This document shows positions 1 through 64,000 of a stretch of 64,000 bases of DNA, one piece after another. Both the position numbers and the translations under genes were made by a program. The notes under the pieces were generated by a model that had not been told where the DNA came from, ran no database searches, and worked only from the letters and a program-made list of their open reading frames with translations. The stretch comes from Paragordius varius. Its lineage: Eukaryota; Animalia; Nematomorpha. The stretch covers positions 14,942,001-15,006,000 of the forward strand of contig OZ176050.1 of the NCBI GenBank assembly GCA_964247055.1, in the 5' to 3' direction. The first letter of the stretch is position 1; each line of letters opens with the position of its first letter.

Positions 1-1460
1 CTAATGAGTATAAAAAACTTAAAAACTCTAAATATTTAATACGAAAAAATGTTATTTCGAAACATATGCCATATATAAAAAATTTCATATAATATGTTAC
101 GGGAATAACGAATTTCTATATTTTCCGTTTGATAATTATAATAAAAAATGAACTTTCTAAGATCAAACATTTATTAAAATATTAAAAATTTTGTTAATTT
201 TAAATGTTGAAGTACCTATTTTTACAGAAGCCCTGAGTGAAAGAGCCATTAGCCTGAATCTTGAGTCCGAGATTTATATTTTCGCCACTGCGCGAAAGGC
301 TGCAATCTTAAGTTTTATGTATGATTCGAGCAGAAATAAAATATTATTAACCAATTAAAAAAAGGCCAATAGTATTTTACCGCAAAATGAATCATTTCTT
401 TACAAATTATGGGGTAATTACAGAGGGTACTATATTAAGTTTTAAAATTATTTTTTTGAATAAATAAAAGGTAATTGATATATATTTATAAATAACTATT
501 TTTTTTAATTTAAAAAGCAGTACAAAAGTGGGTGCAGTACAGGCGCAGTTTTTTTCTGAAAACCCAGTACTGTACTGCGAAAAACAGCCTATCTGGTCAC
601 ATTATTGTATACTCAACTTTTTGTTAAATCTATCCTTTTGAAACTGATCTGATGTTTTTACTGTATTAGCCTACATATTTAAAATTATATTTTCTAATTA
701 TTTGCCAGCAAATTTTGTAAAACCAATATAAAACATAAACTTAATTCTGCTTTGAAATTCTATATTAACCCAAATCTTTTTTGAATTTATCCCATGTAAA
801 AAATTGCCAAGTGTGAAAGTACAGCCAAAAATTGATATTAAAGTACATTAATTTAATAAAAATTTGGCAGTCTAATTCTTTTAGAAATAAATATTGAATT
901 ATCTTAACATGTTTGATATCAATTTATATTGGCTCGATTAAAAATAAAATTTATAGTATTTCAACCTACTTAGTTGAATCTTTTCAAAACGTATCGTTTA
1001 TATTAAAAATATTGCTAATTAAAATCATAAAATTGTAAATAAAATTAATTCCGAATGACAAATAGTTAACGAATAAACTTGAAATATAATGAAACATTTT
1101 TATTTTGTTTTAAATCGCATTCATAGCCAATATAATTATTTATATTTAACAAAAATGCAAAAATTATGTCTTAGATGTCAAGCATAAACTCCAAAAAACT
1201 CTTTTAAAATTTAAAATTAATCGATTCATATATACTATAATAAACAGTTTATATCTTCATAATACTGGCAATCAGCTGTTTGGCTCATTTTTGAATTGCA
1301 TGTGTTATTATATGAAATCTCCAAATTTAATAGGGATTCGCAAAACCCATCATTTTATTTAAAAATTAATTCAAACGTACCAACGGATCGCGAATTATAA
1401 TTAATTGAATATTATTTTAAACAGGATATAGATGCTTAGATATGATATATTGTTATATAG

Positions 1461-1606
1461 ATGCACTAATTATGGAGTAAAATGGTTTGTTTGTACTTTG
1501 GATGGCAATCTCAATTCCTCCAATTATTATGGAAACCGACCTCTACAATATCCTGATGCGGCGCATGTAATCTGTTGCAATGACAGTAGTTGGTGTAATT
1601 ATAACG
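1461..1606 (+). CDS. Candidate exon with a cysteine box (CC-x5-CN), activin-receptor ectodomain / Ly6-uPAR three-finger-like
   Basis: Reads CTNYGVKWFVCTLDGNLNSSNYYGNRPLQYPDAAHVICCNDSSWCNYN between tatatag| and a |GTGAGT donor; I could not reconstruct the rest of the gene. Confidence 0.4.
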
Positions 1607-4600
1607 TGAGTTTAAACACACTCTCGGACGATCTTTTAAGTTAATTAAGCTGTTATGTTTTATAATTTTTTTATTGATTCAAAACAATTTTTATCAATAC
1701 ATCTAAGGATAAGACTTAAATTGTGCCCTTGGTCTGTTATCTTTTGCCTAGGACTAACATAGATAGAGAAATGTAGAGTTTCGGGGTAATTTCAATTATA
1801 TATTTTTTAGGAATTCTAAACTAAACACCTACTTTCTCCTATTACGACAATGACTCTCATATTTTACTGTTACTAATGCCCATGATTTTATAAATAACAT
1901 GATTTCTTAGCACAGCAATATAATTTATCTGTTTTATAGATATGATTATTTTTTTGTTTGGAAGAAAAGTTTTATGTATTTTGATCAAATTAAAACGTAA
2001 TGTATATAATTTTCTGTTTAGCCTAAGAAGGAGCGATCAAAACTTTATATGAAAATTTTTTTAACACATACATATTATCATCGCAACAAATTCAACAGCG
2101 TTACTGCCTTTCAAAATTTGGCCAAAATTATATTTTATAACAAATTTAAAAATTTCACGCGAGAGAATTCAACCTTAAATAAAACCATTTCAACTAAATT
2201 TATTTAGAAAATTTAACTGATATTCGTCTTAATTATGTCAACTCACTGAATCCCAATGGAAGAGCCCTTTTTGGCATGAACAACGATATTGAAGGAGAAT
2301 ATCTCGTAAAATTCTCTAACTTGATATTTTCCGATGTTGTAATAAAACATGTGGTATGTAAACAATTTTATTATATCATTATGTCTAAAAATGCATTTCA
2401 CAAATAATTGTTATCTTAAATTAAAATCCTTACAATCAAGTAGCATCCTAATTACGACAAAAATTGCAGGATAAAAGCTTTTTTAAAAATATACCGTTTT
2501 CACCTACTATAACCACCGTTCTAAGGAAAACATTAAATTGTACCTTTAAACTAAAATATGAGTAGATATACATTGCCAGTTTTTCATTAATTATTGCCAA
2601 ATAGCATATAAAGGCAAGGGTATTTTTATTAACCTATGGGTGTTTTCGCTATGCTCTTTGCTATAAATCTATCTGGCCCTTTTTTATATTTAATAAACAC
2701 GCGAGCAGTGTGTATTAACTTATACTGTAATTAGCAAATACGAAAAGTATAGAAGGGAAAGTAACAATAAAAGGCAACAAGACTAAGAAAATTACATTAA
2801 TAATTCACATTCTTTCACTTTATTTGTCCATTATATTTGGTGGTTCGTATGCTTTGATTATTTTATTTTAACACTTTATTAACATTTGTGGTAGTTTTTT
2901 GCCCAATAGAAATAATTTCCTAATATAATGATGTACCAAATTTAAAAATCTGATTTCTTTGGCATAACCATATGCTTCAAATTTTAAATAAATGAGAAAT
3001 TGTAAAAAACATCATCTGGAATTTTTTTGCCGCCATTTTTTCTTTAATCTTTAAATCGCTAATACAACGGGTAAAAAATTATAATTTTTGTTAATGAATA
3101 TAAATAATTAACTCTGGAAAGCTTTTAATTAACAATTTACCAGCATATTTTTTATATTTATTGATATTCGTATCTGCTGTTCGTTTAAATCGTGTTTTGG
3201 CGCTATTGAGATACGAAACTTTATCAAAGATTGTAAAAAATGAGAACTAAGAATAGGATTTGATATTAATTTCAATCAAATCAACCATATAAATAGTGTA
3301 TTTACAGTTATAAGCCATGGAGTAAATCTTTACCAAAATTAAATTATATCCAAAAAATTAGGCAATGAATGAAGTGTAGAATAATAATAATAAAAAACTT
3401 TCTTTTATTTTCGTGATGATATGAAAAATCATAAACGTATTCACATTGTACAAAATTGGAATTAAAAAAATGATAACCATAATGATTCATAAATTTATCA
3501 GAATAATTGGGCGCCCGATCAATTAATAAGGCCTATATTGAAGAATCCTTAATGGCGCAAATTATGCTAGAGAAATGTTACATTAAATATATCTCATAGA
3601 TATAAAAAACTACATTTTGATATTAAAGCTATAATTTGATTACAGACGTAAATTGTGAAAATCACTGTTTCTCGATCACTCTAAAATAAACTATTTTTCT
3701 TAACATAAACGCAAAAATGAATATATGCTAGATAACATAAAAAGTTTTTATTTTTGAAGACTACTTTGATTTGTATTCACAAATTGAGCCTTTTAGATGG
3801 TATTTTACAGTATGAAAACAATATATACTTAAGATTGTTAAATAATACTTTTATTATAGTTAGATGATGCTCAATTTTATTATTTGATTAAAACTTTTTC
3901 GTCATTGTTATTTAAGTAAGTTTTCGGAAAATACCTACTAGGGTCGCGGTTTAAGAACCACTGCTATAGAATCTCACAGCCGTAATTATACGTACTTTGG
4001 AATTTAGGTTATTACATAATTAAATGGTATTTTTTCAAATGAAGCATATTTCATTCAACGTAATCTAAAGTTTGAAATTTCGATATGGCTTTAGCACAAA
4101 AGTATAAATATGTTCTTATTGAACTCGGGGAAAGGGGGCAAAATTAAAAGTATTATTAGAATCATGTACATTATATCAGGATATTTTTTGTAAGCTATAT
4201 ATATCAGGGCAAACCAGTACCCGATTCTTGAGATTTGACAAGAAACCAGTTCCCGTTCCACCTCCAAAATAAGTGGTACCATATGTACTTTTATATAAAA
4301 ATTTGTTTAAATTATTATCTAAATTTGATTATAAGATGATTCTCGTTTTACATAAAATTTGATCAATGCTATTATTTCTCCTATCAGGTCTAAATGAGGA
4401 ACCATGTTGACAAAATTATCTGAATATCCAACAATGAATCATAGGCATAATTGAGTAGATTTTTTAATCTATACATTAAGAACATTTACCTTATTACCTG
4501 ATGATATAAACTTTTGGTAAAATATGCAATATATATATATAGCTTAGAAATAGGGTAAATACCATGAGTCCAGTTATATTTGTGACAATCCCTAAATTGA

Positions 4601-5672
4601 AACTACAGTCTCCTACCAATTCCCCTCCTTAATTAAAAAATGAGTCATACTCTACATTAGTTGAAGTCCACCAAAATTAAATCGGTTTTAAATGAAAAAA
4701 AAACCGGTTCCGAAACCACTTTTAAGGCAACCGGGTTTTATTAATTTTTTTAGCAAACAGGCGGTTTATGTTCAACTTTTTTCGATCCGCTTGGTATATA
4801 GTATAAGATTTAATTGTTATGTGGTTGGTAAATACGTAACGTACATTTCAAAATCAACCCTTGTCATAAAAATAATTTTAATTTTATTTAAGACGGCCTG
4901 GATTGTGCAAGGCCGAAAAACGTAGGTTTATTATAATTAGACTTCTATATAACAATAAATGTATTTATAATTTGATATAAGGGAACTTAAATATCCAATA
5001 ATTTTGTATTTATATTAAGAAACATACAGATTTTACCATTCAATTAACGCGGAACGTATTGTACAAAGTGTTGGTGACACCATATGTTGGACACTATAGA
5101 TTGGAAAATTACGCTAAAAGATTTTATTTTAGTTTCATCAAAGGTTATTTTTGTGTTAATTATTCATATTTAATATTTTCATTGTTTGAACAGACCCTTT
5201 TTCTTGATATCGAAGGAAGCGATAGATTTTGGAAGTTATTTTATAAAACCGGCTATAAATAAAAATTAGGAAGTTGGTATCGTCAGAAATATGCAATATT
5301 AGTATTTTAATATTTAAAGCTTCAAATATATATATATATATATATATTTCGGATCAAACTAGTTTATAAGGCCTAATTCGGTTCGGTGTTGAATCGTAAA
5401 CTACAACTATAAGGTATAAGTAAATATAAAATAATTTATTTACCCTTATATAAACATAAATATTCGTTTAATTTAGTATTTATACTCATAAATCTGGCGT
5501 TTATTAGAATGTATACATAATTAGTTATGAGGGAATTTTAATTAATTAAATTTTTCAAATGCGATACACCCAACCTTTATAAAATATATTTATCAAATTT
5601 TAAATTTTTCGGCGTTTTTTCAAATTTTATTCCAATCAGTCCCTGACCATTATAATTTATTATAAAATATAG

Positions 5673-5822
5673 GTTTCTGGGCTACATATTTCCCCAATAT
5701 AAGTATTCCAAGAGACAGAGAAACTCTCATGGTTTGCGAATCATGTGTTGCCAATACAGATAATTATGAATGCCAACACTGTGCACAAGATGAGAATATA
5801 TCATTAGCTCAAATTATTTGAA
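5673..5822 (+). CDS. Candidate terminal exon of an unidentified gene (Cys-rich)
   Basis: After tatag|: FWATYFPNISIPRDRETLMVCESCVANTDNYECQHCAQDENISLAQII-stop, GC-richer than flanks; no family recognised; ends approximate. Confidence 0.3.
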
Positions 5823-6940
5823 AATTACAATTTATATAAAAATCGCAATTATATTTTCACATAGAGGGATTTCATATTTTATTTTTTCCTAATAAATGAA
5901 TAGCTACTAAATTTATATAGATCTTCATTTTTAATACTATATGAGATAATTTGTAACCGAGGTGATTATATTACATACCAAAAATAGGTCCTATTTTTTT
6001 AAAAAAAAATCTGATATTTTTATTTCAAGTAAATATAGATATCTTCCTGAATTAAATTAATTTTTAGGGTCTATAATTTACTGTAAATAATTTATATGCC
6101 AGTTGCTAAAATTTGACATTTAGAAGACGCCTGAAATTTACATTGTCTTTGCTTTATAATATAGTTCATGATATGCATTTGGATTTACACCAAAATAATT
6201 ATTTAAAAAGGATGAGCAGATATTGCCATTTCGTCATATGGATCAACACCACAGTGTTATTTTTTTAAAATACTCGTAAAACCAAAGCACCATGATAATC
6301 CTGATATTCCTATCAGAAATGTTTCATTATGATTTTTCATAATTTTTTAAACCCCTGATTCCCAATATTCAATTACAGTGCATAAATTATATTTAGTTGT
6401 ACCATTTTTCAGTAAAAAACGACATTTTTTAAACCCAACGCATCATTTTTCAAGCAAACGCAACATTTTTACAAGCAAAGACATAAAAAATGTTGCTTTT
6501 GACTGAAAAATGGTAAATTTATACTATGCGTTATTTGGTTATGTTTAGATTGAGGGCATTATAGTTTTGCCATTTAAAATTCCATCCCGTATTGTAACTA
6601 CCAATTTTGGGTATTTTATCCACTTTTGTAATTTTTTGTCTTTTATTGAGGGTTTTGGTTAATTAAATCATGTCATTTAGTAAATTTTCACTCGCTTTCC
6701 TAAGAATTGGTATAACCTCTGTAACATTGAGACATTTTCCCTTTTTAAAAATAATTTATTCGGTGATGTTAAAAATATCTATAAAAATTTTAGTAGTATT
6801 GGTGATACATACAATTACTTTAAAACTATTTAATGGTATTATTACAATGTAGTTTTTGTAGCTGCTTATGTTTTATGTAAATAATTAAAAAATTTCCCCA
6901 TTATAAAATTCTAAAAATAAGTGTGCAAAAAAATAAAATT

Positions 6941-7681
6941 TTAAGAATTATTTATCGCATTAAAGTAATTGCAGGCACTAGCTGCCAGCCTATGTTGAGT
7001 CTTCGGTGCAGAAGCCAGAATGTTAATTAGAGTCAAATTGGCACTGAACGTTATAGGAAGAACAAATATTTCGGCCCCTAAAATAAAAAAGAAAAATACC
7101 AATGGTAGGAAAATATATATAAAGTACAGTAAAAAATAAATGCATACGGACAAAACGCAAAAATATAAAGTTAAATATTTTTATCTAAAAGACCTTTTTA
7201 AATGTTAATTTTTGTAAATACAACTCATTGTGTCAAACTCTAAAAGAGATGTATATTGGTAACATGAATTAAATGTTTTGCGAATGTAAATAAATCATTT
7301 TAACTGAACAAACTAAGGTTTGAAAAAGTATGGCTTTCTGTTCAAAAAAAGTTTGTTTTTATATTCTTACATTTTGTCCGTATAATTTCAATTTTACTGT
7401 AAAAATTAATATAATGTATGCATTATTGTTAAAATAGAAAGTGATGTATACGGACAATGGCATACATTTTTTTTCAATAACTTTAAATCTAAAACTGCAA
7501 AGTATAAAATAGAGATGATTGGTAACACAATCAATTATGCATTTTATAATTGTAAATATTTATATATAAAAATTAAGGTTTAATAAAGTATGATAGCTGT
7601 CTTTTTAAAAAAATTTGTCCTTATATTTTTACATTTGTCCCCAAAATTTTTTACTCTATTAATCTCCTTTAATTCGAAGAC

Positions 7682-7732
<51 letters not shown>

Positions 7733-10700
7733 TGTATATATAAAAAAGAACTTTCTGTGGATATTAATGGAACTTTTAAGGAAAAAATAGCCATGCCCAT
7801 CGCCCTATTCACACTTTAAATGAAATTCAGTCTATCTTTCTTTCTGAAAACTCTTTATATACTTTAAAGGCATAAGTATAGCCATTATTAATAATTAATC
7901 AATATCGTAATACGGGAAAAATAATGAATTAAATAATTCTCTAAAATTAAACCATCGATATACCATTTTCTAATCGAACGCAACATTTTTCCATTCAAAA
8001 GCAACATTTCAAGTGAACGCAACATTTTTTTAATCAAACACAATTTTTTTCAAGCAAAACACGCAAAATTTTTAATTCTTCAGTTTGGTTGATAAAAATC
8101 TTGCTTTAGGTTGAAAAAAGTGTTGCTTTTGACTGAAAAATTGTATTAACGTATACCAATCGATTCCAAATCTGAAGCAGAAAACTCTGGATCAAAGACC
8201 GTATTATTTGCATCGGTTGCCAATATGACCAATTTGTAAGCAGATGGTCTGGAAGCGCGATTAAACATGCGAAACGCTAAATTCAGACCTTTATCAATTC
8301 GGTTTTGAGTGTTTGGACCTATATGGAATATTAAATTAATGGTAAGTTATTCCGAATGATACTATGTAATGATTGAAATTATAGAAGGACTAAAATATAA
8401 TGACAAAATTTTTACTTCTAAAAAAGACAATAAATGATACTTTTTAAATCTTAATTTATTTAAATAAAACTTATTATTTAAAACTGCAAAGTAAACAGAG
8501 ATGTACATTAAAACATGATCAATCTTATTTTACAATTGTTTAAAAAAATATGGTTTCTTTTATAAAAAAATATTTGTCTTTATATATTTACATTTTGTCC
8601 GTGTATATTTCAATTTTTACTGTAAAATTTTAATATTAACATGTAAAAAATTATTAATAAGGCTTGTATTTCGTTCATAAATAGTAAGTCTTGCTAGACA
8701 TTACCCTATTCGCCCCCTAGAATTTGTATAAAAGTACCATATTCTATTAGCCGATAAAACATTTATTTGAATTAATATTTTCTATTTGTATCGAGTTAGT
8801 TTGAAAAAGAAACAACAAAAACAAATTAATTATCATTATTGTCGTTATTTACGACAAATGACCTTTAAAAAATATTAGCTACACAATTAATAAATTGCTT
8901 AATTCATTATCATTTCACTTTTTTTTGACCTTAAAGTTACACTTTATTACAATTTTATTTTTATAAGGTATAATTAATTAAAGCTGGTAATCCAAAATAT
9001 TATGTTTAAGGCCCTCTCTAGTTGGAAAATGGTATACTTTACCACATAACTTATTAAAATCTTAGCCAATTGGAGAATGATAGATTTTTTTGTTTAATTT
9101 TTTTTGATAAATAATAATTTATATACGTGCATTAAAGATTAAATAAGTGCTTAAAAATATACAATTAGTTTAAAATTTTTAAGGTGTTACTTGCCAAGAG
9201 GAAGCACTGCAGAGCAGGACAAAATAAGTAGTTTTAGCGGGCACAAAATTGAAATTTAAACTTCTCTTACTGTTATTAAAAGTATTTTAGTGTGTTAACG
9301 AGTTCAATGTTTAAAGCGATCAAAACTATGGCTAATATTTAAAAATTATTCGATTATGAATAATTGATAAAAAAATTAGCACACTGACAATACCCCTCAG
9401 CTAATTTTCTTGTTTATTAAGATGGCAAAAATTACCCACAAACTCGGATATATATTTTTACTTTTAAACATACAGTAAAAATTGAAAGTATATGAACAAA
9501 ACGCAAAATTATTCTTTATTTTATCAAAAATTTATTTTTTTTTGGTTAAATGGGTATAAATATTTGGTAAAAAATAAAAAAAACAAGATGAATATGATAT
9601 TGTTTATACCATAGAACTCTTGTTTTTCTATTCTTTAACAAATATTTATACCCATCGAAAGAAAATAAATTTTTGATAAAATAAAGGATAGACATAATTT
9701 AGAAATGTATATTGGTAACACAACGAATTATATATTTTTTATTTGTAATTATATAATTTGTACTGGAAAAAAAGGTTAAAAAAGTACGGTTGTCTTTATA
9801 TTTTAACGTTTTGTCTGTATAATTTCAATGGTTACTGTATATGGGACACTTCAAAATGAATAACTAACTAAAACTATAATTCTGAGCGTCTGACCTGTAA
9901 AAAAGATATTTTGGAAAACAAGCGCTAAGTTTAAAACTGTTTTATACATATACAAAACTATATACCATTTACTATTCAATTCACCCTTAACAATCAAATT
10001 CACCCTCCAACAATTCAAATTCACCTTCAAATAAAATATATGTTTATTAATATAAATTACCTTATATTTTATATATTTTTAAAAAATAAAATTTTTGTTA
10101 AAATTAAAATAATGCTGAAAAAATAATACACTATGCCGATATATTTCAATAATATTGAATTATATTTGTTTGAAAACATATAATGTGTTTTTAGGGTGAA
10201 TTTGAATTGTCTAAGGGTGAATTTGAATTGTTCGAGGGTGGATTTGAATTGTTCAAGGGTGAATTTGAACTGTAAATGGTATAGTAATACGCTTTTACTT
10301 ACCGCTGCTCGGTATGGATGAAACCGCGGACTGGACGGCTGATAAAGATCTCCCCTGAACTAAACTCAGGACCTGATAACTATTTACATCGAATCGGACA
10401 ACTCCAATGGCTGTACCCGTGCTTCTTATTGGTAATATTGCATTGACTTTGGAGGCCGTTACCTAATACATACAATCCAAACAATAGATGTTATATATTT
10501 TATAGTACCGTTTTTCTTGTAAAGTTACCAATTTTCTACCTGATGCTTATTAGTTTGTAAATACTATTTATGCCTGAAAATGAGATAATACACATCTTTT
10601 TTATTTTAGCCTAATTGATCATACCTGTTTGACCATAAAAATTAGTCTGTGTTTACTTATTTTACGAATTAAATTTCTTTAGATTTCTATCCTAGTTTAT

Positions 10701-11260
10701 TAATATTAATTTTCTAACTTAGGTGTCACATACTATAATCATAATTAAATTAAATTTTGAGATTTTTGGTATTAATGTATAAAAATATAAAAATATATAC
10801 GGAAAGACCGCTAAGGACACAACGAAAATTTACAGTTATGGGCAAACCGCTATCCACCACAAAAATGGCATCTACTTGCGAAAAATCTTGAAAACGACTC
10901 AACATTGTTGGAATTCCTATAATTTAGTAGAATAAAAAAAGTATTATAATAAAATTAAAAGTTTAGAAGTAAAAATTCCTTTGATATAAAGCTATAACGG
11001 TTGACCGGCACCCCTTAACACCTTTAAACACATATTGTGCGCTTGGCTTCCATTCAACGAAAATACTTTTATATTTTGCGCACTATTTTTTTATTTTTAC
11101 CTGTATGTTCAAGATAAATATTTTAAACTGACAATCTTTTTACCATAAAATCAATTGTGTTAAAAATTTAACTTAATATGTTACCTTGAGAATATATTCC
11201 ATTTATCAGGTGAAGAAATAACCATAAAAACCCTATGAATGAGCCCAATTTCATAGTCAT
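6941..11260 (-). CDS. Secreted single von Willebrand factor A domain protein
   Basis: Exons 11185-11260 (signal peptide MTMKLGSFIGFLWLFLHLINGIYSQ), 10834-10916 (DAIFVVDSG), 10303-10462 (TAIGVVRF...AVQSAVSSI), 8157-8318 (IDKGLNLA...KLVILATD), 6941-7077 (GAEIFVLPI...LINILASAP, stop). GT-AG junctions and phases match; a small exon between 10463 and 10833 may be missing. Confidence 0.75.
9961..10283. mobile_element. Foldback-like MITE with long TIRs built from a 21-bp subrepeat
   Basis: Starts TATACCATTTAC..., ends ...GTAAATGGTATA; both arms carry (GGGTGAATTTGAATTGTTC(G/A)A)n in inverted orientation. Confidence 0.75.
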
Positions 11261-13634
11261 TTTGAAGATTGATCACTTACTTGTACACTGAGATAATCAA
11301 AAGAAAGATAGTTATTAAATAAGTTCTGCAAAAAAACGTTATATACTTCAAGTATAAGTCAATAAATATTTTCTAATAAACGCAATGTATAATAAATAAT
11401 AATTTCGTTGTTGTTTTTTACCTATAGGTATATATTTGATTGAAAAAATAAATTGATGATGTAAATCGGTATTATCTTTTTTAAACTCTATTGACACTTG
11501 GCCAAATTCCAACACTTAGCGACAGTCTTAAGTTAGTTCACTATATTATATAAATGATTGTACAGTGCATTTCATTTTTGCCAAAAAATCATGAAAAAAA
11601 AACTCTTAAGAGTTTTTGGCACATGCAAAATATTATTATATATATTTCCCGGTTTTATCAATTTTTATGAAAATGGTCGATACTAAGTTTATATGAGATA
11701 TATCTGGCGCCAGATATACAAGGTCATTCATTTATAATCTTTTGATGGTTGAAAATTATGAATGTTAAACATTTATAAATTTTCAAGGTTACTTGCATGA
11801 CATAGGTAATAACCTAATTTAAGCCATAGCCTTAGTTAATATCGATAAACTTAAAAAAATTGTATGTTGCTCATTAAACTATGCAACTTTTAGTTATACC
11901 TTCCGGCATTACATTAGCGCAAATACTCTCTCTCTCTCTCTCTCTCTAAAATATTTGTTGGATAAAAATGTAATTTTATAATTGTTTATTTGTATTATAT
12001 ATATAAATATTTAGAAAGGTCATTTGCGACCATATATTTGTATGAAATTAATATGGGAAAAGAGATAATAATATTTAATTTTATTTATAACGAAGAATGG
12101 AGGAAATGTATTGTAAAACCTGAATAAATTATTGACTTTTTTACAATTTGGGCAATTATATCGAATTAGTAACTAGTAATAAGATTCCCAAATCAAGGAA
12201 TATAGAGTAAAATTAAAAGTAAAGAGCAAAATATAATTAATAATTTTTTTTCCTTAACTACCAAATAAACCTTAATAATGAAATAGATATGTAAATTGTT
12301 AATACACCTAATCATATTTTTCATAAAATTGTAATTAACACTTCAATAAATTTACAATTTTGATGCTGTTTTAGGGTAGATTTCTACTCCAGAGTTTATT
12401 AACATAATATTGTTTAGAAAGTTGCTTTGGTTTTAATTATACCAAACCTTTTCTCCTGTATTATATAAAAAAGCTTAAAATGTTTATTAACATCTGTTCC
12501 GAAATTCTGACTATAAAACACGATTGAAACTAACAGCTGATATTTTAATTGTTAAATATCAAAATTTGCTGGTAAAGTTATATTTGATAACCTTGCATTA
12601 ATTTATAATTTTTAACATAATATACATTTAATTAAGTCCAGTATTCACGATAGGTAAAATTTAAAAATATATTTGGAGCTTTTTAGGCGCATAATACCAA
12701 AAAAATATTAAAAAAAATAAAATGTAAAAAATCCTTAAACTTTTTCACCGCCAAATTTTTTTAAATCGTTAATACAATAGGCAGATTATATGGTTATGTA
12801 AATAATTACACTAAATAAGCTTTCAGGTTGCACTTTATAACCTGATATTTATTAATTTTAAAAGCAGCTGTTATTTCAATTGCGTTTTGGAGATGTCATA
12901 ATTAAAATTCTAAAGTTAGAAAGCAAATAATATATTTTATTTAACAAAACTATGTTTGATAATTATTATTAATAATTAATATAACTTTCAAATCAGTTGT
13001 TTACCGAACAAATGAGCTCTGGGGTATAAAACCACCCAATATGTGATTGCGGTCAAAAAAGTGAAACTAGCATGATGTGTTAAAAACAGAAAAAAAACTG
13101 GAGGCTTAAAAGTATGAGATGAAGTTTTTTATACGATACATTTTGAATAAAACTTTGTACCATGCACTTATTAAGGAAATCGCATTTTTAAATTTTACCC
13201 AATGATAAAAAATTTTAGATGCAATTTTAGATGGCCTAGGGTCGCCTCAAAAGGGCTTCAAGTATTATATGTAGGAAATTTAAAGATTTGAACAAATATG
13301 AATGTTTTTTAAAAAAAATTATCGCAATCATGATTTCTTTGTCAACTTTAATTTAAATTTTTATTGTAATAAACCCAAAAACAATTTTTTAAAACTTTAT
13401 ATGCATGTTCTTCACCCACACAAAACTATCATATTATTTAGGTACCATCATATTATCACTCCTATCGTTTTATGTATTAGCGATTTTTGGTTAAATATAA
13501 AATGTTGATTTTTAATAAAATCGGAATTTTTGCATTTCAATGATGTGAAGAACTAATATATAATATAAATATAAAAAATAGGAATAATATAGGAAATATT
13601 AATTTACCGCTGTTCAAAAAATAAAATTTTTTAT

Positions 13635-14040
13635 AACTATAGTCTCTCCAGAATGGAGAAAGCAGATGTGCCCATGCTAAGGGATTACTAGTTCCTAGAG
13701 CTTTTTATTGAAGCCCCTATACGGCTCTGGGCACCGTACTCGGAGATTGGCCTGATAATCAATGGCCCTCATCCATCGGCCACCGCCACTACCAAGAGCT
13801 TGCCAACCTTGTTGGAGACTTGCTATCAACCTGTGTCGCTTAGGTACGACACCCGGTGCATCTTTATATCGAGTATAGGATTTACCTTATCGATCGTAAC
13901 CGTACCGTGTAGCAGTGTTCACATACCTCCACGACTCTTAGATTCTCCAATGCCGACCCACCCCACCCTAAGGCCGTCATTAAAACGCTGACGTTGCCGG
14001 TGGTTACCACGTGGAGGTGTGGGAGTAGGATTTGACCACC
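13635..14040 (-). mobile_element. Short non-coding element C: HDV-like ribozyme head plus structured body (SIDE-like non-autonomous retroelement)
   Basis: Starts right after the 28S-like GTGTCAGAGTTACCACAGGGAT (14041-14062); body homologous to 18025-18300 (e.g. ACTCGATATAAAGATGCACCGGGTGTCG, AATCCCTTAGCATGG, CTGCTTTCTCC..CTGGAG.GACTATAGTT); followed by ATAAAAAA. Confidence 0.75.
13961..14040 (-). ncRNA. HDV-like self-cleaving ribozyme, slightly degenerate (element C)
   Basis: P1 GGUGGUC/AACCACC, P3 ACC/GGU with L3 UCCACGU, P1.1 GG, CAAC, P4 CGUCA/UGACG, then GC, P2 CCUACUC/GGGUGGG; folded by eye. Confidence 0.65.
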
Positions 14041-14169
14041 ATCCCTGTGGTAACTCTGACACAATCAGTCGAAAAACTTACGCCTCTCATGAGGCGGTTG
14101 TGATCCATTACAATCAGATACCACAATACTAACCGTAACTTCCCAACCTGTCGATTATGAGACGCTCAC

Positions 14170-17100
14170 TTTTTTATATTATTTTTGTAAAATTTTATAA
14201 TTATTTTCATTCACACGCACGCAATATATGTATATATATATTTATAGAAAGGTTTTTATACGTCCTCTCGATTGTAACGATTTTTTAAGCTTCATCATTT
14301 ATGTCAAGGTTCCCTTTACCTCCCTCATCTTGATCCAGGCTCTTGACTGTAGGTGCCTGTTCGATGCCCACATCCTCCTATCGGACACATGAACTCACCA
14401 TCACATGTTTGAAGGCTTCCTTTCCACGTGGAGGAAGGTTTGCTGTGGTCTAAATTAGACCTGAGTGAGACGGTTACTGATTAACCCTTCGGGACTGGAA
14501 TCATCGTTCCAACGATATTCCATGGACATTGTTTTGGTGGTTTTTAAGCCTCCCTAGAGTCTTGTATGATTTGGAGCAACCAACAACCCCACTTGGGTAT
14601 GGATTGCTGCTCTCTTCCCTTTCCTTGGGCATATGACAAACCGTAACATGTCTTTTCATATTCTTTTCGTTTAAGAATTTAACCGCACAACCATCAACTG
14701 AACAGGATACTGAGGCGACTGTTTGTAAAGGTAATTTATTGACATTTAAGTCCTTCGATTTCCTTCCTGGATGCGCAAACTCAGGTAGTTTCCCATTCTG
14801 CACATGTCCGTTTGAAATCGTCAAGATTTCGACATTCGACTTCGTGTATACGAAGTAACCCGTTTACACCTTTGTTTAACACAGACCAGTCCAGATCTCG
14901 TTGGACACAGTGCTCCCATCTTTGTCTACAGCGTGCTTCGACTTTCGTTTTACCCAGCACCCCATCGTACAACTGAGCTGCTAGTTAGAAGTTTGACCAA
15001 GGCATAGCTTGCTGAACCAGCGCAGCCTTCTACTACTCAACAGTTCATTCACATGAGGGAGCTTTACCACTGTTGGAGACTTGGAAAGGGTACCTTATCT
15101 GATCGTGAAACACCCACACACCTTCTAATTCAGACATTGAGAAAACTATTCAACCTACTCACGTCTGCCTTAGTAGTGTTCCACGTTTCACAGCCGTACA
15201 ATAGAGATGGAACCACGAAACCCATTATCAGCTGCCGTTTTATCTTGTTAGCGATTTTCTTGCTTTCCAAGATAAGTTTCACTTTACGCAACACTTCTCC
15301 TTGTGATTTCGCGGCTGACACCTCCCTTCCTACAGATCTCACCGAGGTACGTAAAGCTATCTAAGTCTTCAATTACATACGTTTCTAGCTTTATGGTAGG
15401 TTGTCTTTAGTTCGACAACTCTAAGACTTTCGATTTGCTCATCGAAATTAGGATACCATATCGTTTAAACGTTGTGTTTAAACGTTCCAATGCCAAGGAA
15501 AGTTCATTTCGATTGTTACTGACTTGCACGATATCATCTGCGAATGCTAGTGTCTTCACTGCAGAAGTGCTCTGACTACAAGGGGAGGGTTTTTTTTAGT
15601 GATACTACCTTCCAGTTGAAGATCAGGTTCCCGAAGGCATGACTCTAGAAAGATGTTAAACAGGGCAAGTGAGAGTCTGCAACCTTGCCGAACGCCCCGT
15701 TCAGGTTTGAACTAACGCGAGGTATTGCCTTTCGACTTTACTCTCGCTTTATTGCCGTAGGTCAAATTGGCTATGAGCCTAAGTAACATCGGACCGCAGC
15801 CCGCTTTTCCCAGACAGTCCATTACCCCATGAGGGACGCTATCAAACGCCTTCTCGAGGTCAATGAAGATAAAGTGCGCCTATGTGTCAGCTATTCGAGA
15901 TTCTTCTTGCAACCTTCGAAGCGATAATATTAGGTCACAAGTAGATTTCCGCTCCCTGAACCCACATTGGTAATAGCCCACCACTTGTTTGGACAGCATC
16001 TGCAATCGTTCGTTCAGAATGCCACTGAAGATCTTCCCATCAATGTTGAGTAAGGAGATGGGACGATATGATTTAGGATCAATCGTCTTACCCTTGCCCT
16101 TATATATCGGATATATCCGCGACTTTCCAATCTTCCGAAATGCATTCCGTCTCTCAAACCCTTTCGAATATGCTCTTCAGGCATTCAATGACCGATACAC
16201 CACCCGCATGATACAATTCCAAGGCTATACCATCCTCACCACTACTCTTTCCAAATTTCATTTTCCTCAAGGACCGTTCGATTTCGTCTCTTGCGGGGAC
16301 ACTATCGTTACATTCCACACCGCTAGCGAACAATGAATCACCAAAGATGTCGCCACCACTTTTACGATACACGGATTCATAGTATGTGGCCATATCTACC
16401 ACATTAGCACACGGACCTTTCTGCTTATTTGCACTACTGTCCAGCCACTTGTTGCAAGTGCTTACCACCGCATCAAGAATTACAGAGATACCTTTCGAAT
16501 TGTTGTTCACTAGACAGTGCTCCACTTCTGTAGCTTTCTTATCTACCCATTCTGTCTTAAGGGCGTAAATCTTTTGTTTTACAGATTTGTTTAGGGCTTT
16601 GAATGAAGCCTTACATTTTAACTGGCTTTTCCACTACAGATTGTTTTCAAAGTTTTCGTTTGGCGTTAATGTCAACAAGAATTTCTTCTTGATTTGGACC
16701 CGGGCACACGTTTAATCCCGTTTTCGGAAACGCAGGAATACATTCTCTTAATGCATTCTTTAACGTTGTTACATCAATCTCCCCACTGTGTGAACGTAAC
16801 CTCTCTTTTACGTTGTGTTCAAAGTTTTCTCTCAATTATTTGATAGTCACCAGGGTTAGAAGTTCGTCTTTAATTGGCCTCCTGTGTCAAGGTAGGTCCT
16901 TCTTTGGACGAGTTCTTTGCCTTTCACTGACGAATTTTTCCAACAACCCGTGTCCGTAAGATGTCTTTCAACATCCATAACCCAGAAGCTAATTCCCCTG
17001 TGAACTAGTATCCGATCATGGGTAAAGCCTTTGCTACTAGGGTGTACCCAAGTGTCCATTTTCCAGTAAGGTTTCTGGAAAAGCTTCCAACATTCTTAAG

Positions 17101-17959
17101 ACCATGTACATAGTTTAACGAGAGATTACCGTTATTGTTTCCAGCATGATTTCTAGCAATGTTCAGTTTTCCGAACATGCCATTACTTTCGCCTGATCGA
17201 TCGACTTGAGCGTTAAAATCACCAAGGACCATATATCCCGATTTTATGTTTTTCAGTGGAGCACCAAGAGTATCGTAAAATTCCGATTTTTCAACAGCTT
17301 TTGCCGATTCGACCGGGGGGTAGACCGAAAATATCGTTATGTCATATTTATTTACTTTCAGAGCAATTCTTGGACTAATGTCCTCGAATTGGCAATTATC
17401 GGCAATACCTTTCTTGATAAGAAACCCGCATCCACGTGTACCCGCCTTATCGCTTGAGCCTGTAAGGGGCCTGTATGAGAGGACATCCTTGTCTAACCCC
17501 TTGCCATGGCACTCCGGCACTGCAAGAATGTCAACGCCTTTCTTTTCTCACGCGGAGCTCACACTTCAGGCCGTTGACATTCAGAATACCTATTTGGATG
17601 CTTCTGTTACTAGAGCCTGGTCACACCCTTTTTTCTCGGATTGTTGTTGTAGGATAACTGTTTTGTAATGTATTCGAAAAAATAGTAGTACTGTATCTCA
17701 TGATTGTATTGAATAGGCTGTACACTGTGAGTTATGGGTTTGCCAAAGCCCGAGAACTCAAAACCTCCTTTGGTTACACAGTCCAGTGCATAGACTGCTT
17801 GGCCAACTAGAACAGTATCGATTGTATCGGTTTGTCGGAAGTTAGTCTCCTCCTTCCGACCCTTCACCTGTTAGATTTGCCTTGACCCTGTTTGCCGTCA
17901 TTAAAATGACGTTGCCCGCCGGATCACCACTAGGAGGTGGGGTAGGACTCTGATCCAGC
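14170..17959 (-). mobile_element. Element B: RTE-clade non-LTR retrotransposon (APE endonuclease, RT, C-terminal C2H2 fingers), frameshifted
   Basis: APE motifs IGILNVNGL (~17590), DILAV, SVYPP, GDFNAQV, WVHP..DRILV; RT motifs KSSGEDGI, YRPISLL, QCGFR, FIDLEKAFDSV, GVRQGC, AFADD (~15540); RTE-type LLYGCETW and RRRLRWF. Many stops and frameshifts; 3' boundary approximate (A-rich tract ~14170). Confidence 0.88.
17881..17959 (-). ncRNA. HDV-like self-cleaving ribozyme at the 5' end of element B
   Basis: GCUGGAUC..(P2 ACCC)C-ACC-UCCUAGU-GGU-GAUCCGGC-GG-GCAAC-GUCAUU-UU-AAUGAC-GGC-AAA-CAGGGU; the GGGCAAC...GGC.AA core matches the HDV genomic ribozyme. Confidence 0.8.
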
Positions 17960-18024
17960 ATCCCATGGTAAATTTCCTGACACGTCCCGCTTTAAACGCA
18001 GCGGTCCTTTCGATTCCATATAGG

Positions 18025-18365
18025 AACTATAGTCACTCCAGAAAGGAGAAAGCAGTTGTGTCCATGCTAAGGGATTGCAGTTCCTAGAGCCTTTTCGTTC
18101 TTGAAACCCCTATACGATCTAGACACTGTAATCGGAGTGTATTGGCCTGAGCACACAATCACTAACCCCCATCCAACGGCGTACGTTCCCAGTCACAACA
18201 AGCCAACCTTGTCAGAGACTTGCTGTCAACCTGTATTAGGTTCGACACCCGGTGCATCTTTATATCGAGTAAGGGGTTAATTATACCGATCGTTATAGTA
18301 GATTTGTACCGTTTTGTGGCACTTAGCACAAACACCGCTCGCGGAGGTGGGAGTAGTTTGCCACC
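18025..18365 (-). mobile_element. Short non-coding element A: truncated ribozyme head plus body homologous to element C
   Basis: Directly abuts the 28S break; begins GGTGGCAAACTACTCCCACCTCCGCG (P1-P2-P3 5' half, rest deleted); body alignable with 13635-13900. Confidence 0.75.
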
Positions 18366-19054
18366 ATCGGTGTGGTAACTTTTCTGACACTCCCGCTTTA
18401 AACTCGAAATATCAAAAGGATCGACAGGCCACGCTTTCCCGGTTCGTATTCATGCTGAATATCAAAATCAAGCCATCTTTTGCCCTTTTACTCCGCGAGG
18501 TTTCTATCCTCGCTGAGCTCGCTTTAAGACACCTGCGTTACCATTTGACAAATGTACCGCCCCAGTCAAACTCCCCACTTGACACTGTCTTCGAAACATC
18601 CATCACGCTAGCCAACGTTGCCACTAGCGCATAAGAACAAACACAGAATCTGTAACAGCACACATATCATAAGCACATATACCCCGAGGGGTAATACATA
18701 TTCACATGAGCCACATGCCTGAACACATACGCAAGTAAAAGCAACAACCCACGCTCACAGCTAAAACCATAAAGCCCCAACAAGGAGGCTTCCATTTTCG
18801 CACAATCGAATAAGTAAAGAAACGATGAAGGTAGTGGCATTTCACTGTTAGTAACCCTCCCATTAATCCTACACCCTTCATGTGTCTTCACAGAGTCGGA
18901 TTAGAGTCAAGCTCAACAGGGTCTTTTTTCCCCGCTAATTCCGCCAAGCCCGTTCCCTTGGCTTTGGTTTCGATAGATAGTAGATAGGGACAATAGGAAT
19001 CTCGTTGATCCATTTATGCGGGTCACTAATTAGATGACGAGGCATTTGGCACCA

Positions 19055-19094
<40 letters not shown>

Positions 19095-20110
19095 ATTGAA
19101 TTTATTCACTTTGACATTTAGAGCACTGGGCAGAAATCACATTGCGTCAACACCGACCAACAGCCATCGCAATGCTTTGTTATAATTAGACAGTCGGATT
19201 CCCCGAGTCCGTACCAGTGACTGTTAATTGCCAGACGAAGCGTACATCGACACCACGAGTGCGACTGAGACCGCATTAGCTGAAGTAATGGACAATAAGG
19301 ATTCGGCGCTGTTACAAACAAAACCCAAAGGTTACACTTAGCCAGGCACGATTCCAGCTATGCTTCTCACTACAGACCGATCGGCCCAGACTTTAAAGCC
19401 AATCCTTTTCCCAAAGTTACGGATCTAATTTGCCGACTTCCCTTACCTACATTATTCTATCGACTAGAGGCTGTTCACCTAGGAGACCTGCTTATGGGTA
19501 CGATCTGGTACGAAAATTATGCGCCATTCTCAAATTTTCACGGATCCTTAACGGTGCTTCGGACACCACAACAGCCGTTATGCTGATTCCATTTCCCTAT
19601 CTACGGCTTAACCGATTTTAGGCGAATCTCTTCCCCTCAAAGCAAAGAAAACTTTTCCCGAGACCGCCAAGAATGTATTTGAGATAGCTTGCGTTACCGC
19701 ACTTAATTATACCCAGCTGTTGCACCGAATACAACCAATCTCCGTTACCAGGTTCGGGAATATTAACTTGATTCCCTTGCGCCAACCGACGGTTCACACA
19801 AACACATAGGATACAAACCAACCAGTTCACAACGAACTTATCCTGTAGCTTAGGATCGATTGACCCATGTGTAACTGCTGTTCACAGGAACCTTTCTTCA
19901 CTTCAGCCTTCAAGGTTCTCACTTAAAAATTCGCTACTTTTACCAAGATCTGCACCAAAAACGGCTTCAAACCGGCTCAACCCGAATCCTTCGACGCTCA
20001 TCCTTGCGACTCTCTTACTCATTCGATTCGGACAAAAAACATATGACACCTTTTCAATGGTTGGTTATAGGCTCAACGCTATAGCGCCATCCATTTTCAG
20101 GGCTAGTTGA

Positions 20111-20144
<34 letters not shown>

Positions 20145-21613
20145 ATTCTGACTTCCATGGCCACCGTCCTGCTTCTATAACACTATTTGTGGTATCTAAT
20201 AAGCGTTAATATCGGGCGCCTTAACCCAACGTTTAGTTCATCCTACATCGCCAGTTTACCGAAAATGGCCCATAAACATTCATAGCTCGACCTATCAAGC
20301 GACACAAGCTGCTTACCCATTTAAAGATTGATAATAGGTCGAGACCGTTTCGATCCCGAGATTTCTAATCATTCGCTTTACCGGATAAAACTGTTTTCCA
20401 TTTACACCAGCTATCCTGAGGGAAACTTCGGAGAGAACCTGCTACTAGGTGGTTCGATTAATTTTTCGCCCCTATACCCAGGTTTGAAGATCGATTTGCA
20501 CGTCAGAATTGCTTCAGACCTCCACCAGGGTTTCCTCTGTCTTCACTCTGCCCAGGCTTATTTCACCATCTTTCGGGTCCCAACATGTACGCTTTCTTTC
20601 CACCACATCATGATTGCTCCGATCATGGCAGAACAGAAGGGACAATGTAAGAAACACACAATTTCCTTCTCAAGCTTGCGACAAGCTTTTTACTTTCGTT
20701 ACACCCACGGGTTTTTGAACTGTATTCCCTGAGACTTGCGCCTGTTATACTTCTTGGTCCGTGCTTGACGAGTCGGCAAAGCATTGATTTCCACGCCGCA
20801 TACCTTGTTCTAGGATGCGTACCTTCCTATCACTTGGAATCGACAAGGTGGGCAGTTTTTACACCGTTACCAACCTATTGTTTCGCACACACACAATTTA
20901 TGACAGAAAGAACGCGCTTCAAGAGCAACTAAAATATAGTGTTCGATATCAATCACAGGAATAATAGTAACCACAGAAAAGGCTTGTGAAGCATAAAATA
21001 CCTTGTTCCCGCACCAACCCAGGATTAACACCGCAATTAGCAGCGGCAACGACGTCACTTAAATACCATCCAAGTCACATGCAAAACAGGCTTGGTTGGA
21101 TAAGTAATAAATTACCGGTCTCTACACCAAACATATTTATATGCTTCCAATCAAGGATAACAAGTTACTCTTTCCAAGCTTTTCCGCTTAACTTTAAGCG
21201 ATTTCATGTACTATTTAACTGTCTCTTCAAAGTTCTTTTCAACTTTCTCTCACGGTGCTTATGCGCTATTGGACCGTGTTTATTTAGTCTTAGAGGAAGT
21301 TTAATACCCAATTTAGGCTGCAATCCCGAGCAACCCGACTCTAGGGAAAACAAATCGAACTTTGTGCACGCCAAACAAAACTTGGCCTCTCTTTGGGTAG
21401 GAGCCGCTATCAAACGGACTTAAGACAAGCAACAAATCCCGAATAAAGTTTTAATTCACGCCACATTTCTTGTCACTCGCATGATTGAAAGATTTAGCGC
21501 GGGACTTATCCCTATTTCACTCACAGTTACTTTAGGAATCCTCGTTAGTTTCTTTTCCACCGCTTATTAACATTCCTAAATTCAGCGGATGTTCACGCTC
21601 TATTTGAGGTCTA
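18366..21613 (-). rRNA. 28S rRNA: 28S rRNA, degenerate copy, 3'-truncated at the U2449-equivalent site
   Basis: GACCTCAAATAG..CCGCTGAATTTAG 5' end; conserved core blocks present (e.g. GATGACGAGGCATTTGGC, CCGCCCCAGTCAAACTCCCC on + strand); stops at GTTACCACACCGAT; the expected AACTGGCTTGTGG... continuation is not found. Confidence 0.93.
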
Positions 21614-22057
21614 AAATCAAATAGCATGTACTATACTATAACACTACCACGAGATATACGAGATATAGGGAACACGAAGGTCCCACAACGCAAGCCGGTA
21701 GCTAAAATACACAACGTGAAAAAAATTATTAACATTTTTCAGAATACGCAAGCCGTGTAGAGCTATCACATATAATTATCCCTTTAAAATGGTCTAAAAA
21801 CCGAACCTACAACATCATAACCAACATGGTGTAAACATTAAATGTTTTGATCCCTTCCTCCAACACATATAAGGGGCGACCATCCCTCCCACATTTCTAC
21901 CCCGTAAGCGAATCTACGGAAGTAAGGGCATTTAACAAATCCTCTGCCCCAGCGTTAAGACATACCAATTGCTTCACACAAGCCGACAGGTATTCGCATT
22001 AACACATATCACAATAAAATACGTGTACTTGTATACAAGTAGATGTATAAGATAACA

Positions 22058-22208
22058 AAGACCCTTAAAAGAACGAGGCCTAAAGTGCAATTTCTAAGCC
22101 GCCATATGCATTCAAAATATCATTGTTCAGTGTGCCCTGCAGCAATAATTCTTGCATTTTGCCGCGTTCTTCATCGACACACGAGCCAAGTGTTCTACCG
22201 CTCAAAGA
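22058..22208 (-). rRNA. 5.8S rRNA: 5.8S rRNA, degenerate copy
   Basis: GAGCGGTAGAACACTTGGCTCGTGTGTCGATGAAGAACGCGG...TGCAGGGCACACTGAAC; ends approximate. Confidence 0.9.
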
Positions 22209-22605
22209 TATACATTAACATATTTTTTATGTTACAAACGTCAATATTTTGAATGATATAACCCACACATAAAGATAGGCTTAATTCACATGTATAATAA
22301 ATAAGTACTCACTACTTTTGACATGTTAGTAAAGAAAAGAACTGAATTTATGACAAAACCAAACTGTGACATAAAAAAGAGCATTAGCCTTCAGCACATG
22401 AAAGGTTTAAATAAATGTCACAATACCATGCACATTCTCACTCTCGGAACCCAAAACTTGGAGACGTACAATAAGTTTCTCGGCATAACTACACAGCATA
22501 TTTACCGCAGTAATTATACCGTATCCCAAAAATATGCTAACACCACCCACGAAAAGAATAGTACAGAAACACACAAACATGTTTGAGTGAACTGTTTTAA
22601 AACGA

Positions 22606-22749
22606 TAATGATCCTTCCGCAGGTTCCTCTACGGAAACCTTGTTAATACTTTTACTTCCGCAAAATGACTGTAGATTAATTTTCAGATTCATTGCCTGAC
22701 ACCCGAAAGCATCAAATTAAAACCTGTCTAGAGACCTCACTAAATCATT

Positions 22750-22784
<35 letters not shown>

Positions 22785-24320
22785 CCAGAGACGCAATCAA
22801 CGCTAACTTATGACTCGCGCTTACTGGGAATTCCTCATTCAAGGAAAATAATTACAATTCCCTATCCCCATCACGAAAGAGTTTCAACATATTACCCAGA
22901 AATCCTCCCGGACCAGGGAAATATTACGCTGATTCTTTCAGTGGAGCGCGCGTGCCACCCCCGACATTTAGGGTCATCACAGACTTGTTATTGATCAATC
23001 TCGTGCGACTGCAATATTGTCGCTTATCCCTCTAAGCTTCGCGACGTCAACGTTCTAGTAATCAGTAGAGTCTCGTTCGTTATCGGAATTAACCAGACAA
23101 ATCATTCCACCAAAACGGCCATGCCCCACCACCCACTGAATCGAGAAAGAGCAGTATCCTGGCCGGGTGAGTTTTCCCGTGTTGGGTCAAATTAAGCCGC
23201 AGGCTCCACTCCTGATGGTGCCCTTCCGACAATTCCTTTAAGTTTCAGCTTTTCAACCATACTTTCCCCGGAACCCAAAAACTTTGGTTTCCCAAAGGCT
23301 ACCCGTCGGGTCATGTATACCACGACAAATCGCCGGTCGGCATCTATGGTCAGAACTGCCTTTGAACCTCTGACTTTCGCTTGATTAATGAAAACATTCT
23401 TGGCAAATGCTTTCGCAGTTGTTCGTCCTGCAGCGGTCCAAGAATTTCACCTCTAGCGCCACAGTGCAGATGTCCCCGTCCGTTCCTCTTAATCATTTAC
23501 TCGGATACCGAAAACCAACAAAAAACCGAGGTCCTATTCCATTAATCCATGCCCAGATATTCGAGGTATCGAGCCTGCTTTTAGTCTAATTTTTTCAAAG
23601 TAAACGTTCCGGTTAACCAAAGACACCCAGTGAGGACTTAAGACAAGAGGATTGTAGGTCGGACAAGGAAACGATCACAGCTAAGCGGGCTCCCTCCCGC
23701 TAACCGAGATCCAACTACGAGCTTTTTAACTGCAACAACTTTAATATACCCTTTTGGAGCTGGAATTACCGCGGCTGCTGGCACCAGACTTGCCTTCCAA
23801 TAGATCCTCGTTAAAGGATTTAAAATGATCTCATTTCAATTACAGCTTCTCGTAAGAGACCTGCATTTGTTATTTATCGTCAGTACCTTCCCGAACTGGG
23901 AGTGGGTAATTTGCCCGCCTGCTGCCTTCCTTGGATGTGGTAGCCGTTTCTCAGGCTCCCTCTCCGAAATTTAACCCTGATTCTCCGTTACCCTCTACGA
24001 CCATGGTGGGCATATAACCTACCATCGGCATTTGATAAGGCAGACATTTGAAAGATACGTTGCCGGTACAAGACCATGCGATAGGCAAAAAGTTATTTAG
24101 AGTCACCAAAAACGGTTAGTTTTTGTTCTAATAAAATCTATCTAACCATACAATTCGTTAGCTCTAGAATTACCACAGTTATCCATGTAACATTGACAAT
24201 CTAACAAACCATAACTGATTTAATGAGCCATTCGCGGTTTTACTTTGAGTAATTTATACTTAAACATGCATGGCTTAATCTTGACAAGCGCATATGACTA
24301 CTGGCAGGATCAACCCGGTA
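22606..24320 (-). rRNA. 18S rRNA: 18S rRNA, degenerate copy with many small deletions
   Basis: TACCGGGTTGATCCTGCCAGTAGTCATATG ... GCGGAAGGATCATTA; 1715 nt; conserved GTGCCAGCAGCCGCGGTAA and GTACACACCGCCCGTC present. Confidence 0.95.
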
Positions 24321-24880
24321 TCTTTTACAGTTAAGACAGATAATACAATACGATAACGACACGAATGCGCGTTATAAAGCATACGACGTCACTGAGAACA
24401 AATCCCACACACACCGTACTAGTATAAAATAATTTATACATGGTATCGTTGTAGCCAAATCTTTTAAGATATTAGCTACTTGAACAAAGCACATCACCAC
24501 TTTATCACGATAAACAATAGCTTTAATGCAACCTAACCTTCGACAATAAAGTTTAAACGTCAAAGTTAGATGTAACACTCTTTTCCATCACCAATTAACT
24601 AGTTACCATAAGTTCAAACATGTAATGCACCTTGGCCTGCAATTAAATATCAGTTTTTCCCAACAAACGACCACCTTAGACATAGATAGATGACATTACA
24701 TTTGAGCAATAAGTGTTAATAACTTTTATCCACTGCAATAACTAAGAAAATTCGTTTATGAGATTTTTTTAGCATTGTCTCCGATTACAGTTAAAGTAAG
24801 TAGCAACCAAACAATTCAAAGGACCGGACAGTGCCATTCCGCAGAACGCACAATACTTCGCAGGGGATGCAGACGGAACG
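24321..24880 (-). other. Probable 5' external transcribed spacer
   Basis: Upstream of 18S, GC-richer than the flanking DNA, dropping to AT-rich repeat sequence at ~24880; the boundary is inferred. Confidence 0.5.
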
Positions 24881-26101
24881 TTTTTTCGTCAGTTGTTTTT
24901 TCTTAAAAAAATGTTGCGGTTGGTTGAAAAAGTTGGTTTTGACTGAAAAACGATTACCTGTATATGGAACAATTGTTGGTTATTGTGGCCGTTAAAAATT
25001 ATTTTATTCGTCCCGTGAAAAATCGTAAAAATTTCCAATTTTCGTTCAACCTTGTGTAAATATACATTATGTATTAAAATTATGAAAACCTAAAAATTAA
25101 AAGTGAAGTATTTTATTATTTAACCATATTTTTACAAATGCAAATACTTAAAAATTCATTATAATACATTTGATATAGAAAATATCCAGTTTAAATAGTA
25201 TGGTTTTATGTTCGAAAGCAATTTTATCTTCTATTTTTGCGTTTTGTCTCTATAATTAAAATATTTAGTAGTGTAATTAACAGTATTGTTAAATTTCGCA
25301 TTTTGTTATAATCCATATAAGCTCTAAATATAGATTGGTTTTCACCGGATAGATCGGTATTGTTCCAGGTCATAAACCTGAGCCTAATAATATTTTTCAA
25401 AAATTGTGTAACTTATACCCTTTAAAAAAGCATTTTTAATTAAAATTGAATTTTGAAAAAATAACTCCAAAGCAAAAATAATTAATCAGTCAATGTAATA
25501 GTTTTTTAAACATTAATTATAAATTTTTCCATTAACTCTAACATTTTACGATATACCAAAAATTTATCATACATTTCAGTATCCAATCAAATTATTTTTA
25601 TTAGTTCATTTATCAAATAAATCACCCATGAGTTTATGTCCTTTTCAAACAAGTCGTATATTATTAACTTTGACAAATAGATTTCATCACAGAAAAATGT
25701 TAGAAATTTTGGCTAATATATCGTGACCTTATTTATATGTTAAATATTTTTCAGCTCAATCACAACAACTGAAATTATTTTGGAAAATATATATGGTTAG
25801 CAGAAATGTATATATGAATTTTTATTTTGTTATAATGGTTAAAAATATCACATAATGATTAATTAAATACGATCGTCTCTGTTTTTTAATTTTATTTGTA
25901 TTGGTGAATATTATATCATAATTTTTATCGATATTTCCGATCAAAAAATAATAGAATAAAAAGTAATTGTAAAGTGATTGGCATGATCTGTTATAAAATT
26001 ATCATACATAACATATATAATTCATAAATACAATTGATTAGTTATTAAATTTCCCAACCCCAAATTTTTTTTTTGAAAAAAGCAAAATATTGAATTTCGT
26101 C

Positions 26102-28284
26102 ATGTATGAAATGAATAGTGTATATTCGATTGATGCTTGTAGTAGAAACAATGTGAATCACCCTAATTACAATCCAACATCTAAAATTGAAACGTCCAGT
26201 ATTGTTCCCCAATCTAATGTAAGAACCGATGAATATTACGAGACATTCCGACATGACCGCTACAAATTGTGTGTCGAATCTAATTACTTTATGGACACGC
26301 CTATTTCAAGCACCACTAATTATGCAAGCATAAATCGCAATAGTATATCAGTGGCTATCAGCTCATTTTACGAACAAAAAGTTTTAGGGCGGAAGCAGGC
26401 CCTGTCCACAGCTATACAGGAGATGGCCCCCGTTATTTGTGATTTGTTGAAAGAAATCGAGAAATCTGAGCCGCGGTTTGTTAGTTCCCTAAATTACGAT
26501 GAAACGAGCGGGCGATTTGATGGATTAACTGTTGTGGGGGGAACGCTGGCTGCTTTTAATTTAACTGATAATTCTGAAAAGTTGGAGAAGCATTTTAACA
26601 CTAACCTATTAAGTCCTCCCAATTATATGATATGTTTGGAGGTTAACTTATTCCTCAATCAAATGGGCGTCTTTAATTTCGTTGATGATGGGAATAGCCC
26701 AGGGTGCTCGGTCCTTAAGCTTAGCGATGGCCGAAAAAGGTCTATGTCTCTTTGGGTTGAATTTATAACTGCATCGGGATTTTTGTCAGCCCGTAAAATC
26801 AGGGCTAGATTTCATTCGCTTCTTATTGATGCTTGTGCTAAAATTGAGGGGATATACGGCAAGACAGGTGGGAATACCACTGATGGTAACCCGAATCGTA
26901 ATACGAAACCTATTATAAAGATTTTCGCGTCCACTGAGCCCTATGTAGAATCTGTATGTTCTTCCTCTACTAACAAACTCTTATATTCAGAAACTTATAA
27001 GCCAGACCCATTTAACAATTCATCATTATCATCCATTTATCCTTTGTGCAATGAAAATTTTTCTGGAACATCCTTTGAGAATAATGATGAAGATAGTCTT
27101 AATTTTGAAAAGACCAAACAAAATATTCATAACACCACAAACGGGGACGTTACACTCACGCTTTGGGACAAATACCACGTAACCATTGTTCCAGCCTTTA
27201 GGTGTCCGGGGATGTGGCCTTTAAGTGCTAATGCTTGGCCTTATAACAGAATATCTAGGCACCATTTATCAAATGGATCTGGTGTTTCTAACAATAAAAA
27301 CGAGACTACGTCCACAGCTGTTCCAATCGGATTGCCGTTTTTGGAGCCTAAGATATCGCTATGGCCTAATCAAGACCTCATAAGTAAGGCAAAATCAAAA
27401 GGATTCTTACTTATTTCCAGGGAACCGCAAAATTATACGACGCTCAACAAACAGCTACAAACTGAAACAACCAAACCCCCGTTTGGAAATAGTGATAACA
27501 CATGTAAGGCAAACAATCTAATAAATACCAGCACTAAAACCGTCTCTATACCCCAATTACCGCCATGTTTGGCTGATGAGAAATTTTCACTTGCAAATAG
27601 TTTGATGTTTGAAGGTGACACTTGGCTCATGACTTTCACTGAGGCCGAAAACATTTTACTGGAGGGCGGTTGCCGGAAAATTATTTTTCAAATACTTAAA
27701 ACTTTAAGAGATCGTCATTTGAATGAAATACCTGGTTAATTTATTCATTTTCTTATATATTTTGTTTTATTTGTTAAATGGCTAAGAACCTTTTTTGATT
27801 ATATGTTTAGTATTAAATATTTTTTAGAAAATACATGTATATTTTTTTCGTAGGTAAACCAATTAGTGTATATGTACTTAAAACGTTGCTCCTGTTTGAA
27901 TGTGAAAAACATCCTTACGATTTTGAATGGGATTGGCATATGGCCTCACCAACCCCCATAATAAGCCCGACAGAAAATTTAACAGGACAATGGACAAGAG
28001 ATTCAAAATGCAATTCTCTCTATCAACCATATTCAGAGCAATCTGAGACAGCGTTAAAAGCCTATACAATACCTCGCAATCCACTGGTTTTAGATCGAAT
28101 TATTGGCGTTTTGAATCAACTTTTACATTGTTTAGGGACTAAAAAGTGTCCCCATTATTTTTTACCGGCAGTCGATCTTTTCAAGGAATACCCCAGCCTT
28201 TGTTTAACGCTTGCGACAAGGGAAGTTTGGAAACTTTTGCGAAAAATAACTTTTAGTCCGGAACATTGTTGGAAACATTTATGA
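26102..28284 (+). CDS. mab-21: Mab-21 family protein (MAB21L1/2 orthologue) with large insertions, 2 exons, ~687 aa
   Basis: Exons 26102-27734 and 27854-28284 (GT-AG, 119-nt intron); near-identical hallmark blocks LNQMGVFNFVDDG..PGC.VLKLSDGRKRSMSLWVEFITASG.LSARKIR, ILKTLRDRHL, ECEKHP, CPHYFLP. Confidence 0.95.
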
Positions 28285-29160
28285 ATCAAGAGTATGTGAT
28301 AAATGCCTCTTAAATGCCAATTACATAAATTAAATAAATCAAATAAATGTTATTAAGATAAAAGAGTTATTTTAATGCTTGGATTCAAATAGAACAATTG
28401 ACGCCTTTAGACCAAGTCTAAAGTATATAAAATACTAGGAAAAAGGTCGGCCACAGTTTAAATTTATGTGTTTACCTTGATAAAAATTATATAAATATGC
28501 TAAATTATGATAAAAGTTTCACAACAAACTACTTTGAAGCCATTTTTTATTTTGCAACTTTTTAGCAAAATATCGTGTTTTTTTGATTCTAGCGCTAAAA
28601 TTTATATACTATTTTAAAGTGACATTAACATTAATATTGACAGAAAAAAATTGCATTAAATTTTGTTAATGTACTCCTGTCATAATTTTTGCCTCGATAT
28701 CACCCATTAGATAAGTAATATTTATCATTTTTTTGAAATGCTTTCAATAAATTCCATATGATTAAAAAATTTGTTTTAACACGTCTGGGGTCGTTAACTA
28801 CCTGAATTTGAATCGAAAGACATGTAGACACAATTTTTAAATGTTTGCCATAGTTTATCCTATTTAAATAAATTTTAATAAATATCAAAAAATTTTATAT
28901 ATTAAAATATAAAAAAAATTGTAAAATACGGTATAATAACTTTCATTACATAAATTTTATTTTCTCCTAAACTTTTAATTTTATATATCATTTTAAGAAA
29001 ATTTATAACCAACAACTGTATAATATATATATCCTATTTTGATCTATTTTAATTTTTTCTATTAAAAAATGTAATTTATCAAAAATGATACATTACCTAA
29101 CTTTGCGAGTAAAGATGTAAAAGATAAATATATATCAATTAATATTATGTATATTTATAT

Positions 29161-29306
29161 AGTAGCGTATAGCATAAAACATTATTAGTCCATAAAAAAA
29201 TATAAAATTGTTTTCAAGCCTAGTTGTATATACACATATCCATAATATCCCCTTTTTTAAACATTTTTTATGGACTAATAATGTTTTATGCCATACGCTA
29301 CTGTAT
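29161..29306. mobile_element. Short palindromic MITE
   Basis: TAGTAGCGTATAGCATAAAACATTATTAGTCCATAAAAA ... TTTTTATGGACTAATAATGTTTTATGCCATACGCTACTGTA; a related end pair lies at ~33353-33450. Confidence 0.6.
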
Positions 29307-29881
29307 TCAAACGGAACCACTATTATAACACCCCCTTTGTACCATTTAGATAAATATTTTAAGTATATTATCATTTTTTTAATGACACGCGTCTTCATAA
29401 AATATCAACTAACAACTTTAACATGATCTTAAATATGTCGCTAGTTAATAAACAGTATTATATTACAAAAAAACTTCGATATTCAATTCATCAAAAAACT
29501 AAAGTTAATTTTAACAAATAATACCAAAACAAATTACATTAAATATTTTATATCGAAAACGTTTTTAAAAAAAAAATATTTTTTTTAAACCCGAGGAACT
29601 TTCAGTATAAAAACATTGTAAATTTAAGTTGTATGATTTTGAAATATAGTTTACACAAATTTTTCATTTTTAATTATTGTTATAGGTTAGCTCAAATATA
29701 AAAAATGTCAAGGTGTACATATATATATATATATATGCATGATATGTGTACTTTATGACCATCTTTAGCGTTTAAAAACATTATTTTAAAATTGTGACCT
29801 CTCTAAATATATCATTTATCTAATATAATCTCACCATTTTTTTGAAATAAATTTAGTCTATCGACCATACCTTAAAACGCA

Positions 29882-30130
29882 ATGATATTCAATACAATAT
29901 GGTTTTCTATTCTTTTGCTTAGTGCTTTAAAAATAAAATTTAGCCATTCGAATTGCCACGTTTTACCAAAAACTACAACTCAAACCCCTACAAGCAGTAT
30001 AACACCATCAGGTACTAAAATACAGAAAATGGTAGATGGCACAGTATCTACACCACATTCTTCTCAAAATATTCCTTCAAAGACGACGAAAGATCCATTG
30101 ATGGAGTATTTTGAGAAAACGGTTGGATAA
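29882..30130 (+). CDS. Candidate small secreted Thr/Ser/Pro-rich protein or first exon
   Basis: ATG-initiated 82-aa ORF with a hydrophobic N-terminus (MIFNTIWFSILLLSAL) and a T/S/P-rich body; GC-richer than flanks. Confidence 0.4.
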   Translation: MIFNTIWFSILLLSALKIKFSHSNCHVLPKTTTQTPTSSITPSGTKIQKMVDGTVSTPHSSQNIPSKTTKDPLMEYFEKTVG

Positions 30131-30361
30131 CAGATAAAAGTTAACAAAGATTTAGTATATATTTGATTTCGATTCACAACTTTATATGTCTTAATATTCT
30201 TGAAATATTAAATTTTTATAGAGTTTTATCAAAAGATTTATTCAGTAAAATTTTAAATTATTTGGACAAAATATCAAAATACAAAGAAAAATATTTTTTT
30301 CCAAAAGATAACCAATTTTTTTGATTTTTTTAGATATAACTCATTGTTTTATACTGTAAAG

Positions 30362-32676
30362 CAGTAGTACTCACCAAAAAAATTTGACGGGCCAAATAAA
30401 ATATATTTTTTTTTCAAGGGCCATGAACCTTATAATGGCAAATATTCCATAGAATTTGACACATATGCACTTTAAACTCTAAATCAGCACGATGGTTTTT
30501 GCGGATCGCATGTGAATCCAGCTAAAAACTCTTTTGGCACCATTTTTAAAAAAATTAAAATATTTTGATAACAACATTTACTTTGATACTAACCAATAAT
30601 TTGACGAATTTGGTTGCGCTTTATGCAGGCCAATCTTAATACGTCGCCCATATGATCATCGGTTAGGCGATTTCTGTATGTATTCTTGACTACTACATTT
30701 TTGAATATGTCGTCTAACACGTGTAAGTTGAGGGAATAACATTTAGGATAACTTTACCACATTTTCCTAAAATTTCATATTTATTTGGCACATCTTGCCA
30801 AAACTATATCTTTCTCTATTCTCCTTGAATATAGCCTCATTGGAATCATTTTTAAAATGTACGAATTTTTATGCGACTGATAACCACAATGTTCAAGTCT
30901 ATTAATATTGGATATATCCATATGCCATGAATTTTCATTAAGTTTTAAGCAATTTTTAATATTTCCAAATTCTTGAATTATTAAATTAAATTCCGCGGTA
31001 AATTCCATATTTTATTTAAAAATCTTGTTTATATTTTATTAATTTTTCTTCAAATGCAAATATTTGATTAGAAAATTGGGTTATTATTTTGCTCCCATGA
31101 AGATTTGTATTAAAAATACTTAGTTTATTTGTATTGTCGCAAAGGTAGGCTATAAAACCACCATTTGTCACTTAATTTCCTCGTCAAACTATCTGTTATC
31201 ATTTATAAATAATAGAATATCATGTCTTAAAACAATAATTTTTTTAATACTTTGTTAAGGCTTAGCTACCTCACAGCGGTGTGCAAAATATCATCAAAAG
31301 TGGATATCTTTCAGAAGATTTTCAAATTTACGGCGGTACTCTCTGTCACGGTTGTAATTCACTCTATCCATACATACTAAATTGATATCATCCTTTTACA
31401 CGCGAAACCAAGTTAAACAGATGAAAGCATTCAAAGGATAAAATATTTTTCAAATTATATTTTTAAAAAGAGAAATAAATCTTTTGTTAATTACAATCAT
31501 AGAGGAACATTAACCAATGCAAATCAAAACCAATTTTTTTATGGATATACCATTATTATCGAAAAAAGTGATAATTATTTTAAGAAAATCCCTTCCTTTC
31601 GTGGTATTATTCATTAGTAAATATTTTAAATATTCCTCGTTGATTATGTCGTTGCAAAATCTCACGAAGAGTGCGCATAGAGGTGTTAAACTGTGCTAGA
31701 ATTAATAGCAATAATAAAATATTTTCAGTATTTCAGAGCCAATAATGTATTGTTAAAAATATATTTAGACATATCTTCAATGAGTCGCAAATGTTGAATC
31801 AGAAAGTTGAAGATTTGCTTCATGATTTGATCTTTATTATGGAATTTATCAAATAAAAAAGTGCAACCATTTAATGGACATTCTTTTATTAGTTGGGAAT
31901 CAGTAAACAGTTTCTTTTTTTTCCTAAAATATAGTAAATTCCATAGAAGTTAATGTTACAGCTTTTTCCTGCGGGAAAGCAAACTTTCTGGTATAATTTA
32001 TAATCTTTTTATATTTTTCGTTTCTTCTCTCATGTTCTGGAATTAATGAGAATGATGGGATTGTAAAATGTCTTTCAACATTGTATTTTTTAATAATTAT
32101 GTTAACATATAAGGCAGTTGACAATATTTTTATTAAAAACGACAAAGATTTTTTCCCATTTTTTTAAGGAGCGATTTTCATCGAATAATTTACGTTCTTT
32201 AGCATTAGATGTCGTTTGAATTTATGTTTAATATGGAATGATATAATTTGAATTATGCTAGAAAAAAACAGGTCGAAATTTAATAATGATTTGCAAAATA
32301 TTTTATGGCAATTAAAAAATGATGCAGGAGGCAATGAAAAGAATATGTATATGCAATTTGGGTAAAAGGCTTGCTTAAATACAAAAAAGGTATGCAATAA
32401 ATATTTGAAAATAGTAAAATAGAATACAAAACAACTTGTGTCAAAATTTTGAAATCATTATAATGTAGGGAAATTTTTCTACATTTCAAATTAGGTAAAA
32501 AATAAAAATACCATATTTATATCTAAAGAAAATAAATTAATATTAAAAGCGAAAACTCGTTTGTTTATTTTAAAAAATCATCGATAAAAAAATAATTTGT
32601 ATCAATATGGTCATAGCATAGGGCAATTTTAAGGCACTCTTAGGGCCGCATGCGGCCCGCGGTTTGAGTACCACTG
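30362..32676 (-). mobile_element. hAT (Charlie/SPIN-like) DNA transposon, decayed transposase
   Basis: TIRs CAGTAGTACTCA.../...TGAGTACCACTG; perfect 8-bp TSD CTGTAAAG at 30354-30361 and 32677-32684; transposase fragments; same ends as 56879-59342 in the opposite orientation. Confidence 0.9.
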
Positions 32677-32861
32677 CTGTAAAGCATAGAGATGTAAATT
32701 GGTAATAAAATCAATTACATATTTTACAATTGTAATTAAATGTTTTATATTTAAAATTTGATATTTATATTTTTACGTTTTGTCCGTATAATTTTAATTT
32801 TATCTGTAAAATAACTATAAACTGATGTTTTGGGTGTATTATGATTACTAAATTATAACCT

Positions 32862-33882
32862 TCAAAACCACTCATTAATATCCAATGCAGCACTTTACGC
32901 CGAAACAAAATGCATTCCCTTAGAATACGCTATCCCCCTAGCAGGATTAAATGTTATGGCACATCAAATTAAAAGATCTAACATAGGCCCACTGTGGGAA
33001 GCGCTATCATGGAAAGATAATAACACCGAAAATTACAAACAAAACAAAACTACTTGGCTAGGACGCATCTTAACATTCCTTTCAAGATTCGATCTGAATG
33101 AAAACAAATTTATTCAGTTAGTCAAACAAAACAATTGGAAGAAAACGGCCGAAGAATGCAAATTACAAATAATTGCTATGTGTTTGTTAGACCACGAGGA
33201 AAAGAAAGAACAAAAAAAGCTTAGAAAAATTAAAAAATCAAGAACCGATAATGATAATATGTGGATAACGCTTACACTCGAGACCTTAGGGTTCCTTTTT
33301 CTCTTTATTCTACTTTGCGAAATTTAAAAAAAAAATATATATATATATATAGTACAGTAGCATATGGTAAATAATTCAAATAAAATAAAGTTATAATTAA
33401 TTAAAATTAGGTTACAAATCTTAATCTTTTCTTACCATACGCTACTGTATATAACGAATTTAATTTCCAAAACAGTCTAAACTTATAATAATTTTAAAAT
33501 AAATTTTTGGAACTTTAAAAACTGTACCTTAAATAAATACGATAACACTAACTGAATCAAAATACTTTACGTACATCAAACATTTTATTGCAAATAACTG
33601 GATTTAGAAACAACCATTTTTTTTTTCTCCTTTGAAAATAACTAATTAAAACATCCATAAAATATAAATAAAAAAATATTTCAATATAATAAAGGTAATC
33701 CTAATAAATTTTTTGAATAAATATAAACAGATATAACTTTAAATATAACTTCCTTATTTATATTAGAATAAATCAAACTTTTGTAATCAATGCCCCGTGA
33801 AGGCTATGCTGTGAAGGGGATTGGGGAGTCTTGTGCAGACTGAAACTGTCAAGTTAGATTGATCTTGTTTCACCCCTGATAC
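32862..33882 (+). mobile_element. 5'-truncated non-LTR retrotransposon fragment
   Basis: Flanked by a 20-bp direct repeat TGATTACTAAATTATAACCT (32842-32861, 33883-33902); opens in a frame reading SNAALYAETKCIPL..., resembling post-RT C-terminal regions. Confidence 0.55.
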
Positions 33883-35806
33883 TGATTACTAAATTATAAC
33901 CTAGAAACTATCGATTTTCTAAATAAGGGGCAACTAACATCCGGCCCCAGATATTTTGTGCGGAAGAGTTTGTAAAAATATTCTATTTGAAATCTCATCA
34001 CACAAAAGAATACCCTGATGAAATACATTTCTTGAGTGGGTACCTTTAGTTTTGAGTCTGAATATTACAAGAACTTTGCATTTTTGTGCTAATTTCTCGA
34101 TATCGAAAAAATTAGCGCACATTATATCAAATATATTTAAAAAGCAAAAATACTTAAATTGAAAAAAAACTTTTAGGCGTGGGCTCCTAAACTCAGATTT
34201 CAAATACCTCCGAAACGGGCGATTTTTTAATACACAGAAATGCCGAGATCGCGCGAAAATAATTTTCAATAAATGCTAGAGTATGACATCAAAAAGAAAT
34301 TTTTTGAAAAGCATACATTTTTTTACAAAATTAAAATTTTGGCAAAATTTTGTTGAAGCGTGCTTTATGGAATTTCGATGCTTAGGAAAAACAGTTTAAA
34401 TCTGTTTTAAGATGTTGTAAATGCACTTTATCTATATGGTTTCATGATGCTGAACATTTCTATCACCTAAATTTTGATTCAAATAATTTCCTTTGAAATT
34501 TAATTTTTGTGTTTTTTTACAAAATGATGCTGAATTTTAAAGTAAATCATTAAGATAGGGTGATAGAAATGTTCAGCATCATCCTATTTTATAGAAAATG
34601 CTTCATGGTAGTGTGCATTCGGATTTCGATATGCATTAAAGATATGAAAAAATTGGAAAAAATGGGGAAAATAACTATATTCTTCTCATAATCATAATAA
34701 TTTTTACTGCTCATCTTTTATTTACAAATAAAATGTTAAAAGAAAAATATATGATAGTTTGCCAGCTAAAAACATTTTGTTTTCTAATATTGAAACGAAG
34801 TGTACCGTCGCATTAATACATGTTGCAATAAACAATATAATTAATTTTTTGGCTTGTGATGAGCACAGAAATATTTGACGCATCCAAACTTGCTATATGT
34901 GATGCTCGTAAGAAATTATTGGAACATATTAAAAAGGGAGGAGATATGATTATATTTTTAAAACACATCCATAGAGCCTCACGACAAACCAATCAGTTTC
35001 ATCATTTGAAGTTCCAAGAAATAAAAGCAAAGCTTTTTCAAAACATTATTTTATCAATCTTTCGAATACATTGTTCTGGGTATGTGTTAACAAATATGTT
35101 TAAAACTCTTTCCCTGTGATACTAGATTTCGGAGAATTGGAAAAAATGCGGGTTTAGATATCCGATACTTAGCTAATTTATAACAAAATGGCAACATTCC
35201 TACAATAATTCTGTAAATTCAATACAATCCTATGTTAAAAACTAATAAAATTTTTATTTAGGCTCATTTTCGTTTATATAAATAGAGCCCTCCCATTTTT
35301 AGTAAATAGGCAAAATAATTTGGCTTAAGATCCCTGTTTTCTATCAAACATTAAGAAAAAGTATTTTAAAAAGTCATAAAATGAAATTTTAGGTAAACCA
35401 GGTATTTTAAAATATATGGGCAATAACAAGTATTTTATCAGATACAGTATTAATACTATACGAATAAAACCTAAAAATATAAAGACATTTTTTTTCCAAA
35501 GACAACATATTTTCTTAAACCTTAATTTTAACCGTATATTATTTGACTACAATTACTCTATTTCATACTTTGTAATTAATAATCATTTAATGATTTAATC
35601 AAAATTTATAACACTTTATATTTACGTTTTCCCCGTATAATTATTTTTTTATGTAATCCAAATTTTCTAATCATAATTGCAAAACTTCACATTTGATAAT
35701 TCCTTTATTTGACACCTCATGAGTTTTTATTAATACAATAATAATTAAAAGTATAAGAAAGAGTTTACCACAATAAAAATATAAAACAGGTTTGTAAAAT
35801 AATAAA

Positions 35807-38800
35807 TCATTTTTTAAATGTCATAGATTTGGTTCGACTATTAAGTTGAGTTGATAATGGTCTAACTATCTTTTTCGCATTCCCCGTTACATTTTTCAAA
35901 GAGTTTGGGGGGGTCTTGGTATCTAATATAAGATAATCAAATATAATTAGTTGAATATAAACTAAAATTTTGCATGAGAAACCCCAATTTAAAACGTTAA
36001 AAATACGAGAAATTACAAAAATTTCTTATTTCCATATATGTTATTAAATGTCTAAATTTTTATATGTCTCAACATTATACGGGGTTTAAACCCGATAGTG
36101 TCCATACTGTCCTGTTTAAAAAATTCAGATAACATAGGTTATAAAGAAAATAAAAAAATTTAATTAAAAAATGAAATTTTTTACAATTTATCAATGTTGT
36201 TTGTATTAATGAACTACACGTGTATTACTATCAAATTATTAACTACAGTAAAAATTATAATTTTACGGACAAAAAGTCAAAATATAAGAACAATTTTTTT
36301 GAAAAGACACCCACCGTACTTTTTTAAACTACAATTTATACTATTATTAGAATGTAATTAATACAATTGTAAGATATGTAATTGAAAAATACCAATGTAC
36401 ACATTTCTATTTTACATTTAGGGTTTAAAACAAAACATTGTTAATTTTATGTAATAAAATCAAGATTTAAAAAGTATGGTTTTGTATTAGAAAAATATAA
36501 TATTTATCTTTATATTTTTACGTTTTTGTCTGTTTTATATATTTAATGTAACTAATACTAATAAAAATTTGGTAAAAATATTACTAAATTTCGGATGAGG
36601 GTGGTTGATTTTAGGCGAAGCTTTGTTGTGAAGGATTGCATCGTATGAAATGGATTCAAAATCAAACGAATCCAATTGATTGAATAAAAGAGCGTTACAA
36701 TTTTTAAGGTCAGGTTCAGAATTTGTATGCAACATTGCATTGTCCCGTAACTCAGAAACGTTTTTCGATTCATTAACTATATATATATATATATCAAATA
36801 TATGGGTATAAAAAATAATATTTTTTAATTTTACTTACAATGTAGTCTATATATACCATTTACAATTCGAATTTACCTTAAATAAATTATGTGTTTTTTA
36901 AAATTAAAAATTACCTATATTTTTTAGTTTTGAAAATTAGCTATTGTTTAAAATTAATATAATACTAAAATAATAATATATATGGGTATAAAAAATGATA
37001 TTTTTTGTTTTGCGTAAAAAGTTATCATCACCCTTAAATAAATTATGTGTTTTTAGAATAAAAATTATTAAATTTAAAAAATGAAATTTTGTTTGAAATT
37101 AATATAATACTAAAAAAATAATATATATGGGTATAAAAAATAATATTTTTAATTTGGGTAAAAAGTAGTCTATATATACCATCTACAATTCAAATTCATC
37201 CTCGAACAATTCAAATTCACTCTGAATAAATTATGTTTTTTTTAAAGTTAAAAATTACCTATATTTTTTTATTTTTAAAAAATAAAATATAGTTTAAAAT
37301 TAATATAATACTAAAAAAATAATATATATGGGTATAAAAAATGATATTTTTTATTTTACATAAGCAAAGTCAATATATATACCATTTGCAATAATTCATC
37401 CTGGAATTCAAATTCACCCTCAAATAAATTGTGTTATTTTTTAAGTTAATATAATACTAAAAAAAATAAAAAATATGTCATAAGAATATATTTCATATTA
37501 ATTATGATTTATATTAGCCCGAAAACATATAATTTTAGGATGATTTTAAATTGTAAATGGTATAATTTTTAATAAAAAATTTGAAAATTATGTTAAAAAA
37601 TAATATATATTTTATGTGCACAAAATAAGTAACATAACAAAATTTTGCCCGTTTATAATCAAGATCTATCATTTTATTTTTTTTCAGCGAAAATATTTTT
37701 TATTACCACTAATAATTTATAAAAAAAAACATTGAAACCAGTAAATTAGTTTTGAAAAAAATCAAATTAATATAAGTAAAGTTAGTTAACTACATGCAAA
37801 TCAAAATTCACCACAAAGTATTTATTATATATATATACTAAACAGGCGGTTATATTCAAATTTGTAATCCCTGTACATATTTGCACATTTTTTAAATAGG
37901 CAAAGCGCGACAAAATAGTTCCAGCTTCGCCCTTTTGTAGTTAAATTGGTTTCAATTTTGATCATTATTTTATTACAATGTATGATTAATTAGGCATTTT
38001 CTATCCATTTAACTTAAAAAATATACTATTATAATTTCATATTTCATACAAATCGAGGAACCAAAAAAATTTTTTAAAACAAGTTAAAATCAAATAAAAA
38101 ATCAAACAATTTACTTTTAATTTTTTTGAGCGTATTAACGGGCGAAAGACCATTATTCATGGCTTGAATTTTAGCATTAGCACGGTTTTTCTTTTTACGA
38201 GCTTTTTTATTCAAGGGCCCATTTGAAGTTACGTGGTGATTTTCTGTACATTGACTTTCAACATTACATGCCAAAGGTTGGCTATTTACAAGTAAAAATT
38301 AAATATTTAAGGGTAAAGAGCGTAAAAATACTAAATGAAGAAAAATACTATTTTTAGGAAAACGGGTATCCCACATAAAATCCGTGAAATAGTTAAATAA
38401 TAGTGTTCAATGTAAACATACATACACATATATATATATATATTATATTTCAAAAACACATGATTGTTTTTAGGGTAAATTTAAATTGTTTATGGATGAA
38501 TTTGAACTGTAAATGGTATATTTACCAATCAATTTTTTTGAATATGCATACCACCGATTAGCAAGAACTTAAAAAAATTGTTATATAAACACTAAGTTTA
38601 CATTATAAAGTGACATGTGCTTAAAATCTATGTAATTATTTATGAATGCCCATATATATTATTAAGTCAAAAATGCGGCCAGCAAAGCCATGTGTTGAAC
38701 ACGCCTGCCTGGTTTAAGTGAATAATATGGTTATACACACTTTTTTTTACTAAAATACATATATTTGTCTTTATACTTTGGTTCCATATCTGTAGTTTTC

Positions 38801-41800
38801 ATTGTTTGAGGATGGTTACTGTCATCAGGGCAGCCAACTAATTCTTTAAGGTTAGGGCGTGGATGGGTAAGTTTATCGAAAGGTCGCAATTTTTTATATT
38901 TCTTAATCATACCCTTATGGATGTCATCAAGATTCTATATATATATGCATATATGGCAAACAAATTATAGTATGTGCATTTTAATGGTAATTGCTTATTT
39001 CACAATAAATGAATTAATTTTGCTTAAAACTTTATATGTTTTATTACAAAAAAATTTAAAATTTTATAATTAAACATAACAATAAGCAAAATGTATACCT
39101 TAGTTTTATCCAACGATAAGTAGGGATCTTTTGTTGTTTCTTTAATCTCTAAAATTGGAATAAACATTTTATGAAACAAATTAAATACAGTAAATAAATT
39201 GAAAATATACTATGGTCAAAACGTAAATATAAAGACAACTATATGCCTTTTTAATATCCAATTATTATTAACATATAACTCTTTGTTAAAAATTGCAAAG
39301 TATGAAATAGAGATGTATATAATGGTAACACAATCAATTAAATATTTTATCATTATAATTAAATAATTTATATGGGAAAAATTTAGATTTAAAAAAGTAT
39401 GGATGTTGTCTTTTGGAAGATAATATGTGTCTTTATATTTTTACGTTTTGTCCGTATAATTTCAATTTTCACCGTAAAAATTTATGGAAAAAAGCATTAA
39501 ATTTTATACATATATGCCCTACCTTTGTAAAATAAAAAAAGTGTATATAAAGATAAGCCTACACCCTATATTCCTTTTTATATAAAGAGCGGACTATGGG
39601 TTTATAGTCTAAAGACAAGTTTTTAAATGCGAATTTCGATTTCAAACTTTACTTACCCCAAAGAAAATTCAAATTTTTTTTAAATTAGTACATCATATAT
39701 AAAAAAATTCCATATTTAAATTATTTATTTACCAGGCGGATTTGAGCAATTGTTAGCTAAATTAATTGTGTTAGCTAATGATTTTGCTTCCTCAATAAAG
39801 GCTATCTTACGTTGTTCGCTTGATTTGAACTAAAATTTATATATATATATATATATATATAATATAAAGTACAGTAAAAATTGAATTGATACCGACAAAG
39901 CGTAAAAATATTAAAGACAAACAAATCTTTTTTTTCTAAAAGACAACCATACTTTTTAAATCTTGATTTTTTTAAAAATATAACTCTATAAATGGTGACA
40001 TCTGAAATAGAAATGTATATTGGTAACACAATCAATGATTTTTATATTTTAATTAAATAGTTTTTATAAGAAAAATTAAGGTTTGAAAAGTATGGTTGGG
40101 TTATCTTTTGAAAAAAAAACTCTATGTTGTAAACTTCAATCATAAAATAGATATGTATATTGGTAACACAATCAATTATGTGTTTTCCAATTGTTAATAA
40201 ATGATTTTATAGGATAAATCAAGGTTCGAAAAAGTATGGTTGGGTTATCTTTTGAAAAAAAACAATTGTCTTTATAATTTTACGCGTTTTTTCCGTATAT
40301 AATTTCAATTATTGTTGTATATAATAATAGATTATATATTACCAATTGATAAGGCGTTTTAGTAAACATGGATAAATGTGGTTGTATATCCTATGTATAA
40401 AATATAAAAGTATAAAATATTTATAAATATACCATTTAAATTTCAAATTCACCCTCAAACAATTCAAATTCACCCTAAAAATAAATTATTTGTTTTCGGG
40501 CAGCTAATATTACTCATTATTAATATAAAATATATCTTTGTGGCTTAGTTTTGTATTTTTTCAGTATTATTTTAATTTTGAACAAAATTTTATTATTTTT
40601 TTCAAAATATAATAAAAATAAAAGTAATTTTCAATCTTAAAAAACACATAATTTATTTTAGGGTAAATTTAAATCGTTCGAGGGTGAATTTAAATTATTC
40701 AAGTGTGAATTTCAAGTGTAAATGGTATATATAAAATTTATAAAAATATAAAATTGATTAAATATAAGAAAAAAATATGTTCAAAATATCAATCCTGGGG
40801 TGAGTATTTCACCAGCTTTCCAAGCAATCAATATTGTATGCCATTTTAAGTGATAAAATTATTAAATTAACCCATCCTTATTCAATTTAATCCACTATAA
40901 ATTAATCCCTATATTTTTTCAGATCATACAATCATATAAGGCTATTTATTATGCATTTTAACAAAATTTTGCCATATACAAAAACACACATACATATATC
41001 GTTTGAACTTGATTATTCACATGATGAGGTGAAGAAGAATTATGTTTCTCACCACTAAATGTGTTGAAAAAATTTGATGATGATTTTTTAATCAATAATC
41101 CATTGTTAATTTCTTCCTCGTTGCCATGGTGATTCCTTGAGGGTGTTTGAAATTCAAAGCCTATTACATCATTCAAAGAGCTGGACATTAAGAATTTATT
41201 ATTGTCAGAGCATTCCATTTCCGTTTTTTTTATGACAACATTTTGAGCGTCGATTTTATTAAGGGGCGTATTATTTTTACTGCTGATAATAGTATTATTA
41301 TTGTTACCTTTGATAAGATCAGTAATTTGTATAATTTTAGGGGTGTAACTCAACGTATTTGTGTTTTGAATACCTCTAGTCTAAATTGTAGTACAATAAA
41401 AATGAACATTGTATATAAAATATGAATAAATTCCAATTTGATATTATTTAATAAAAGTAAAAATTGAAATTATACGGACATGTAAAATTATAATGACAAA
41501 TTTTCTTAAACTTTGTTAATATTGTCAACGAGAACGAATATTTTATGTTAAAATAATAATTTGTATTCTCGTAAAATTTATTGAAAATCTTATTATTCTT
41601 TTCTTTATTTTAGTTAATCCATTGAAAAAGATACTCTCATGCATCGAAAATTTTGGATTTAAACTTTGTTTCACATATAGGGATATTTAATTACGATTGT
41701 TAAAAGATATGTAATTGATTGTGTTACCCATATACAAATATCCATTTTATAATTTACAGTTTTAAACAATGAGTTAGTTATAAAACAAAAAAATCAAGAT

Positions 41801-44800
41801 TTAAAAGTATGGTTGTTTGTTGTCTTTTAGATACATAATAATATGCCTTTATATTTTTATGTTTTGTCCGAAGAATTTCAATAACCCATTTACTGTAAAT
41901 ATAACTAAGAGTTCGGCGTTGCTTACAACTAACGAACCATGTAATTTTTAGCGACACACTTAAATTATATTGATAATTTACAATCGTATTGATATATAAA
42001 ATATAAATTATATCAATCAAAAAAAGTACAGTAAAAATTGAAGTATATACGGATAAAACGTAAAAATATAAAGACAATCATTTTTTTCTAAAAGAAAACC
42101 ATACTTTATAACTTTTGATTTTTAAAAATATGACTCACATTGTTTAATATAACAAAATGTAAAATAAAGATATATATAACTAACACACAATCAATTCTAT
42201 ATTTTACAATTGTAATAATTAAACGTTTAAAAAAAGTATGGTTGTCTTTTTAATAAAACCATTTGTCTATTTAATAATTTTAATCAAAAAAAAATCATTT
42301 TATATTTTCAAATTTACTGTATTATTGGGTGATTCAGGCGTAGGTTCTAAAGAAGAAACTATAACGAAATAAGCATGGTTAGGGTCAGTCGCATTGATAG
42401 AATCAAAAGCATTGGGGGTAAAACAATCCAATTCTCTGTAACTTGCATCCAACTAAAAATTAAAGCAAATTAAAGTTAATGGCAATAATGAGTATAAATG
42501 ATTTAATTTATTTAATAATAAATATCTAATTTACGGATATTTTTTTGATTTCGTTTTAATTTCTTTAAAGAAGGTTATACAATTATAACCGAAAATAATT
42601 AGATATGTATTAAATAAATTAACTATGTATATTTTAAAAATCATTTATACGCATTATTGCCTTTAACTTGATTTATAAATGCGTGATTCTTTACTTTTTT
42701 TAAAAAAATAAGGCATAGAAAATATTTTATAATGAAACTTTTTTGTGCAAAACGGTATACTCATTATAGATTTGAGAGTATAAAAATAGGATAATTAGCT
42801 ATAGCTATTTTATACTATACAATACGTATCATAACTAACTATATCCAGTAAAAATTGAAATTATACGGATAAAATGTAAAAATATAAAGGCATATATTTT
42901 TTATAAAAAAAACCATACTTTTTCAAATTCAATTTTTTATTACTTATTGTTTTGGGTTGCATAAATAGGGAAATAAAGATGTAAATTGTTAATACATACG
43001 CTCAATTATATCATTTGAAAATGTAATCAAATAGTTTATGTAGGAAATATCAAAGTTGGAAAAAGTAGGCGTAAAAATAAAGACAAAACGCAATAATGTA
43101 AAGACAACCATACTTTACTTAAACTTTAATTTATCGGCTAATTACAACAATCAAAATTTAAAATGGTTGGGTTATCTGCAATAAAAAAAATTTTTGTTTA
43201 TAAATTTACGTTTTGTCCATATATAATATCAATTTTTACTGTTAGTATTAATGTCTAAAAAACCAACAAAAAAATAAAAAATGGATATAATATAAATAAA
43301 TTATTAAGACCCTTTCTCTTTCTATAATAGACTTAAAAAATAACCAAATCGATAAAATAAAAATTGGTATACGGTTTTGCCCCCATAAATTTTACCATTT
43401 ACAATCCCAATGGACCCTTAAACAATTCAAATTCACCCTAAAAAAGCGATGCCTTTTCGGGCTAATATAACTCATCATTAATATGAAATATATCTATGTT
43501 TATAGCATAATTATTTTTTCAGTATCATTTTATTTTAAACTATATTTCACATTTTTCAAAAAATATTATAAAATTACAGTTATAATTTTTATTGTCAAAA
43601 AACGTATAATAATTTATTTTAGGGCGAATTCGATTTGTTCGAGAGTGAATTTAAATTCAAAGGTGAATTAAAATTGCCTAAGGGTGAATGATTTTTATCG
43701 TAATAACCTAAAATTAACTCAAATCCACACAGTTTTAAAACCTATATAATATATAAAATATACATACTTCAATTTGTTTGACGGTAAGCGTACGCTTAAT
43801 TATTGAAAGTATATCATGCATATTTTGTTTAACCAAAGGAGAGGGATTTGGAATGCAACATGTAAGGAGATTGGGTAGAGTTCTATATAGTTAGTAATTA
43901 TTCTTATTAATACTACAGTATGTGCATTTTAATGATGGTACCTTATTTCACAATACACTATATATAGTTGGGTAATTCGCTACACAGTAATGTATTGAAA
44001 AAAACAACTAAATAGTGAATAAACAATTATTTCCATTCTTTTATCCATACTCTTATGTCCTGTAGTGTTGTAAATTGTCCCCTACTATAGTGTTGTGTGA
44101 AATAAGCAACCATCATTAAAATGCATACTATATAGTTGTAACAAATTATATAAACTTTAAGTAAAATATGAAAAGGTCAATTACAATAAATAGAAATTAA
44201 ATTTTGCTATGGAGAAAAAAAAGGTAAAATATCAAAAAAATTAAATTACAAAAATATTTTTTTTTCTTTTAAGAGACAACCAACCAACCACCTAATTTTT
44301 ATTAACAATTTAGATATAAGTAAAGCTTTACCAACACGCATTTCAAATTCCTAATTTGCAAAATCAAAATGATGATGTCTTACAGTAATTTTTTGCGTTT
44401 CGCACGGTGAGATTTTACAGTAAAATTGGAAATGGACAAAACGTAAAAATATATAGACAAATATTTTAATCTAAAAGACAACCATACTTTTAAAAACTTA
44501 AAAGCTCACCATATAAGATACTTATTACATTTGTAAAATATGAAATTGATTGTGTTAATATTATATATATCTCTATTTCACACTTTTCCATTTAAAACAA
44601 TAAGTTAGTTATATTAAAATAATTTAAGTTTTAAATGTATGGTTGTCTTTTATGAAAAAATATTTGACTTTATATTTTTACGTTTTGTCCGTATAATTTC
44701 AATTTTTACTGGTAAGTCTAAAACATATTTAGTTTAAATCTATGTGTGCTAAAAAGCCGCCTAACTTACAGCAAAAAAACCATTGCAATTTTTACCATAA

Positions 44801-47800
44801 GAGAAAATAGTACTTTAAAATCATAATCTTTTTATATATACCATTTACAGTTCAAATTCACCCTTAAACAATTCACACTAACCCTTGAACAATTCAAATT
44901 CACCCTCGAACAATTCAAATTCACCCTCAAATAAATAACATGTTTTTTAAGATTAAAAATTACCTATATTTTAATATATTTTTAAAAAATTAAATTTTGT
45001 TTTAAATTAATATAATACTGAAAAAAATAATTAATTATGCCATAAAGATGATTTTATATTAATAATGAGTTATATTAGTTCGAAAACACATAATTTATTT
45101 TTAGGGTGAATTTGAATTGTTCGAGGGTGAATTTGAATTGTTCAAGGGTGAATTTGAATTGTTCGAGGGTGAATTTGAATTGTTCAAGGGTGAATTTGAA
45201 CTGTAAATGGTATATCAATATTCGATATAAGATCTGAAATGTGTTAAATAAAGTTAAATAATAGATTCTGTAAAACCCTTAGAGTATTAAAAATAATTCT
45301 ATTTAACATATTTTAAGAAACCTACAAAAAATAAAAAGTAATTGATATTAAAAAAAATCAAATATTTATATCGTATCATTAGTAAATTTTTTTTCAAAAA
45401 AAGAAAAAAAAGTACTGTGGTAAAGTTTCGGCAATTTTTATCATAGCTTGATTTGGTAGGACGTAACTGTAAAATAATTATACAAAATAATGAAAATGGA
45501 ACATATATATATATAAAAAATTTTAATATTTTCAAGAATAAAAATTTTTAATTTTTTTATAAATCAATTGGTCAATAGTAACTAAAAAATCTTTACGAAA
45601 GTTTAAAATGTATAAATGTGTGAATTATCCATACAAAGTGCTTTCATCCTCCCTACGGGCTAGGCCATCTCTCCATTCATTGAGTTTAAGTAAAACACTA
45701 AATTGTCGAGCATTAAAACATTTATTGTAACGTTGAAGGAGTTGTTCATAAAAGTTGGGGGTAAAACACGGTTTTTGATAAACCTAACACATATAATAAG
45801 TCATGTCATGTCATTGTAAAACAAAAAAGATTATCATACCAAAGTTACAGTAAAAATTAATATTGTAATAATTTTATGGACAAAACGTAAATATATATAA
45901 AGACAAATATATATTATTTTTTCAAAAGACAACCACACCCTAACATTTCGTCCATAAGCTATTTAATTATGATGGTAAAATTGAAAATTGATTGCTTTAG
46001 TAATATATATATATATATATTTCACACTTTGAATATTAAACAATGATTTATATTTAGAAAATAAAGATTCAAAAAGTATGGTGTTTGCCTTTTAGAAAAA
46101 GCGATAGAATTCGTAAAATAAAATCCAACAGGTTATTTTTTTCCACATCTTAAATATACAAACTCTAATCATACAGGATAAATTGAAAAATGAAGTTTTT
46201 TGAAAAAAATGCAATCATAATTTCTCAATTTATAATACCCTTCAATTAATTACCATTATGATATATTCTTTAAATTTTAAAGATACTTGGGCAAAAAAGG
46301 GTCTTTACTAAACGACCCCAACATGTTGGGTAAAATCGTTAATTTGAAAACAAAAAATGAAATCGGTAACAAAAAGATGATAAAAAAAGTTATAAAAACT
46401 TATTCTTTAAAAATCGCAAAACAAATTTACCATTTGACAAAGCGTTCGACTCCGTTCAAATACTTTATGCATTAAACCATCAGGCCCACGCCTTTCCAGG
46501 ATATCCTTGTATTCAGATTCGCGTTTTACAATTTTTTCATATTCTGTCATAGAGTTGTTACTGTTATTGTTATTGGAATTTGAATCATTTGCCTTGCTTT
46601 TTTTGCTATTGTTTGTTGAAATGTTGTTTCGTTTTTGACTCTTAACTGGTAAAGGATTTTCACCAGGCTCATGGTTGGGTTGTTCTTTTACAGTTATAAC
46701 CTCTTGATATTTTTCAACTGTTGTATTTTTATTTTCCTGATCTGTGTGGTAAAGGGATATTAAATAAAATTTATTTTATGATATCAAAAAATGATATTTT
46801 TTTGCTCAATCATGTCCAAAAATATGTAATTTAAAAAGTGTGTTGGTATCAAAAACAATTATCCCTCAACCTATAAAAACTTTATAATCAACAGTATTGG
46901 AAAACATTTATAACTCAAACTTAATTAGAGAAAGAGAATAAAAATAATAAACCAGTAAATCAACTCATATATATTAAAAAAATCCTTATTTTGTTATCGT
47001 TTTTAAAACAATTGATTTTATTAAAATATTACGCCTTATTAACTTCCTTAGAATTCCCTTCTCCAGCACTAAATCTTATATTTTTATATAATTTTTATTG
47101 TAGAAACTTTTACATCTAATACATAAGAATAACAATCTTTGATAATTAAATTTTATCTAAAATAATAACTTTCAAAACTGTAGTTTATTTACAAAAATTG
47201 AGCTTTGAGATAAAAAAAAAAGTCCTAGTATGTCAACGCGGATAAAAAAAGTGAAAAGGTGGTCTTGAAATTTAAACTGTATTTAATTTTTAACCATTGT
47301 TCAGGGCTATTTTTCGCTTGGTAGTTAATGTATTATCATTATTGTTACCAATTTTCGTTTCATCCATGGTGATTGATTTAGTTTTAATAGAAGAATTATC
47401 TTGAACTTTGTATTGTAATAGGAGTGATTTCCCGCGACATAAAATGTCATTTTTCATGCGTTCGTAAATGTATATGAGATAATGCGTATCTGAACGGGCA
47501 TAATTTATCAAGGCAGGGGTTAGGGGTCTAATAAAAAAAAATTTTTATAATCAAATAAAAAAATGAAATATACTGATATGAAACATACACATACAAAAGT
47601 TTAAAAAATAGCCACAAATAAAGTAACGCGGGTTTTATCATACTAAAATACAGTAAAAACTTGAAATTTACGGACAAAAAAATATAAAGACATCCATATT
47701 TTTTCAAACCTTAGTTTGTCCAATTAAAATGATTCAATATCAATCGTAAAATATGTAGTTAATTGTGCTACCAATTTACCATTCTCTATTTTATACTTTG

Positions 47801-50800
47801 GTGGATAGTTTAAAACAATGAGTTTTTCAATAAATCAAGATTTAAAAAGTAAGGTTTGGTTGTCTTTGGGAAAAAAAATATTTGTCTTTATATTTTTACG
47901 TTTTGTCCATAGTATAATTTCAATTTTTACTGTATAAAATATATATAAAAGTATCGTTATTCCCAAAAAAGAGTCATTCAATACGATTGAAAAAAAGGGG
48001 GCCAATTTTTGCGCTAAAAAATTAAAATTTTAAAAAATAAAAAGCATTAATTGATAAAAAACACACCATTTCCCAGTCAGTGTCAAAAAACGATTTCCCC
48101 GTAAAATAACAACAAAATTTTTTTCAAAAATTAATAAAAAATATAACTTTTTGAATGAAACTTATAATAACAGTAAAAATATTGTCGAAAATCATTTTAT
48201 TAATTGTGAAAAAACATTTCTTCAGACTTGGAAATGATGTATCTAAAAATTGTGCCATATACATATATAAATAATTTACGCCTACATTTACAAAGATTTA
48301 AACAAAATTATTTGTTAAACAATTTTTCTAAAAATATATAAGTGGAGAAAAAATGTTAGATTTTGTGTTCAAATTTTACAGTCTTATATTATGTTGAAAT
48401 GTATATTAAAATATGTATAAATGCCAATGCCCACATATATACTATTTACAATTCAAATTCACCCTAAAAAAGTTGTGTTTTCGGGCAGCTAATGTAACTC
48501 ATCATTTATATGAAACATATGGCATAGTTTATTATTTTTTCAGTATTATTTTATGATTTTTAAACAAAATTTCATCATTTCTAAATATATATAAAAATTA
48601 TAATCCTCAATCACACATAATTTATTTTAAAGTGAATTTTAATTTCTCGAGGGTGAATTTAAAATGTTAAAGGGTGAATTTGAATTGGTCAAGGGTGAAT
48701 TTAAAATGTTAAAGGGTCTGAATTGTTCAAGGGTGAATTTAGCATGTTAAGAGGTGAATATAAAGGGTAAATGGTATATATTTGTCTTTACTTAATTTTT
48801 TCATTTTGTCTTTCAACTTTACTGTGACACCAAAGTTGTAGAATTTCATTGACTTTTTTTCAAAAAACAACTTTTAACTTCGTTATTAATTAGTAGGATT
48901 GATTAAAGAAAACTAGAAAGCAAAAAATGTTTTTTAATTAATAACTAACCTTATTCTCCAATCAGCCAATTGAAATTCCTTTTGTGCCTCAACCTTGCAA
49001 TAAATGTTCAGGAGATAAGCCAAAGACTTGACAGGCAATCCTAGGACTTCAGCCGCAAAGAAAGTGTCAAACAAATTGACAATGTACAAGCTAAAATCTC
49101 GTTGGAGCCATTGTACGTCTTTATTGGCCCCGTGAAATACCTTGAAATAATTCAACAAATAAGTTAGTTATTTTTGTTGAAAAAATAGTTGAAAAAACTG
49201 ATAAAATTATTAATAGAGGTAGGCGTCATATATCATTTTTTAAATCAAAAGCAAACCATTTTTTCAGTTGTCTTTGTCTTTGATTGAATAATGCGTTTGT
49301 CTGAGTAATGGCATATCATTTACAGTTCAAATACACCCTTGAACAATTCAAATTTACTCTAAAATAAATTATGTGTTTTTCTGCAATTAAAAATTACCAT
49401 TATTTTTTAATATTTTTTTTTTAATTTGAAATTCTGGTTAAAATAATATATGCTGATAAACGAATAAACTATGTCGTCAAAATATATTTCATATTAATGG
49501 TGAGTTATATTAGCTGACCGAAAACACATAATTTATTTTTAGGGTGAATTTGAAATGTTCAAAAGTGGGTATTTGAATTGTAAATGGTATATTAAGCTGT
49601 TGGTAAATATAAGAAAAGTAGTCGGAAAAACTGATAAAGAAAGAAAATACTTTATTTTTGTACCTGACTTTTTAACCTAGTTTACCTTTTGGGGTAGTTT
49701 TATATCCCAAACAAAGCTTAATTTTGTAAATAAACAACTATTGTGATAAAAATTATTAATTTAGTAGTATAAATTTAATAATCAAACATTTTTATTATTC
49801 TTATGTATTAAAGATCTCAAATTTTTTGGAGTTTTGTTACTACTAGATTAGTCCGAAATTCAGAGCTAATACGATCGAAACGAACAGCTGATATGATAAT
49901 CAAAAATTTTACCAAAATTTCAAGAATTTTTAGATTTCATGTTAAAAAACTAGCTTAAACTTCAGAAAACATGTATATGAATAATACCAATTAGATTAAT
50001 TCAATCCTCAAAAAAAAATTTTTAAATATAAAAAAGTATGTAAACTTTAATGATATTAGGATCGGCAAATACTTCCAACAGAGCATTAAGTTCATTCCAA
50101 AGTGTAAAAGGATCTACGAGGTAATCTTTGTGTCGAGTTGATATTTGAATCAAGCAAGTTATGCCCAAATAACTTCGAAATGAATGGTGCTACAACATTT
50201 TATAATAACAGAAAAAAAAATTAGCAGGTTTTAAAAAAACTAGTCAATATTATATGTATAATATAAATGATGTAATAAGGAATAGTTTAAAAACCAAAAA
50301 ATTATATAATATTTTTTAATTTTTTGTAAATTATTTGAATTTTTCTGAGCGAAATAGCCAATGTAATAAGTTTGATTGAGAAAATTATAAAAAAACCAAA
50401 TTCTATTATAAAAAAACATTTTGTAGTCTAACTGTATTTAAACAGGCCCACCTGGCCCCTCAAATAAACATTTTAGTTTGATATAAAAGATGGATAGTTA
50501 TTATTGAAAATGTATAAAATATAAAATATTCAATTAAAAAAATCTTCAAATATTTAATAATTATTATTGAAAATGTATAAAATATAAAATATTGGATAAA
50601 AAAATCAAATATTCATTCATAAACCTCTAAACCTAAAATCAAATTTTTTTTTAAATATCAAGAACCTCTAAATCGACTGCAATAATGCGCTCGCGTTTAA
50701 GTTCAGCAATGGCGTTTTCTAATTCTTCCACAGTGCTAACAAATACAAGGGGGACTTGTTCAAGTTCTTTAGGAAACTATGTATGATAATACATGTATAA

Positions 50801-53800
50801 AAAAGCAAATTATAAATATATTCACCCTCAAACAATTTATATTCACTCAAAATAATTTTGTGATTTTAAAAATTACTTATACTTTATAAAAAAAACAAAA
50901 TTTTTGTTTAAAATTTCGTTTGAATAATAGTAAAAAATACTTAACACCATGCCATAAAAAAATAATATGTGAGTTATATTAGCCCGAAAACACATGGCTT
51001 ATTTTTAAGGGCGAATTTGAATAGTAAATGGTATTTATATATATGCGATAAAAATTTAAATAATGCAGAGAACACGTAAAGATATATAGGAAAATTCTAT
51101 CTTTTTTAAACGACAACCAACCATACTTTATTTAACATTCACAAATAATACATATCTGATTGTATTACCAATATACATCTTTATTTCATACTTTGCAATT
51201 TAAAACAATGCGAGTTTTATTTATAAAAAAACAATGCAGCGGTCTTTTGCAAAAAAAACATTCATTTGTCTTTAAATCAAATAATCAAGGAAAAAAGAAA
51301 AAAAGTATATATTTATCAATCATACATATACACCAAATATAAGACAAACCTTAATAATAATTACCACTTAAAATTATTAACTTTTCAAAGAAAAATTTAT
51401 TTCTATTGCAAAAAAAAACTAATTTATTATCAAAATTATTGAGAAACCCTGGGTTCCGCCACAATCTTAAAGAGGTCAGGGTGTGGTTTCAAACTTTCCA
51501 ATTCATTGTGATACGGATGTTTTAAACAATGTGAATTTCTTTTGGGATATAATATTTACATATGTCATATATTTACATATATATAATGATTAAAAAATTT
51601 ATATCTTATAAATTTAAGTAAATGGCGTTTAAGGCTTAAAATTAAACTAGTATTAATATATATATATATTCAATAAATGGTATATTTATATAACTTTTGT
51701 TTTTCAATCAAACTTCTTACATATTTTTCAATAGTTTAGGTCTAAATATTAGCTAATGCTATAAAAACACAATATTAACAGACAGAACGTTAAAATATTG
51801 AGAAAAAAATTTTGTTACAAAAGCCATCAACCATATCTTTTTAAACCTTAATTTTTCCTATATAAATTATTTAATTACAATTGTAAATATAGAAACGAAT
51901 ATGTAGTAATATATTATAAAAGTTTATATATATATATGTATTTGACACTTACCATTTAAATAATGAGTTATATTTTAAAAAAATCAAGGATTAAAAAAGT
52001 ATGGTTTGTTGTCTTTTTGAAAAAAAATATATTTTTTATATTTTAACGTTTGTCCGTAGTATAATTTCAATTTTTACTATATAGATGTATATGTAATATA
52101 AATAATTTACAATGGCGTGGATTCAGTCGATATTTTAGACAAATCTTTTTCTGTTTCAGGAAAGGCATGGAATTTGTGTTTAATTTTTAACATTGGGTCA
52201 AACGGTGTTCTTGAAGTATCTGACTATTGGGTGATAAAAAATATCAGCGTTTTTTGGAAAAATATGTAATATACAGCATTTTTTAAAGCAAACGCAATAT
52301 TATTTCCGTAAAAAGCTATATTTTTTCAAGCAAAAACGTCTTTTTTTTTAGCAAAAACAACATTTTTTCAAAAAAACGCAATTTTCAATAAAGAAGACTT
52401 TTTTCAACCAAACGCATATTTTTTACAAAGAACAACATTTTTTTCAAGCACATTTTGCTTGAAAAATGATTCTTTGACAAAAAAAATGTTATTGGTACTG
52501 GCAGTACAAAGCATTAAGCCATTTTATATTTTTTTGGGTAATACAGTAGCGTGTGAGATAAAATAAATATTGTCCATAATAAATTGTACAAAATTAATGA
52601 TGTGAGATGGGAAAAAGGTGTTTATAATTTCACTCTATTAGTTTTTTACCCATATGCAGCTACTGTTGTGCCGATTGACCAACATAAATATGCATATTAT
52701 ATATATTTAATCGCATTATAAATGTTTATGTGCGAATATACACTTTGATTCTAACTGGAGTGGGTAACTAGAGACAAAACCATATTTAAATTAACCTTAG
52801 TAAAAAAAGTACTGAAAACGATTCCAATTTGAGTTTATGATATAAAAGAATCAAAATTATATCAATAAGCCAAAATTTTTAAATAAAAATTAGTTTAAAA
52901 AAAGTCCATATTAAATTACTTTGATGCCACATATTTTTACAACATTTTTTTGCAAAAAACCGTGTTTTTATTATAACGCTAAAATTAATGTTAATTTTAT
53001 ATTAAAATCACATCATTAACATTAATACAAACAACAAAAGTGTGGTTTAATTTCCATTTTAATATTTAGCTAATAGCTAATTCACACATGTCATGTTGAC
53101 TAAATTTTTATCTCGAGATTTTTTCCTTATATAAAATCTTCGTTTTATATATTTCGCCTCATAAATGTTATACAAATGCAAACTTTGGCATATTTCAATT
53201 AGGGTACGTAATTACCCAATTTTAAATCGAAAGGGTAAAATAAAATTTGAAAAAAAATTATGGAATTACTTTAATGTTATAACGTAATTGAGGTCTCATA
53301 ACATGTGACGAAGTTAAAAATGATATTTTTTGTCCTGCTTTCTTTTCATTATTATTTTGCCTATCGTTGTGAGTTGTTGGAGTTTTATTCTCCAAGGAAT
53401 GGATTATGGATTCGTCTGTTTCATTGTTTTTGCAAATATTCGTGTTCTTTTGTAAAAATTTACTTTTTTTGACTCTCTAAAAATAAATTTCGATCAAGTA
53501 TATATCAATATATATCATTTATATTATCCTGAAAGTTATAAATTATTGCTTAGCATACCAAAGAGAATTATTGGTTAATAATAGTAAAAAGTAAAAAAAT
53601 AACTATAAGCCAATAATACTGCCCTTTGTTGTATGTGCTATGCTAATTTGCAATAATTAATAACTTTCTAGCAATCTAGACCTTACTTATATTATATTAT
53701 TTTTTTGCCCCAAAAAAATGAATTAACAAAGTATAAACCATCTTAAGCAACCCGATAAGAAAATAATTTTAAAAGTTTTAAATTAATTTTTAGTTTAATA

Positions 53801-54421
53801 TTTAATAAATATTTTTTAATCCAAAAAATAGCGAATTTTTTATTAAAATTTTTGATGATGGTTTATTAAAAACTAGCTTGCCTCCAAATATGTATTTTAT
53901 TTATTTTATTAAAAATTATGTTACCGTAACAAGATTCCAGGGGGTTTCCGTCTCAGACGTAAAGATATTTGGTTTAATTTCAATTTTGGGAGCTTTATTA
54001 TCGATTCCATTCGCAATATCTAGGTTATGATACTAAAATTATATCTTATATAATACAATATTTTCCAAAGCTGAGTCATTCAATTCAGATAAAATTCTCA
54101 TCTTTTCAGGGAACAAACTTGAGTGCTTAAGAGACGAGGTGGCAGCAGGATTCATAACACTGGTAGTATCTTTGAGCCTAATGTTAGATTAAGCACAAAA
54201 ATATATACAGGTTCCAAAGTTTCTTCGAAATAACTTCAACATTTTTATCCATACGTTCAACATTATTTTGACACACGTATAAATCATCAGTGACAAGATT
54301 GTGTAACAAATTAGTTTGTTTAGTACATGCCACCACATTTTCAAAAACACCCTACATACATAATATAAGTCAAAATATTTACATTAAATAATTCTTGATT
54401 GTCGGCTTCTGGAGAAAACAT
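35807..54421 (-). CDS. EXOSC10: Exosome component 10 / RRP6 (PMC2NT, DEDD exonuclease, HRDC), 21 exons, ~1093 aa
   Basis: Exons 54383-54421, 54209-54351, 54057-54177, 53925-54032, 53270-53476, 52111-52223, 51448-51538, 50666-50776, 50046-50189, 48950-49140, 47295-47527, 46431-46741, 45635-45783, 45416-45466, 43768-43882, 42318-42452, 40994-41380, 38777-38934, 38115-38281, 36585-36776, 35807-35922. All GT-AG and phase-consistent (3282 nt). Motifs [73 protein letters not shown]. Confidence 0.93.
44837..45214. mobile_element. Foldback-like MITE (21-bp subrepeat family), well-preserved copy
   Basis: TATACCATTTACAGTTCAAATTCACCCT ... AGGGTGAATTTGAACTGTAAATGGTATA; other copies near 36850-37430, 40430-40730, 43390-43690, 48440-48780, 49315-49592, 50810-51035. 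Confidence 0.8.
47649..47934. mobile_element. Tc1/pogo-type MITE (TA|CAGTA ends), representative of a very abundant family
   Basis: TACAGTAAAAA.TTGAAATT..ACGGACAAAA... and inverted ...TTTTGTCC.TATAATTTCAATTTTTACTGTA; further copies near 7125-7400, 9472-9840, 36185-36530, 39189-39475, 39868-40310, 42028-42320, 42848-43240, 44416-44711, 62340-62420. Confidence 0.8.
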
Positions 54422-55733
54422 AAGTCAAAAATTTAAAAACCGAACGCAAAAAAGACTTTTGCATTCTTTTTGGCTGATAAAATTAAGGTGTATATATAGG
54501 TTTAAAATATATGTTTTTAAACGTATATTAAAAAATGCTAACCTTGATTATTTGCCCAAAATATTAATCCAATTACGATAAGTTTTTACGATGTTTTTAA
54601 AAATAAGTTAATTATTTCTCTTTTGAAATTAAATGAAAGATGCGGGGATATACTGAGGAATATGGCTCTGTCACCATACATTAGTAATACTGACTAAAAT
54701 AAATTAAAGAGCTGCAGAAATATCTGATCTCAGAAGACATTGTTTTATCGATAAAAGTTTTATAGCCTGACTCGTTCGGAGCTATGTGTACTCACAATAA
54801 TAATATAGTAAATAGTAGTAAAACTCCATATTTTTTCAGCTTAAATACCATTAAGTCGCATTTATATTAAAATATTTGAAAAGTTGGCGCTTTTTCAAAA
54901 AATCTATTGTAGCTATAACGTTTAAAATGTCATATTTTAGAAAAGTTGTAGTAAAACAGAGGGGCATTATAAAAGTATTGAAAATTACCATGCATATTTT
55001 TCCCAAATTGTTTGTTTAAATTCTTGAATTACCAAGTGTAAGGTTTAACTGGAATACTAATATCAAAAAAATGGATTCATTGAAGGCTCGTTAGCGAATC
55101 TATATAAACAGCGTGCAGAAAATAGATGAAATATATACATATTTGATAGAAAAAATCAAGATTATCATAAAGTTTGTTTTCCCTAAATTATTTACACTTT
55201 TTGGTAAGTGCTCCATAATAGGAATGGCAAAATTGGCCACATTGTTTAATACTCATGGCCTTTTGGGATAATTTTATATTTTCGACTATTCAAAATTTAA
55301 ATTTATATATGTTCTATATGCTTTTACGCGCATAATAAAAGAATTTTGTTTATAAATAATTTATAATTGTAAAATAATTCCCCATCTCAAACTTTTCGCC
55401 GCCATTTTCTTCTTTTAATTTATTAAATGGCTAATACATTACCCAAATGAATTTATATTATGGTTAGAAAATGTAAACAATTTTTAAGCTTTCAATTGCA
55501 TTAACCATCCAAACTGATATTTATTGATTTTAAGAAAAAAGTTTAGTATTGTGTTTTTCTGTCCCATAGAATTGTTTTTATCTAATACAGGCGGAATATG
55601 TTTGACCATTTAAAATAATTTTATAAGGAGTTATTTTTCACAATATTGAACTGGATACAAAAGTCCCCCAATATGTCGCGGACAAAACGTTAATAGGTCC
55701 TGAAGTGTTAAATAACGTTTAAAGCTAAATCTT

Positions 55734-56770
55734 TGGGTGGGGTGATAAAAAAGTCGCACTTGACTTTTAAGCCAAGCGTGGCAAGTTGAGCAAGATTACT
55801 TAAGCCAGCAAGTATACACTTGAAGATCGGTGATAAAAAAAACACTTAAGTCAAGTCTTTTGCTTATGAATGTAACAGTTTTTTGCCACCCAATTCGAAT
55901 TTTATGGAAACTTTTTTGATCATTTTTATCTAAAATTTATGAAATAAGGCACAAAAAGATAAACAATAAATCCAATATGCATTTATTGAAGTTTTACAAA
56001 CTCACTGGCACCGTATATTATTTAATATATAGAGTTTTTAAAATTGTGAGCCTGGTAATAATTTTTAGATTGATGAAACCATTCGCCCTTAAGAGACTTT
56101 CCATTATTTCACCACACTACTTATTTTGTTTGGAGTCTTGCAAATATAATGGAAAGATGTTTATACAATATAACATGATTATTTTTAATTGATTATAAAC
56201 ATTACACTAGGAATAAATTTATGATGAAATAAAGTCTTTACATTGGTTAATAGTGAAGTTTTGCTTCTAAACCAAGATTTGAAATTTTACAAGATTAATA
56301 TTTAATTATTAATTTTAATAAATTTTCGAGAATCCAATTTTTTTTGCGGTCACGGAATTGATATATTTAGCATATTTTTATATGTCATGTTATTAAATAT
56401 TAGCAGAGTTTTTCTATAAATTTATCCTCTTTTATATCCACCCAATGAATTGATTAATTAGCCAAATTTTATAAAATTAACAACTTATAGCATTATCAAA
56501 GGTTTGAATTACATATAAAACCTAAATTTTATACATAAATAGGTTCCAAAATAATTTTATCCATATTTTTAAATCTGTCAAGTGTGCCCTACACCACACT
56601 TGCAAAATCTTTAAGTTTTACTTGATCATATGATTTTTTATCACCTCCTTATCAAGTTTTCTTGCTTAACTTATGTCGTGTAATGTTAATTTTTTTTATG
56701 ACATGAAAGCAAGCCATGACTTGAAAAACTTGCAAGTCAAGTCAAAAAAAATTTTTTATCACCCGACCCT
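55734..56770. mobile_element. Non-autonomous TIR element
   Basis: Ends TGGGTGGGGTGATAAAA / TTTTATCACCCGACCCT; partial inverted copy at ~59400-60030; no TSD found. Confidence 0.5.
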
Positions 56771-56878
56771 TTATTCCGATAATATCAGTAAAATACATTA
56801 TAAACTAAAATCATTTCAACCAATATCAATTTTAGACAATAATAAAACAAAAATAATGGTTACATTTTTAGTTTATTC

Positions 56879-59342
56879 CAGTGATACTCAAACCGCGGCC
56901 CGCGGGCCGCATGCGGCCCTAAGAGTGCTTTAAAATGGCCCTTTGACCATATTGATATTTATATTATTTTTTTAACACATAAACGAATTTTCGATTATTT
57001 TAATATTAATATATTTTCTTTAGATTTAATTTTGGTAGTTTTTATTTTTTACCCAATTCAAAATATAGAAAAATTTCCCTACATTAAAATAATTTCAAAA
57101 TTTTGGCACACTTTGTTTCTGTTTCTGTATTCTATTTTCTTTTCTATTTTGAAATTTTTATTGCATTCCTTTTTTGTATTTAAGCAAGCACCCAAACTTG
57201 CATATACATAATCATTTCATAGTTATCCTGCCTCATTTTTTATAACTCATTCCCATAAAATATTTTTCAAATAAACATTATTAATTTCAACTTAATTTTT
57301 TTATAGCGTAATTCATATTTCTATTTTTTGAAAAAATTTACATAATATTTAAACATAAATTCAAAGGATGACATCTAATGCTAAAAAACGTAAATTATTC
57401 GATGAAAATCGCCTTTTAAAAAAGAATGGGAAGAAATATTCTTTGTCGTTTAAAATAAAATGTTGTTACCTACCTTATATGTAAGGACAACATTATTATA
57501 AAAAAATACAATTAGGAAAGAATTTTACAATCCATTTTTCTCATAAATTACCAGAAAATCATGAGGAAAAACGAAAAATATAAAAAGATTAAGGAATTAT
57601 ACCAGAAAGGAAAATCTATTATGTCCATAACTTTCTCCCAGAAATAAGTTGTATAATTAGCTTCATATAATACTTGTTATATATTAGGAAAAAATATGAA
57701 ACCGTTTACCCAACTAAAAGAATGTCTAATAAATGGTTGCACTTTTTTATTTGATAAATTCCATATAAAGATCAAATCATGAGGCAAATTAAAAAACTTC
57801 AACTTTCTGCAACATGTGCTCGACGCATTGAAGATATGTCTAAATATATTTTTAACAATACATTATTGGCTCTGAAAAACTGCATATATTTTAGTAATGC
57901 TATTGATTCTAGCACTGATATTAGTACAACACTTCAATGTGCGCTCTTCGTAAGATTTTGCAACGACAACATAACCAACGATAAATATTTAAAATTTTTA
58001 TCAATGAATAATACCACGAAAGGAAGTGATTTTCCCGAAATAATTAACACTTTTTTCGATTGTAATGGTATATCTATGAAAAATTGGTTTCGATCTGCAC
58101 AGATGGCTGTCCCTCTATGATTGCAATAACCAATATATTTATTCCTCTTTTGAAAAACATATATAATTTACAAAATATATTATCCTTTCACTGCTTTATT
58201 CATCAAACTTGGTTTCGCGTTCACTCAATTCAGTGATACAAACGGTTATGGATATAATTAACCACATCTGTGGCAGAGAATTTAACCGCCGTAAATTCAA
58301 AAACCTTCTGAAAGATATCCACAGTCAGTTTGATTATATTCTTTTGTACACCGCTTTGAGATGGCTAAGCCTTAGCAGAGTATTAAATATATTTTTTGTT
58401 TTAAGACATATAATTCTATTTTATAAAAGATAACAGAAAGTTTGACGAGGAAATAAATAGTACATATGGTGGTTTATTAGCCTACCTTTGCGACATTACA
58501 TATAAACTTTTTTAATACGTCGTCAAGGAAGCAAAATAATAACTCAATTTGCAAATAAAATATCTTTTAAATATTAATTTTATAAACTAGATTTTATAAA
58601 TTAAACACTCCTATATCTTCCAACACTTAAAACGATTATGAAGAAAATATGGAATTTACCGCGGAGATTAATTTAATAATAGATCATCTAACATTTTTAT
58701 ATAATGATATAATTCAGATTTCAAAAATTAAGATATATTAAATATTGCTTAAAACTCGTTGAAAATCCATGGCATATGATATATTCAATATTAAACAACT
58801 TGAGCATTTCGGTTTTGATCAAGCGCATATTGAAGAATTCGTAGATTTTAAATGATTCCAATTTAGAGGCTATATTCAAGGAAATCTTAGAAAAGAAATA
58901 TATGTGGAGTTTTGGCAAGATGTGCCAAATAAATATGAAAATATAATGTGCTCAAGTTATCCTAATCTTTTTCCCTCAACTTATACGTGCGAGACGTCTT
59001 ATTCATAAATAAAATATGTCAAGAATACATACAGAAACTGCTTAACCGATGATCATATGGACGACGTATTAAGATTGGCCTATCATGAGGTGTAACCAAA
59101 TTTGTCAAAAAATATTGGTTAATATCGAAATAAAATTGTTATCAAAATATTTTAATTTTTAAACTAAATGGTAAACCAGTTTTTAGGATTTACATGAGAT
59201 CCGCAAAAATTCATTGTATGATTTAGAGCATAAATTTGTGCATTTGTGTTAAATAGCTATGGAAGCCATTATAAGGTTCATGGCCCTCGAAAAAAAAATA
59301 TGTTTTATTTGGCCCGTCAAATTTTTTTGGTGAGTACCACTG
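56879..59342 (+). mobile_element. hAT (Charlie/SPIN-like) DNA transposon, decayed transposase
   Basis: TIRs CAGTGATACTCA/TGAGTACCACTG; perfect 8-bp TSD GTTTATTC (56871-56878, 59343-59350); fragments LSATCARRIEDM..YFSNAIDSSTDISTTLQCALFVRF and LLYTALRWLS. Confidence 0.92.
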
Positions 59343-61488
59343 GTTTATTCTATATTTATTGATTATATTGTTTTATTTCATTTATTGATTTACCATGGAT
59401 GTAAATTTTTTTGACTCGACTTGACTTTCAAGTTTTTCCAGTCATGACTTGTTCTCATGTGATAAAAAAACTTAACATTACTTGACTTATGTCAAGCAAA
59501 AAAACTTGATTCTTTTTTAATAAAAAATCATATGAGCAGGTAAAAATGTTGATGGTTTTTAAAGTGTGGTGTAGGGCACACTTAAAAGATTCAAAATGTG
59601 GAGACAATTATTTTGGAAACTATTTATGTATATAATTTAAGTTTTATATAAAATCTTTGTTAATACTATAAACTGTTTATTTGATTTTTTGACATTTAAC
59701 CTATTTATATAGGGTGGATTCAAAGAGGATAACTTTTTTAGATAAAAACTTCTAATTAAGAATAATGCAAAAAATATGCTAAAATTATCAATTCCATGAC
59801 CCAGAAATAAAATTTACGACTTAAAATTATTAATATTAATCTATTAATTAATTTGAAATTTAATGTTTACAATAAATTAAAACTAATAATATGTTACATT
59901 GTATAAACATTTTTTAATTATATTTGTATATGTCCCTAACAAAATGAGTGGTGTGTTAAAATGATAGTGCCATATTTTTCTTTAGAGAATGGATGACAAA
60001 TAATTCACTTTTTAAATCCCTTGAACATAATTTCATAATTTAACTTTGATTTCAATAAGAGTTAAATATTAACTTTAATAAGGACAGTTTTATTATGGTC
60101 GATTTCGGGTAATAGCAATGTTTATGCCCATGCGAAAACCCCTAAAAGAATAACATTCTTTTTTATATAAATGTTTTTAAATATTTTATTATCTCATATA
60201 CCTCTATTTATTGGAAATTATTAATAATAATTATCGGAGAGACTATGCCACAGCGGTGATAGGGCTAACTAGCTTTGATTATATATATATTAAGGGTAAC
60301 AGGTTTTAAATTAGCCGTCCTAGCTTATGTGTGATACAATCCCATAATATAACTTTTAACCAATATTTCGCAAAAAAAAATAAAATAAAATCCAATAATA
60401 GTTGAAAACTAATTTAAATTAGGGACAGCCGATTAATACCAATATTTGAGGATGTGCAAAAATCCGTAAAAAAATGTTTAATAAAATATCCTGATAATAT
60501 ATATATATATATATATTCTGCCGATATCATGATTCATGATAATTTTGGTTTTAGCCTGATAATTTATCTTGTTAACACTTTAGTGATAACTCCTCCATAT
60601 ACAAAAATGGCATATATGCGCTTATTTTTTCATTAAAATTTTTTTTGGTGGCTAAATACTTTATTCCAAAAATATTAAAAAACATCATACCTACCTATAA
60701 AAAGCAAAATAATAATTTTAAAATTTTTAATTTTTAGATGTGGGCTCCGAACTTAAATTTTTTCGGCCTAGTTTTTTTAAAATTAAAACAAAAATGCAGT
60801 GAATGCGCCATAAAATTATATATATATAGATATATATATGCTGAATTATGATAACTAAAATATTTTTTTAAAGGCATACTTTGTAGAAAATCTTAGCAAT
60901 TCGTACTTCATGATACTTTGATGCATGATGGAAACGCAAATGTTTTTAGATTCATAAAAGTCTGTTTCTAAATAACTGATGCTGAGCATTTGTATCAAAT
61001 TTCGATTAAAATATTTGTTATTCTTTTAAATATAAATTGTATTTTTTACAAAAATTTACATAAACTTCAAAGTAAACATTTTTTTCAATTAAATTATGAA
61101 GCGCTAATCATTATCTTTAATTTATGCAAAAAACTGTTTTAGTAGTATCTAAAACCGTTTTACTTCCGTTTCCATCATGGCAAAACTAGAATGAAGTACG
61201 CTCCAATAAATTGCTAAAAATATATTTTTGAAAAGCGATGCATGTTATAAAGATATTTTTAGTTGATATTAAATACTTTGCATATAAAAATTTTATCATG
61301 CAATCCAACATTATTACTTTTAAATTGAGAGAACTAACCCATTCTTGAATTGGAAAATATGGGACTTTCGGAGCTCACATCTAAAAATTATTTTTTTTAA
61401 AAAAATATTGTTTTGCTTTTTATAGGTTAAAATTTAACAATATTTTTTGGAATGACGCATTTAGCTTTCATCAAAAAAATTTATTTAA

Positions 61489-62209
61489 CACTTCGATTGA
61501 AATTGGGGTATCTAGATACCCCAGACCATATTTAAGTTGATATTTTTAAAAAATTATTGAAAGAAACGTTCCCAATTTTTTATGCTCCTATCCTAATAAA
61601 AATTATATAATTAAGCCAAATAAAATTTAAGTTTGAATAAAAAGTATCATATTAAACTAGTTCGGTGCCATTTTTATTTTGCAACATCTTTGCAAAATAT
61701 CGTGTGATAATTTTAAAACCAAGATTAAATGTAATTTTTCATTTATATTACATCCAACATTGATAGAAAGAAAAGGTGGTTTATTGTGTCTATTTTGAAA
61801 TCCAGCTAATGCACACATGTCATGTTGACTAAATTTTTACCTTGCGGTTTTACCTTAAAGTAGGTAATATTTTTGATGGAACTACAACACTTTTTGCGTG
61901 GTATCATGTTTATATTATTCTATGCTATATCACATTTAACATTAGTATCTCATGCAAACATGTTGGCTTAAGTTATATCTTTGGGTTTAAACGCTGAAGT
62001 AATATCCAGCATTTTTCAATATTTTTTGTACTCGGTTCATTAATGTTATAAATAGTAAAACATAATACTCGTAACCAATATTGTTTTTCAAAATTAAACA
62101 GATACTTTTTTAAAACTTGAATACAACACATTCATTTTAGTCCTTCAATTCATGCGGTATAGAAGGAATAAATCTGGGGTATTTAGATACCCCAATTTGT
62201 ATCAAAGTG
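61489..62209. mobile_element. piggyBac-type MITE
   Basis: TTAA on both sides (61485-61488, 62210-62213); ~37-bp TIRs CACTTCGATTGAAATTGGGGTATCTAGATACCCCAGA vs CACTTTGATACAAATTGGGGTATCTAAATACCCCAGA. Confidence 0.8.
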
Positions 62210-62619
62210 TTAAACCTTAATTTTTCCTATATTAGCTATTCAATAACGATGGTAATATATTAATTAATCGTTAGTAATATATGTATCTACTTCACACCTT
62301 GCAATATTAAATCAAGAGTTATATTAAAAAGAATGAAGATTTTAAAGTATGGTTGTCTTTTAGAAAAAATATTTGTCTTTATATTTTTACGTTTTGTCCG
62401 TATAATTTGAATTTTTACTGTAAGTGTTTTGCCATGTTTTAATCCCATTTATTTTTATTGTTTAATTTTGAACAAGATTGGAATATCCAACGACCCCAAT
62501 CTGGCGAAGAATTAAAATGAATGCGTTGTATCCAATTGTAAACCCTAAAATATTTTATAATACAAGCGTGGTGCGCACATTCATCCATGTGTTAATTATT
62601 TAAATTAATTTAAATTAAC

Positions 62620-63279
62620 ATGTTAACTATGCAAATATATTTATTATTTCTCATCAGTATAATATCTCCTTCAATATATCTGGCTAAAGATTGTTCTTAC
62701 ACCAAAGTAATTAAAGGCTTTTTATGTGTATCTTAGAAATGCAATCCAACCAATCCAAACATGATAAATATTCATTTGATACCGCATACCCACGATGATG
62801 CTGGTTGGCTTAAAACTGTAGATCAATATTACATTGGAAGTTTGATTAGCTAATTATACAAAAAATAAAAAAATTTGAATCCCGAATTCATATAAAAACT
62901 TTTTATATAAGGTCGAAAATCAATTGATTCCGCCGGCGTGCAATACATTATCGATTCGGTTATGCATGAATTGTATCAAAACCCAACCCGGAAATTTTCG
63001 TACGTTGAAGGCAGTTTTATGCAAAGATGGTTGGCTAATCACGATACTCAACGACATCAGATTCAAAACCTTGTGGATGATGGTTAATTTAATTTTTTCT
63101 TTAAAACAATTTTCAAACTTTTTAGAAATCCCAATTTTAAAATCCAAATATTTTTTGTTTAGGTCGATTGGAAATTTTATCGGGTGGTTGGGTCATGAAT
63201 GATGAAGCATGTGCTCATTACAGTGATATCATAACACAAATGACACTAGGTTTCAAAATTTACAAGGATGCGTTTGGAG
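62620..63279 (+). CDS. MAN2B1: Lysosomal alpha-mannosidase (GH38), first four exons; gene continues beyond
   Basis: Exons 62620-62706 (signal peptide, CSYTK), 62737-62839 ([23 protein letters not shown]), 62912-63082 ([10 protein letters not shown]...RKFSYVE), 63163-63279 ([18 protein letters not shown]). Confidence 0.93.
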
Positions 63280-63631
63280 GTATTTTATTTTTTTTATTTT
63301 TAATTTTTGGTGATTTTTTCTAAAATATGAATAATTTTTGTTTTTTATCCAATTATATTTTTATTCATTGAAAAATTCAAGCATTTTAATGTTAAAATAA
63401 TGACCAGATGTATATCTCATAGTGCATACAATGTAATTTGTTTTTGTGTTAAAAATACTTAAAAAAATTAAGATTTTTTGCAATTTAGATATATATGATT
63501 GATTTATGAAATAATAAGAACTTTGGCTGTTTATTCAATTTAAAAAGAAACGCGGAAAAAATGTTTTATTATATAGGTAATTAAATACATATCCTACTTG
63601 TATAATATTTAAGCATGTCAAAAGGTAAAGT

Positions 63632-63666
<35 letters not shown>

Positions 63667-64000
63667 TAATTATTTTTTGATTAGTTCCATATATTACAAT
63701 AATTTGTTTTAATTTGCAATTAACGTATAAAATAAATATATACATTTTTTTTCAAAAGTTATATATATTAAAATCGATATATATATATATATATATATAC
63801 AAGGAATATTGATTTAGGTGTTGTTTTACAGACAACTTTAATTTTGGCTTATTATATAATATATTCAAAAATCAAAAATTTTTTAATATATTTTAAACCA
63901 TATATTAAAAAATAATTTTAAGCTGAACATATGGTACTGTTTCTAAAAAAATTATATTTATTATAAAAAAGAATAATTTTACAAGCCGTGGTAAAATGAG

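Follow-up and report, generated by a model that had tools for sequence, protein, structure and literature searches.

Retrotransposons with fixed insertion sites in ribosomal RNA genes (rDNA) serve as the model of target-primed reverse transcription, and work is under way to engineer one of them, R2, for gene insertion at safe harbours. The systems closest to the elements described here fall into several groups. R2 occupies 28S genes in the sense orientation, lacks a promoter of its own and is freed from the co-transcript by a 5' HDV-like ribozyme (PMC3774820). It has a single ORF with zinc fingers implicated in target choice, occurs as several lineages per genome and has given rise to non-autonomous derivatives (PMC3414825). 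As proposed below, the present elements resemble R2 in these respects. However, the restriction-like endonuclease of R2 is C-terminal and its fingers, accompanied by Myb, are N-terminal, whereas here an APE domain is N-terminal and the fingers are C-terminal; the insertion site, in the peptidyl-transferase region, lies ~683 nt 3' of that of R2. R9 of rotifers, a member of the R2 clade, is also 28S-specific and has an unusually long target duplication, comparable to the 28S-derived tails of 60-75 nt found on two elements below; according to literature cited in PMC5035012, it has a restriction-like endonuclease and uses another site.

Elements of the R1 clade (R1, R6, RT1/RT2) are, like those described here, of the APE type and specific for 28S sites, but their two ORFs, CCHC motifs and frequent poly(A) tails contrast with one ORF, C2H2 fingers, a predicted ribozyme head and no poly(A) here. 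The RTE clade (RTE-1, SR2/SR3, BovB) shares the single ORF with APE preceding RT, the lack of a gag-like ORF and a size of 3.2-4 kb (PMC1291365), and 5' HDV-like ribozymes have been reported in some RTE families (PMC3774820, PMC5786205). In contrast to the present elements, RTE elements are dispersed and lack C-terminal fingers, and their very short 3' UTR has short, A/T-rich tandem repeats at its end. In the reviews consulted, the only LINEs with target specificity belong to the group with a restriction-like endonuclease and to the R1 and Tx1 clades (PMC4640811, PMC5786205).

An orphan rDNA unit and its stack of elements

The window, that is, the whole 64-kb stretch of DNA analysed, contains one rDNA unit (Table 1). 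Its 28S sequence breaks off at 18366; the last bases, ...ACCACACCGAT, are the target in mutated form, and no 3' portion of 28S was found across the whole 64-kb window. This unit is a decayed, truncated orphan on contig C1. Its R1 and R2 sites are mutated yet uninterrupted, in agreement with the initial annotation, which had described both regions as empty and had put the new site ~690 nt 3' of the R2 site; the measured distance is ~683 nt. Downstream, the order is 28S-S-fam1-S, head to tail, where fam1 denotes the first of two autonomous families and S a short non-autonomous element. The stack is old and inactivated, inside an orphan rDNA fragment.

The initial annotation placed an APE+RT element at 14170-17959, in the orientation of the rRNA and beginning right after a copy of 28S sequence. 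The element is real and its first base is indeed 17959 (GCTGGATCAG...), immediately 3' of ...TTTACCATGGGAT. This junction is exact, but the 28S-like stretch that precedes it is the tail of an S copy, not the gene. The 3' end has to be moved to ~14050, because all genomic copies have ~120 more bases in common, ending ...GTGTCAGAGTTAC. The orientation stands: element and 28S both lie on the minus strand, and the copies in the main rDNA array on contig C2 are likewise sense. The two further element starts noted at 14040 and 18365 were both recovered and belong to two copies of S. A tblastn search with the intact family protein as query maps APE to ~17590-16930, RT to ~16080-15330 and three fingers to ~14700-14330 in the window element, whose reading frame is broken at least six times.

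Table 1. Features of the orphan rDNA unit and the element stack in the window
Feature	Position	Strand	Evidence and remarks
18S gene	24320-22606	minus	One rDNA unit in window
5.8S gene	22209-22059	minus	Same rDNA unit as 18S
28S, 5' part, decayed orphan, stops at insertion site	18366..21612	minus	Rfam LSU match, 1767 bits
S copy C (short non-autonomous element)	17960..18365	minus	Degenerate ribozyme head; compared with genome copies L035-L039
28S-derived tail of S copy C, last ~60 nt	~17960-18022	minus	Ends ...TTTACCATGGGAT, restores target
fam1 element, full-length, dead	14050..17959	minus	89-90% identity to intact C2 copies
Predicted fam1 HDV-like ribozyme, first 78 nt	17882..17959	minus	Rfam HDV-F-prausnitzii, 37.5 bits, E 4e-4; predicted cut at junction
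Remains of three C-x4-C-x12-H-x4-H zinc fingers	14330..14720	minus	ORF pieces; fingers kept across clade
fam1 28S-like tail, 13 nt	14062-14050	minus	Follows 3' UTR
Restored half of the target, or target-site duplication (CACAGGGAT)	14041..14049	minus	Between fam1 and next element; read directly, compared with rDNA and off-target junctions
S copy B, 3'-truncated, without tail	13635..14040	minus	Ribozyme head 13961-14040: Rfam 33.8 bits (HDV-F-prausnitzii), 26.9 bits (drz-agam-1)

Insertion at a single 28S nucleotide

The main rDNA array, on C2, comprises ~112 units. Its census was made from pattern counts of junction motifs, which occur 117, 112, 21 and 10 times genome-wide, with reversed controls giving 0; the motifs are thus commoner than chance would allow. 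Approximately 23 of the ~112 units carry fam1 (21 full-length and 2 5'-truncated junctions) and ~10 carry the second family, fam2 (10 junctions). The proteins of the two families have the same layout but only 41% identity over their full length. Both families insert 3' of one identical 28S nucleotide, ...GGGAT/AAC (the slash marks the junction), co-oriented with the rRNA. This point corresponds to the step from U2449 to A2450 in E. coli, in the peptidyl-transferase region. The search of the assembly that had been proposed for element-28S junctions found GGGAT junctions in the C2 array. The fam1 ORF (~1,180-1,235 codons) is intact in 22 of the 22 array copies fetched, which represent six sequence variants, 9-38 substitutions apart.

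Copies at unrelated sites, which had been named as a possible objection should most copies be of this kind, do exist. Dispersed copies are found on C1, C2, C6, C7, C8, C10 and C11, but all are degenerate, and outside the array the ORFs are broken in every copy. The off-target copies are flanked by duplications of 8-12 bp, and two of the sites look like the 28S site (...GGGAT/A and ...AGGTT/AAC).

It could be argued that a non-specific RTE-like element landed once in 28S by chance and was then spread through the array by unequal crossing-over. The dispersed copies would fit such a history, as would the higher-order duplicated blocks of the array and the many identical copies in it. Since the array holds large duplicated blocks, the fam1 and fam2 copies on C2 are not independent events. 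What makes a chance landing highly improbable is the range of sequences that share the position: two families only 41% identical and the non-autonomous S, all of which, in the C2 array or in the window, start 3' of the same nucleotide, as well as 5'-truncated copies. Two of the latter (L026 and L027) begin at fam1 base 457 yet follow the same 28S base, and this constancy of position in 5'-truncated copies is the signature of target-primed reverse transcription. Moreover, five relatives from other datasets, including unrelated environmental samples (L031, L032, L052, L056, itself 5'-truncated, and L059), adjoin 28S at the same place. Their flanks were classified by local BLAST against 28S pieces, including the homologous stretch of L050. 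Independent insertions at this nucleotide have thus already been observed in other species, and the degeneracy of all dispersed copies also speaks against chance.

The site specificity suggested initially is therefore supported well beyond the window. With one position, sense orientation and coding capacity kept only in the rDNA copies, these sequences have the hallmarks of the rDNA-specific class, and they very probably constitute a non-LTR retrotransposon family specific for one 28S rDNA site.

Predicted ribozyme heads and 28S-like tails

In fam1, fam2 and S alike, the first element base is also where matches to HDV-like ribozymes start (Rfam; 33.8-42.2 bits, local E 3e-7). The scores lie below the Rfam gathering score of 44, with the full model length aligned. 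Pairing in the P1 stem is kept among the three through changes on both sides. The fam1 ribozyme is predicted to cut 5' of the G at 17959, which is the junction itself. No ribozyme was found in L051-L060, most of which are contigs that stop short of the element 5' end, nor was one detected at the 5' junction of L052, the sole intact one among the relatives. L061 gives a weak match.

At the other end, the 3' UTR of ~260 nt has no terminal tandem repeat and finishes in a 28S-like tail; in both autonomous families this tail resembles the 28S stretch that directly precedes the insertion point. The tails of S and of L059 are the longer, 28S-derived ones mentioned above.

S is ~460 nt long and consists of a fam1-type ribozyme head, a body and a 28S-like tail. 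Its similarity to fam1 and fam2 is confined to the tail and the ribozyme (81-86% over 58 nt). The genome copies L035-L039 of S end in this tail too and have target-site duplications of their own, and S is presumably mobilised in trans. It resembles the SIDEs of R2 and the bipartite non-autonomous LINEs, which are likewise short and keep the ribozyme head and the priming 3' end (PMC3414825, PMC5786205), but differs in that its body is unrelated to that of fam1 or fam2.

A finger-bearing protein, its relatives and a proposed life cycle

The single ORF encodes, in this order, APE, RT and three conserved C-terminal C2H2 fingers. The N-terminus is Exo_endo_phos (Pfam), with the APE catalytic motifs present, and there is no gag-like ORF1, CCHC motif or poly(A) tail. 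R2 proteins from the PDB gave matches to the RT part only. Neither the C-terminal restriction-like endonuclease nor the N-terminal zinc-finger/Myb region of the R2 clade was found, and identity with R2 or R4 was rejected because the restriction-like endonuclease is absent. A reading as a group I intron or homing endonuclease was rejected because the protein is APE plus RT.

The three fingers are conserved in 15 aligned proteins of the clade, with the spacing C-x4-C-x12-H-x4-H. In AlphaFold2 models the intact fingers form three successive strand-strand-helix (beta-beta-alpha) units with pLDDT >90, so that all three have both the classical C2H2 spacing (C-x2-5-C-x12-H-x3-5-H) and the fold. They weakly match GLI and TFIIIA fingers; a word-based search using the finger region alone gave zero matches.

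The RT tree groups the finger-bearing elements in a 16-member clade with support of 99, next to ordinary RTE-like elements. In this tree the sister group of the clade consists of ~1,000-aa APE+RT+DUF6451 proteins, some of them from Schistosoma, and the eight remoter LINE proteins included lie apart. DUF6451, a term not found in the literature searched, is present on the ordinary RTE-like neighbours and absent from the finger clade. The top two RT matches, P0011 and P0012, were rejected as close relatives, being gene models with two RT domains.

The initial assignment to the RTE clade survives in part. The nearest RT neighbours support it, as does the architecture: one long ORF, APE N-terminal to RT, no gag-like ORF1. 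The very short 3' UTR with A/T-rich tandem repeats that also defines RTE (PMC1291365) is not seen. The label RTE-like, as used here, thus refers to nearest neighbours and architecture only. The proposal of an independent rDNA-specific lineage is supported, but the lineage did not originate recently in this genome; it is a clade of wide occurrence whose hallmark is the three C-terminal fingers. Not all its members reside in 28S. L051 does not and ends in (CCATTA)n, and the 5' flank of L061 is not 28S.

Could the elements nonetheless belong to, or be close kin of, an rDNA element already known from this site or its vicinity? The candidates would be RT1/RT2 of Anopheles (R1 clade) or a Repbase entry. 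The initial annotation had listed RT among the elements at other 28S positions. Besansky et al. reportedly described in 1992 two families, RT1 and RT2, that share an insertion point ~630 bp 3' of the R1 site and whose two ORFs overlap, with Cys-His motifs in each ORF and poly(A) at the end. This distance is close to the ~610-625 bp found here, so that the RT1/RT2 site presumably lies near the present one, possibly within ~20 nt, and two families at one position is also what we observe. Such kinship is nevertheless unlikely. With one ORF, C2H2 fingers only and neither a gag-like ORF1, a CCHC motif nor poly(A), the present elements do not have the RT1/RT2 layout, and their nearest RTs are RTE-like. 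The early-branched, Tx1 and R1 groups are the only ones to which Kojima 2015 (PMC4640811) and Kojima 2018 (PMC5786205) assign target-specific LINEs. No description of such an element or family was found in the papers searched, to which this comparison was confined.

These features led to the following proposal. The element would have no promoter of its own and would be co-transcribed with 28S by Pol I. Its 5' HDV-like ribozyme would cleave the co-transcript at the junction, thereby creating the element 5' end, and the single protein (APE, RT and three C2H2 fingers) would be made from this uncapped RNA. The element was not found in any RNA run searched. The protein would then locate the 28S site, probably by means of the fingers together with the APE domain. 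The nick in the bottom strand would fall ~9-14 bp upstream of the cut in the top strand and would serve to prime reverse transcription. We infer both the contact of the fingers with target DNA and the nick positions from the junctions only. The RNA 3' tail, which mimics 28S just upstream of the nick, may align template and target, or may be the fossil of an older, longer duplication.

Under another, less likely division of labour, specificity would come solely from the APE domain together with the RNA tail, as in R1, TRAS and Tx1, while the fingers would bind element RNA or serve second-strand steps. In other specific LINEs of the APE type the endonuclease is itself sequence-specific, as is generally known, and the finger-bearing L051 and L061 lie outside 28S. 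Conversely, the fingers are the sole domain that separates the clade from its non-specific RTE-like neighbours, and those they resemble, in GLI and TFIIIA, bind DNA.

Taken with target-reading fingers, the proposal amounts to an undescribed, widespread APE-type (RTE-group) clade, long specific for one 28S site in the peptidyl-transferase region, that reached an R2-like lifestyle independently, via ribozyme head, co-transcription and fingers, and so would represent a second compact single-protein rDNA 'writer'. We hold the case for and against this full reading to be evenly balanced. If true, an RTE-like lineage combining rDNA targeting, a junction-cutting ribozyme and a DNA-binding finger array would be a clear instance of convergent evolution and a natural experiment on how APE-type elements come to choose their targets. 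A small single-ORF system for a different, universally conserved 28S site would be a further gain.

In the same scheme, tail plus duplication would restore an intact target at the 3' junction. Because the target is regenerated in this way, new elements could stack head to tail. Such stacking would be a simple path from transposon to tandem array.

The 28S site in the main rDNA array

It is well supported that the APE+RT family of the window (fam1) belongs to a lineage of real site-specific rDNA retrotransposons with RTE-like ancestry. A genome search recovers ~22 full-length fam1 relatives at 1.9-3.2 Mb of C2, the contig with the main rDNA array, at 89-90% identity to the window copy, as well as scattered copies elsewhere. 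Each C2 copy fetched is preceded by genuine 28S ending ...GTTACCACAGGGAT and followed by GTTACCACAGGGAT and then the remainder of the 28S, so that up to 14 bases are common to the 5' and 3' junctions. Off-target copies end ...GTTAC and have their own 8-12-bp duplications (e.g. TTCGGGAT, GTAAGGTT, TCGTCCCTCA; for the short non-autonomous element S, CTAGGTATTTTT). Therefore part of the 14 shared bases is the element's own tail, and the real 28S duplication is ~9 bp. The junctions suggest a top-strand break after GGGAT and a bottom-strand break 9-14 bp upstream. In standard E. coli 23S numbering, the break falls between U2449 and A2450, adjoining A2451 of the peptidyl-transferase centre.

The 5' half-site motif occurs 117 times in the genome and the site plus 3' flank 112 times, while the full-length 5' junction is found 21 times for fam1 and 10 times for fam2, a second autonomous family. 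All 31 junctions lie on C2, as do all half-site and site matches among the matches listed; reversed control motifs have no occurrence in the genome for any of the four counts. Two further fam1 copies (L026, L027) are 5'-truncated yet sit at the same 28S base. From these junction counts (21 + 10, plus the 2 truncated), ~30% of the ~112 array units are occupied. Since the array holds large repeated blocks, its copies are not independent events; fam1 is present there as six sequence variants, 9-38 substitutions apart per 4 kb.

Array orientation switches several times at C2 1.8-3.2 Mb, and empty, fam1 and fam2 units follow one another in a recurring order (compare the stretches from 2.18 Mb and from 2.92 Mb), reflecting either a higher-order repeat structure or an assembly duplication. 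At C2:2448858-2449667, two complete empty target motifs in the same orientation, 783 bp apart, indicate that part of the 28S 3' region is duplicated inside one unit. Contig C8 (903135-926813) carries a tandem series outside rDNA, in which five degenerate fam1-like copies (L029, L030 and their neighbours) follow one another at ~5.8-kb spacing, with 82-84% identity to the copy in the window. All five share one 10-bp duplication, TCGTCCCTCA, as if a segment holding a single off-target insertion had been amplified later.

The stack in the window and the short element S

The window lies on another contig (C1:14942001-15006000), far from the main array, and holds only a dead stack of the lineage. 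The R2 and R1 target regions of its single 28S, which the initial annotation had called empty, are indeed uninterrupted, though mutated. The 3' part of the 28S is absent anywhere in the 64 kb. After the break come three head-to-tail elements, all on the rRNA strand. The start of fam1 at 17959 and its rRNA-sense orientation are confirmed by the window sequence. Its 3' limit had been placed at 14170; all copies run ~120 bases further, ending ...GACTGATTGTGTCAGAGTTAC, and the window copy is extended accordingly (see table). The "further elements" reported at 14040 and 18365 do start there, and both prove to be copies of one ~460-nt element, S.

S shares its ribozyme head with fam1 and fam2 at 81-86% identity across 58 nt; the S body is related to neither family. 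At its 3' end S has a tail that copies, in diverged form, the ~57 nt of 28S directly upstream of the site and ends ...GTGTCAGGAAATTTAC(CACAGGGAT). Because dispersed S copies (L035-L039) retain this tail, it belongs to S. The 28S sequence directly 5' of 17959, initially taken as a copy of the target, is thus S tail and not gene. Together, tail and duplication would restore the target at every 3' junction, which would explain the 28S-S-fam1-S stack.

The sole long ORF of the window (26090-27739, plus strand; 549 aa) encodes a cGAS-like Mab-21 nucleotidyltransferase domain (E 2e-21), which points to an animal host; the ORF lies ~1.8 kb upstream of the orphan 18S.

Features of the window, of the fam2 locus (L050) and of the fam1 protein; every ribozyme score is below the Rfam gathering score of 44
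Feature	Location	Strand	Remarks
18S	window 24320-22606	minus	single rDNA unit of the window
5.8S	window 22209-22059	minus	same unit
28S, decayed copy	window 21612 to break at 18366	minus	ends after mutated form of ...GTTACCACAGGGAT
S, first copy	window 18365-17960	minus	406 nt; first in stack
fam1	window 17959-14050	minus	second in stack; then CACAGGGAT at 14049-14041
fam1 predicted ribozyme	window 17959-17882	minus	37.5 bits
S, second copy	window, starts 14040	minus	third in stack
S predicted ribozyme	window 14040-13961	minus	33.8 bits; drz-agam-1 26.9 bits
fam2 locus L050	C2:2270700-2278700		28S, ribozyme, ORF, 3' UTR, AAAAGTTACCACAGGGAT, 28S
fam2 predicted ribozyme	L050:232-309		HDV-type model, 42.2 bits, local E 3e-7
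fam2 ORF	L050:1096-4788		1,230 codons
Exo_endo_phos (APE)	fam1 aa 38-266		Pfam
RVT_1 (RT)	fam1 aa 561-811		Pfam, E 2e-40
C2H2 signals	near fam1 aa 1066-1091		Pfam, weak

Protein and predicted 5' ribozyme

Of the fam1 copies fetched from rDNA, the 20 full-length ones keep an open frame of 1,199-1,235 codons, and 1,105 codons stay open in the two 5'-truncated ones. Copies outside the array are all broken, the window copy among them with at least six frame disruptions. The protein, with a length of 1,179 aa when counted from its first Met, has APE catalytic motifs that can be aligned to those of the L1 endonuclease (N in LNVNGL, E in QECH, YAP, GDFN, DHR) and an RT with FADD. Its C-terminal 180 residues contain three C-x4-C-x12-H-x4-H units, modelled by AlphaFold2 from a 15-sequence alignment as three strand-strand-helix fingers (pLDDT >90), with weak PDB matches to GLI and TFIIIA. 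Both the fingers and the 3' tail presumably have a role in the lineage. The fam2 protein is 41% identical to that of fam1 across its whole length, fingers included. Two families so divergent, both intact at one position, argue for long residence at the site.

The heads of fam1, S and fam2 align to Rfam HDV-type models across the entire model length. With the best-scoring one, HDV-F-prausnitzii, the alignment begins precisely with base 1 of the element in all three. The P1 5' strand varies (GCUGGAUC in fam1, GAUGGCC in fam2, GGUGGU(C) in S) and the 3' strand changes in step; L3/P3 and the GGGCAACG core are invariant. The heads are candidate self-cleaving ribozymes, and the elements would be co-transcribed with rRNA. 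Such a head is ordinary in kind, since R2, R4, L1Tc and certain RTE families also have HDV-like ribozymes at the 5' junction (PMC3774820, PMC5786205).

Relatives and known rDNA retrotransposons

With an E cutoff of 1e-30, an exhaustive HMMER search returns >2,800 proteins. The nearest are ~1,000-aa APE+RT proteins on ~3.3-kb contigs, many with DUF6451 and some from Schistosoma, which fit the published RTE architecture (PMC1291365). In a quick IQ-TREE of the RT core (56 rows, 490 columns), fam1 and fam2 fall inside a 16-row clade (SH-aLRT 99) that is sister to ordinary RTE-like proteins. Nearest neighbours and architecture support the RTE assignment of the initial annotation as an RTE-like label. 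The 15 aligned clade members carry fingers, but not always three: P0032 and P0229 stop after finger two, P0218 has no recognisable third, and P0236 lacks the first in its aligned part. Conserved motifs are ...F(A)ExKE..RH, ...YKTxGWLxxH and CPxxxCxKxxxTxKGxxNH.

The contigs of ten finger-clade relatives were examined for flanks. Five adjoin 28S at the same place, bearing out, with fam1, fam2 and S in this genome, the proposed site specificity: L031 and L032 by their 3' junctions, L059 by a 3' junction with a ~75-nt 28S-derived tail (this element occurs in an SRA run as well as in an NCBI assembly), L052 by a 5' junction four bases further 3', and L056 as a 5'-truncated copy. Three contigs (L033, L055, L057) are too short to tell. 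Two elements are not in 28S, L051, which ends in (CCATTA)n, and L061, whose 5' flank is not 28S and which gives a weak HDV-like match (24 bits). From these flanks, 28S specificity in the finger clade is old and widespread, not universal.

These elements resemble R2 in lifestyle: they sit in rDNA in the sense orientation, start with a ribozyme head, encode fingers in a single ORF, exist as several lineages and have non-autonomous derivatives. Having no restriction-like endonuclease, they are not R2. The enzyme layout of fam1 and fam2 is that of the RTE group, but they lack its defining short 3' UTR with terminal repeats and, unlike ordinary RTE-like neighbours, have added the finger domain and miss DUF6451. 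R1-clade RT1/RT2 do not look like fam1, which has a single ORF and lacks both a CCHC motif and poly(A). Anopheles RT1/RT2 are reported to lie ~630 bp downstream of the R1 site, i.e. within ~20 nt of the fam1 site; the site may therefore already be known, even should the lineage be new. Target-specific LINEs are described in early-branched, Tx1 and R1 groups (Kojima 2015, PMC4640811); RTE is among the ribozyme-bearing clades, with only R1, R2 and R4 named as target-specific (Kojima 2018, PMC5786205). An rDNA-specific RTE-like family was not found in searches of full-text papers, a scope that leaves aside Repbase Reports and older subscription papers.

Near-identical fam1 sequence occurs in runs from four studies that bear four organism labels, and in part under four more labels; none of these are RNA runs. 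L061 is filed as a Candidatus Thiodiazotropha sp. MAG protein (GCA_040507055.1, JBEVVQ010000502.1) and is almost certainly eukaryotic host DNA binned into the MAG. Outside the finger clade, the RTE-like L054, with (GT)n on both sides, and L053, with (GTGTAT)n at its 3' end, may be microsatellite-targeting relatives.
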